A stretch of 45,624 bases of DNA from a phage. The notes beneath the pieces were generated by a model, which was not told the DNA's origin, did not search any database, and saw only the letters and a list, made by a program, of their open reading frames with translations. Positions 1 to 45,624 of this stretch are shown piece by piece. Positions within the stretch are counted from its first letter, which is position 1, and every line of letters begins with the position of its first letter. The position numbers and the translations under genes are program-made. The stretch is from NCBI GenBank assembly GCA_033193195.1, contig GCA_033193195.1_4326.1, one strand, 5' to 3'.

Positions 1-24
1 AAAAAAACGAGAGAGGATTTCAAA

Positions 25-696
25 ATGGTTGTTTGGTCTTTATTTGATGGTTCAGGGCTGGCTGTGAAAGATTGGGCTGAGGCTGGTCACTAGTGCTACT
101 GTTTCAACTTTGATGAGTCTGACCACGGTAGTTACGGGGATTTAAATGCAAAATTTGAACATGAGAACATCACCTACGTTAATGCCTGGATAGATGGCAA
201 CTTCGACTTTGATGTGAAGCCTGATATCATTTTAGCGTTCCCGCCGTGTACGGATTTAGCCGTGAGCGGGTCAAGGCACTTTGAGCGAAAGCGACTGGTT
301 AACCATAACTTCCAGATTGAAGCTGCGGATACATGTAAAGTTGCTTTTAACTTGGCTAATAAGTACGAAGTCCCATACATGATTGAGAATCCAATCAGCG
401 TACTGTCATCACTCTGGAGAAAGCCTAATAAGACTTTCCACCCATATGAATACGGAGGCTATTTGCCGGAAGATGATTTACACCCGTTTTTTAGCGACCT
501 AATAAAGCCAAGAGACGCATATCCTAAGAAGACATGCATTTGGTATGGCAATGGGTTTAAATGGCCAGAGGCGATTCCTGTGGACGTTAACGATGGATTC
601 TCTGACCAATACAAGAAGCTTGGTGGGAAGAGTAAGAAGACAAAGGTAATTCGCAGTCTAACTCCTCGCGGTTTTGCAAAAGCAGTCTTCATAGCA

Positions 697-714
<18 letters not shown>
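25..714 (+). pseudogene. DNA (cytosine-5) methyltransferase-like gene interrupted by in-frame TAG at 91..93
   Basis: ATG 25 preceded by GAGAGG; N-term MVVWSLFDGSG (motif I-like), then TAG at codon 23, same frame continues to AFPPCTDLAVSG (PC motif IV-like) and MIENP (ENV-like); track ORF 214..714 is the downstream part. Confidence 0.5.
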
Positions 715-1012
<298 letters not shown>

Positions 1013-1013
<1 letters not shown>

Positions 1014-1948
1014 TGGCTCAGGGTATCTATATAGACCTTAATGACGGAAGGAATCCAATGACAATTACCGCAGGGATGAGGGCGTTAAACTTCGCTGGAA
1101 ACTTTAACGTTAATAGTGGTGGCTTTAGTAAGACATTCTCAATTCAGGGAAATGAAGGTGCATCACGTTTTTTAATTCCTAATAATGGTGCCTTCAGCTT
1201 CGAACTTGACAGGGGTGTTGAGGTTTATTATATAAGTGGATTTTCATCAACACCTACATCTGGGACAATCTCAATAGGTTCAGAGAATGGATATTCTGAC
1301 AGGGTCACGTCATTTTCAGGGACTGTTGTTGAGGTCTTGATGGCATCAAGCGGCCAGGGCATATACGTTGCTGATAGTTGTGATTTTGCATCAATAACAA
1401 CTGCTGGCAGGTTGCTAATATGCAAGTACTCTAAAAGGGTAACTTTTACAGGCTCATTCAATCTCCCTATTTATGGAATACCGTTCGGTAAGTGGGATAA
1501 TGATGGAGTTTCAGTTGAGTACAACGGAAGCGGCCAGCTTATTTGCACAAACATAAACACAGGAAATACTGGTGACACCCCAGGAAGTGTAACTATGGAC
1601 CTTGTGATATTTCAGATGGTTGCACCAACGCCTGGGCCTGGCATAAACATTTTCAACTCTAACAATGTTTGCACATTCTCAACATTGACAAGACCATTGG
1701 TTGTGTCTGGATTTATAAGTCTGTCAGGAAGCAATCAATACATAGGTAGTTCATACTTCCCAATACTTAGATGTGGGTTTAACACCAGGGCGACACGTGC
1801 TTACAAGGAGTTGCGAAATAAGGGAATTGTTATGTCCGGTGGATACGTTAGATCTGGTACTGGATCAAGGATTGTGAGATACGAGATTGGTAATAGACCA
1901 GATGTAACCATATCAACTCCATTGCCATACTTGCCTGATATGTATTAA
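1013..1948 (+). CDS. hypothetical protein (beta-rich, Gly/Ser-rich)
   Basis: ATG 1013 overlaps upstream stop (TAATG) with AAGGAG upstream; track start 1004 is GTG. Confidence 0.45.
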
Positions 1949-1952
1949 AGAT

Positions 1953-1975
1953 AAAGCCCCTTTCGGGGCTTTTAT
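1953..1975. terminator. bidirectional rho-independent terminator between convergent genes
   Basis: hairpin AAGCCCC-TTTC-GGGGCTT flanked by T/A runs. Confidence 0.6.
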
Positions 1976-1976
1976 G

Positions 1977-4900
1977 TTAGAACGTGCCTACAATAACTTT
2001 CCCTCCATTCGGTAGGTTAACCGTGATTCCATTGCCGTTAATCTGAACCGTATTGTTAGTTCCGTTAAATGCAAAGTTACCACTATCTGCGTAAAGCCTT
2101 CCATGAATTTCTGCATTACCAGACTTCTCAATCCTCCACCCAGCACTTCCTTGAACAAAGTTGTTTGATTGAATCGAGTTACCAATCTTCGCGTTAGTGA
2201 TTGAACCATCCTGAATCACTGTGCTTTGAATGAATACCTGATTACCTTCAACTACGAAAGGCAATGACCACTGACCGGAACCTGAACTAACACCGTTACT
2301 GATTGCGAACCTGTTAGCATCAAAGATGACCTGACTACGAACATTGCCATCAGAACCAGTTAGCGCCATACTCATGCCAGAACTGTACTCAACGCCATTG
2401 TATTTGAGGCCAAGTTTAATCCCGTACTGAGCACCAATTGAATCGGCAGTAACGTAAGTGTCCAGCTTCTCATTTAACGCAGCCTCATTATCACCTAGCC
2501 TTGCAGATAAAGCAGTGTCCGCAGTGGTCCTTGCTTGCGTCTCTTCCGCTAGCGCCGTATCAATCCTTGTCAATGAAGCTACAATCTCATCATCAATCTG
2601 CGCCTTAAGCTGCGTCAGAGCCTCTACGCGAGCCCTTTCTTCATCGGCGATAAGATTCACAGCCTGAACAAATTCGGCCTTCCTCTTGCCGTTTTCCTTC
2701 GTCATTCTACGCACGTCACCATCATTAGCCAGGGCGTTCTCAATTATTGATTCCGCTTGCGCCTGAATAGCTCCGTTTGACTCAATGGCATTCTGTTGGA
2801 GATACTTGAACCCATCTGAGTTTTCTATATCAACCTTAATATCACCAATGATTGACGACACATCATCGCTTGCCATACCCCTTACAAAATCAGTCCATGG
2901 TGAGACGTTACCAATCTTGTCAATCAGTCGCGCCCTGTACCAGATGACCTTTCCAGCAGGAAGTGTAGTATGCCAGTACTCGTAACTCGGGTAAGGCACC
3001 AGAGTCAGAAGGCTAGCATTCTCTGGTGTATAAGTACCATCACCATTGTCGGCTACTTGCTGCAATTCAGTGTATGACGTATCGGCTGAGTTTTCAGGAA
3101 ATCCCCACTTAACCCTAATGCCGAATATTTCATCATCTGAAGCGGTGATTACTGTAGGTGAAGAAGGGGTCCCAATCTTGCCTGTGAGGCTTACTGAAAC
3201 AATGTCAGACCATGCGGATACGTTTTCAGTATCAGAAACGGCCCTTACGCGAACCTGGTAAATTCCGGCATAGATACCTTCAATATCAACCTCTGTGCTT
3301 GCTGTGCGCGGCACGTTAATCCAGTTTCCGTTCTCCTTGCGCCACTGGACCGTGTAGGTTTTCGCGTACTGAACCTTGTCCCACGTGATTACCATTGTCT
3401 CAACTGATAAACCCTGAACAACCTTACTGTAACTGCTAACCTGAACATTCTCTGGTGCCAGCAGTGTATCCGGCTCGACGATTGAAGTCGGCCTATCAGT
3501 AATGTTTACGCCGTAATCAATTTCGTCGTATTTGTTAGGGTCGTACTCAACCGCTGTAATCGTGTAACCAAACGCATCATCTCCATCGCTGTCTGCTTTT
3601 TGAATACCGGTCACAACATATTGCTGAAGAGCAAGATTTTCCTTATCAATCGCAAATACTGTGTCAGGCTGAGGAGTAAAGCTAAACGCTGTATTAAGTT
3701 GCAGCGTCATACCATCTTCAGATACAGATGCAATGGTCCTGTACTCTGGCATTCCATCAGGCTTGTTAATAAGAATCCTGTCGCCAGCAGCAGCGTCAAT
3801 CTTAAAGGGTACGAAAACCTGCAACCCACTAACAGACTCAATACGCCCAGAAAGATTAAGCGTGTAGTTGCTAGACCATGCCTGGTCATTAACTGCAATC
3901 ACTTCACCAATCATTGGGATCATGCCTTCCAGACCAGTAGTGAAACTGATTGTCTCACTGCGCAAGTTTGTCTTTAACAGCCATCGACCGCGTCTGTTTG
4001 CCTCACTCCTGCGTGTACATCCAATAGCGGTAAGGTCAACAGGGTTGTAACCAAAACGCCTTGTTGCCTCTAACTCGAATACTGGCTCAACATCCTGTTG
4101 GTATGAGTTTTCAACGTCATCAAACTGAACGTTGGCAACCGTGTAAAGTGACTTATCGCTACCAAATGTACGGTTAAAAACACCATCAACAACGTTGTCA
4201 TTGGTGAATACGTACGATGGTTGACGCGGCTTATCGACAACAATCCCTATCTGCTCGCCGTCATAGAATGTCAGCCCACGGAAGATAGAGCAAATATCAC
4301 GGATTACCTGATATGCTTCAACTTTCTGCTGAATGACAACATCACACAGGTAGCGCGGCTCAACTCCACCCTTACCATCTGGAACCATCTGGTCACAGAA
4401 TTGCGCCGCCTCATACAGACCCCACTTATCAATAGTAATGCCAAGCTCTCGCTGGTCAAGTCCGTAACGCTGATTCGTCACCAAGTCGTAAAGAACCCAC
4501 GCCGGGTTATTGGAATACGCCATCTTAAAGGTGCCGTTCCAGGTTCCGCTGTAAGTCCTTGTCTCTGGGTTGTAGTTATTTGGAACGCGAATCAACTTCC
4601 ACTTCTTCTTGATTGAAATCGTCGGGATTCCGTTAGGGAAGAGGTCAGAACTGAACTCAACGTAAACCAGAGCTGTAAGTGGGTAGCGGAATTTAGCATC
4701 AATTACTTCCTGATAGGTCGTAATTTGCATGTCGTTAACCAGCGTCGAACTTTCTGAATCTGCCGTGATCTTACGAACCCTCACCAACGCACTCGAGAAC
4801 TCAGCAGGAAGGTTAACCCTGATACTTCTGTCGTACCCGCTAGTTGTCTTGCCATTAACTACTCCGCGCGTGTACTCAGTGTATGTAGCGCCATCAACGG

Positions 4901-5348
4901 ACAGGTCAATCGCATACTCGCAAGTGGTACCGTTAAGATCTCCGTTACTTTCCTGATTAATCAGACGAGGCCAAAACAGCTTAACCCTAATCGCTGATAG
5001 CTGGGTGTTATTAACAGCAATGATGTAAGGAGTTGAGTTTTTAATCTCCCTGTTCACTTGCACTTCCGAGTTAGCACCCTCTAGCCCGGCAATGTAATCC
5101 TGACTCTGTGTGCCAGGGCGAAACTCTGCCGTTACACCCTCGTAGTTGTATGTGCCATTCTGGTTCTGTACAGGAACGTCAGCAAGGTAAAGGTCCTTTA
5201 GGGAGAATGAGCTATCAACCTCACCATCAGAAACAGCTAGCAAAACCTTAACCTTGTTTACGGATATCAGGTTATCAGGCTGCTCTACAGGTTGGTGCTG
5301 CTTTGGCTGTCCGCCCTTACTTCCATAAATCTTAATTTCTTCCGCCAT
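1977..5348 (-). CDS. central tail fibre / host specificity protein (lambda J-like)
   Basis: 1123-1136 aa, last gene of M-L-K-I-J-like block; start 5348 chosen for GGAG 9 nt upstream (track start 5387 has no SD). Confidence 0.7.
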   Translation of the reverse strand: MAEEIKIYGSKGGQPKQHQPVEQPDNLISVNKVKVLLAVSDGEVDSSFSLKDLYLADVPVQNQNGTYNYEGVTAEFRPGTQSQDYIAGLEGANSEVQVNREIKNSTPYIIAVNNTQLSAIRVKLFWPRLINQESNGDLNGTTCEYAIDLSVDGATYTEYTRGVVNGKTTSGYDRSIRVNLPAEFSSALVRVRKITADSESSTLVNDMQITTYQEVIDAKFRYPLTALVYVEFSSDLFPNGIPTISIKKKWKLIRVPNNYNPETRTYSGTWNGTFKMAYSNNPAWVLYDLVTNQRYGLDQRELGITIDKWGLYEAAQFCDQMVPDGKGGVEPRYLCDVVIQQKVEAYQVIRDICSIFRGLTFYDGEQIGIVVDKPRQPSYVFTNDNVVDGVFNRTFGSDKSLYTVANVQFDDVENSYQQDVEPVFELEATRRFGYNPVDLTAIGCTRRSEANRRGRWLLKTNLRSETISFTTGLEGMIPMIGEVIAVNDQAWSSNYTLNLSGRIESVSGLQVFVPFKIDAAAGDRILINKPDGMPEYRTIASVSEDGMTLQLNTAFSFTPQPDTVFAIDKENLALQQYVVTGIQKADSDGDDAFGYTITAVEYDPNKYDEIDYGVNITDRPTSIVEPDTLLAPENVQVSSYSKVVQGLSVETMVITWDKVQYAKTYTVQWRKENGNWINVPRTASTEVDIEGIYAGIYQVRVRAVSDTENVSAWSDIVSVSLTGKIGTPSSPTVITASDDEIFGIRVKWGFPENSADTSYTELQQVADNGDGTYTPENASLLTLVPYPSYEYWHTTLPAGKVIWYRARLIDKIGNVSPWTDFVRGMASDDVSSIIGDIKVDIENSDGFKYLQQNAIESNGAIQAQAESIIENALANDGDVRRMTKENGKRKAEFVQAVNLIADEERARVEALTQLKAQIDDEIVASLTRIDTALAEETQARTTADTALSARLGDNEAALNEKLDTYVTADSIGAQYGIKLGLKYNGVEYSSGMSMALTGSDGNVRSQVIFDANRFAISNGVSSGSGQWSLPFVVEGNQVFIQSTVIQDGSITNAKIGNSIQSNNFVQGSAGWRIEKSGNAEIHGRLYADSGNFAFNGTNNTVQINGNGITVNLPNGGKVIVGTF

Positions 5349-5395
5349 ATCACATAGCTCCGCATTTGTTTTGACCATTTGTGCCATTCTACACT

Positions 5396-5421
5396 AAATA
5401 AAAAACCCGCACTAGGCGGGT
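5396..5421 (-). terminator. hairpin plus T-run between I-like and J-like genes (possible attenuator)
   Basis: CCCGC-ACTAG-GCGGG followed by T6 on minus strand. Confidence 0.45.
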
Positions 5422-5427
5422 CTTAAT

Positions 5428-6003
5428 TTAAGCGATATCTTCTGAGTAACTCCCAGCACTAAATACAGAGCCGCCAACACTTCGATAACCGTATGGCAAA
5501 CATATTGGGTATCCAGCAGCTACAGTGTTAACAGCCGACCCGAATGCGTATGAAGCCCTGTTTTGCGCAGACTCCTGCGTCTTTAATCCAGTTGCTTGTG
5601 GGGAAAGTAACTGAGCTACACCGCCAGCAGCTAGTGAGATACCAGCACCAAGAACAGCGGTTGCAATACCACCAGTAAGGAAGAAGCTAGCACCAATGAG
5701 CGCCGCACCTATTACTGTCTGGAATAACCCTCCGCTTTTTCTTCCTTGAGGTATTGGCATAATACGAATCTCACCAACTACCTTAAAATCCTTGATACGA
5801 TGTTCATTAAGGTTCTTCCCGTCAGCAAATATTGCGAACCTAGTCCTTTGTCCAGCATGGCTTTGCATGAACTCTTTAAATGCTGGAATGTTTACCGATA
5901 ATGCTCGAAGTGCTTCCGGTACAGACTCCACGCACAACTCATGGACTTTCCCGTACCTTCTGCCAAGTGACAAGCCCAGCTTAACCTTAATCAGTCTCTG
6001 CAT
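5428..6003 (-). CDS. tail assembly protein (lambda I-like)
   Basis: position after K-like gene; hydrophobic Gly/Ala-rich C-terminal half. Confidence 0.5.
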   Translation of the reverse strand: MQRLIKVKLGLSLGRRYGKVHELCVESVPEALRALSVNIPAFKEFMQSHAGQRTRFAIFADGKNLNEHRIKDFKVVGEIRIMPIPQGRKSGGLFQTVIGAALIGASFFLTGGIATAVLGAGISLAAGGVAQLLSPQATGLKTQESAQNRASYAFGSAVNTVAAGYPICLPYGYRSVGGSVFSAGSYSEDIA

Positions 6004-6745
6004 TGTAATTTGCTCCTTCTGGTAAATCTTTGTGGCGAACGATTCGAACCGTGCGCTCGCGCCAGTAATCGCTATAAGTATCTACTTTACTCATCTTTCC
6101 GTAAAGGTGATGCAGGAACTTGTTATCTCCAATGTAGATTCCTGCGTGGTTTGTCGTCTCACTTTGAATCTGCATCATAATCATGGAGCCAACTGGAATA
6201 TCATCAGTTTCTACTAGCTCAAATCCTTCCTTAATCCAATTCTCGTCATAGATATTTTCGCCATACTCCTTGTTCCACCATGGATAATTAACGCGGTAAT
6301 CAGCCAGTTTAACGCCGTGTTTTGCGTGGAATGACATTATCAATCCCCAGCAATCGAAGCTACCCAAACCCCACGGTCTTCCTGCTAGCGGCATATCAAC
6401 TGGTTCAAGGATTCGCAGATCTCCTTCCGGGTAACTAACGATGACATATGGAATCTCGCACTCATTGCAACTGCATATGTCTGCCGGGCTAGGCCTTGTA
6501 GTTGCACCATCTCCAGTGTGTGAGTGAGCTACGTAAACAATTGACTCGCTGTAGCCAAGATTAAAGACAATATTCATGTACTCACTGGCGTCAAGAATGA
6601 ACTCATTTTCAGGGTCTTTCGATGCGTTGGTGATTCTATGGTATTTTTGTGCCATGCCTTTTTGGGTGACTACGCCGCAGCACTCGTTTGGGTAATCCTC
6701 TTTTGCGTGGCGCATGATTTCTAGTTTAACTTTTGGTGTAAGCAT
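5987..6745 (-). CDS. tail tip assembly protein K-like (JAB/MPN + NlpC/P60)
   Basis: E..CCG, AHSHTGDGATTRPSPAD (HxH..S..D JAMM-like), DCWGLI Cys and downstream His; start 6745 with AAGGAG. Confidence 0.7.
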   Translation of the reverse strand: MLTPKVKLEIMRHAKEDYPNECCGVVTQKGMAQKYHRITNASKDPENEFILDASEYMNIVFNLGYSESIVYVAHSHTGDGATTRPSPADICSCNECEIPYVIVSYPEGDLRILEPVDMPLAGRPWGLGSFDCWGLIMSFHAKHGVKLADYRVNYPWWNKEYGENIYDENWIKEGFELVETDDIPVGSMIMMQIQSETTNHAGIYIGDNKFLHHLYGKMSKVDTYSDYWRERTVRIVRHKDLPEGANYNAETD

Positions 6746-6755
6746 TTTAGACTCC

Positions 6756-7511
6756 TTAGTTCTGGTTATTCTTGGCTTGCAAGCTAGCAGAGGCACAACC
6801 TCCAAATGATAGCTGGTTGTTTTCACCAAACCTTAACTTACATGCATCAACAGTTCCGGCGCAGAAATCCAGGCCAGGGTCATCAACCGGATTATTGTCT
6901 TTATCAAAGTATCGATTCCCGGCATAATCACAACCGTTACCACTACGATACCAGCCACGGGAAGCGAAGTAGCATACTGACTGGACTAACCTCGCTGGAA
7001 TATAAATGCCATCCATATCAATTGGGCTAGATAACTCAAAAGAGGCAGTTTTGTAGTCAACCTGCTTTGGACGCTCAATAAAGTAAACCATCTTACGATA
7101 ATCACCATCTGCAATGCTGCCGTCCTCATTGATATTATCCCTGATAGTAACCCAAATTGTCACCTTAGCCTGAACCATGCCATTATACTGACGTATTAGC
7201 GCGGAAACAGCCTGGTCTACGTTTGATAAAATTAGCGTGAGCTTGTTTGCTTTGCCGTCAGAAGTAAGATTAATGCCGCTAATACCGAAAGGCCTGGCTC
7301 CATACTCTTCTCCACGGAAAGTGATTGTCTTGGATGGTAGTGGCTGGCCGGACGCTTGGGCTTGCATGATTTCTTCAGGCGTGTATGAGATGTTCTCCCC
7401 ATGAAACCTGTAAACCCTTGCCCCGAATTTACTTCCGTCAACCTCAATAAGCGTAACTACTTCACCAGGAAAAAGTGATTGAAGCTGGTTTTCAAACTTT
7501 AAACTTGCCAT
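6756..7511 (-). CDS. minor tail protein L-like
   Basis: position; C-terminal Cys cluster (CDYAG..CAGTVDAC..GGC) as in gpL-type proteins. Confidence 0.65.
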   Translation of the reverse strand: MASLKFENQLQSLFPGEVVTLIEVDGSKFGARVYRFHGENISYTPEEIMQAQASGQPLPSKTITFRGEEYGARPFGISGINLTSDGKANKLTLILSNVDQAVSALIRQYNGMVQAKVTIWVTIRDNINEDGSIADGDYRKMVYFIERPKQVDYKTASFELSSPIDMDGIYIPARLVQSVCYFASRGWYRSGNGCDYAGNRYFDKDNNPVDDPGLDFCAGTVDACKLRFGENNQLSFGGCASASLQAKNNQN

Positions 7512-7520
7512 ATTCTCTCC

Positions 7521-7546
7521 AATAAAAAAGGCCCTCTATGGGCCTT
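7521..7546 (-). terminator. hairpin plus T-run between M-like and L-like genes
   Basis: AGGCCC-TCTAT-GGGCCT followed by T6 on minus strand. Confidence 0.45.
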
Positions 7547-7549
7547 AGT

Positions 7550-7900
7550 TTAACCCATTGAAGTAAAAACTTCAGTAAATTGCATGCTAACAGTCTGGAC
7601 TTCTTTTGTGCTAGGAGTGACGCTGATACTATCCTGCTGAATAACAAACAGCTTTAATTCACCCTGTGGCGTAGTCCATGCGAAAGGTTTTACAATGTGA
7701 TCAAAGCAGAAGTTCATTACTGCCTCCCACTCACGACCAACGTAGCTAACCGTATACGTCCTTTTGTTTGTCCTGTATCCTCCAGTACCCCTTTGTTCAA
7801 AGCCGTTGCCAAAGGATACAATTCTAACGTTGTTCTTGTTACTAAATAATGATCCACCGTTGAGAACGTTCAAGCACCAGTTAAATGTTTGCAATGCCAT
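7550..7900 (-). CDS. minor tail protein M-like
   Basis: 116 aa immediately after tape measure gene. Confidence 0.55.
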   Translation of the reverse strand: MALQTFNWCLNVLNGGSLFSNKNNVRIVSFGNGFEQRGTGGYRTNKRTYTVSYVGREWEAVMNFCFDHIVKPFAWTTPQGELKLFVIQQDSISVTPSTKEVQTVSMQFTEVFTSMG

Positions 7901-7931
7901 TTAAAATCCTTAGGGGCCGAAGCCCCGTTAA

Positions 7932-10913
7932 TTAGTTGTAACCCCTCAGATAAGCAAAGGCTCTTCCGCCCTGCTGGAATGACTTGCTGATTTCCTCAGC
8001 AACGATAACCTTAACTCCAGATTCTATCGCCTTAGCATCATTTCCGCCACCAATTCCAGAGTTTACGTTAACCGTCACGCCGCCAACACTGACATTCGTG
8101 CCACCAACAACTCCACCATTAGCATAGCCAGAGGGCCCACCAACAGCGCCGCCATTTGCATAACCTCGCATTAGCTTGTACAGGTTCTTAACGCCAATCC
8201 TGCTTGTAGCTTCTTTTGTGAATACAAACTCACCGCGGTGCACAGTTCCAGCAGGTTGATACTTCCCGCCGTCTCCAGTGTAGCCGCCGCCAGCAAAGCC
8301 AATTGCTGACTTTATTGACTCAAAGGCACTACCTGCTCCAGTGTCACCACCAAAGCTCTTAATTGTAGATTCAATAGCCTTTACCAAAAGTAGCTGAGTT
8401 GCAATTTTCGCAATCATTTTCAGTATGTTTGCCGTGAACTCCCTGAAATTAGTCTCTCCAGTGGTTACAAGGTTTGTAATCTGGTCGGTAATTCCATCAA
8501 AAGCTGCGACAGTCAAATCCTTAGCAATTTGGTTGAAGTCAGTGTACTTCTCAGTTAAGTCAGCAAGCGTTGAAGTTACACCAGCTTGCCAGTCTGACCT
8601 TAGGTTATCTTCCTGCCTGTAGTATTCTTTTCTTGCTTCCAGCAGATTCTGGAAATCAACATCATCTACAGAGCCACCCTTGTTTACCTGATTGGACTCT
8701 AGCGCCTTAAGTTCTCCTGCCCTTTGCCGCTCCCTTTCGGATAGACCCGCAGCAAGTGAAACATTCTTCGCCTCATTGGTAATCTGTATTGTCTTCTTAA
8801 GGTTGTCATCAAGTAACTTGTTTGACCTCTCCTGAAGCACAATCTGGTCACCAAGTTCAGCCTTCTGTTTAGCCTGTTCAAGAATGATATTCTTCTGCGC
8901 AAGTAGCTTAGCCTGTAATTTTGTAAGCGTACCATCCGCTTTCCTTTGCTCAAGTATTGCAAACTTAGCTTCCTCCTGGAATAGCTGCTTGCGTTCGTTA
9001 CTTATTACATCGTTTATCGTCCTGTGCTCTTGTAAAACCTTTAGCTGAGCCTGAAGTGCAAGAACGCCAGATTCATAAGATAAGGTTAAATCCCTTTCTT
9101 CTTTTACTGCCTTGTTCCTCTCACTCCTCGCTTTCTTTATCCCATCAAGCTCATCAGCTAGCGCCTTCCTTCTTGCTGCAAATTCCTTATCTGTTGATGG
9201 TTTGTTGCCAGTTAGGTTGATATCGCTGTTTTCCTTAACATATCCCATCTCTCCCTTTCTGATCCTAGCATCTCGCTCAGCGATGCTTCTTGCTAACTCC
9301 TCGTTTTGCTTCTTGGCTGCATCGACAACCTTTTGCTGCTCAGCAATTATGCCGTTACCTACATCACCAAGCCCCGGTATTGACTGAAGCGTCTTGGTTG
9401 CAGCGATAGCAAATTCACCAAGAAGAATGTCGCCTGAGTTTATAAACGACCTTATCTGCTCAATCGTACCAGCAACAACGTCAGTTATTAAGTTAAGAGC
9501 ACCAAGTGTGCGCTTGCCGATTCTATCCCAAATGTCGCTTACAAACTTTCTGAAGCTATTCCATGCACTTTCAAGGGGGTTAAGGCTTAGCGCAACATCT
9601 TCCAGCCTATTCTCCATAACGTTAGCGAATAGCTCAGTAGCTGCCGTTACAGCTTCTGTCTCTCCTGCTGTCTTCCTCAAGTTCTCTATGTGTTTTAACT
9701 GTCCGGACTGAAGGAAGTTAAATTGCTTATCAAGCTCAGCAAGGCCTTTAACCGGGTCTTTTGTGATCTTGTCAAAGTACCCAAGTATAGTTTTTGAATC
9801 CGTTGATGTAACAGTTGCCCACTGAGCAGTTGCTTTGGTTATCTTATCTATCTGCGTAAGCGTTAGATTACCGTTTGCTACAAGACTATTCGCTATCTCT
9901 TGGATGAGTCCGCGCGTGGCTAGCGTGGAACTCTCAATGCTATCAACAACCTGGTTTATTTGCCCTGTTGATGTGATTGTTGAGTTTCCAACCAGCGTTA
10001 TTGTTGCTGCTAGCTCTCGTGCGTTCCTATCAGCCTGATAAGCAGCAATACCCAAGGCCCCAAGAGCCAGACCCAGAGTCCCAACAACCGCCGTTAATGG
10101 GTTAATGGCTGCCAGTGCAAACCTTGCTGTATTGCCGATACCACCAAAACTATCCTTAATCTGACCGCCCTGCTGGACTGCTACAAGCCAGATTGGCATG
10201 CCGCTAGCAAGAGATGTAACGATATCTGTAATCTGCGCTGGAAGCTGTCGAATTGCTTGCTTGTATTGACCGGCACTAAGCCCAGACTTAACAAAAGCGG
10301 AGCTTTGCTTCTGCAATTGTACCGCAGATGCCTCGGCAGCCTTTCCAATCCTGTCGATAATCGGTGCAGCCTGGTCACTAACTCCTAGCTGAGCAGCCTT
10401 AAGCTGAAGAAGTTCAGTCCTTGTCAGGCTTGCTGCATTCGCCTCGTTCTCAAGAGATTGAATGAACTTTTGCGCTGCTGTTGTTGCTTTCTCTTTATCT
10501 ATTGATGCCTGTAGTGCAGCCCTGCCTTCTTCGCTAAGAGCGGCTTTAGACCTGTTTAGCTTATTGATTTGAGTTTCAATAACAGAGCCAAGCCTGAAGA
10601 ATTCATCATCAGGAACTATCCCGGATTCAAATGCTTTGTCCAAATCTGTTGCTGCTTTCTGCAACTTCAGGAATTTAGCAGCGGTTGGGTCTATGGCTTG
10701 CTGAAGTGATGCGAAAGATTTGCGCTGCTCCTCAAGCTGCCTTGCAGTGTCCCTTGCTTGAGTCTTGGCTACAAGTTCGGCGTTGACGAAGCTATTAATG
10801 CCTGTTGCAGCTTGCTCGTTTGCTTGCCTGAATTTCTGTAAGGATTGCGTACCCTTATCGACCTGAGCTACGTCGACGGCTAGCGTGATACCAGCAATTT
10901 CGTTAGTTGCCAT
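7932..10913 (-). CDS. tail tape measure protein
   Basis: 993 aa, long coiled-coil-type Ala/Gln/Lys-rich regions, Gly-rich C-terminus, follows G/G-T chaperone pair. Confidence 0.85.
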   Translation of the reverse strand: MATNEIAGITLAVDVAQVDKGTQSLQKFRQANEQAATGINSFVNAELVAKTQARDTARQLEEQRKSFASLQQAIDPTAAKFLKLQKAATDLDKAFESGIVPDDEFFRLGSVIETQINKLNRSKAALSEEGRAALQASIDKEKATTAAQKFIQSLENEANAASLTRTELLQLKAAQLGVSDQAAPIIDRIGKAAEASAVQLQKQSSAFVKSGLSAGQYKQAIRQLPAQITDIVTSLASGMPIWLVAVQQGGQIKDSFGGIGNTARFALAAINPLTAVVGTLGLALGALGIAAYQADRNARELAATITLVGNSTITSTGQINQVVDSIESSTLATRGLIQEIANSLVANGNLTLTQIDKITKATAQWATVTSTDSKTILGYFDKITKDPVKGLAELDKQFNFLQSGQLKHIENLRKTAGETEAVTAATELFANVMENRLEDVALSLNPLESAWNSFRKFVSDIWDRIGKRTLGALNLITDVVAGTIEQIRSFINSGDILLGEFAIAATKTLQSIPGLGDVGNGIIAEQQKVVDAAKKQNEELARSIAERDARIRKGEMGYVKENSDINLTGNKPSTDKEFAARRKALADELDGIKKARSERNKAVKEERDLTLSYESGVLALQAQLKVLQEHRTINDVISNERKQLFQEEAKFAILEQRKADGTLTKLQAKLLAQKNIILEQAKQKAELGDQIVLQERSNKLLDDNLKKTIQITNEAKNVSLAAGLSERERQRAGELKALESNQVNKGGSVDDVDFQNLLEARKEYYRQEDNLRSDWQAGVTSTLADLTEKYTDFNQIAKDLTVAAFDGITDQITNLVTTGETNFREFTANILKMIAKIATQLLLVKAIESTIKSFGGDTGAGSAFESIKSAIGFAGGGYTGDGGKYQPAGTVHRGEFVFTKEATSRIGVKNLYKLMRGYANGGAVGGPSGYANGGVVGGTNVSVGGVTVNVNSGIGGGNDAKAIESGVKVIVAEEISKSFQQGGRAFAYLRGYN

Positions 10914-10926
10914 GTTGTCTCCATAA

Positions 10927-10952
10927 TAAAAAAGCCACCCCGAAGGATGGCT
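10927..10952 (-). terminator. imperfect hairpin plus T-run upstream of tape measure gene
   Basis: AGCCACC-CCGAA-GGATGGCT then T6 on minus strand; overlaps stop of 10951..11202. Confidence 0.4.
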
Positions 10953-11202
10953 ATTTCTTGGCGTTCATCATATCTAAGGCTTTAGCCTCAAGTATTCTGA
11001 TGTCGTTAAGTACCATTTCGTCATCATCTATTTTATAGACTTTGAATAAGAATGGAAGGCAATTATAATCAAGGCCTGTGGCACCGCAAGCCCCTACTCG
11101 CCATTGAGTTGACATGGCACAGTACACATCCCAGCTTTGCATCATTGTTTCATCGAAGTATAACTCTTCAGGCTCCTCACCTTCATAATCGGAACGTTTC
11201 AT
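10951..11202 (-). CDS. tail assembly chaperone T-like segment (expressed as G-T fusion by -1 frameshift)
   Basis: ORF in -1 frame relative to 11265..11579; that frame is open from slippery site to this ORF. Confidence 0.6.
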   Translation of the reverse strand: MKRSDYEGEEPEELYFDETMMQSWDVYCAMSTQWRVGACGATGLDYNCLPFLFKVYKIDDDEMVLNDIRILEAKALDMMNAKK

Positions 11203-11264
11203 TCCGATAGCTTCGAGTTCAGCATCCGTTGGCGGTGACTGGTATTGTAAGTATACTGCGCGTT

Positions 11265-11579
11265 TTAGTTTTTTACTCGCTGACCTGCTAGCGCTTTCAT
11301 GTAGCTATCCATCAGTGATGGAACGGCACCAGGGAAAAGGTTGGCAAACTCATCTACGTTCTCATCGGTAAATGGTTCTTCTAAATCCCAGTCAGAGCAG
11401 ATTTCGTTAATCAATTCTTTAGTGCTGAAGTTTTCACGATTAAGAATCTCCTGAAGTTCAGATGATTTCTTGTGCTTAACTGTTAGTACCACCTCTGCAT
11501 CTTCACCATTCGCTAACTGAAACTTAACCGGAAGTTTAAAGTCAGGCAGCGCCTTAAGTGAAAGTTTAAATTTTGCCAT
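11265..11579 (-). CDS. tail assembly chaperone G-like
   Basis: 104 aa acidic protein between major tail and tape measure; ends at slippery site. Confidence 0.65.
   Translation of the reverse strand: MAKFKLSLKALPDFKLPVKFQLANGEDAEVVLTVKHKKSSELQEILNRENFSTKELINEICSDWDLEEPFTDENVDEFANLFPGAVPSLMDSYMKALAGQRVKN
11268..11274 (-). other. -1 programmed frameshift slippery heptamer A_AAA_AAC
   Basis: minus-strand GTA AAA AAC TAA; -1 frame reads KKLKRAVYLQYQSPPTDAELEAIG then MKRSDYEGEE.. Confidence 0.6.
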
Positions 11580-11614
11580 CTCGTTATCTCCTTTGTTTGT
11601 GTTGAATGATTATA

Positions 11615-11863
11615 TTACTTTGATTCGTTTTTTACAATGTTGTGAGCAACTTCGGTGCACACCTCGCGACCATAATGCAGAATCTGATTTGTCTTATCGC
11701 CAGCTACTTTTTCACAATGAGAATATGCACTATTAAATTCATGTTCATACTTTATTGCATCAGAGTTTGCGGTTTCGCCACCAGTTGGGTTAACAATCTG
11801 AATTGCCAGGTAGAAAGCACCAAGAGCAGCAGCAAGTTTGATGATGTTTTTAACGTTGTTCAT
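11615..11863 (-). CDS. small secreted or membrane protein (moron-like insert)
   Basis: N-terminal hydrophobic signal-like segment; own family promoter upstream. Confidence 0.5.
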   Translation of the reverse strand: MNNVKNIIKLAAALGAFYLAIQIVNPTGGETANSDAIKYEHEFNSAYSHCEKVAGDKTNQILHYGREVCTEVAHNIVKNESK

Positions 11864-11896
11864 TTCACTAATATCTCATTTCGTTTCGATGAATGA

Positions 11897-11941
11897 ACTA
11901 TACAGCAATCCGCGATTTGGTCTTTAACAAAAAGTGCTATC
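11897..11941 (-). promoter_or_regulatory. family promoter for 11615..11863
   Basis: minus-strand GATAGCACTTTTTGTTAAAGAC, TATAGT -10, CATCGAAACGAAA leader. Confidence 0.55.
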
Positions 11942-11943
11942 AA

Positions 11944-11967
11944 TAAAAAACCCTCCGAAGAGGGTTT
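11944..11967 (-). terminator. rho-independent terminator after major tail gene
   Basis: AACCCTC-TTCGG-AGGGTT then T6 on minus strand. Confidence 0.7.
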
Positions 11968-11971
11968 ATAT

Positions 11972-12631
11972 TTATGCCAGTTCAGAAGCTACAGAACTCA
12001 ACCTACCACGGATAGATACCGCGATGGATACCGTTTCGATTTCGTTAACACCAATGCTTGGGGTGTCGTTGAAAGCGATAGTGCCAGACTGGAGACGCAT
12101 CTCTCTAGCTCGAGGTACGAACAGACGAATAGCAACAGTAGTACCAGTTTCGTCATAGTTACGCAGAATCGGATATATCGGGTTGGTGTATTCGTGCGCA
12201 AACGTGTAGGTGTTGGTTACCGCAGACTTATAAGTTGGAATCTGCTGCTCACGTTCATCAGATAAACACTGGAAGTTAACGAACTGCTGTTCGCCGCCAT
12301 CAGTGGATACGTCCTGAACACAAGGAACTTCAAACCAAGTAAGAATCTTAACAACTTCACCAGTTAAGCCAGCTGGGAACTTAGTGGTGTTGGAGGTATC
12401 AATACCTTCAACAGTTACGGTTGAACCAGATACCTCGGTAACGCGAACTTGCTTATCAGCCAGCAGGGTCGAAGCTGAGCTGGTAAATAGCAGGTAATCA
12501 CCGCGTGCAATATCAGCAACGCTGGACAAAGTTAAAACAGGAGTAACAGCATTGGAAATTGCAGTTACGTCAATAGTAGCTCCCCTGGAGCCTTCTACGA
12601 AGACCTGAGTGCCATTACTAAGATGGGCCAT
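11972..12631 (-). CDS. major tail protein
   Basis: 219 aa immediately upstream of G/G-T chaperones, followed by strong terminator. Confidence 0.65.
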   Translation of the reverse strand: MAHLSNGTQVFVEGSRGATIDVTAISNAVTPVLTLSSVADIARGDYLLFTSSASTLLADKQVRVTEVSGSTVTVEGIDTSNTTKFPAGLTGEVVKILTWFEVPCVQDVSTDGGEQQFVNFQCLSDEREQQIPTYKSAVTNTYTFAHEYTNPIYPILRNYDETGTTVAIRLFVPRAREMRLQSGTIAFNDTPSIGVNEIETVSIAVSIRGRLSSVASELA

Positions 12632-12642
12632 ATATTTTCCTT

Positions 12643-13041
12643 TTAGTCAAGACGAACATAGAAACGAACTGGAATAAACCAGCCAGATTTTGACTTCACT
12701 ACTGGGTGAACCACGCCGCCCTCATAAATGTAGCCTGTGTCAAGCATTGTACCATCAGTCATGGATTCTGCCAATTGATTAGCAACCCTCCTTGCACTGT
12801 CGACACCATCACCTGGTGAGAAAAAGACGGATACCTGAACCATGCCAACATAGTACTTACACTTGCGACTCAGGCTGTAGGTTACGGTATCTGCCTCTGT
12901 GTAATCGTATTTCAGCCACATACCACCATTATTGGGAGGAGAGAAGGCTACGTTTTCATAGGAAATTGGATACCTGACTGGAAACGTTTTAACCAAATCA
13001 GTCACAAACCTCCTTGCTGCTAAGGATAGCTCATACTGCAT
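12643..13041 (-). CDS. tail terminator protein (U-like), positional call
   Basis: gene order only. Confidence 0.4.
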   Translation of the reverse strand: MQYELSLAARRFVTDLVKTFPVRYPISYENVAFSPPNNGGMWLKYDYTEADTVTYSLSRKCKYYVGMVQVSVFFSPGDGVDSARRVANQLAESMTDGTMLDTGYIYEGGVVHPVVKSKSGWFIPVRFYVRLD

Positions 13042-13487
13042 TATCTTTTACTCCTTGCTTCGGCAACTGCCTCTTCGAAGTATCTTCCTAACCTGATATT
13101 CACAACGCCAAGGACACCTGCTGGAGCTTGTTGTGACGCTCCATACTCAAGGTCAGAGGCGTAATCAAGCCTGTTAGTTATGTAGATAACCTTTGTCGCT
13201 GGTGAATTAGCCACAGCTCGAGCTTGCCTTGCCAGATACCTTTTTGTATCTCCACCTGTTTTGTCGTAATCATTCAGAGACTGGGCGGCTGGGGAGTTCG
13301 CTGTAATCTGCCAGTTAGCCTTAAACCTACCAGTATCAACAGGCGATAAATCAACGATGGCGTTAGCAGCCTTAATTACAGTGCCAGAAACAATATCAGA
13401 GAAGTTATCATCAGCTCTATCAATCCAATCAGCAATACTATTCGTAAATGTAGCCAACCCACCAATATTTCTAGCCATAGGTAGCAA
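13041..13487 (-). CDS. tail completion protein (Z-like), positional call
   Basis: gene order only. Confidence 0.4.
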   Translation of the reverse strand: MLPMARNIGGLATFTNSIADWIDRADDNFSDIVSGTVIKAANAIVDLSPVDTGRFKANWQITANSPAAQSLNDYDKTGGDTKRYLARQARAVANSPATKVIYITNRLDYASDLEYGASQQAPAGVLGVVNIRLGRYFEEAVAEARSKR

Positions 13488-13854
13488 CCCTCCTTAGAAT
13501 TGGTCTGTAAGCCACTATAGTTCCTGTTGGTTTGACTGGCCTCGGGTCGACTACAGTGTAAGTTTCATCGTCAACTATAATCCTGTAGCCCTGCAAGATT
13601 GGGACTTCAGAAGTGAAAATTCCACGCTTGTCACCAAACTGGATATATTCGCCATCAATATCTCTGGTTTTAATCTCCCTCACCAGCCCCTTGATTAATG
13701 CAGTGCCGCCAGCTACAGGAACCTCAACGCCGTCAACAATTTCGACACCACCTTTACCAGTATTCATCGTGAATGTACCATCGCCATCACTAAAGATATT
13801 GATGCCCGTGCGCATTAATGATTCTACTTGGGAGTAATTCATTGGCAACCGCAC
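13471..13854 (-). CDS. head-tail joining protein, positional call
   Basis: gene order only. Confidence 0.4.
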   Translation of the reverse strand: MRLPMNYSQVESLMRTGINIFSDGDGTFTMNTGKGGVEIVDGVEVPVAGGTALIKGLVREIKTRDIDGEYIQFGDKRGIFTSEVPILQGYRIIVDDETYTVVDPRPVKPTGTIVAYRPILRRVATYG

Positions 13855-14249
13855 TCACGCCCAGCGGACGTAATCAAGCCAAATCCGCCGCCTTTCTTGC
13901 GCAGGAGATTCCAGTAAAGTCTGCCCCACGGCGTAGCTGTCAATGATGATTGAGTTTGCGAGGTGGATTCATAGCTGATAGAAAATTCACCGCTCAGGGA
14001 GTAACTTGCCACCTTCTTGCCATAATCATCCAGCGACTCATTCTGCTTAAGCGCGCCATCAAGAAAGGCAATGTGCAGAGTGTATAGCGACAGCGCTTTA
14101 TAAGCATCATCACCAAACTTACTGGTGCAGATGTATAGCTTAGCTAACTCAAGCCATACGTCCAGCGTTTCATCTGGAATATTCTTAAGAGCAGGAACCA
14201 GCGACTTCATAAAGGCTAATGCTTGTTCGTTCATAAAACCTCCATACAA
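13839..14249 (-). CDS. head completion / connector protein, positional call
   Basis: gene order only. Confidence 0.4.
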   Translation of the reverse strand: MYGGFMNEQALAFMKSLVPALKNIPDETLDVWLELAKLYICTSKFGDDAYKALSLYTLHIAFLDGALKQNESLDDYGKKVASYSLSGEFSISYESTSQTQSSLTATPWGRLYWNLLRKKGGGFGLITSAGRECGCQ

Positions 14250-14275
14250 AAACGGACGCCTAAGCGCCCATTTGG

Positions 14276-14521
14276 TTATTTATATTCCTGACCAGTCTGA
14301 GCTTCGTCAATGGTCTTCGGTTCTTTGCGTTTTTTCTTACTGTTGATTTCCTGCGCCACTTCTTTAGTTGCCTTGTAGTCACCTTCAATAGCGAGCTTGC
14401 CTTCAGCAATCAGGCGCTTAAGTCCATCACAAAGTTCATTTGCTTCAATTGTGTCGCCTGGTAAGTATTTGGCACCATTATAAACAATCATGCATGCGCC
14501 AGTGTGTTCTAACTTAATCAT
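14276..14521 (-). CDS. hypothetical protein (head-proximal)
   Basis: 81 aa ORF in operon context. Confidence 0.4.
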   Translation of the reverse strand: MIKLEHTGACMIVYNGAKYLPGDTIEANELCDGLKRLIAEGKLAIEGDYKATKEVAQEINSKKKRKEPKTIDEAQTGQEYK

Positions 14522-14584
14522 TACTTGCTCCTTTGTTTATCTGATTTATTGATTATAACCCAACAGTTCCATTTGGTACAGATG

Positions 14585-14609
14585 TAAAAAAAGCCCTCTT
14601 AGGAGGGCG
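14585..14609 (-). terminator. rho-independent terminator after major capsid gene
   Basis: GCCCTC-CTAA-GAGGGC followed by T7 on minus strand. Confidence 0.75.
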
Positions 14610-14614
14610 ATTCA

Positions 14615-15562
14615 TTACTCAGTAAAGGTAATGCCTTTGATTACTGCGAAAGTTAGAGGCCTATAAATAACCAAGCCTGTGGACTTGGAAGTTACAGGGA
14701 ATCGGAAGTGCAAGTCGCGCGGCTGAGCAGGTAACACGTTAGTCGCTTCTGGAATCTCAATACTAGCATTTAATGCGTTCTTCTCAAATGCCAGTGCAGC
14801 TTTTCCATTTGCGCCATCGTAGTTATCCAGGACCTGCATGTAGCGCAAGGTGATACCTGGGTTATTGCGAGTAAATAACTCACCATAGCTTAAGGTTGTA
14901 TTATCAACCAGTCGCTGCATGTAGCGGCGAGCAGATGCTGGCAACAGAATGTCAGTTACATGGTGCAATCCTTGAGTACTGTTCTCAACCGCGTCAATCA
15001 TTGCGGTAATGTCGTTAACTGCGTTTTGCGGAACGCTCCAATTATGGGTTGCAACTACGTTGTTAATATTCGGATGGTTAAAAACACTTACGATTCCGTG
15101 CGGAGAAGAGCCGGACCATACCAGTTTATCGAGCAGGTTGTCGTGAGCCTCGAAAGCCAGAGCCTGTTTACGAGCAGACAATGGCTGACCAGTATCTGCG
15201 CCAACTTTAATCTCATCAACTGAGATCATAAACGCGTTACCAAAGCGGAATACTTTACCCTGCTTCTCTGTCATGAGCGCATCAACCAACGGCAGGTCGT
15301 CAGAGTAATCAGAGATAATCTGAGCAATACCAACACCATCAAACTCTGGATACTCGAAGTACTTCGCGTGACCAGGGATTTCATTGGTTACAGGAAAGAT
15401 ATTAACAACTGAGTTATCTGAGTATTCTTGTTCGTAAGCGCGATTCAGTGATGCGGTTAACTGCTTAACGGTCCAGATACCAGCAGCATCAGCCTTATCT
15501 ACACCCATTTGCTCAAGGTGAGCGGTGATTTTTGCTTGTTCTGCATCAAATTTAATGGCCAT
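14615..15562 (-). CDS. major capsid protein
   Basis: 315 aa, position after scaffold and decoration-like genes, strong terminator downstream. Confidence 0.7.
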   Translation of the reverse strand: MAIKFDAEQAKITAHLEQMGVDKADAAGIWTVKQLTASLNRAYEQEYSDNSVVNIFPVTNEIPGHAKYFEYPEFDGVGIAQIISDYSDDLPLVDALMTEKQGKVFRFGNAFMISVDEIKVGADTGQPLSARKQALAFEAHDNLLDKLVWSGSSPHGIVSVFNHPNINNVVATHNWSVPQNAVNDITAMIDAVENSTQGLHHVTDILLPASARRYMQRLVDNTTLSYGELFTRNNPGITLRYMQVLDNYDGANGKAALAFEKNALNASIEIPEATNVLPAQPRDLHFRFPVTSKSTGLVIYRPLTFAVIKGITFTE

Positions 15563-15670
15563 TCTTGTTTATTCCTTTTCAGTTAGGTATGTGCGAGTCA
15601 ATTATACACGACTTTGTGGTTGTTACAATAGCATCATACATGAGGATTAAATCTGGATGGCAAAAGACAC

Positions 15671-15693
15671 AAAAAACCTCCCGAAGGAGGCTT
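15671..15693 (-). terminator. rho-independent terminator
   Basis: CCTCC-TTCG-GGAGG then T6 on minus strand. Confidence 0.65.
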
Positions 15694-15711
15694 GTTTAAT
15701 TAATGATAATC

Positions 15712-16209
15712 TTACCTCTGCTTAACCTGAACTTCTACCAGAGGACCATCAACGATATCACCTTGAGTTGGCATTGCGCCATCTGCGGTTGCTGCGGGAA
15801 TGAATCCGCCAGCGAATGTCCAGCCAGTTGCCACGCTGCCAGCTTCTGTGTCTGCAACAACTACGCCAGTTGAATTCACAAAAACGGCAGTACCTAATTT
15901 TGGCGCTACTGTAAGGTTAGTGCGCATCCAGATTCGGCCAGCGGTCATTACGTTAACAGCCTCTTTCACTTTAGCGGTGCCATCTGGAGTCTCGTAATGA
16001 GAACGAACAACTACGCCACAAGCCGAGTTTGCATCAATACCAGTTGCAATAACGGATTTGTGACCATCAACTAACGATTCTAGCGTAGATACTTTAACAG
16101 CTACACCAACAGGAATTGCAGTGGCACCGCCAACTACACACGCGCCATCGATATTATACAGGGAGGTATCAGATATCATACCAGCCAGTGCTACAGAACG
16201 AATTGCCAT
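15712..16209 (-). CDS. head decoration-like protein (positional call)
   Basis: Gly/Ala/Val-rich 165 aa between scaffold and capsid genes. Confidence 0.4.
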   Translation of the reverse strand: MAIRSVALAGMISDTSLYNIDGACVVGGATAIPVGVAVKVSTLESLVDGHKSVIATGIDANSACGVVVRSHYETPDGTAKVKEAVNVMTAGRIWMRTNLTVAPKLGTAVFVNSTGVVVADTEAGSVATGWTFAGGFIPAATADGAMPTQGDIVDGPLVEVQVKQR

Positions 16210-16220
16210 TATCTATCTCC

Positions 16221-17342
16221 TTACTTTTTAATTTTTGCTAAACGAGCGCGCGGGTCTAATTTCTTAGGTGCGTCGGCAGCATCAGATTTGTAGGAAGCTG
16301 CGGTTGCCTTGCGAACTTCAGCCATTTTATCAGAATCTTTGGCAATGTCGAACGCTGCGTCGATGTATGCGTCGGACTTCTCGGAAACATCAAGGCCGGA
16401 AACTTCTTTAACGTATGCTGCTTTTATATCTTTAGCTTCCAGACCATCAGTCTTAACGCCAACCTCTGCGGCTACGGCAACCAGAGCGGCAAGCGCTTCA
16501 GCATCAGCTTTAGCGGCTTTGACTGCTTTCTCGATTTCAGCAGGCATTGCGTCCACCTTGGCTTTCAGTGCATCACGCTCAGCTTCAATGGAGTCAACCT
16601 TAGCTTTCTGTGCTTCAACAGCGGAGTTAATCTTGGAGATGTGGTCTGCAACTTCTTTGGACACCTCAACTTCAACAGAGTCAATCTTAATCTTAACTGT
16701 CATTTTGTTTTCCTTAGTATTTAAATCAACGTTGTCAGTATACGGGTTTTCTTGCTGCCCGTCCATATTTAGCTTAGCAATTCCAGCCCTACCCCTGAAG
16801 ACCATAGCTAAATGGTTTACCTTAATGTCTCTCTGGATTGCGTCGAACTCTTGCCAGTCAGTGGGTATATCCAAACCCTGCGTGTTGTCAGTCCTAAGAA
16901 TGTACTTACCAGTTGCCGGGTCGCCCCAACCTGGAGTTTCATCAAGAACTGCCGAGTAACCTACAGATAATTCCTTAGCGTTACCTGAGCGAGCCTCGTC
17001 AATAGCTTCTTGAGAGTATACGACAATTGGCGCAATTACCGTACTTCCTAGAGCCTCAGCTTTACCAGTTACCGAGCCGACCACTACGTCTTTAGCGTTA
17101 TCGGAGTTTACAAAGACGTGGTCAAGAGTCATTGGCTTACCCTGGTAACTGGCTAGCGACTCCTCTTTGAAGACTTCTTCTGCTGGCCTGAACTCTCGAA
17201 CAGTCGAACCGTCCTCTGTGAAATAAACCTGCACACCAACCCTTGCTACTACTGGCGTATCTACGAGAAAACCATTCTCGTCAATGGTGGCTTTGAATGT
17301 TGCTGTATCAAAGCGATTCTTATACATCCCAATTCTCCTCAC
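16221..17342 (-). CDS. scaffolding protein (possibly with N-terminal protease-like domain)
   Basis: C-terminal Ala/Lys/Glu-rich coiled-coil-like half; position after portal/minor head. Confidence 0.5.
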   Translation of the reverse strand: MRRIGMYKNRFDTATFKATIDENGFLVDTPVVARVGVQVYFTEDGSTVREFRPAEEVFKEESLASYQGKPMTLDHVFVNSDNAKDVVVGSVTGKAEALGSTVIAPIVVYSQEAIDEARSGNAKELSVGYSAVLDETPGWGDPATGKYILRTDNTQGLDIPTDWQEFDAIQRDIKVNHLAMVFRGRAGIAKLNMDGQQENPYTDNVDLNTKENKMTVKIKIDSVEVEVSKEVADHISKINSAVEAQKAKVDSIEAERDALKAKVDAMPAEIEKAVKAAKADAEALAALVAVAAEVGVKTDGLEAKDIKAAYVKEVSGLDVSEKSDAYIDAAFDIAKDSDKMAEVRKATAASYKSDAADAPKKLDPRARLAKIKK

Positions 17343-17375
17343 TAAAATCCATCGAATTCATCTTTCATCCTCATG

Positions 17376-18104
17376 TTATGACTCCCAATCCGGCACAGCC
17401 CAACAACGACAGCCGTATTCCTGACCAGGGAAGAGATCGTTACCGCCCAACCTGAAGCTTAGGCCCTCTTTCTTGAAATGGGTCATTCGCTCCCTTTCAT
17501 CAAGCATGCCGTGCCAAATGTAATGGGTAACACCAGCATCCTCTAGCCTCCTGCGCATGAACGTAGAGTTAATACTGGACGTGATGCCTGAGGCTATATT
17601 AGCAGTTCTCTTGCGGTAAATCTTGTACCTTTCGTTAATCTTAAGGTAGTCACCACTCTGTATGATTGATGCAGACTGAATAAAGTCGTCCTTGATATTG
17701 TTGAGTAACTTTTCAACGGACTTATTTGATGTGTAAAGCCACTGGTTTAAATCCGGCTGATACCAATCTTCATCTCCATTTATACCGTTAAGTCTCAAGT
17801 CCATAACTGACTGAACCGAGCCGCCACCGGTCTTGATTGCCAGCACAAGAAACTGCGATGAATTATACCTGTATATTGACGCTCCAATTGCCGGAAGTGT
17901 AGCTACAACAGAAGCTATAAGCGCTGCTATGATTGCGTCGAGATAATTATCTTCCTGCTCTAGCTCCTCGGCAGTGTCAATCTTAAGCCGCGTAGCTGAT
18001 TCTTTCATTGCAGATATTAGCTCAGTTACCGCAACGCTAAGGTTGCGGTTTACCTGATTCTCAATTGTCTGCGGGTACTTCCAGCGGGTCTTCACTGGTT
18101 TCAT
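17376..18104 (-). CDS. minor head / head morphogenesis protein
   Basis: position directly after portal gene. Confidence 0.45.
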   Translation of the reverse strand: MKPVKTRWKYPQTIENQVNRNLSVAVTELISAMKESATRLKIDTAEELEQEDNYLDAIIAALIASVVATLPAIGASIYRYNSSQFLVLAIKTGGGSVQSVMDLRLNGINGDEDWYQPDLNQWLYTSNKSVEKLLNNIKDDFIQSASIIQSGDYLKINERYKIYRKRTANIASGITSSINSTFMRRRLEDAGVTHYIWHGMLDERERMTHFKKEGLSFRLGGNDLFPGQEYGCRCWAVPDWES

Positions 18105-19365
18105 TGATTGTTACCTCTGTCTCAATTGAACCGTCACCAATCTTAACCTCAGGGGCTAATGCGCGCAAGGTATCTCGTGCTTCGTCTGCATCCATCACGC
18201 CGTTAGTGATAAGAGCAGTAATTGAATCAACGTTATTCTTCAGTGTTTCAGCGCGGTCTTTCTTCGATTCCTGAGCTAGAGGGTTAAACTCAACTGACCA
18301 TTCTTGCTCGGTTGTGATGAACGGGATTAAGAACCCAAGAACTGGAAGTAGCTCTTCGTTACGCTTGCGGTCAATCAACTTATGGAATGTCTCTAGCGCT
18401 GTGTTTTGGCTAGATGATAACCCGCCAACGTTACGACCCTTGAGAATGATTTCATGGATACCGCTCAGAGCAACAATTCTGTCGAACTTCTTATCGAGGA
18501 ATCCATCAATCCCACCAATATCCGAGTTAAGAACGCTGTACTCTTCAGCTTCAGCGTCGATACCAATCGCGCGACCAACGCCAGAGTTATCATCAACCTG
18601 GGCAAGCCTCAACCTGGCCGCACCAAAACCTTCCGCGTCGTCACACAGTTCAGCAAGGCCTTTAGCCTTCCACACCGCCTGCTGCTTGCGGCGCAATAAC
18701 TGAGTTGCCAGTTTCTCACACGTCTGATAATCCTTGATTGATTCAAGCAGGTCAGGAACCAGAACGCTAGCACCCCACCCGTCATTACCGCGACGCAATG
18801 AACTAGGAATCTTCTCGCCATCCATAATGTGAACTCGCGAGTAGTGCACATCATAAAACATGGCGCCACCTTCTGGCGTGATGCGGTACGTTAATGGCTT
18901 ACCGAATCGCACATTGCGAGGGTTTTCCTCCTTAGTCTGAACTCTTACCTGGCTACGCTCATAAACGCGAAGTGATTCAAGTTCCGCGCCTTCACGTACC
19001 GGGCTGGTTAGCGCACGATTGTCCTTAACGATAGCCACAATTGCAGAGCCGCCAAATAACCTCGCCCATGACCATGCGTCAGAGATTGACTCGTTAACCT
19101 TCAGGTAATCCCACCTGGACCAGAATTCACCTTCGTCATCAATACCATCGATATGGAAACCTGCGGCGATTGCTGTCTCCGGTATGGTGTCGACGATGCG
19201 GCGTACAATTGAGTTTGATGCGTACAGTGAATCAGCGAAAGGAGGTGTAAGATACGTGTTGCCAAAGTGCCCGTAAATCTCGCTACCATCACTGGGGCCA
19301 CCAAGAAATTGCGTGGCGTATGAATCTGCTTTTACCATTTTATTTGCTCCAATAAAAAGCCCCAT
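18061..19365 (-). CDS. portal protein
   Basis: 434 aa, downstream of terminase large subunit in packaging module. Confidence 0.7.
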   Translation of the reverse strand: MGLFIGANKMVKADSYATQFLGGPSDGSEIYGHFGNTYLTPPFADSLYASNSIVRRIVDTIPETAIAAGFHIDGIDDEGEFWSRWDYLKVNESISDAWSWARLFGGSAIVAIVKDNRALTSPVREGAELESLRVYERSQVRVQTKEENPRNVRFGKPLTYRITPEGGAMFYDVHYSRVHIMDGEKIPSSLRRGNDGWGASVLVPDLLESIKDYQTCEKLATQLLRRKQQAVWKAKGLAELCDDAEGFGAARLRLAQVDDNSGVGRAIGIDAEAEEYSVLNSDIGGIDGFLDKKFDRIVALSGIHEIILKGRNVGGLSSSQNTALETFHKLIDRKRNEELLPVLGFLIPFITTEQEWSVEFNPLAQESKKDRAETLKNNVDSITALITNGVMDADEARDTLRALAPEVKIGDGSIETEVTINETSEDPLEVPADN

Positions 19366-19376
19366 TTAGGGGCTTA
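19352..19376 (-). terminator. rho-independent terminator
   Basis: AGCCCC-TAAAT-GGGGCT then T5 on minus strand. Confidence 0.55.
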
Positions 19377-19396
19377 GTTTAGCATAGCTTTTATGG

Positions 19397-19750
19397 TTAC
19401 TCGAATTTTACTTCGAAATTGATTGATGATGTTTTCACTCCATTAAGTGTTAACTGGCGAACCTCCCTTCTGACTTCATAAAATGCCTCTTTAGTTACTA
19501 TGTTTTTGTTGATGAAGTATTTAATCCCAGCCTTTTCAACTTTAAAATTATCACCTTTAACGACAAAATCGGTAGGCTCTATAACTTCGAAATCATAAAC
19601 ACTAAGATTAATTACGCCAAAATAGCCTTTATCATCCTTAACTTTGACGTATTCATTATTACTTCCAGACGTTCTTGATAAGTCATAAATCTTACCAACG
19701 GTAAACTCAAAATAACCATCTTTTTTATACCCTTTAAATACTGCTTTCAT
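19397..19750 (-). CDS. hypothetical protein
   Basis: 117 aa with own family promoter upstream. Confidence 0.5.
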   Translation of the reverse strand: MKAVFKGYKKDGYFEFTVGKIYDLSRTSGSNNEYVKVKDDKGYFGVINLSVYDFEVIEPTDFVVKGDNFKVEKAGIKYFINKNIVTKEAFYEVRREVRQLTLNGVKTSSINFEVKFE

Positions 19751-19779
19751 TTTTTTACTCCTCTCGTTTGCGTGAAGTA

Positions 19780-19825
19780 ACTATAATCCATCCTTGGCGG
19801 AGTGTCTTTAGCAAAACGTGCTATT
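19780..19825 (-). promoter_or_regulatory. family promoter for 19397..19750
   Basis: minus-strand AATAGCACGTTTTGCTAAAGAC, TATAGT -10 22 nt downstream. Confidence 0.55.
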
Positions 19826-21440
19826 TGATGCCAGCGAGGCGCATCATCCTCGATTTAGGGTCTTCTGCAATGTTCAGTACCAGGTTGACAGCCATTGTCA
19901 AACAGTCTATCTGGTCATCGTGAACATGTGAATCATCTGCCGTGAATGCCGCAATCTCCGTTAGCAAGCCATTAAGCCAAGTAGCAGACTCCGGAAGGAT
20001 TACGTTACCAGCTTTAATCTGCGGTAATGCACTCATTACGCGAGTCAGCTTATCGTTATCTGGCACGTACGGCTCGATAGGCGTTCGCATAACCCTTCCG
20101 GCTGATTGAATCAGGCCAATACCAGAGGCTTTCTTCTCGATGATGATTTTACGAAGGATGCCATCTATCTGATTGGATGCCCTAGCCATCTTCTCGAAAT
20201 CCAATAACTCAGCCTCGAGCTCAGGAGCTTCAAATTTACCGCGTCGCTGGTCAAGCAGATAAATCTTCCCATCCTTATAACCCCATAGCTGCATGACGCT
20301 AAAGTCGCTGTAACTTTTGGTTGTCATCGCAGTATCAAGGACCATAAACCTGTAATCGTACTTAGCTGGCGGTCGCAGAGTGTCGCTAATGCGTTGAAGC
20401 CAGTCTACGTTAATCAGGTTGCCGCCAAGTGCTACTGGTTCTTGCTGATACTGGCTAAGGAATGTATAGCTATCAGAATCCCACATTGCAATTAGGTCGT
20501 GAACAGATTCCTTGCCAGGGAAATAGCTATAGTACCTAACACCATCACGCTCAATATATTCGCTTGATAGAACGTCATCAATGAATTGCTGCTTAATCCA
20601 GTCAGGAAGCGTGTCGACGTAATCCTCAGTTACGAGCGCCGGTATCTTAATCAAGTCGAAGCTAATACCCATACCGCCATTCATCATGAACCACGTACTA
20701 TCGTTCACATGAAGGCGCTGTTGGATAGAGATAATCGGCGTCGCCTTGCCTTTTACCGAGCTAGCCCTACGAGAACGTATGGTGTTCTTTAGCATCACAT
20801 GGTTGTTGGCACGGAATACAGCCGAAAGCATATCTGCAGGTTTGTCAAAATCATCTAACAGTACCGCACCACTATACGAATCGGTTATATATCCACCCCT
20901 TGCGCCTGTAATTTGGCCGCCAGTGGCTTTAGAGATTGACTCAAACCTGACCTTGCCATAGTCATCCAGGACCTGTAGCTCATCATCCTTACACGTACCA
21001 AACTTACATGGGAACAACTCCTGGAACTCAACAGACTTAATTAAGTCGCGCACACGCTTGGAGTTACGCTTAACCAGTGAGTCAGCATACGATATATTCA
21101 GGTTCCTTACCTTTCTCAACTTAACCATTGAGTAGGCTGGGAAGTGAATTGAGGCTATCTCTGTTTTTCCGCTACCTGGTGCTATGTTAATGATAGTGTC
21201 CTTGCGCTCACCTGCTATAATCTCGTCAATGATTCTGCAAAGGTATTTATGATGCCAGTTTGGGATGTACCGCTCTCCCTGAGTTAGCTGGAACCACACC
21301 CGCAAGAATCCCTCGAAGCTATGAGTGGATATCGCCTTAACCGCCATCTTTTCTGCTGGCGTCATTTCCTCCCAAACTAAATTAGCCATAATTTCACCAA
21401 TCCAACCATCACGCCAATTAAGAATCCAGTTGTGAAGCAT
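19821..21440 (-). CDS. terminase large subunit
   Basis: P-loop IAPGSGKT, C-terminal nuclease-like acidic residues, 539 aa. Confidence 0.85.
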   Translation of the reverse strand: MLHNWILNWRDGWIGEIMANLVWEEMTPAEKMAVKAISTHSFEGFLRVWFQLTQGERYIPNWHHKYLCRIIDEIIAGERKDTIINIAPGSGKTEIASIHFPAYSMVKLRKVRNLNISYADSLVKRNSKRVRDLIKSVEFQELFPCKFGTCKDDELQVLDDYGKVRFESISKATGGQITGARGGYITDSYSGAVLLDDFDKPADMLSAVFRANNHVMLKNTIRSRRASSVKGKATPIISIQQRLHVNDSTWFMMNGGMGISFDLIKIPALVTEDYVDTLPDWIKQQFIDDVLSSEYIERDGVRYYSYFPGKESVHDLIAMWDSDSYTFLSQYQQEPVALGGNLINVDWLQRISDTLRPPAKYDYRFMVLDTAMTTKSYSDFSVMQLWGYKDGKIYLLDQRRGKFEAPELEAELLDFEKMARASNQIDGILRKIIIEKKASGIGLIQSAGRVMRTPIEPYVPDNDKLTRVMSALPQIKAGNVILPESATWLNGLLTEIAAFTADDSHVHDDQIDCLTMAVNLVLNIAEDPKSRMMRLAGIK

Positions 21441-21509
21441 GTAGCTGCCATCATGTAATACACCAATAACGCCTTCATTAATTTGATCACGCCAATCTAC
21501 CCCATGTTA

Positions 21510-22034
21510 TTACAGCTTACTAATCACAGACTCCAGAGCTTCCTTCATCGTTTCGACGTCGTTAGCAGAAGAGTTATTGCTTATAGTGATCTCCTGCGGT
21601 TTGTCGATTCCAAGCTCCTTGGAAATCATGCCGGGGTTAACAATGCCAGACGCTGCCAGCTGATACTTCTGCTCTCGAATCACGGAATCAATGAATGTCA
21701 TCACATCGTCATAACCCGCAGACTTCCTCCATTTCTCAATGGCACTTGAAGTAACGCCGCAGTAAAGGCAGAACCCTGTTAACGTGAATACTCGTGGCTT
21801 ATGCACAAGGCTCTCAGTGACCACGCCCTGGAAGCTGGCCGTCTCAGCCGCTTTGATTGCATTATCCTCTGCCCATGAGAAGTATTTCACAGCCAAGTCG
21901 AATAACTGTTCTGGGGTCATGATTCTGTTTTTGGCTAGAGTTGTAATGTCGGAATATTTCTTGTTGTACATAGCCTTGAAGTTGCCAGAGCGAATCTTTT
22001 CTTGCGCATGGCTGGTGAAGTTTTCGTCTTTCAT
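21510..22034 (-). CDS. terminase small subunit
   Basis: 174 aa immediately upstream of large subunit. Confidence 0.6.
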   Translation of the reverse strand: MKDENFTSHAQEKIRSGNFKAMYNKKYSDITTLAKNRIMTPEQLFDLAVKYFSWAEDNAIKAAETASFQGVVTESLVHKPRVFTLTGFCLYCGVTSSAIEKWRKSAGYDDVMTFIDSVIREQKYQLAASGIVNPGMISKELGIDKPQEITISNNSSANDVETMKEALESVISKL

Positions 22035-22081
22035 TTTGTTACCTCCTTTGTTTAGAGATGCATTATATCATATAGCAAACG

Positions 22082-22105
22082 AAAAAAAGCCCTCAAGAAG
22101 AGGGC
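22082..22105 (-). terminator. rho-independent terminator
   Basis: GCCCTC-TTCTT-GAGGGC then T7 on minus strand. Confidence 0.6.
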
Positions 22106-22158
22106 AAAGTATCGAACAACAACGAGAGATAGAAAACAAACAGAGAGTAGAACTTCTT

Positions 22159-22347
22159 TTACTTTCGCTCACGAACGTAAGCTACTAGGAATTTGTGGTA
22201 ATCCGGGTCGGCACCAGACATTACCTTAACTTTCGCTACTGCTTCCTCTGAGGACTTAGCAGTAACCGACGCGATAAATTCTTGAGTGCAACTTTTGCAA
22301 CTACGACCCATTAATCGGATTGAAAGCTTAACATCCCAGAGCTGCAT
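22159..22347 (-). CDS. hypothetical protein
   Basis: 62 aa ORF. Confidence 0.4.
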   Translation of the reverse strand: MQLWDVKLSIRLMGRSCKSCTQEFIASVTAKSSEEAVAKVKVMSGADPDYHKFLVAYVRERK

Positions 22348-22540
22348 TTTTTATCTTACCGCTCTGATTGCTATAGTTTTGAGTTTCTCTTTCAAGCTCG
22401 AGATAACCTTTAATATCCGCGCTAACTGAAACCCCGCCAATCACACCCTTTAAGCATTTATGTTCACGGTCAAGTGTTGCGTTGAATTTTTGGGAAGTGC
22501 CGCTTTCAATATCTTTTACGATGATTGTTACTTTTTTCAT
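22328..22540 (-). CDS. hypothetical protein
   Basis: 70 aa ORF. Confidence 0.4.
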   Translation of the reverse strand: MKKVTIIVKDIESGTSQKFNATLDREHKCLKGVIGGVSVSADIKGYLELERETQNYSNQSGKIKNAALGC

Positions 22541-22571
22541 TTAATCCCCCAGGATTATTGGTTTCTTAATT

Positions 22572-22647
22572 TGGTGTTCCGCACTGGACTCGAACCAGTA
22601 ACTAAGACTTAGGAGGTCTTTGCGTTATCCTGTTACGCCAGCAGAAC
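22572..22647 (-). tRNA. tRNA-Arg (anticodon CCU, decodes AGG)
   Basis: 76 nt cloverleaf by hand: acceptor GTTCTGC/GCGGAAC (one G-U), D stem GCGT/ACGC with GG loop, anticodon stem AAGAC/GTCTT, loop CTCCTAA, T stem ACTGG/CCAGT, T loop TTCGAGT, encoded CCA. Confidence 0.8.
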
Positions 22648-22835
22648 AAATCCTTGAGTAGCGATTGCGCTATTGAAGGATTGCTGGTTACGCTTCCAGC
22701 GTCGAGTTTCTCGACCGATTTCGCCATATACGCTGCTTAGTGAGCTATGGACTTTGTGTTGCGCTCAGTGCGCCGTTGCCACTTGGTGGCCTCGTCTGTC
22801 TACAGTTGTTAATGTACCAGTCAGGGTTAGATGTG

Positions 22836-23036
22836 TCAACTTACTCTTTCGAATTTCCCATAATTCTGGTCATACGGGTAGTCAATGCTCACCAATTCGC
22901 CATTATCGCTGTAGCAGAATACGTGGCCAGTCTTCGATACCTTTTCGACCTGGTAATCGCATCCATATATGAAGTCATCCGATGCCGCCTTTGTGCACTT
23001 GATAGCATCGCCTTTCTTAATAATTTTATTTATCAA
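22836..23036 (-). CDS. hypothetical protein
   Basis: 66 aa ORF. Confidence 0.4.
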   Translation of the reverse strand: MINKIIKKGDAIKCTKAASDDFIYGCDYQVEKVSKTGHVFCYSDNGELVSIDYPYDQNYGKFERVS

Positions 23037-23257
23037 AACTCCTCAGTGATAAGCATCTTGCCACAATATTTGCACTCGTAAAATGAGCAACTCTCACCGA
23101 TTGATAGACCCTGTTTTGTTGACTCATAATACCCAGCATTTAGCGCTTTAATGTCAAAATCGTTAATGATTGACGTGAACGCGTAAACGTATCGATGTTT
23201 GTGATTATTGTCGTTATCACTCATAAAGGCTATTCCCATTCTCATCATGACCCACAC
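23033..23257 (-). CDS. hypothetical protein (Cys-containing)
   Basis: 74 aa ORF. Confidence 0.4.
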   Translation of the reverse strand: MWVMMRMGIAFMSDNDNNHKHRYVYAFTSIINDFDIKALNAGYYESTKQGLSIGESCSFYECKYCGKMLITEEF

Positions 23258-23453
23258 GCCCTCGACGATAGCCCGCTATCCACACAAACTTATCACGTGC
23301 GATTATCGTGGATACCGGCCCCCATATCTGAGTGATAAGCGCCGCAACAACCTTATCATCTTTCTTTTTTGCGCCCAATTTGCCGTATTCGTCATTCAGC
23401 TTGTCAGCCTGTCGCTTAACTGCGTTAAAGTATGCGTCGTCTAACCCGAACAT
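23217..23453 (-). CDS. hypothetical protein
   Basis: 78 aa ORF with family promoter upstream. Confidence 0.45.
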   Translation of the reverse strand: MFGLDDAYFNAVKRQADKLNDEYGKLGAKKKDDKVVAALITQIWGPVSTIIARDKFVWIAGYRRGRVGHDENGNSLYE

Positions 23454-23482
23454 TTTCTAACCTCTTGCTGTTTGATATATAA

Positions 23483-23528
23483 ATTATATGGCATCCATGC
23501 CTTTGGTGTTTAGCTATTCGTGCTGTTT
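23483..23528 (-). promoter_or_regulatory. family promoter for 23217..23453
   Basis: minus-strand AACAGCACGAATAGCTAAACAC, palindrome GGCATGGATGCC in spacer, TATAAT -10. Confidence 0.55.
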
Positions 23529-23975
23529 ATTTTATCTTCACGCTCCTTCCATAGATTCATCAGCTCGAAGTACATCATGGCAACCTCGCCAGTCTTAGCC
23601 TCATCCATCATCCGTTTAGCCCACTGGCTTTGTGTTTCGTAGTTATCCATTAGTAAACAAGAGCCTCGTGGTTTGCTATGTAAAGCTCCTCATCGTGCTT
23701 GTTTTTAATGAAGTACCCATTGCCATCTTCGCTAGGCTATGCATAGAATACGTCGCCATGCTTTAAGCGCGCCATATAATCATCCTGGCCAATGTATACG
23801 ATCTTAATCATGCAATCACCTCACTTAAATTATAGTTCGTTAGAATCGCTTTTAGCGTCATCTACGGCTGCTGAAATCATGTAAATAATCATGAAGCCCA
23901 AATGACCAGAGTAACTATGGCAATGCTTCAACCAGAACTTCATCCATCATTAACCCAGTATTCATTTCTCTATCC

Positions 23976-24398
23976 TCAGATTTTGTTAATTTGCTCAAAC
24001 TTCTCAAACCAGAAAACAACTGGATCCTCCACTATGGAGATGAGGCCGAACCGCTCTGCCGTGCGAAAATTCATGCTGCTCTTACGCCCGCGAGCGACTT
24101 GAAGAGACACCTGTTCCCTGAACATTTCAAGGGAATAGCAAGCTTTCATGAGGTTGCATGGAGCACATGCAGGGTAAAGGTTTTCCATTCGATCAGCTTG
24201 TGGTCGATTAAACTCACCTGTCGCCTTCAGCTTGAAAGTTCCTTTCTCCGCTGCCTTCATGCATACCTCAGATTTACGTAGCACCGGTTCAACATGGTCA
24301 GCATGCCAGCCTTTCTCAGGTAGTTCACACCCACAATAAGCGCAGCGACCACCGAACTTGCCCTTCAACTCTTCCCTTTGAGATTTGCTTAATTTCAT
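23976..24398 (-). CDS. HNH endonuclease
   Basis: CAYCGC..WHADHVEPV..N..CAPCN zinc/HNH motif pattern. Confidence 0.75.
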   Translation of the reverse strand: MKLSKSQREELKGKFGGRCAYCGCELPEKGWHADHVEPVLRKSEVCMKAAEKGTFKLKATGEFNRPQADRMENLYPACAPCNLMKACYSLEMFREQVSLQVARGRKSSMNFRTAERFGLISIVEDPVVFWFEKFEQINKI

Positions 24399-24408
24399 TT
24401 TATAAACC

Positions 24409-24588
24409 TTAAATTTTATTCAATTGATCAAGAATCTCGAAAGCCAGTTCTCGAGCTTGCTCTTCATTTAAGTGGATAGTATGAACCTCAGGTTCATCAT
24501 GCAAACCGAAAGCCTGGGCGATGATAAATGTTGTGTAACCATCGAAGTTGTTAGCCTGGAGCTTGGCGGCTGATTGTCTAAAACGCAT
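24409..24588 (-). CDS. hypothetical protein
   Basis: ATG 24588 after GAGGA; track start 24594 is TTG. Confidence 0.4.
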   Translation of the reverse strand: MRFRQSAAKLQANNFDGYTTFIIAQAFGLHDEPEVHTIHLNEEQARELAFEILDQLNKI

Positions 24589-24620
24589 CGTCAATTCCTC
24601 ATCTCGTTTTGATGGGATAA

Positions 24621-24664
24621 GTATAACAACCTATCCCAATTCATGTTTAGCAAAAAGTGCTATT
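24621..24664 (-). promoter_or_regulatory. family promoter for 24409..24588
   Basis: minus-strand AATAGCACTTTTTGCTAAACAT, TTATAC -10-like. Confidence 0.5.
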
Positions 24665-24764
24665 TCCATTCAGGAGTGACTTAGCTTTCCGATAAAACTC
24701 CATAGCCGCCTCAACCTCCTCCTCACCGTACCGAAAGTGGTATGGTAGTCTACTAGGATACCTA

Positions 24765-25286
24765 CTATTTAGTCTCCTTAATCATTTCCTGGTATGCGTT
24801 AATCATTGATACTGCACCCTTAAGTTCATCACCTTCAAGACCAGCGACGCTTGGTGATAGTTTCAACAATCGAGCCTTGAACCTTTCAATGGTAGCCGCC
24901 TCCCTCTCTTGCTCTGCTTTGCTTCTTGAGCCGGATTTTACAGCGCCAGGAACCAGGCTAAGTGATGCGCAGTATGTCTCACTCTCGCCCTCAAAGTCGG
25001 TAAAACTAAGTGAGAACCTTGAGCGCACGTCAGCCGCCTTAATCTCAGGCATTCGGCTTACGGTGTTTGAAACGTATGACGCTTTTAGTTTTGGCATGTG
25101 GTATTCACCACCAGGTAGAACCTCCTCACCACTTAGCGATACGAACGTCTCACGACTCATGCCGAAGTATTGACGAGCAATCATGGTCACAGGGACTGTG
25201 CACACTTTGTCTTCTGACTTGAGCGCCTGACTCGCCATGTATCGAATGATTTCACCCAAACTTACTGCTTCTTTATGTTCTGACAT
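24765..25286 (-). CDS. hypothetical protein, first gene of leftward unit from control region A
   Basis: 173 aa ORF; sigma70-like TTGATA-N16-TACCAT upstream. Confidence 0.5.
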   Translation of the reverse strand: MSEHKEAVSLGEIIRYMASQALKSEDKVCTVPVTMIARQYFGMSRETFVSLSGEEVLPGGEYHMPKLKASYVSNTVSRMPEIKAADVRSRFSLSFTDFEGESETYCASLSLVPGAVKSGSRSKAEQEREAATIERFKARLLKLSPSVAGLEGDELKGAVSMINAYQEMIKETK

Positions 25287-25886
25287 ATTCGTTACTCCTG
25301 ATTGGTTGCTCTTCGTTAAGATGAAACCATGGTATCATGAATATACGCGTTATCAAGTGTTATGTTGTGTTTATATCTGCATTGGTTACGCTTTTTGACC
25401 TCTCAGCCCAGCTATAGCTGGTGTAATTACCCTGTGTAAGATTTTACGCGGATTCGCCGGGGGTATGCATATGTATCTATATAGATAAAATTAGTAGTTT
25501 TCATAGAAAAACTATCGACCCATCAATACGACCAATCTACACCATATACATACATATATATAATAATAATAATAATATAGTAAAAGGTTGATATATATAG
25601 ATATTATTATGTAACCATTGCGTAATCTAGCGTGGTAGGCGTGTATGATTCTTCGGAAGCGCACCTCATATACACACCATAACTTCGATAACGTGTATAT
25701 CCAAATTGGCTCAGCAAGAATCAAAATCAACTTGTATGGTAGTTCATCCACCATTCATTCACCCTCACATCAATCATTGCAAATCCCGCAACAATCAAAA
25801 ACATCATTGCATTCGATGCAATATTGTTATATGTGCAATAGTAAGATTAATCATTGCAATATCTGCAACAATAGATAAATCCAACG
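25287..25886. promoter_or_regulatory. control region A: AT-rich noncoding divergent-promoter region, paralogous to 45108..45572
   Basis: shared blocks with region B (CAGCCCAGCTATAGCT; ATAATAATAATAATA..GGTTGATATATATAGATATTATTATGTAAC); palindrome TATCTATATAGATA; TTGCAA-core repeats 25760..25880. Confidence 0.6.
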
Positions 25887-25932
25887 AATAGCACTTTTTG
25901 CTAAAGACATTTAGGTATTGCGGAGTTATAGT
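25887..25932 (+). promoter_or_regulatory. family promoter for rightward early unit
   Basis: AATAGCACTTTTTGCTAAAGAC, TATAGT 25927..25932. Confidence 0.55.
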
Positions 25933-25959
25933 TCGCTCCTCAACAACGAGGAGGGATAT

Positions 25960-26154
25960 GTGAAGGTAAAAATAATAGCGCTAAGTAAGACAGATGGGTT
26001 TGACGATGACGAATACGAATTCTACGGCCTTGAACCTGGAGGTGTTTACGAGGTAGTGGCAATATACGAAGAACTTGAATCAATGGTGATAAAGAACAAG
26101 AATGGTAAACACGTAATGGTATACAACCACGAGGTAGAGTACTGTGAAGATTAA
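25960..26154 (+). CDS. small hypothetical protein (paralog of 26329 gene)
   Basis: GTG 25960 after GAGGAGGG; track ATG 25918 lies upstream of predicted -10. Confidence 0.45.
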   Translation: MKVKIIALSKTDGFDDDEYEFYGLEPGGVYEVVAIYEELESMVIKNKNGKHVMVYNHEVEYCED

Positions 26155-26328
26155 TAGAGAGGAGTTAAAACACGAATGCGACCTGATTGGATTGAACGAA
26201 GATTATACAGACATGGTGTTGCGCGGACGCATCGATATCGACCTTGCTAAGCAACTCCAGTAAGATGATGAGCATATGTGCTGTGATGGCCTTTGATGCG
26301 ACGACTGCATACCATTTTAAGGAATGAG

Positions 26329-26505
26329 ATGATGAAAATTAAGATTGTTAAGTTTGATACTATTTAAACACCAGAATATTACGGCATTGAGATTGGTGGT
26401 GTTTACGATGTATTCATGGAACACGAAAATGGAACTGTTGTAATAATGGATGGTAAAGCCAAGCCATTAGTTATCCACCCTGGAGAGTTTGAGGTAGTAA
26501 AATGA
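26329..26505 (+). pseudogene. small paralogous gene with in-frame TAA at 26365..26367
   Basis: MMKIKIVKFDTI-stop-TPEYYGIEIGGVYDV.. parallels KVKII..EFYGLEPGGVYEV of upstream gene; AAGGAA SD. Confidence 0.45.
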
Positions 26506-26705
26506 AACTATTATGCACTAACATAATTAAAGACTTTAACGATGCCTTCAATAAGGGTTCTGAATACAACGCTACCGAGTTTAAAAATAATATGCGCCTT
26601 GTTACCGGCGAACGTCCACACAAGCATCACAACACGTTCCATGCGCTTAAATGCCTTGATTACGTAATCATCCACGGCATCGCAACTTTCAAGGTGATTG
26701 AATAA
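26502..26705 (+). CDS. hypothetical protein
   Basis: 67 aa, ATGA overlap with upstream gene. Confidence 0.5.
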   Translation: MKLLCTNIIKDFNDAFNKGSEYNATEFKNNMRLVTGERPHKHHNTFHALKCLDYVIIHGIATFKVIE

Positions 26706-26869
26706 TGCTTTTACCATCTGAGATAAACTATTTCGATCTGGAAGTCATAAGTGCTTACAGCGGAAAGGGTTGGCCTTGCGGGGACTGGTTTAACGAGGAC
26801 CTGCTTGAGTCTCACGAGATTATGTTGAAGGCAATTGAGAAGGCCAGAAAAAATAGCACTAATTGCTAA
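26705..26869 (+). CDS. small hypothetical protein ending inside promoter element (..KNSTNC)
   Basis: TAATG overlap start; stop TAA is part of AATAGCACTAATTGCTAA. Confidence 0.4.
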   Translation: MLLPSEINYFDLEVISAYSGKGWPCGDWFNEDLLESHEIMLKAIEKARKNSTNC

Positions 26870-26896
26870 AACTCACCGCCACTGATGGCGTATATT
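26852..26896 (+). promoter_or_regulatory. family promoter
   Basis: AATAGCACTAATTGCTAAAAC, TATATT 26891..26896, leader CATCGAAACGAAAGAGAG. Confidence 0.55.
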
Positions 26897-26928
26897 TACT
26901 CCATCGAAACGAAAGAGAGCAAGAGATC

Positions 26929-27090
26929 ATGTTCGACAACTTTTATGACGAGATGGAAGAGGCGGTTCTCAGGGCGTCGCTAGATGGTAAGATTTACGGT
27001 TTAGTTCAGAAGTTTGATAAGATTGTTGTGCGTATTGTGCGCAAATCAGTACCAAACAAATTCATGTTGACAACTAAGAGATTAAAATAA
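26929..27090 (+). CDS. small hypothetical protein
   Basis: ATG 26929 downstream of predicted start site; track start 26863 lies inside the promoter. Confidence 0.45.
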   Translation: MFDNFYDEMEEAVLRASLDGKIYGLVQKFDKIVVRIVRKSVPNKFMLTTKRLK

Positions 27091-27479
27091 TGACTACTAC
27101 GATAACCAAAAATTTCATTAGCAACGACAACAAGCTATTTAAAGCTCGCGTTAAAAAGATTCACCAGTGGGTTAACGGTGTCGCTGAGGAAGTTGAATTT
27201 GAGCAAATCAAAAAAGACGGCAAATGGATCAACCTGGAAGAACGTGGAAAATACATTAAAACCAAAACTCTTTACTGCACAAAGGTTAACCATAAGTCTG
27301 GCGTTAAGAAAGACTTCAAAGAAGGTAAGCGATACCAGGTCAACATGCATAGCGGACTTGGTCAGTCAGCTGGATACATTTACGATGAAGATGGCAACGC
27401 CTGGCAGCTATATCGCAGCGAATATGTTGGCTTTTATACGTTGTGTGAAACTTACCACTTTGAGGCTCAATACAAATGA
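27090..27479 (+). CDS. hypothetical protein
   Basis: 129 aa ORF. Confidence 0.5.
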   Translation: MTTTITKNFISNDNKLFKARVKKIHQWVNGVAEEVEFEQIKKDGKWINLEERGKYIKTKTLYCTKVNHKSGVKKDFKEGKRYQVNMHSGLGQSAGYIYDEDGNAWQLYRSEYVGFYTLCETYHFEAQYK

Positions 27480-27646
27480 AATTATACATTGTAAGTGGTT
27501 GCACACACTATGATGGAAGCGAAGTGATTGCCGCTTTCGATGAAGAATTCAAAGCACAGGAGTTTAAATATAACAAAGAAATATCTTCAGAAAATCACTT
27601 TGACTACTACAAGATAGATTGCATCTTACTAAATAGCACTAATTGA
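27476..27646 (+). CDS. small hypothetical protein ending inside promoter element (..LNSTN)
   Basis: ATGA overlap start; 56 aa; stop TGA within AATAGCACTAATTGA. Confidence 0.35.
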   Translation: MKLYIVSGCTHYDGSEVIAAFDEEFKAQEFKYNKEISSENHFDYYKIDCILLNSTN

Positions 27647-27676
27647 TAATGCATTATAAGCGGCTATTGATATAAT
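27632..27676 (+). promoter_or_regulatory. family promoter for 27706 gene
   Basis: AATAGCACTAATTGATAATG, TATAAT 27671..27676. Confidence 0.55.
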
Positions 27677-27705
27677 GGCCGCTCAGAACAACACGGAGAG
27701 AAGTA

Positions 27706-29289
27706 ATGTTTGATTTCAACGAAGATAAACTATCTGTTGAGCAGGTTATGGCAATCGCTGCCAATGAAAACCTACCACCGCTTCGCGTGGCTATTAATGC
27801 CAATGGCTATCGACATTCTCAATCGTTCTGGAAAGCACCTGTCGAGATTGATACAGGTAATGATAAGTATCCAGTAATCTCACTCGGTAATGATATTGAT
27901 GTTGTTGGTAAGCTATCGGCTAATATCGCTCGCTCGGTTCAGTTCCCTGAGTCGTCAGCTTACATGCACTTTCTTGGTTGTGTTTCTGCTGCAATGCTTG
28001 GGCGTTTTACTGTCGAGTATCATGGAACCCAACAGCCAACATCTTTGTACGTGGTAACAAGTCAGCCGCCTTCAACTGGTAAATCAGCCATTAACTCGCT
28101 ATCAATTGCGCCGATGATTGCTGAGACTGAGCGGTTGAATAAAGTACGTAAACGTGATCGAAAAAAGATTATTGCTAAACTGTCCGCTCTGGCTAAAGAG
28201 ATGAAGCAGGAGAAATCACCTTCTGAAATGGCTTCACTTTTTGAGGAGAAGGAGGATTTAGAGGAGAAGCTCGAGAAGCTATGCGATATAGTATTCCCTG
28301 TCTCCGATACTACTCCGGAAGGTCTTGCGCGAATCAACAATCGCCAGGGTAATTTTGCGGTAATCTCTGATGAGGCTACTAGCGTCAACTCACTGTTAGG
28401 CATGACTTACGGTGATGGCTCGAAGAAAACGAACAGCGAGCTCGTGCTGAAAGCATGGGATGCAGGTAATGTGTCAATTGCCCGTGCGAACGCAGAAAAT
28501 AACATGAGCTTTGTGGCTATGGGATGCATCTCCGTAATTGCTCAGGATGAAACAATCAATGCCATTATGAATGCTGGTGCGCGTGGTATTGGTGTATCTG
28601 AGCGTTTCCTTCTGGTGCGTGAAAAATCATTTCTTGGCGAACGTGTATTTGTTGATGAAAATGGTGATTCAACCTATGAGGCTATTGATGACGGCCTGAA
28701 AGCAGACTATTTCCGTCTTGTTCATGAGATTATGAATGAAGTTGAAGTGAAACTTACTGTAAGCGCGTCATCAATGCGTTACCTTAACCGCGCTCGTCAA
28801 GAGATGGAGCCTCATCTTGGTGATGGTGGCAAGTATTCTCACACAATGTTGCGCGGTGCTCTTGGTAAGTTTGATAAGCAAGCAATCCGCATCGCTTCTG
28901 TTCTGCACGTAATTCGTAACTGGTTCTCACCAGCCGGATCCAGCCCTCAAAAGTCAAGAGAGATTGAACTGGATACAATGCAGGAAGCGGTTATGATTTT
29001 CAACGAACTAAGCAAGACTTATTTATCATCCGCTAGTGCTGCTGGTCATGCTGGTGACAATGCCGAGATGAACAAGCTGGTTGATATCCTGATTAAGCAG
29101 GGCAAGAATGGTAAAGGTGTTGTTGGTGTTCGCTCGTTGTATGAGGCTGCACGCAAGGTTAAACCTTTTGAAGCTCAGGCTGGAATTATGACTCGCATTA
29201 AGGACCACTTGATTCCTATGCTTGATGAGAAAAACTACACATGCCTGATTGGTGATAAAATTTACATTAATCCACTATTGCTGGGGTAA
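27706..29289 (+). CDS. P-loop NTPase, possibly replication-associated
   Basis: QPPSTGKS Walker A-like motif, 527 aa. Confidence 0.5.
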   Translation: MFDFNEDKLSVEQVMAIAANENLPPLRVAINANGYRHSQSFWKAPVEIDTGNDKYPVISLGNDIDVVGKLSANIARSVQFPESSAYMHFLGCVSAAMLGRFTVEYHGTQQPTSLYVVTSQPPSTGKSAINSLSIAPMIAETERLNKVRKRDRKKIIAKLSALAKEMKQEKSPSEMASLFEEKEDLEEKLEKLCDIVFPVSDTTPEGLARINNRQGNFAVISDEATSVNSLLGMTYGDGSKKTNSELVLKAWDAGNVSIARANAENNMSFVAMGCISVIAQDETINAIMNAGARGIGVSERFLLVREKSFLGERVFVDENGDSTYEAIDDGLKADYFRLVHEIMNEVEVKLTVSASSMRYLNRARQEMEPHLGDGGKYSHTMLRGALGKFDKQAIRIASVLHVIRNWFSPAGSSPQKSREIELDTMQEAVMIFNELSKTYLSSASAAGHAGDNAEMNKLVDILIKQGKNGKGVVGVRSLYEAARKVKPFEAQAGIMTRIKDHLIPMLDEKNYTCLIGDKIYINPLLLG

Positions 29290-29292
29290 TTT

Positions 29293-29628
29293 ATGTACCT
29301 GCTCGACCTGTATAATTTCTGCGAAGGATACAAGAACTTCAACCGCCAGCACCTGGCAAGATTCATCTATAAGCACAAGGATTGCGCAAGGATGGCCAAG
29401 GCTGCCGGGGTTGATGAAAGGTATTTTGCCTCAAGTTGCTCGAAGGAGTTTATGGCGAGAATGCTTACGGCTGGGTATCTTGATGGAGTTAATGGAGTGT
29501 ACTGGTGTAAGGGTTCAATTAAGCGACCATTTCAGTTTGAATTCATGAGCCTTGAAGGTAGGTCCAGTGATTACGTCAGTGAGATGATGAACATAGCCAA
29601 CATGAGTGATGACGAATTGTTTGCATAA
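29293..29628 (+). CDS. hypothetical protein
   Basis: 111 aa ORF. Confidence 0.5.
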   Translation: MYLLDLYNFCEGYKNFNRQHLARFIYKHKDCARMAKAAGVDERYFASSCSKEFMARMLTAGYLDGVNGVYWCKGSIKRPFQFEFMSLEGRSSDYVSEMMNIANMSDDELFA

Positions 29629-29632
29629 AAAT

Positions 29633-29660
29633 AGCCCCATTACGGGGCTTTTTTGTTTTT
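29633..29660. terminator. bidirectional terminator between convergent units
   Basis: AGCCCC-ATTA-CGGGGCT followed by T6GT5. Confidence 0.65.
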
Positions 29661-30026
29661 CCTGAATATCATTAAGAGCAGAATGATGATGACGCAAAAC
29701 ATGATTCCACTCCCAATCCACGGGATTGCAGACGAATCATTGTTGGTGATTTCAATCTTCTCAGCCGTGATTGTTGATGCCTTGATTGAGTTATCAGAAG
29801 TCTTTTTACCGCTTGAACTATCAAGAGTGTCAACCTTAGAGTTCTTCACTTCAGCCTTTGCGCTGGAACTTGAATCAACCTTATTAGTTAGCCCTACTCC
29901 AACCTTGTTATTCTCCGCACCTGCTTGAGCGCTAATCTCTGGCTTACTACCAATCAACCCGGTCAGCGCATGAGTTGCCGAGCAACCAGAAAGTATAATT
30001 ACCTCAGCAATTAACGCAGCCTTCAT
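29640..30026 (-). CDS. candidate unimolecular spanin (lipoprotein signal + C-terminal TMD)
   Basis: N-term lipobox ILSGC, C-term hydrophobic IPWIGSGIMFCVIIILLLMIF, adjacent to endolysin. Confidence 0.55.
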   Translation of the reverse strand: MKAALIAEVIILSGCSATHALTGLIGSKPEISAQAGAENNKVGVGLTNKVDSSSSAKAEVKNSKVDTLDSSSGKKTSDNSIKASTITAEKIEITNNDSSAIPWIGSGIMFCVIIILLLMIFRKNKKAP

Positions 30027-30508
30027 TTACCCACCCCACTTAAGCATAATTTAATCTCCTCGTTGCGCCTGTTAACTAGACCTTTAACAACTTTTAGCTT
30101 GCCATTTACTCGAGCTTTATTCCAGGAGGCGAGAGCATTACAACCCTCTTCAATCTTGCCCTGATTAATCAGCCTTACTGCCGTTGACTTCCTCATTGCA
30201 GCGCCACCAACGTTGTAGCTAAAGCTGATTAACGCCGCCCTTGTCTGTGGAGAGATTGGGTAAGTTACTGCATCCTGCACATACTTTCCATGAATCTGGA
30301 TGTGTTTCTCCAGTAAGTTCCTGCACTCCCTTGCACTGTACTTTTTACCCCACACCACATCAGGACCAGTGATACCTGAACAAACCGTAGGAATGCCTGA
30401 AATGTCCATGTAAGGCTTGTATTCCACACCTTCTACTAGCTCAATAATCGGCGCTGCGATGTATATTGCTGCTGCCGTCGCTGCACTAATTACCAGCTTC
30501 TGCTTCAT
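30023..30508 (-). CDS. endolysin, lysozyme-like with N-terminal SAR-type segment
   Basis: weakly hydrophobic Ala/Gly-rich N-term; E-x8-D-x5-T catalytic spacing. Confidence 0.75.
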   Translation of the reverse strand: MKQKLVISAATAAAIYIAAPIIELVEGVEYKPYMDISGIPTVCSGITGPDVVWGKKYSARECRNLLEKHIQIHGKYVQDAVTYPISPQTRAALISFSYNVGGAAMRKSTAVRLINQGKIEEGCNALASWNKARVNGKLKVVKGLVNRRNEEIKLCLSGVGK

Positions 30509-30723
30509 TACTTACTCCTAATATTGATAGCTGTTTTTAAATCTCCTGACTCTAGCGCTTTCCTGATTGCCTGACTGTCCTTAAACTTCCAATATGCTCC
30601 CCACAGCCCGAAAACAACAAGAGCCACAAGGCTGATTATTGCTATAGTCATTTGACCAGTTGCGGCACCAGTTACAGCGGCTCCGCCGGTTGATGCCGTG
30701 GCGGCGTTAATTACTTCCCTCAT
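30508..30723 (-). CDS. holin candidate
   Basis: 71 aa from ATG 30723 with GGTGA SD; one strong TMD; TAATG overlap with endolysin. Confidence 0.55.
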   Translation of the reverse strand: MREVINAATASTGGAAVTGAATGQMTIAIISLVALVVFGLWGAYWKFKDSQAIRKALESGDLKTAINIRSK

Positions 30724-30796
30724 GTGATCACCTTTAAATCCTAATTTGTCAATACATAGTGCAAATATCATACATTAGGCGGTGGCAAATTATAAG

Positions 30797-30824
30797 CAAA
30801 AAAAGGGGAGCCAAAAGGCCCCCC
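30797..30824 (-). terminator. hairpin plus T-run
   Basis: GGGGGGCC-TTTT-GGCTCCCC then T7 on minus strand. Confidence 0.5.
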
Positions 30825-30850
30825 GCATGCAAATCTATGTTTTTGATGTG

Positions 30851-31024
30851 TTAATCTTCGATAATAAATTCCACCAAAGAGCCATCAATCGGCGCAAGGA
30901 TGTGAGTCATATCGTCACCGTAAACTTTGTAGTAACCGTCACCTAGAGACTCTGCGCTGTACGGCTGGTTTTCGGTGAACGGCAGTGTCTTTGAGTTGTT
31001 TTTAACGCAGTATAATTTAGTCAT
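30851..31024 (-). CDS. small hypothetical protein (57 aa, not in track)
   Basis: ATG 31024 after GAGGA; family promoter upstream. Confidence 0.4.
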   Translation of the reverse strand: MTKLYCVKNNSKTLPFTENQPYSAESLGDGYYKVYGDDMTHILAPIDGSLVEFIIED

Positions 31025-31055
31025 TTTTGAATCCTCTGTTGTTTTCGATGTAGTA

Positions 31056-31100
31056 ATTATGCCGGATTACTCCGGCGATTGTTTAGCAATTCGTGCTATT
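31056..31100 (-). promoter_or_regulatory. family promoter overlapping 3' end of dNMP kinase gene
   Basis: minus-strand AATAGCACGAATTGCTAAACAA, CATAAT, leader CATCGAAAACAAC. Confidence 0.5.
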
Positions 31101-31637
31101 GATTGCACTAATTACTTTTTCTGAAGTTCTTTTAATATCACCTTCAATAACATCAACATCAATCTCTCTTGCGCAGACGCAACTAAGGTATGACCTACTA
31201 TCTCCTTCGAAAGTATAACCAGGTCTGTGAAGCCTAATCAATGTAACCTCAACACCGTTGCCAATCAGTGGTTCGATTTCACTCGCAAATCCACCGTCTG
31301 AACAAATGTAGCATCCATCACCAAGTGATTGCGCTAGCCTTTTACCGAAAACATCATCACCAAAGACTGGCTTCATAACTGACTCACTAATCCAAATCAT
31401 AAATTCACGAACCGTCATTCCACCAAGAAATTCATGTGGTGATTCTTTGTACTCTCGGTCATCGTAATTCTTAATAAATTCATCAAACTCATCGCTTGAT
31501 AGTATTCCTTTTGCAACATTAAACATTGGTGACTTGAATGAAACCTTATCCTTGCAAATTCCAAGATTAACAATGATATCTGCAACTGTATCTTTTCCAG
31601 CACCAGGGGGTGCATTAAGGATGATTAACTTTTTCAT
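31083..31637 (-). CDS. deoxynucleoside monophosphate kinase-like P-loop kinase
   Basis: ILNAPPGAGKDT Walker A; start 31637 with GGAGA; ends ..NSTNC inside promoter element. Confidence 0.5.
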   Translation of the reverse strand: MKKLIILNAPPGAGKDTVADIIVNLGICKDKVSFKSPMFNVAKGILSSDEFDEFIKNYDDREYKESPHEFLGGMTVREFMIWISESVMKPVFGDDVFGKRLAQSLGDGCYICSDGGFASEIEPLIGNGVEVTLIRLHRPGYTFEGDSRSYLSCVCAREIDVDVIEGDIKRTSEKVISAINSTNC

Positions 31638-31638
31638 T

Positions 31639-32112
31639 TTATTCTCCGTGAGATTCGCAGTCCTTTGGTAATTCTTTATATTCACAAACTGACATTACAG
31701 TATATCCGCAATTCCTTAGGTGACTGATAACATTAGGATTATCCTCAAAGATTATCACACTTGCTTTGTCACCATTACACAAATCATTTAGCCACATCTC
31801 TTTAATGATATAGTCATTTCTGTTATCCAATCTACTCCTCATATATATTCCATCATAATTAATATTATTATACTGAAGCCATTCAAGCGTCATACATTCG
31901 ACTTCGTCACTTCTTGAAGTCATGATGTAAACTGGCGATAACTCAGCTAACGCATTCATCATGTTTATCATTGGAATTATCGGTGAATCTCCAGAACAGG
32001 CTCTATTGTAATCACTCCAACTTGAAGTCAAGTGAAGGTCACTAGATGGTAATAGGTGGCTTCTATGTTCATTGTTAGCAATAGTTCCATCAATATCAAA
32101 CACGTAAATCAT
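31639..32112 (-). CDS. HAD-family 5'(3')-deoxyribonucleotidase-like
   Basis: N-terminal FDIDGTI (DxDGT) motif. Confidence 0.55.
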   Translation of the reverse strand: MIYVFDIDGTIANNEHRSHLLPSSDLHLTSSWSDYNRACSGDSPIIPMINMMNALAELSPVYIMTSRSDEVECMTLEWLQYNNINYDGIYMRSRLDNRNDYIIKEMWLNDLCNGDKASVIIFEDNPNVISHLRNCGYTVMSVCEYKELPKDCESHGE

Positions 32113-32167
32113 TACAACTCCCCATCTCGTTATCGTTTATTCATTTGGCCTCAATCCTTTGAGGCTT

Positions 32168-32187
32168 TATTAACAAAAAGTGCTATT
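32168..32187 (-). promoter_or_regulatory. family upstream element (no clear -10)
   Basis: minus-strand AATAGCACTTTTTGTTAATAA then hairpin GCCTCAAAGGATTGAGGC. Confidence 0.4.
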
Positions 32188-33319
32188 ACTTAAACATTTC
32201 AGGTCGGCAAGTGAATCGACCAACTTCACCGTACTCTGAGCTATAGATAATTACTGAGGCCTGACGATAAGAGCGATACCCTCTGTTTGAGCTGTACGCA
32301 TCTTTAGCACCCAACTGACCGTGTGACTCATCAATTCCAAGATTACCCTCAGTAACCGTCTGATGATGATAATGGCCACTATGTGTATAAACGTATTCAG
32401 CATTACCAAATGCTTTGCGATGGTCGCGCGCAAGAGTTGAAAGACGAGTGTCAGGCTTTCGCAATTCATGACCATGGCAGTAACCCAACAATGTTTTACC
32501 AAACTCCGTCACGTGAAGAGCGGCTGGTGAGACATCAACATTTACACGAGGCTCATCCATGTAGAAGGCAGCCATTGCAGCTCGAAGCCAAATCATCCCA
32601 GAAAGGTCGTGGTTGCCTGGTATAATCTGAACCTCAACCTCTTTATGCTTGTCAAGCATCTTACTGACGGCGCGGCGAGTTGCACGAACAGCTACGTAGA
32701 CAAGTTTATGATAACGGCTATCTTGATCAAGTACGTGCTTGCTGGTTGGAGTTACAGCTTCCATTCCATCCGAGTGAAGGAAGTCTCCACCAATCAGTAA
32801 TACGGCTTTTGATGAATTCGGGGCCTTAGCAACTGCATAATCAAAGTATTGGTTAAGCACTCGCTCTGCAATTTCTGTACTGTAGTTCTCCCCACACTCT
32901 GCATGGTGAGCCATTGCGCCAATATGCATATCAAACACGGGGTAGAGGCTCAAGGTGTCCTCATAGCTTGATTCACTGAGTGGTTTCGGAGTCTCTCGAG
33001 GGAGCTCATCTGTAAGCGCCTGAACAATCTGCTGAAGCATCTCTTCTTGTTTCTGTTCGTCGATGGAAGTTTTAACCCAGCGCAGCTTCTCATTACCATC
33101 CGCATCAATCATTGTTGAAGTGCCTTTAACAAGATAGCCATCAGGAACTAGCTTCTTGATGCCTTCATTACCATGCCCAACCCCACTCTTAGCCAACTTG
33201 CTACGACGAAGCTCAACGTTTCGAATGTTCATTCCGTACTTCTCTGCAATCGCCTTGTTAGTCAGGCCGTTTTTCAGTTCTTCGATCAACTGCTCGTTGG
33301 TAATCTTTGCTGCTGCCAT
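32186..33319 (-). CDS. metallophosphoesterase with N-terminal HTH-like segment
   Basis: GDFLHSDG and GNHD motifs typical of calcineurin-like phosphoesterases. Confidence 0.5.
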   Translation of the reverse strand: MAAAKITNEQLIEELKNGLTNKAIAEKYGMNIRNVELRRSKLAKSGVGHGNEGIKKLVPDGYLVKGTSTMIDADGNEKLRWVKTSIDEQKQEEMLQQIVQALTDELPRETPKPLSESSYEDTLSLYPVFDMHIGAMAHHAECGENYSTEIAERVLNQYFDYAVAKAPNSSKAVLLIGGDFLHSDGMEAVTPTSKHVLDQDSRYHKLVYVAVRATRRAVSKMLDKHKEVEVQIIPGNHDLSGMIWLRAAMAAFYMDEPRVNVDVSPAALHVTEFGKTLLGYCHGHELRKPDTRLSTLARDHRKAFGNAEYVYTHSGHYHHQTVTEGNLGIDESHGQLGAKDAYSSNRGYRSYRQASVIIYSSEYGEVGRFTCRPEMFK

Positions 33320-33400
33320 TTTTAAGTCCTTAGTTCATCACGATAAAATATAAGATAGTAAAGCTAACCAGTGGTGCTAATGCTGCTAGGGCTACGTACC

Positions 33401-33652
33401 TCATTCAACCTCTTTTAACCAGAAATCCAACAAATCAGCACTAATTGCTAATTTTTGGTCCATGTCTGTCATGCACAGATTACCGCACGCTGGAGAGTAG
33501 TAAATCTGTACCCATTTACCGTCCTTCGTCTTCGCGTTAACATCCACATAGTCAGGTGGAAACCAGTCATCAATAGGTATCGCTATAAACCTGGCTCCGC
33601 TACTACCATGCACTAAATCATAATGCTTTGGCTGGAAATCTAATCCAAACAT
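33401..33652 (-). CDS. hypothetical protein
   Basis: 83 aa ORF. Confidence 0.4.
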   Translation of the reverse strand: MFGLDFQPKHYDLVHGSSGARFIAIPIDDWFPPDYVDVNAKTKDGKWVQIYYSPACGNLCMTDMDQKLAISADLLDFWLKEVE

Positions 33653-33654
33653 AA

Positions 33655-33897
33655 TTAACCCTTCGTTATCTTAAATTTGAATCCCTTCTCTTTCAGGAAC
33701 TCATTCGTGTTTATCGTGACGCCAGGTTTAACCCTGAGATACTTGCGCGGCCTTTCATCCATGTACGTAAACTTACCGTTGAAGATGACACTGATATCTT
33801 TTATATCGAAGTACTTAGATATCATCTTAATGTCGTCCTGAATGCCAGCCTCTGCGCAGTGGGCCCAGACTGCGTCCCGTCCTGTTTCAACTATCAT
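33655..33897 (-). CDS. hypothetical protein
   Basis: 80 aa ORF. Confidence 0.4.
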   Translation of the reverse strand: MIVETGRDAVWAHCAEAGIQDDIKMISKYFDIKDISVIFNGKFTYMDERPRKYLRVKPGVTINTNEFLKEKGFKFKITKG

Positions 33898-34018
33898 AAG
33901 CCGTATGCCAATTTCAGATATTCACGAGCGCACATCCATGACCACTCTGATTTATTCTTAACCGCATCAATCGCATAAACTTGCGCAATCTCGAACATCT
34001 CCTTATCTACGATTTTCA

Positions 34019-34240
34019 TTATTCAAAATCCTCCGGGCAATCTTTTTTCATATCTGCGATATCTGCAACCATGCGGTCGCGCCACGTTTCGATATCGGTT
34101 CGCAAGTAATCTTCCTCAAAACTGTAATCAAGGCACCAGGCCAAATCCCAAACATCACCTTTATATCCAGCCTTGTGTAATTCCTGGGCCGACATCGCCT
34201 GAAAGAGTTCCCATTGCTTGTCAAAAGTTAAAATTGCCAT
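34019..34240 (-). CDS. hypothetical protein
   Basis: 73 aa ORF. Confidence 0.4.
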   Translation of the reverse strand: MAILTFDKQWELFQAMSAQELHKAGYKGDVWDLAWCLDYSFEEDYLRTDIETWRDRMVADIADMKKDCPEDFE

Positions 34241-34245
34241 TACTC

Positions 34246-34440
34246 TTATACCTCATCAAATTTTTCGCCGAATTCGTTTTTAACAGTTTCCAGATCATAT
34301 TTGTAAGTTGGGCTAACTTCGAATGCATATGTGCAGTCTTCAATGTCAACCAAAACATAACCATCTTCAGTTACTTGCATCTCGTAGATGTAGCCAGTCT
34401 TGCGTGATTCGTAGAATTTACCAGTATAGATAGTAGCCAT
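34246..34440 (-). CDS. hypothetical protein
   Basis: 64 aa; family promoter and leader directly upstream. Confidence 0.45.
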   Translation of the reverse strand: MATIYTGKFYESRKTGYIYEMQVTEDGYVLVDIEDCTYAFEVSPTYKYDLETVKNEFGEKFDEV

Positions 34441-34478
34441 TTTCTTTCTCTCTTTGTGTGTTTCGTTTCGATGAGTTG

Positions 34479-34525
34479 ATAATACACCAACTCACCAATT
34501 CGTCTTTAGCAATTCGTGCTATTTT
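34479..34525 (-). promoter_or_regulatory. family promoter for 34246..34440
   Basis: minus-strand AATAGCACGAATTGCTAAAGAC, TATTAT, CATCGAAACGAAACACAC. Confidence 0.6.
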
Positions 34526-34938
34526 CTTATCATCTCTGCGAATGCCGCAAGAAAACCCTCTCTTCCATAAGCAACCGCTGCGAAACCGCCTGATTCCCTT
34601 ACGCTTTTTAGGAATGACTTTTGCTCATTGCTAACTGGGCTTGCTTGCGTTTTGCCAGCCCTCTTTAACTCTATGGCGCCAAATGGATAACCGCCACGCA
34701 ATGACTCAGGTATCAAGAATAAGCAGTCTGAAACACCTTTAAGGAGGCCCTTAGCCTGGTCTTTCCTTGCCTGGCCAATGCTCTTTTTATTTTCGTTAAT
34801 CGTGTGCCAGTAAACAATCTGCGGATAGTTGTATTTCACCCAGTCAGAGCAAAATATTTGTTCGTCATCTTCCTTTGGGCATGACTTTACAGGGCCGCCG
34901 TAGAACTCGATGTAATCAATTTTGTCTGTAATTTTCAT
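34519..34938 (-). CDS. VRR-NUC-like PD-(D/E)xK nuclease
   Basis: D..LFLIPE..GAIELK motif pattern; stop TAG lies inside promoter element. Confidence 0.5.
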   Translation of the reverse strand: MKITDKIDYIEFYGGPVKSCPKEDDEQIFCSDWVKYNYPQIVYWHTINENKKSIGQARKDQAKGLLKGVSDCLFLIPESLRGGYPFGAIELKRAGKTQASPVSNEQKSFLKSVRESGGFAAVAYGREGFLAAFAEMIRK

Positions 34939-34939
34939 G

Positions 34940-36649
34940 TTAATCCTCCATCGTGAATGATTTGTTGGCGATAATGTCTTGAGACTTCTGGTTTTTACGG
35001 TGTGTGATTCTCAATGGGGCACGGAATAGATGTGCATTTGTCATAATCATTCTAGCATTACGCAATCTGCCAATTCTGAATGCCTCAGTCCTGTTATCGA
35101 TGTGTGTTAAGCAGAAAGCCTTCCATTTAACAGAGCAAACGCGATGGTCTGATTCAGGGAAGAATGTTTCATAAGCTCGGAACTTATCTCCACTATGAGC
35201 CATTACCTCATATGAAGCAACGATCCCTGACTGGTTCTTTGTTAACCCAATCTTGAAGTCATAAACTCGCAACCAGTCCCCCTTACGATACATTTTTCCT
35301 GATAACTTAGCATTCGGGTCTATGAGCATCTCACCACAGCATCTGCAATTCTTAGCTGCAATATCATTCTTCTCACCGCATCCTTTCTTAATGATAGCTT
35401 TGGTCTGTGGGTCCACTATATCTTCACACAGTCTAAACTGAAAGAAGTGCTCACAGCGCTTCCCGTCAATTACGTTATTGCAGCGCCTGGCTAATGGAGA
35501 GTTCACATAAGAGCATGCCTGACAGATTCTTGGCTCACCAACACGCTTTCTTGCTGACCTAAATTTCTGGTCTTGTACCTCTTCTATAATTGGGTCGAAG
35601 TAAAGTTCAGCCATATCATCAAGCGTTCCAGCAAAATCAAGAACAACATGGTCATCTTTTACCATTCCAGCTTCTTTGTGCTTCTTCTTAAGGATACGCA
35701 TACCACGACCAAGCAACTGAATGAGTAGAGTAATGCTACCAACCTTCCTCAGGATAATGCTTGTATCCCACGGGGGGCAGTTTACGCCAGTTGTGAGGCA
35801 ACCAATCTGAAATATGAACTTATATTCTCCGTTGGCTGCCTTCTCAAGTATCTCTCTACGCTTATTCTCACCAGTGGAGTTGGTAACTATCGCCCAAGTA
35901 ACACCTTCTGGAAGTGCGGCTGCCGCCTCCTCGCAATGCTGTTTGCTAGCGCAAGTTACCAATGCAGCATTCCTTGTTTCCATAAACCTAGCAGCAAATC
36001 CCATTATCTTTTGTGTCATCGTTTGGTTTTCGTGAATCTTTGCAGCCATCGCATCCATTTCTTTCTTGCTGAAGTCCTTAACCCCATCACTTCCATCAGG
36101 AGTGAACTCACTAAGGTCGTAGCCCAAATCACCAACTTCACCGTAGACAGTAGGAACAACGAACCCCAAGTCAACAAGGTAGCTGGTTGGCACTTGCATT
36201 ACAGTTTTGCGCCAGAATCCACGGACATTTGGGTTACTAACTACAATGTGGTCGTTGTTACGGTACGGGCTACCAGTTAACCCAAAGATACGAAGTTCGC
36301 GACCGTACTTCTCCTTGCATCGACGCTTCATTTCGGTAATGATTAACGTGTATTGCGCGCGACCAGTGCCAAGAAGCCCGGTATTCACACCATCCTTAAA
36401 GACCATCTCACCCTTCTTCGTGCTCATCTGCTCGAATGTTTCCTCATTCTCTTCAGCTTCTACGATATCCATATGGTCCACCATGTGGCAATTATGTGCC
36501 ACGACCCCGTCAGCAATGAAATTATGGTGCTCAGGCATCTCTATATCCCAAACAAGTTCCTTGCCAATGGGTGAGATGTCTTTAATTTTGCTTGATTTTG
36601 TATTCCACGCCATTTTACATGTGCTTACTAATTCTCTTAAAAAACTCAT
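34940..36649 (-). CDS. SF2 helicase C-terminal fragment preceded by intein C-terminal splicing segment
   Basis: N-term ..ELVWDIEMPEHHNFIADGVVAHN then CHMVDH; helicase motifs LTGSP and QLLGRGMR; C-terminal Cys-rich zinc-finger-like region; ATG 36649 with GAGG upstream. Confidence 0.75.
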   Translation of the reverse strand: MSFLRELVSTCKMAWNTKSSKIKDISPIGKELVWDIEMPEHHNFIADGVVAHNCHMVDHMDIVEAEENEETFEQMSTKKGEMVFKDGVNTGLLGTGRAQYTLIITEMKRRCKEKYGRELRIFGLTGSPYRNNDHIVVSNPNVRGFWRKTVMQVPTSYLVDLGFVVPTVYGEVGDLGYDLSEFTPDGSDGVKDFSKKEMDAMAAKIHENQTMTQKIMGFAARFMETRNAALVTCASKQHCEEAAAALPEGVTWAIVTNSTGENKRREILEKAANGEYKFIFQIGCLTTGVNCPPWDTSIILRKVGSITLLIQLLGRGMRILKKKHKEAGMVKDDHVVLDFAGTLDDMAELYFDPIIEEVQDQKFRSARKRVGEPRICQACSYVNSPLARRCNNVIDGKRCEHFFQFRLCEDIVDPQTKAIIKKGCGEKNDIAAKNCRCCGEMLIDPNAKLSGKMYRKGDWLRVYDFKIGLTKNQSGIVASYEVMAHSGDKFRAYETFFPESDHRVCSVKWKAFCLTHIDNRTEAFRIGRLRNARMIMTNAHLFRAPLRITHRKNQKSQDIIANKSFTMED

Positions 36650-37629
36650 CTTGTGCCGACCTCGTTGTTATTGATACTGAGTAAAGCTCTCTCTTTTTCT
36701 TGCCGCAAATATAGCTTATAACCTTAACTCCGTCATTAGCAATAAATGCTATTAGCGCATCAACTACTGATTGAACTTCACGCCTGCTAAATGATTCGGT
36801 GTGGATTTCTACAACCCTCCCCCCTGAGCTTACAGTGCAATGACCATCATCACCAAAGTAAGCAGCCCAACCAACTGGATCAAGCTCTCTGCATATCTTT
36901 CCAATATCGTAACCATCCTTAGAATTTCCGTACTTATCAGCATATGAATCCAGAACTTTCGTACATGATGTTGATACGCAAAACCAGTTGTCGCCAAATC
37001 CAGGGTTTTTCTTCTCCCTGTATCTAGGGTTTAGTTTTGCAAACCTTTCAACCTTGCTTAGTGCGTGCTCCTTATTTCCATATTCCAAGATAGCCTATGC
37101 GTTCCTTTTTCTGTATTTTTAATCAAGCAACCATCACCAGCCATTGCCGCAAGAATGTTTTGATGTAAAAAGTCATCAACCTCCATTTATGGGTTGACGG
37201 TTGAATTATGATGCCCCGTTCTGTAATCCAAATAGAAATCGAAAGGGTTCTTAAGAAGTACGCCTAACCCCTTGCTTGAATGCGGCATAACTTTTTCACC
37301 ACAGCCACACTTGCACGCAGAAGCTTTTTCGTAAATTTGTCCTGCGAGCCGTCTAGCGACAGATTCATCCCAATACGAAGTTTTCCCGCTTCTACCCAGC
37401 AGCCGTTCGAATAAAGTTTGTGTGTACTCGTGCATTTTATTTCCTCTCCGCTTTCTAATTTAATTGATAATACATGTCTTACACCATTAGTAAAAACTCT
37501 TTTTGGCTTATGATAGAAGTAATCACCAGTGCTTTCGTTTATGCATTTTATTTTATGATTGATAAGGTCTTCGCTATCAATCCTCATCATCCCTGAATCG
37601 GTGGTTATCATCGTGTCTCCAGTTAAGCA
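36491..37629 (-). other. intein inserted in helicase DECH motif; LAGLIDADG endonuclease core disrupted
   Basis: blocks CLTGDTMITT and CTSTHKL..W in N-extein frame; ILAAMAGDGC and WAAYFGDDGHC in two other frames; in-frame TAA 37187..37189; length 1139 bp is not a multiple of 3. Confidence 0.7.
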
Positions 37630-38073
37630 CTCATCTATCGCGATAACAGCAGGAGCATAGTCACCAAGCCCCTTAAACAAGCCGTTAGCAGCCGTTCCCT
37701 CACTAGCCACTATGGTTGGATAGTAAACTGATTTAACGTTAAGGCCAGCGCAATAGACGCTATTACGGATGCCGAAATTACGAAGTTCCTCTGCGTTCTG
37801 GCTGATAATCTCTGACTGGCGAGATAGGACCATGTAAGGAAGGCCAAGCTGTTCCATTCGTTTCCCAATCATGGCGAGTATAATTGTCTTACCAGCAGAC
37901 ACCGACAGGTCTGCGATGAATGGCGCTTCGTACTTGCCAATAGCCTTACCGATTGCGTCAAATGTCACGCACTGGAATTCGTAAGGCGTTATGTCTCCAA
38001 ACTGGTAATCTTTCTGAATCTGTTTAATTTTCTCTTTATCAAAGTTCGCCACTAAGCGCTCTACTGGAAGCAT
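37264..38073 (-). CDS. SF2 helicase N-terminal fragment fused to intein N-terminal splicing segment
   Basis: Walker A SVSAGKT, ..VIAIDE then CLTGDTMITT; stops 121 codons into intein. Confidence 0.75.
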   Translation of the reverse strand: MLPVERLVANFDKEKIKQIQKDYQFGDITPYEFQCVTFDAIGKAIGKYEAPFIADLSVSAGKTIILAMIGKRMEQLGLPYMVLSRQSEIISQNAEELRNFGIRNSVYCAGLNVKSVYYPTIVASEGTAANGLFKGLGDYAPAVIAIDECLTGDTMITTDSGMMRIDSEDLINHKIKCINESTGDYFYHKPKRVFTNGVRHVLSIKLESGEEIKCTSTHKLYSNGCWVEAGKLRIGMNLSLDGSQDKFTKKLLRASVAVVKKLCRIQARG

Positions 38074-38112
38074 TTTAAATATCCCTACAGTTTGTTAGTT
38101 CGTTGCATTGCT

Positions 38113-38158
38113 GTATAATAACAATTATCGAACCTATTGTTTAACAAAAAATGCTATT
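38113..38158 (-). promoter_or_regulatory. family promoter for helicase N-fragment gene
   Basis: minus-strand AATAGCATTTTTTGTTAAACAAT, TTATAC/TATTAT -10-like. Confidence 0.5.
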
Positions 38159-38169
38159 GAGGTAATGAG

Positions 38170-38643
38170 ATGTGTGAAATTGACAAGCGAACTATCAACG
38201 GCAATAACGGAACCATCCGCACGCAAGACAAGAAACAGCGCAAACGACCGTCAGGCTACTACGTATTGAAAGATGAAGTAAAGGCTGGGCTACGAGCTCG
38301 TCTGGAGATGGTTCTTGATTTCTACGGCACGAAGGCCAATATCGCCAAGCAGTTAAATGTATCTCACCAGACTGTAGAGCAATGGTTTGATCGCGGGATG
38401 ATTTCGGCTAGAGGTGCCCAGAGGGCTCACAATGCATACAAGCGAAATAAGGAAGGCTTTAGAGCTACGTTCTGCCGACCAGACCTGCAATTCGACGGAA
38501 ACGGTAAGCCATTAACGCTTAGATGCAAGAAACGCCATATGCTGCGGGTTGTTACCGAAGCTGAACTAGCAACAAAGCCACCATGTCGACCATGGCGCAA
38601 GAATAAGATTGCCAACGAAGCAGCACGAAAAGCTAAAGATTAA
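38170..38643 (+). CDS. HTH DNA-binding protein, candidate transcription regulator
   Basis: GTKANIAKQLNVSHQTVEQWFDRG helix-turn-helix-like segment; GAGGTAA SD. Confidence 0.55.
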   Translation: MCEIDKRTINGNNGTIRTQDKKQRKRPSGYYVLKDEVKAGLRARLEMVLDFYGTKANIAKQLNVSHQTVEQWFDRGMISARGAQRAHNAYKRNKEGFRATFCRPDLQFDGNGKPLTLRCKKRHMLRVVTEAELATKPPCRPWRKNKIANEAARKAKD

Positions 38644-38649
38644 ATAATT

Positions 38650-38680
38650 GGATGTGCCATAATCGGTACATCCTTTTTTA
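38650..38680 (+). terminator. rho-independent terminator
   Basis: GGATGTGCC-ATAATC-GGTACATCC then T6. Confidence 0.6.
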
Positions 38681-38694
38681 TTGGGGAGAAGAAA

Positions 38695-39174
38695 ATGAAC
38701 TGGCATGATTATTTTTACTATGTAGATGGCAAATTGCATTGAAAGATTAGCACTGCAAGACGTGTTAAGGTTGGCGATGAGTGCAACTCACTATCTACAT
38801 CTGGCTATTACAAAGTGTCTGTTAATGGCTTTAGGACTTATGTACATAGAGTTGTGTGGGAGATGTTTAATGGAGAACTTCAAAATGGCGACTACATTGA
38901 TCATATAAACCATAACAAATTAGATAACAGAATAGAAAACCTAAGAGTAACAACAAATCAAGGTAACTCAAGAAATTGCAAGCTTAGCGTTTTATCAACA
39001 ACTGGTTATTGTGGAGTGGCAAAGCTAAATCACGGAAAATTTAAGGCTTACATCAAGGTTGACGGCAAGCAGCTACACCTTGGTAACTTCGATACTCCAG
39101 AGCAGGCGTATAAAGTAAGAATTGAAGCAGAGAGAAAATACAACTTTCACGAAAATCACGGTTTAAGCAAATGA
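38695..39174 (+). pseudogene. HNH-AP2 homing endonuclease-like gene with in-frame TGA at 38740..38742
   Basis: MNWHDYFYYVDGKLH-stop-KISTARRVKVGD (Trp expected in G.L.WK motif); HRVVWEMFNGEL..DHINHNKLDNRIENLR HNH; YCGVAKLNHGKFKAYIKVDGKQLHLGNF AP2-like; GGGAGA SD. Confidence 0.65.
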
Positions 39175-40094
39175 ATTACGATAAGAATGAAGTTATACCT
39201 AAGATGGCCGGATTGTGGAAATCATTTTATGCAAAGGAACTTGGTTGGAATGATAGACACCTAAGTAAGAAGCACGGACCATGCCCATACTGCTTTGGCA
39301 CTGACAGATTCAGATTTACCGACGAAATAGGCAGTGAAAAAGGAAATGGCGCGGCAATTTGTTCGAAATGCGGAAGTGACTCCGGTATAGGGTGGGTCAT
39401 GAAGTGCACTGGATTGTCCTTCGCCGATTCAGTAAATTTGCTTGGTGACTGGCTGAACTTAACACCAATTGAGGTTATAGTTAAAGCTAACAAGCAAGCA
39501 TCAAGAACGCTGCGTTATAAAATGGGCGCTCAAGTAGACCACAAGAAAGTTCTTGAGGTCATGAAGAGGACTCAGCGAGTTGAATCTAGTCCACTCACGA
39601 CATACGAGGGTATTTATGACGAGTTTGGTTTTGATGTTGGTATAGCTAAAAATGGTTCAATGATTCACGCAATCCCTTGTTCGATGGTTTATGAAGATGG
39701 GCTTAGTGATGAGTTCTGTAACGTAATGTTTATTGATGAGGATTCAAATGTTAAGTTCCTTGCTGGTGATTACACTCGTGATTCTGTTTCCGTTATTGGT
39801 TCTAAGCAGGATGATAGTTATACTTATGTTGTTGACAATTATATTGATGGCATACGTGTTCACCTTGCTACTGGTGGGCGCGAAGTGTTTGTTGCTTTCT
39901 CCTGTTACAATATGGAGATGGTTATCCACCGAGACAAGTCAAGGAAGTTCAGAATTGCTTGCCGTGATTCTGATATCGATATCCTTGCTGTTGCTGACGA
40001 TAGGTGTGTTGATGTGGTGATTCCTAACGACGGTAAGTCATTTAAAACAGGCATACGAAAGAAAGTGTACAAAGCCAACGACTTGCTAAACTAA
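39171..40094 (+). CDS. DNA primase (zinc-ribbon + TOPRIM-like)
   Basis: HGPCPYCFGTDRFRF..CSKCGSDSG zinc-binding pattern; acidic D.D and DG motifs in C-terminal half. Confidence 0.6.
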   Translation: MNYDKNEVIPKMAGLWKSFYAKELGWNDRHLSKKHGPCPYCFGTDRFRFTDEIGSEKGNGAAICSKCGSDSGIGWVMKCTGLSFADSVNLLGDWLNLTPIEVIVKANKQASRTLRYKMGAQVDHKKVLEVMKRTQRVESSPLTTYEGIYDEFGFDVGIAKNGSMIHAIPCSMVYEDGLSDEFCNVMFIDEDSNVKFLAGDYTRDSVSVIGSKQDDSYTYVVDNYIDGIRVHLATGGREVFVAFSCYNMEMVIHRDKSRKFRIACRDSDIDILAVADDRCVDVVIPNDGKSFKTGIRKKVYKANDLLN

Positions 40095-40116
40095 CCTCCT
40101 TCGGGAGGTTTTTTAT
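40093..40116 (+). terminator. rho-independent terminator
   Basis: AACCTCC-TTCG-GGAGGTT then T6. Confidence 0.75.
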
Positions 40117-40137
40117 TGCCTGAAAGATGGTAGAATG

Positions 40138-40160
40138 AATTTTAGCAATTCGTGCTATTT
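40138..40160. promoter_or_regulatory. orphan copy of family element in opposite orientation to the downstream gene
   Basis: TTTAGCAATTCGTGCTATTTT with no consensus -10 in either direction. Confidence 0.4.
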
Positions 40161-40179
40161 TACAAATGGAGACTTTACA

Positions 40180-42714
40180 ATGGCAATTTATGACTTAGGA
40201 ACAGCATCACTAGCCTCAAATGGCGAGGTTACTGGCGTAGGTACTACATGGAAAGCACCTCTTACACTGATTCGTGTAGGTGCTACTATCATTTTCAAAA
40301 CCAGCCCTCTGAAAATTTACACCATCTCTGAAATCATCAGCGATACTCAGGTTAATGTTTATAATCCAAGTTCTGAAACTGTTCCCGCTGGTACTGGTTA
40401 CGCAATTCTTGCTCATGATGGAATTACTGTTCAGGGGTTGGCGCAGGATGTTGCGGAAACATTGCGTTACTACCAGTCAAAAGAGACTTCTATTGAAAGT
40501 CTACTGCAATTTATTGGTCAAGATACTTTTGATTGGCCTCGTTTTGAACAACTGGCAACTCAGTCAACTACCGGAGCTGCCGAGGCGCTTGCTAGTCAGA
40601 TCTCTGCCGCTGAGAGTGCCTCTACAGCGGTAGGTGCTAGCAATAACGCACAAAATTCATATAACAGGACGGTTGAAGCAATAAATGCGGCTGGAAATAC
40701 AGCGGCTGTTGCTTACTTTGCTAATCACGGAATAGGTAGCACGACAACGCCATTACTTACCTCTTTAGATTGGCAAACAATGCAATTTTATTCCGGAGGT
40801 CGTTATCAGTGCACACTTGGGAATATGTTAAACACCCCAAAAGAAATTAGTTCAATGTTTCCGGTTTCAACAACTCCTATTTGTATTGATGTTATTGCAA
40901 CTAGGGGTGTTAATTCGGCTAATGTATTAAGGTTATCTCCGTCTACTGGGTCAAACTCAAATTTTAGGATTGCAGATGTCACAATTTCTGGTGCGACTGG
41001 ATCTAGGGTTTTTTATGTAAGGGAAGTACTAAGCTTGCCTGGCGGTGATGCTGCAACTGGTGGATCAAGCGCGTCAAGGGTTAGGGGGTTGCTTGATGTT
41101 TACTCAAAATCCGAGACGTTTCAAAAATCATTGAATCTTTCAGACATTGCAGATAAGTCCGTGGCAAGAACCAACCTTGATGTTTACTCAAAGGGTGAGG
41201 TGTCATCAATTTTAAATACAGATTCAAAAAGCACATCAAGCTATAGAGGCTCAATATCTTCAGCAATAGAAGCCGCTGGCGATGGCGGGTCGGTAGTTAT
41301 AAGCCCGGGAACTTATGAGAGTAATAACTACTCCTTTGCTGGCAGTAACATATCAGGCTCTGGATATAATACCGTAATAAGTGTTAAACCTTTTGAAACC
41401 GGACTCACCTCAACGCTATCTGTTCCGCACTGGAGGCAAAAGCATTTATCGGATTTGCAGTTTACAGGTACTGCAATACAAGGTAATAACGGCTTTCAAT
41501 TCCCGGATGACCCTTATGCTGGAAGGGTTGTATTGGATAGGCTTTACTTCAATGACCTGGATGTTGGTATAAGGAAAAATGCTGGCAACATTGGAAATAC
41601 CTACAGAAACGTAAGTATTAGAAATGCGAATTACGGGTATCGAGCCAAAGCTCATGACAAAATGCATATAGGAGCGGACACTTTATACGGATACCACTCA
41701 GATACAATCTATCAATATTCAGTAATGCTAGATGCGACAAGCACAAGTAGCGCAACGAACCCTGTTGCTGGAGGAATTGGTGGGTGGTGGATTAGGGATT
41801 CAATAATGGAGGCCTCTGCTGGCGGCGGTATAAGGTTAAAGAATAAACCTGGAGATTGCCCAACATCACCTTGCGGATTGTCTAACGTATGGTTTGAAGC
41901 GATAGCAACTGGGGGAGCAATTAACGTAGGTGAGGGAGCTGAACTCCCAAGGGTTTTGAAGCTCATCGATACGTCCGTTTTCTTTGCTGAGCATTCTTAT
42001 ATTAATAACATTGAGTTATCAAATTCAAACCTTGTTACTTACGGTTGCAGGTTTGATAACGCTGATGGGCATCAAAGTTTCTCTCTTGATTCGAACAGTA
42101 TTATTTTTGCTAAGGATGCATACCTGAATGGATCTTCAACATCAAGCGTTATAGTTGAGTCACTGGTATCACAGACAGCCAAGATAACGGGTACATCTGA
42201 CTTATCTGTTAGAGGATATGTTACTAAAGGTCGAGTTTTTAATCCCGATTCCGGAACTGTTTTAGTCAGGAGGCCTTTTGGTACTGGTGGGAACAACTTT
42301 GGTGGAACAGGGTCGTCAATTGAAGGTTCTGATACAAGGGGTATACACTCGCAATCATCTGGATACTACGAATTTGCTGGTGCGGCTCAGTACGAATTGA
42401 TAAATGGTGGCTTTAATATAACTTCCGGAAAATGGTATGCTTGGGGTATTTCTGCAAACAGGATTCAAGGCGGTGCTGATGGTATTATAAACATTTTTGG
42501 TAGCGCATCATTAGGCCGTGTGTTTACTGAGGGTGGTAAGTGGGTTCATACATTTGGCGTTGGTCAGGCTTCGGTTTCTGGCGTTGCAAACCTTAACATT
42601 AACCTCAATGGATTAACTGGTATGGTATTAAGCCTTGCTGATTATTTTGTTGTAGAATTTGATAATCAAAGGGACGCCTTGATATTTGCAAACTCAAGAG
42701 TTTCTCTTGCATAA
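40180..42714 (+). CDS. tail fibre / tailspike-like protein (lateral fibre candidate)
   Basis: 845 aa, Gly/Ser/Thr/Asn-rich repeats; start 40180 with GGAGA SD (track start 40135 lies inside the motif). Confidence 0.55.
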   Translation: MAIYDLGTASLASNGEVTGVGTTWKAPLTLIRVGATIIFKTSPLKIYTISEIISDTQVNVYNPSSETVPAGTGYAILAHDGITVQGLAQDVAETLRYYQSKETSIESLLQFIGQDTFDWPRFEQLATQSTTGAAEALASQISAAESASTAVGASNNAQNSYNRTVEAINAAGNTAAVAYFANHGIGSTTTPLLTSLDWQTMQFYSGGRYQCTLGNMLNTPKEISSMFPVSTTPICIDVIATRGVNSANVLRLSPSTGSNSNFRIADVTISGATGSRVFYVREVLSLPGGDAATGGSSASRVRGLLDVYSKSETFQKSLNLSDIADKSVARTNLDVYSKGEVSSILNTDSKSTSSYRGSISSAIEAAGDGGSVVISPGTYESNNYSFAGSNISGSGYNTVISVKPFETGLTSTLSVPHWRQKHLSDLQFTGTAIQGNNGFQFPDDPYAGRVVLDRLYFNDLDVGIRKNAGNIGNTYRNVSIRNANYGYRAKAHDKMHIGADTLYGYHSDTIYQYSVMLDATSTSSATNPVAGGIGGWWIRDSIMEASAGGGIRLKNKPGDCPTSPCGLSNVWFEAIATGGAINVGEGAELPRVLKLIDTSVFFAEHSYINNIELSNSNLVTYGCRFDNADGHQSFSLDSNSIIFAKDAYLNGSSTSSVIVESLVSQTAKITGTSDLSVRGYVTKGRVFNPDSGTVLVRRPFGTGGNNFGGTGSSIEGSDTRGIHSQSSGYYEFAGAAQYELINGGFNITSGKWYAWGISANRIQGGADGIINIFGSASLGRVFTEGGKWVHTFGVGQASVSGVANLNINLNGLTGMVLSLADYFVVEFDNQRDALIFANSRVSLA

Positions 42715-42742
42715 AAAAAGCCCCGAAAGGGGCTTTATCTTT
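42713..42742. terminator. bidirectional terminator
   Basis: A7-AGCCCC-GAAA-GGGGCT-TTATCTTTT. Confidence 0.7.
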
Positions 42743-42744
42743 TA

Positions 42745-43176
42745 TCAGAATGGAATATCTCCGTCGAATGTGTTTTGCTGTTGTGGTTGTTGCTGTTGCT
42801 GTTGCGGTTGATGGCGCTGTTGTTGCTCTGTATTTTTATGTTGCTGTACACCATCACCACGCTGACTAAACTCAAGACGAGGATTGTTCATGTTAATTGT
42901 TATGTAAGTCTTGCCATCTTTATCTCGAACATCTAATGCTAACGTCTCACAACTTACGCTAACAATCTTCCCTTCCTGAAACGCCTCGTTATACCATGCA
43001 AGCATTGATTCCTTTGCGAAGAAGACGGCACGATAGTTGCTATACTGAGATTGACCATCTTTATCCTTGTAACGCTCACTTAAATCAACCGCGTACATCT
43101 TCCAACTTCCATTTGCATTCTGACCTTCTTTAGTGAAAGGAGCGCGACGGATAACACCAGTGATTACATGACTCAT
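42745..43176 (-). CDS. single-stranded DNA-binding protein
   Basis: OB-fold-like N-terminal half, Gln/Pro-rich linker, acidic C-terminal tail DGDIPF. Confidence 0.8.
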   Translation of the reverse strand: MSHVITGVIRRAPFTKEGQNANGSWKMYAVDLSERYKDKDGQSQYSNYRAVFFAKESMLAWYNEAFQEGKIVSVSCETLALDVRDKDGKTYITINMNNPRLEFSQRGDGVQQHKNTEQQQRHQPQQQQQQPQQQNTFDGDIPF

Positions 43177-43216
43177 TTTCTTTCTCTCTTAATGTTGGGG
43201 CCGCAGCCCCGTTAAA

Positions 43217-43867
43217 TTAGAATGTGTCGATTTCTTGAGATTGCACTTCAACTTTTTCTTCTTGAACAGACTTTTGTGCAACCTGTTTAGGTTTTGCAGG
43301 ATTGAAGCCGTTAGTTGCATTAGCCTGAATCTCTGCCTTACGCTCAATAATGTGAGGCTCAAGCACTAACCAGCCGGCTGGATCAAGTGACTGCTTCGCC
43401 TCTTTGTAAACATCACGGAGGTCATCAAGAGTACTGCACTTAGCCAAGTCTTTCTTGAATGAGTTGATGCCTTTAACTGCTAACTGACCATCATCATCTG
43501 CCTGGCTTAAACCTAACGCCGCTGTGATTGCGTAACGGCGAGCGTATGTAAGTGATGACCCATAACCTTGAGCATCTTGCTTACTGATTGGGACGATTGT
43601 CAGGAAGCTAACCCACTCCCCAGACTCTGCGTGATAAACGGTTGTTTCAACCTTAATACGAGTGCTTACATCATCATCAATCATCGACTGAAACATCACC
43701 AGTCCGCTATCAGCCAAGCCTGGCTCTACAGCTGCTAAAACATCATCTAAAGTAGCGTACTTATTCTTGAGGTGTGAGTTCTGCTTAGACTTTTCAGCCT
43801 TAGCAAACTTTGATTTAGCCTCGAATAACGCCTTCAATACTTGCTTGTTTTGCTCAGAAGTTTTCAT
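43217..43867 (-). CDS. Erf-like single-strand annealing protein
   Basis: start 43867 downstream of predicted start site; central region typical of Erf-type annealases by eye. Confidence 0.5.
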   Translation of the reverse strand: MKTSEQNKQVLKALFEAKSKFAKAEKSKQNSHLKNKYATLDDVLAAVEPGLADSGLVMFQSMIDDDVSTRIKVETTVYHAESGEWVSFLTIVPISKQDAQGYGSSLTYARRYAITAALGLSQADDDGQLAVKGINSFKKDLAKCSTLDDLRDVYKEAKQSLDPAGWLVLEPHIIERKAEIQANATNGFNPAKPKQVAQKSVQEEKVEVQSQEIDTF

Positions 43868-43897
43868 TCCCCATCTCTCTTTCGTTTCGATGGGGTA

Positions 43898-43944
43898 ATG
43901 ATACCCCACCTGTTAATTTTGTCTTTAGCAATTAGTGCTATTTT
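43898..43944 (-). promoter_or_regulatory. family promoter for annealase/SSB unit
   Basis: minus-strand AATAGCACTAATTGCTAAAGAC, TATCAT, CATCGAAACGAAAGAGAG. Confidence 0.6.
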
Positions 43945-44909
43945 AGAAGTTCTTGATACTGCTTACTTACCCACTCAGGAATCATCAAATCTTGCTCTGT
44001 AATCCCATTGCTATACCCAGGCCATACATCAAGCTTCTTGCACTGTTTGTATGTTGCTAGTGCCTCTAAATATTGTAAGCGCCCAATGCGAAGCTGCTCA
44101 TCCGTAAGCGTGTAGCACATAGGTAAGTAAGGCTCCGTTTTTTCCTGCACCAGAAGTCGAGCCACAACCTTACGCTTCTCGCTGAATGCCTTCACAAACA
44201 AATCACGCTGAAGGCTCATCTTGCAAAGGTATCCATGGTCATAAGCCGACTTACCAAATCCTCTAGGACTTGCATCTGCTGTGGTTTTGTAGTCATGGAT
44301 ATAGACAACGCCATCAACAACATCTACGTGATCAAGCCTAACCTTAACACCACACCCAAGAATCTCACCAAAGATTGATAGCTCTTTCTGTGCTGTTGGT
44401 GAGTTAATAATCGCATCGTAAGCTGGGATATTAGTCAGAACCTCGCGCATTGAGATTACCTTATCGTAATCTTTCGCAGTAACGAGCTCTTTGCCACTAA
44501 TTAACGCCTTAGCGCTCTCCTGCTGCTCAATTAACCATTTAACAGGCCAATCCTCACCAGATTTATACATCATCTCCACGAGCTCGCTATATCCCTTCCC
44601 TGACGTGCCTGAAACTCCAACTTTTTTAAGCGCTGCGGATAAAGCCGTTTGGCTAGTAATCAATCCTTCCACTTCGTCAAAGTCAGTAGCTCGCATGTAT
44701 GTTGAGTCAAACACCTCGCGCTCTAGCATCATGCAGTGACTTAGTGTGCCAAACTTAAGTGCTGCGCTAGAGTTATTGAGCTGCTTAAACTTCCATTTAG
44801 CTGGTGAGGTAGCAAGAATCTCAGCCAGTGAAGAGCCAGAGATATGGTCTTGCTCTTCGTGATATGATTCATTTGTTAGCTCGTCGTTCGTATAAACTTT
44901 AAATGTCAT
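43938..44909 (-). CDS. recombination exonuclease (PD-(D/E)xK-type)
   Basis: D..VYIHDYKTT core; paired with annealase and SSB. Confidence 0.5.
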   Translation of the reverse strand: MTFKVYTNDELTNESYHEEQDHISGSSLAEILATSPAKWKFKQLNNSSAALKFGTLSHCMMLEREVFDSTYMRATDFDEVEGLITSQTALSAALKKVGVSGTSGKGYSELVEMMYKSGEDWPVKWLIEQQESAKALISGKELVTAKDYDKVISMREVLTNIPAYDAIINSPTAQKELSIFGEILGCGVKVRLDHVDVVDGVVYIHDYKTTADASPRGFGKSAYDHGYLCKMSLQRDLFVKAFSEKRKVVARLLVQEKTEPYLPMCYTLTDEQLRIGRLQYLEALATYKQCKKLDVWPGYSNGITEQDLMIPEWVSKQYQELLK

Positions 44910-44912
44910 GGT

Positions 44913-45107
44913 TCAATCCTTAATTTTAACAATCTTAATAGCTTTCAAATCTTCTTCAGTGAAGTATCCTGTCAGCAACTCCTTGGCCTCTTCCTTTGTC
45001 TCGAATTGGTCGGCTTCAGATTTGTTGGTAGTGTATCCAGCGGGGCCACCAAAGTAGCAATCGCCGAACAGTGCGTTGTTTTTCTCTTTAATAATGAAGT
45101 ATGGCAT
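44913..45107 (-). CDS. hypothetical protein, first gene of leftward unit from control region B
   Basis: 64 aa; TTGGAC..ATCATT promoter-like and ATCGAAAGCACGC leader upstream. Confidence 0.45.
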   Translation of the reverse strand: MPYFIIKEKNNALFGDCYFGGPAGYTTNKSEADQFETKEEAKELLTGYFTEEDLKAIKIVKIKD

Positions 45108-45572
45108 TTCTCTATCTCTCTATTTTTGCGTGCTTTCGATTAGTTAATGATGCCGCACGCAAGACACACAGTCCAATTGGTATCACCGATTAATTAATCA
45201 AGTATACGCGTATAAATCCGTAACTACGTGTAGACATTGCCATTAGTTACGTTTTTCACCACTTCAGCCCAGCTATAGCTCAATGTAAATAGTGCGTATA
45301 CCGTGTATACCGATTTTTGCGGAGGGTGCATAGGTATATGCGCCACGCAATACTGTATAAAATCACATTATATAAAAATTATAACCGGAACACTCCAGAA
45401 CAGTAGTTACATGATATACACAGTAATATATATAATAATAATAATAAGAGTAAATGGTTGATATATATAGATATTATTATGTAACTATGGCGTATCAAAG
45501 CGTAACTAGGCGTATACGATTTCCCGCTGATGCATATGGTATACATAGAGTTACATCGGTTACGCGTAACCA
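45108..45572. promoter_or_regulatory. control region B: AT-rich noncoding divergent-promoter region paralogous to region A
   Basis: same conserved blocks as 25380..25650; palindrome GGTTACGCGTAACC at 45558..45571. Confidence 0.6.
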
Positions 45573-45615
45573 ACAGCACGAATAGCTAAAACTAATCCGC
45601 AAAACCATGTATAGT
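45573..45615 (+). promoter_or_regulatory. family promoter at window end, oriented toward window start
   Basis: AACAGCACGAATAGCTAAAAC, TATAGT 45610..45615. Confidence 0.5.
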
Positions 45616-45624
45616 TGGTCACAC

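Follow-up and report, generated by a model that had tools for sequence, protein, structure and literature searches.

A T1/Rtp-like coliphage sequence that appears to be a complete genome, opened within a putative regulatory unit

The window studied here is the whole stretch of phage DNA analysed, 45,624 nt read on one strand (contig GCA_033193195.1_4326.1). Its right end reads ...CAACAGCACGAATAGCTAAAACTAATCCGCAAAACCATGTATAGTTGGTCACAC and its left end reads AAAAAAACGAGAGAGGATTTCAAAATGG... Close to the right end lies a copy of an intergenic repeat element, followed by the hexamer TATAGT. Only 9 nt remain after this hexamer, and the first-pass annotation was right that the element and TATAGT have no downstream gene inside the window. 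The left end carries a short leader, a Shine-Dalgarno sequence and a methyltransferase gene, which runs into a second copy of the element. Gene order around the join of the two ends is conserved, with exonuclease VIII and a small ORF leftwards, and the methyltransferase, a lipoprotein and DUF6453 rightwards. The features are collected in Table 1.

Table 1. Features on both sides of the join between the last and the first position of the window.
Feature	Position	Strand	Basis and remarks
Drexlerviridae intergenic repeat, 21-nt copy caACAGCACGAATAGCTAAAA	45571..45591	+	Motif count, four-genome consensus and published TLS consensus
Weak 4-bp inverted repeat ACCA/TGGT bracketing the hexamer	45604..45619	+	-3.5 kcal/mol, z = -1.2, not significant; not conserved in JeanPiccard
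-10-like hexamer TATAGT (5/6; A at position 2, T at position 6)	45610..45615	+	19 nt after the repeat core; identical in JeanPiccard
Inferred transcription start	45621..45623	+	6-8 nt after the hexamer, standard sigma-70 geometry
Family-typical leader AAACGAGAGAGGA, including Shine-Dalgarno GAGG at 13-16	5..17	+	Aligned with JeanPiccard across the join
Dcm-like C5-cytosine DNA methyltransferase gene with in-frame TAG at 91-93 (codon 23)	25..714	+	Translation, identity to JeanPiccard, PHROG 757
Second element copy TAGCACGAATAGATAAA	699..715	+	Right boundary of the methyltransferase cassette; the lipoprotein gene (783-1013) follows

The methyltransferase gene matches PHROG 757 at 5e-84, and the Pfam search of its product gave no match. 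From ATG 25 the ORF reads MVVWSLFDGSGLAVKDWAEAGH, a stop and then CYCFNFD...; the frame is otherwise open to its end. The translation conserves FDGSG (motif I, FxGxG), FPPCT (motif IV, PC) and IENP (motif VI, ENx). Its C-terminal codons are encoded by the next element copy. The first-pass annotation placed the ATG correctly but missed the in-frame TAG, so the reading frame is not intact. The remainder of the product is 91% identical in amino acids to the Dcm-like methyltransferase of JeanPiccard (tblastn). Five relatives have threonine at codon 23, encoded by ACT or ACA. Compared with the nearest known relatives, CACACTTGC has become CACTAGTGC by three adjacent substitutions. These create the site ACTAGT and also an 8-bp palindrome, CACTAGTG.

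Two ways of reading through the amber codon were considered. Recoding of TAG over the whole genome was rejected, given that the long ORFs are uninterrupted under the standard code. A suppressor tRNA of the phage was rejected as well, since the genome has a single tRNA, Arg-CCT. The nearest in-frame start after the stop is GTG 214, downstream of the SAM-binding motif I. With an amber at codon 23, no suppressor tRNA or recoding, and a restart past the SAM motif, the methyltransferase is probably non-functional in a non-suppressing host. Its inactivation looks recent. Possible explanations are a pseudogene of recent date, an allele that depends on a suppressor, and an engineered mutation.

The core of the element at the right end occupies 45574-45590, with one mismatch in 17 nt. 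Its motif, TAGCACNAATNGCTAAA, occurs 18 times in the window when up to 3 mismatches are allowed, against 2.1 copies expected, and none of 100 shuffled sequences reached 18. JeanPiccard, Rtp and T1 carry 21-25 copies each. The four genomes (these three and the window) give 87 copies, with the consensus aaATAGCACnaaTTGcTAAA-N20-TATaaTtacc.cAtcgAaac. This consensus contains a partial dyad, TAGCA-N5-TGCTA, which is imperfect in the copy at the join (CAGCA-N5-AGCTA). At the join locus the repeat is conserved in JeanPiccard, A110b, IMM-001 and AN_ECEAS, and its core is nearly identical in JeanPiccard. Rfam models run over the entire window matched tRNA-Arg only; the repeat element corresponds to no known RNA family.

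The element belongs to a repeat already described in this family. German et al. (2024) report for phage TLS a 21-nt direct repeat, aaATAGCACnnnTTGnTAAAA, with 18 intergenic copies (PMC11447400). The TLS copies are oriented with transcription, about 76 nt upstream of start codons, and the same repeat is reported in T1, Rtp and Rogue1 (PMC11447400). The copies in the window resemble it in consensus, orientation, intergenic position, high number and distance to the start codon (about 75-78 nt). However, the copy at the join begins with CAGCAC instead of the published TAGCAC. The present survey also documents a fixed -10-like hexamer 20 nt downstream and a conserved leader.

This architecture is regular. 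Thirteen of the 18 window copies have a hexamer with at least 5/6 identity to TATAAT at 19-21 nt downstream, and a co-oriented start codon 66-84 nt from the start of the core. Over the four genomes, a hexamer lies at this distance in 65 of the 87 copies (75%), at exactly 20 nt in 54 of them, against a background of 0.4% per position. The hexamer hardly varies at positions 2, 3 and 6 but is loose at 4 and 5, a pattern characteristic of sigma-70 -10 elements. Further downstream, 10-13 nt after the hexamer, AAACGA is exact in 9 of the 13 copies, with CAACGA in one more, and the Shine-Dalgarno sequence follows. The copy at the join has a gap of 19 nt, TATAGT, AAACGA 13 nt further on, and ATG at +75. 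The spacing to its AAACGA and ATG exists only if position 1 follows position 45624. Thus, the joined ends rebuild the architecture of 12 other window copies.

Two copies, at 40141-40157 (minus strand) and 33436-33452 (plus strand), show no -10-like hexamer at the usual distance. A terminator-like hairpin follows the copy at 40141 instead. These copies may be decayed or have a different function.

The usual spacing between the -10 element and +1 is 7 nt. This spacing would put the start of transcription at about 45621-45623, and the leader would be about 26-28 nt long. The first-pass annotation had the ATG about 35 nt after the predicted start. Its placement of the ATG holds, but the distance would be shorter. 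It had also described the Shine-Dalgarno sequence as good, which agrees with a GAGG located 8 nt before the ATG. With this start, the dyad of the join copy would be centred near -42.

The candidate promoter is not canonical. Its -35 position reads TAAAAC, with 2/6 matches, and so there is no canonical -35. TG directly abuts the hexamer with no spacer base, which differs from the TGn arrangement of an extended -10. We also tried TTGCTA, within the repeat, as a -35 element, and rejected it at 22 nt from the hexamer. A generic scan for sigma-70 promoters and terminators over 44000-45624 did not call the TATAGT site, because it has no -35; this outcome reflects the missing hexamer and does not speak against function. 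The literature searched contained no transcription-start study of T1-like phages or Drexlerviridae. Judged by sequence features, the promoter assignment is reasonable, although non-canonical.

Related genomes were compared with the two ends of the window placed together. JeanPiccard aligns to the query spanning the join in one block, with 83.6% identity over 1240 bp and the join in its interior. At base level, TATAGTTGGTCACAC before the join and AAAAAAACGAGAGAGGA after it match TATAGTTAGTCGCAC-AAACAACGAGAGAGGA of JeanPiccard. The 1-nt gap is in the JeanPiccard row and falls at the run of A at the join. Whole-genome blastn aligns the window colinearly with the complete JeanPiccard genome, in reverse orientation, and average identity is about 76%. 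The ends of the JeanPiccard record fall near 22.0 kb of the window, and the alignment wraps through them. Positions 45624 and 2 of the window stand opposite positions 21675 and 21674 of JeanPiccard, which are adjacent bases, so the circle closes. Rtp likewise aligns colinearly over its full length, with wrapping. Rtp and AN_ECEAS are also continuous through the join locus, and both lack the methyltransferase. AN_ECEAS is the closest relative found; in the half of the window that was searched, its identity is about 92%. Each module of JeanPiccard and Rtp is present once in the window.

Because JeanPiccard, Rtp and AN_ECEAS all run across the join, the comparison supports the view that positions 1-45624 are a complete, unit-length genome. 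It belongs to a coliphage of the Braunvirinae (Drexlerviridae; T1/Rtp-like), with a circular map opened at 45624/1. This bears out the earlier proposal of a full genome. Exact 28-32-mers spanning the junction had 0 matches in IMG/VR, JGI metagenomes and GTDB genomes, and hence these collections hold no independent identical assembly. A search of the window for an end overlap from circularisation by the assembler found none. The join (45620-45624 plus 1-7) holds an A7 run where the relatives have AAACAA, six bases. It may contain a 1-nt homopolymer or circularisation error.

The packaging mode of the family gives a reason for such an opening. T1-like phages use pac/headful packaging, and their genomes are terminally redundant and circularly permuted. 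This has been reported for T1, TLS, SU57, MSK and the AHP/AKS phages (PMC11447400, PMC7718038, PMC4070988). The window encodes a small terminase like P22 gp3 (PF16677, GP3_package, 2e-12), and its TerL matches Terminase_6C. Among the relatives, the phiA2-1 record is marked circular, and the 44,219-bp vB_EcoS records present the same sequence at many different offsets and in differing strands. The likeness to the headful genomes of P22 and T1 therefore consists of the small terminase and the circular closure. In the relatives permutation has been demonstrated by experiment; for this phage headful packaging is predicted from the terminase and the relatives. Headful packaging from a pac site would produce virion DNA that is terminally redundant and partly circularly permuted. 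Assemblies of such DNA close on themselves and are written from an arbitrary base. In the window, the cut would have fallen in one regulatory unit, leaving the repeat and the -10-like hexamer on the right, and the leader, the ribosome-binding site and the gene start on the left.

For the physical ends of this phage, the relatives serve as a guide. The T1 record begins in a divergent intergenic region, with a terminal repeat annotated as 2.8 kb long. The DNA at the T1 physical ends and the early proteins of T1 were tried as an alignment reference, and they proved too divergent, with the element copies alone matching. For this reason Rtp was taken instead. Position 1 of Rtp, the place equivalent to the T1 start, maps to about 25828 of the window. 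The conventional, pac-proximal T1/Rtp start is thus some 20 kb from the window ends. Given this distance and a permuted family, the opening point appears arbitrary. The earlier wording, an arbitrary or terminal-repeat-adjacent point, is supported in its first half; the second half does not agree with the Rtp mapping.

An alternative is that the window ends are true physical ends, as in a phage that has fixed termini or short direct terminal repeats merged into one during assembly. The juxtaposition of promoter and gene across the ends would then not be realised in the virion. The window end is indeed adjacent to a homopolymer, and the three public collections gave no exact match across the junction. 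However, the three relatives are continuous through 45624/1, and the cut divides a conserved unit. Other points against physical ends at this place are the small terminase of the P22 headful type, the documented circular permutation of the family and the conventional start at about 25.8 kb. We consider this explanation very improbable. Even harder to believe is a window cut from a longer molecule, for instance a prophage or a bigger contig, with the target gene of the promoter located outside. The sole point for it is that the window contains no flanking sequence. Against it, the JeanPiccard and Rtp modules are all present once, and the colinear alignment wraps and closes gap-free. Besides, 45.6 kb fits the 43-50 kb of the relatives.

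The best explanation combines a complete genome, a cut inside a regulatory unit, the inferred working of this unit and a broken cassette. We give it, as a whole, a probability of about 0.85. The split promoter unit would then be an artefact of bookkeeping and not new biology. Circular permutation and the repeated upstream element are already documented for T1-like phages, and we add nothing new there. For annotation, the record is best treated as circularly closed. Gene and motif scans must wrap, because the methyltransferase gene together with its control region is spread over both ends. Re-orienting the record to the T1/Rtp convention (start at about 25.8 kb, reverse strand) would keep the regulatory unit whole.

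The methyltransferase gene lies in a cassette of about 730 bp, made of 45591-45624 plus 1-696. It is located between the element copies 45574-45590 and 699-715, which are direct repeats, and the window was opened 34 nt into it. Rtp and AN_ECEAS have a single element where the window has two elements and the cassette. In AN_ECEAS, the matches to window segments 44925-45590 and 697-1074 lie side by side and overlap in the one element present there. For this reason we describe the cassette as bounded by two elements. In other relatives a different gene follows this element, which is KilA in phiA2-1 and another methyltransferase in IMM-001. Since homology with the relatives breaks exactly at the element, the comparison suggests that the repeat serves as a recombination boundary. 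The cassette resembles the promoter-bounded "moron" cassettes of phages: it holds one accessory gene under a promoter element of its own, absent from the closest relatives and replaced in others. It differs from them in its boundaries, formed by the regulatory repeat of the family and not by a promoter/terminator pair, and in its cargo, which is probably inactivated by the amber codon.

As for how the unit would work, host sigma-70 RNA polymerase would use TATAGT. The upstream repeat, with its partial dyad near -42, would stand in for the missing -35. It would probably be the binding site of a phage helix-turn-helix regulator, for which the protein encoded at 38170-38643 is a candidate. Transcription would start shortly after the hexamer, at the position in Table 1, and run across the join. 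The candidate regulator is a conserved protein and matches PHROG 2856, "transcriptional regulator" (5e-82). It is a homologue of T1 gp23 and Rtp52, with 54% identity to T1 gp23. The promoter of its own gene is canonical, TTGTTA-16-TATAAT, and lacks the element.

Class II activator-dependent sigma-70 promoters include those with CRP or FNR at -41.5, or with lambda cI at PRM. Like them, the unit at the join combines a good -10 with a missing -35 and has a partial dyad near -42, a likeness of geometry only. The dyad here is imperfect, and protein binding to the repeat is putative.

Hairpins complicate this picture. Around or just upstream of the hexamer, about half of 65 copies have a hairpin of variable sequence (mean z -2.1, with 32/65 below -2). 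The sense strand folds more stably than the antisense strand (p = 0.001), and G-T wobbles in the stems are accommodated on the sense strand. At least one difference between orthologues is compensatory: AGCGG/CCGCT in Rtp and the window corresponds to AGAGG/CCTCT in JeanPiccard. Such hairpins occur in the window at 24646 (-), 26854 (+), 27634 (+), 34505 (-), 38621 (+) and 43924 (-), and also in other genomes. The one at 38650-38673 is an intrinsic terminator by pattern scan, and two T1 hairpins coincide with annotated rho-independent terminators. By contrast, the five copies in divergent intergenic regions, including the join copy and its JeanPiccard orthologue, have no significant hairpin. The bias to the sense strand suggests a role at the RNA level, beyond a simple promoter model. 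The distribution, in a small sample, is consistent with action on transcripts arriving from upstream genes.

One may therefore ask whether the repeat and hexamer form a promoter at all. The methyltransferase might be expressed by read-through from promoters in the AT-rich, highly conserved region 45400-45500. The repeat could then be an operator or stoperator, a UP-like enhancer, or an RNA signal such as a processing site or terminator. The missing -35 agrees with this. So do the options that the TLS authors put forward for their repeat, stoperator-like, enhancer-binding or UP-like (PMC11447400), as well as the hairpins of half of the copies, with their greater stability on the sense strand, and the intrinsic terminators among them. 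Nevertheless, a hexamer at 20 +/- 1 nt in 75% of 87 copies, with a pattern of the A-11/T-7 type, is unexpected for an operator or an RNA signal. The plus strand of 45100-45570 contains no canonical promoter, only weak 9-of-12 matches, and the join copy itself has no significant hairpin. This explanation seems doubtful to us.

We return to the repeat and hexamer as a promoter. Their widest interpretation is a family-wide class of promoters without -35, switched on by the conserved gp23-type helix-turn-helix protein at -42, in which the repeat is also the recombination boundary for single-gene cassettes like the methyltransferase unit. The hairpins would be terminators or insulators against upstream transcripts, which would explain their absence at the copies of divergent regions, the join copy included. 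We offer this extended interpretation tentatively, as a possibility.

Two further regions deserve mention. At 38621-38673, the gene for the helix-turn-helix regulator contains a copy of the element in its 3' end. Downstream of this copy come a terminator-like hairpin, with the -10-like CATAAT in its loop, and a T-run (GGATGTGCCATAATCGGTACATCC TTTTTT). An autoregulatory or terminator-coupled arrangement is conceivable here.

A paralogous segment of about 350 nt occurs in both divergent intergenic regions, 45180-45560 and 25320-25700. The core of this segment, ATATACA..AATATATATAATAATAATAAT..AGTAAATGGTTGATATATATAGATATT, hardly varies between the two window loci, JeanPiccard and the start of the Rtp genome. 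Repeated TACGCGT/TACGTGT motifs are present in the segment too. It may be an early promoter cluster, an origin or a pac-related sequence. Within it, positions 45408-45480 are identical to JeanPiccard, despite a genome average of about 76%.
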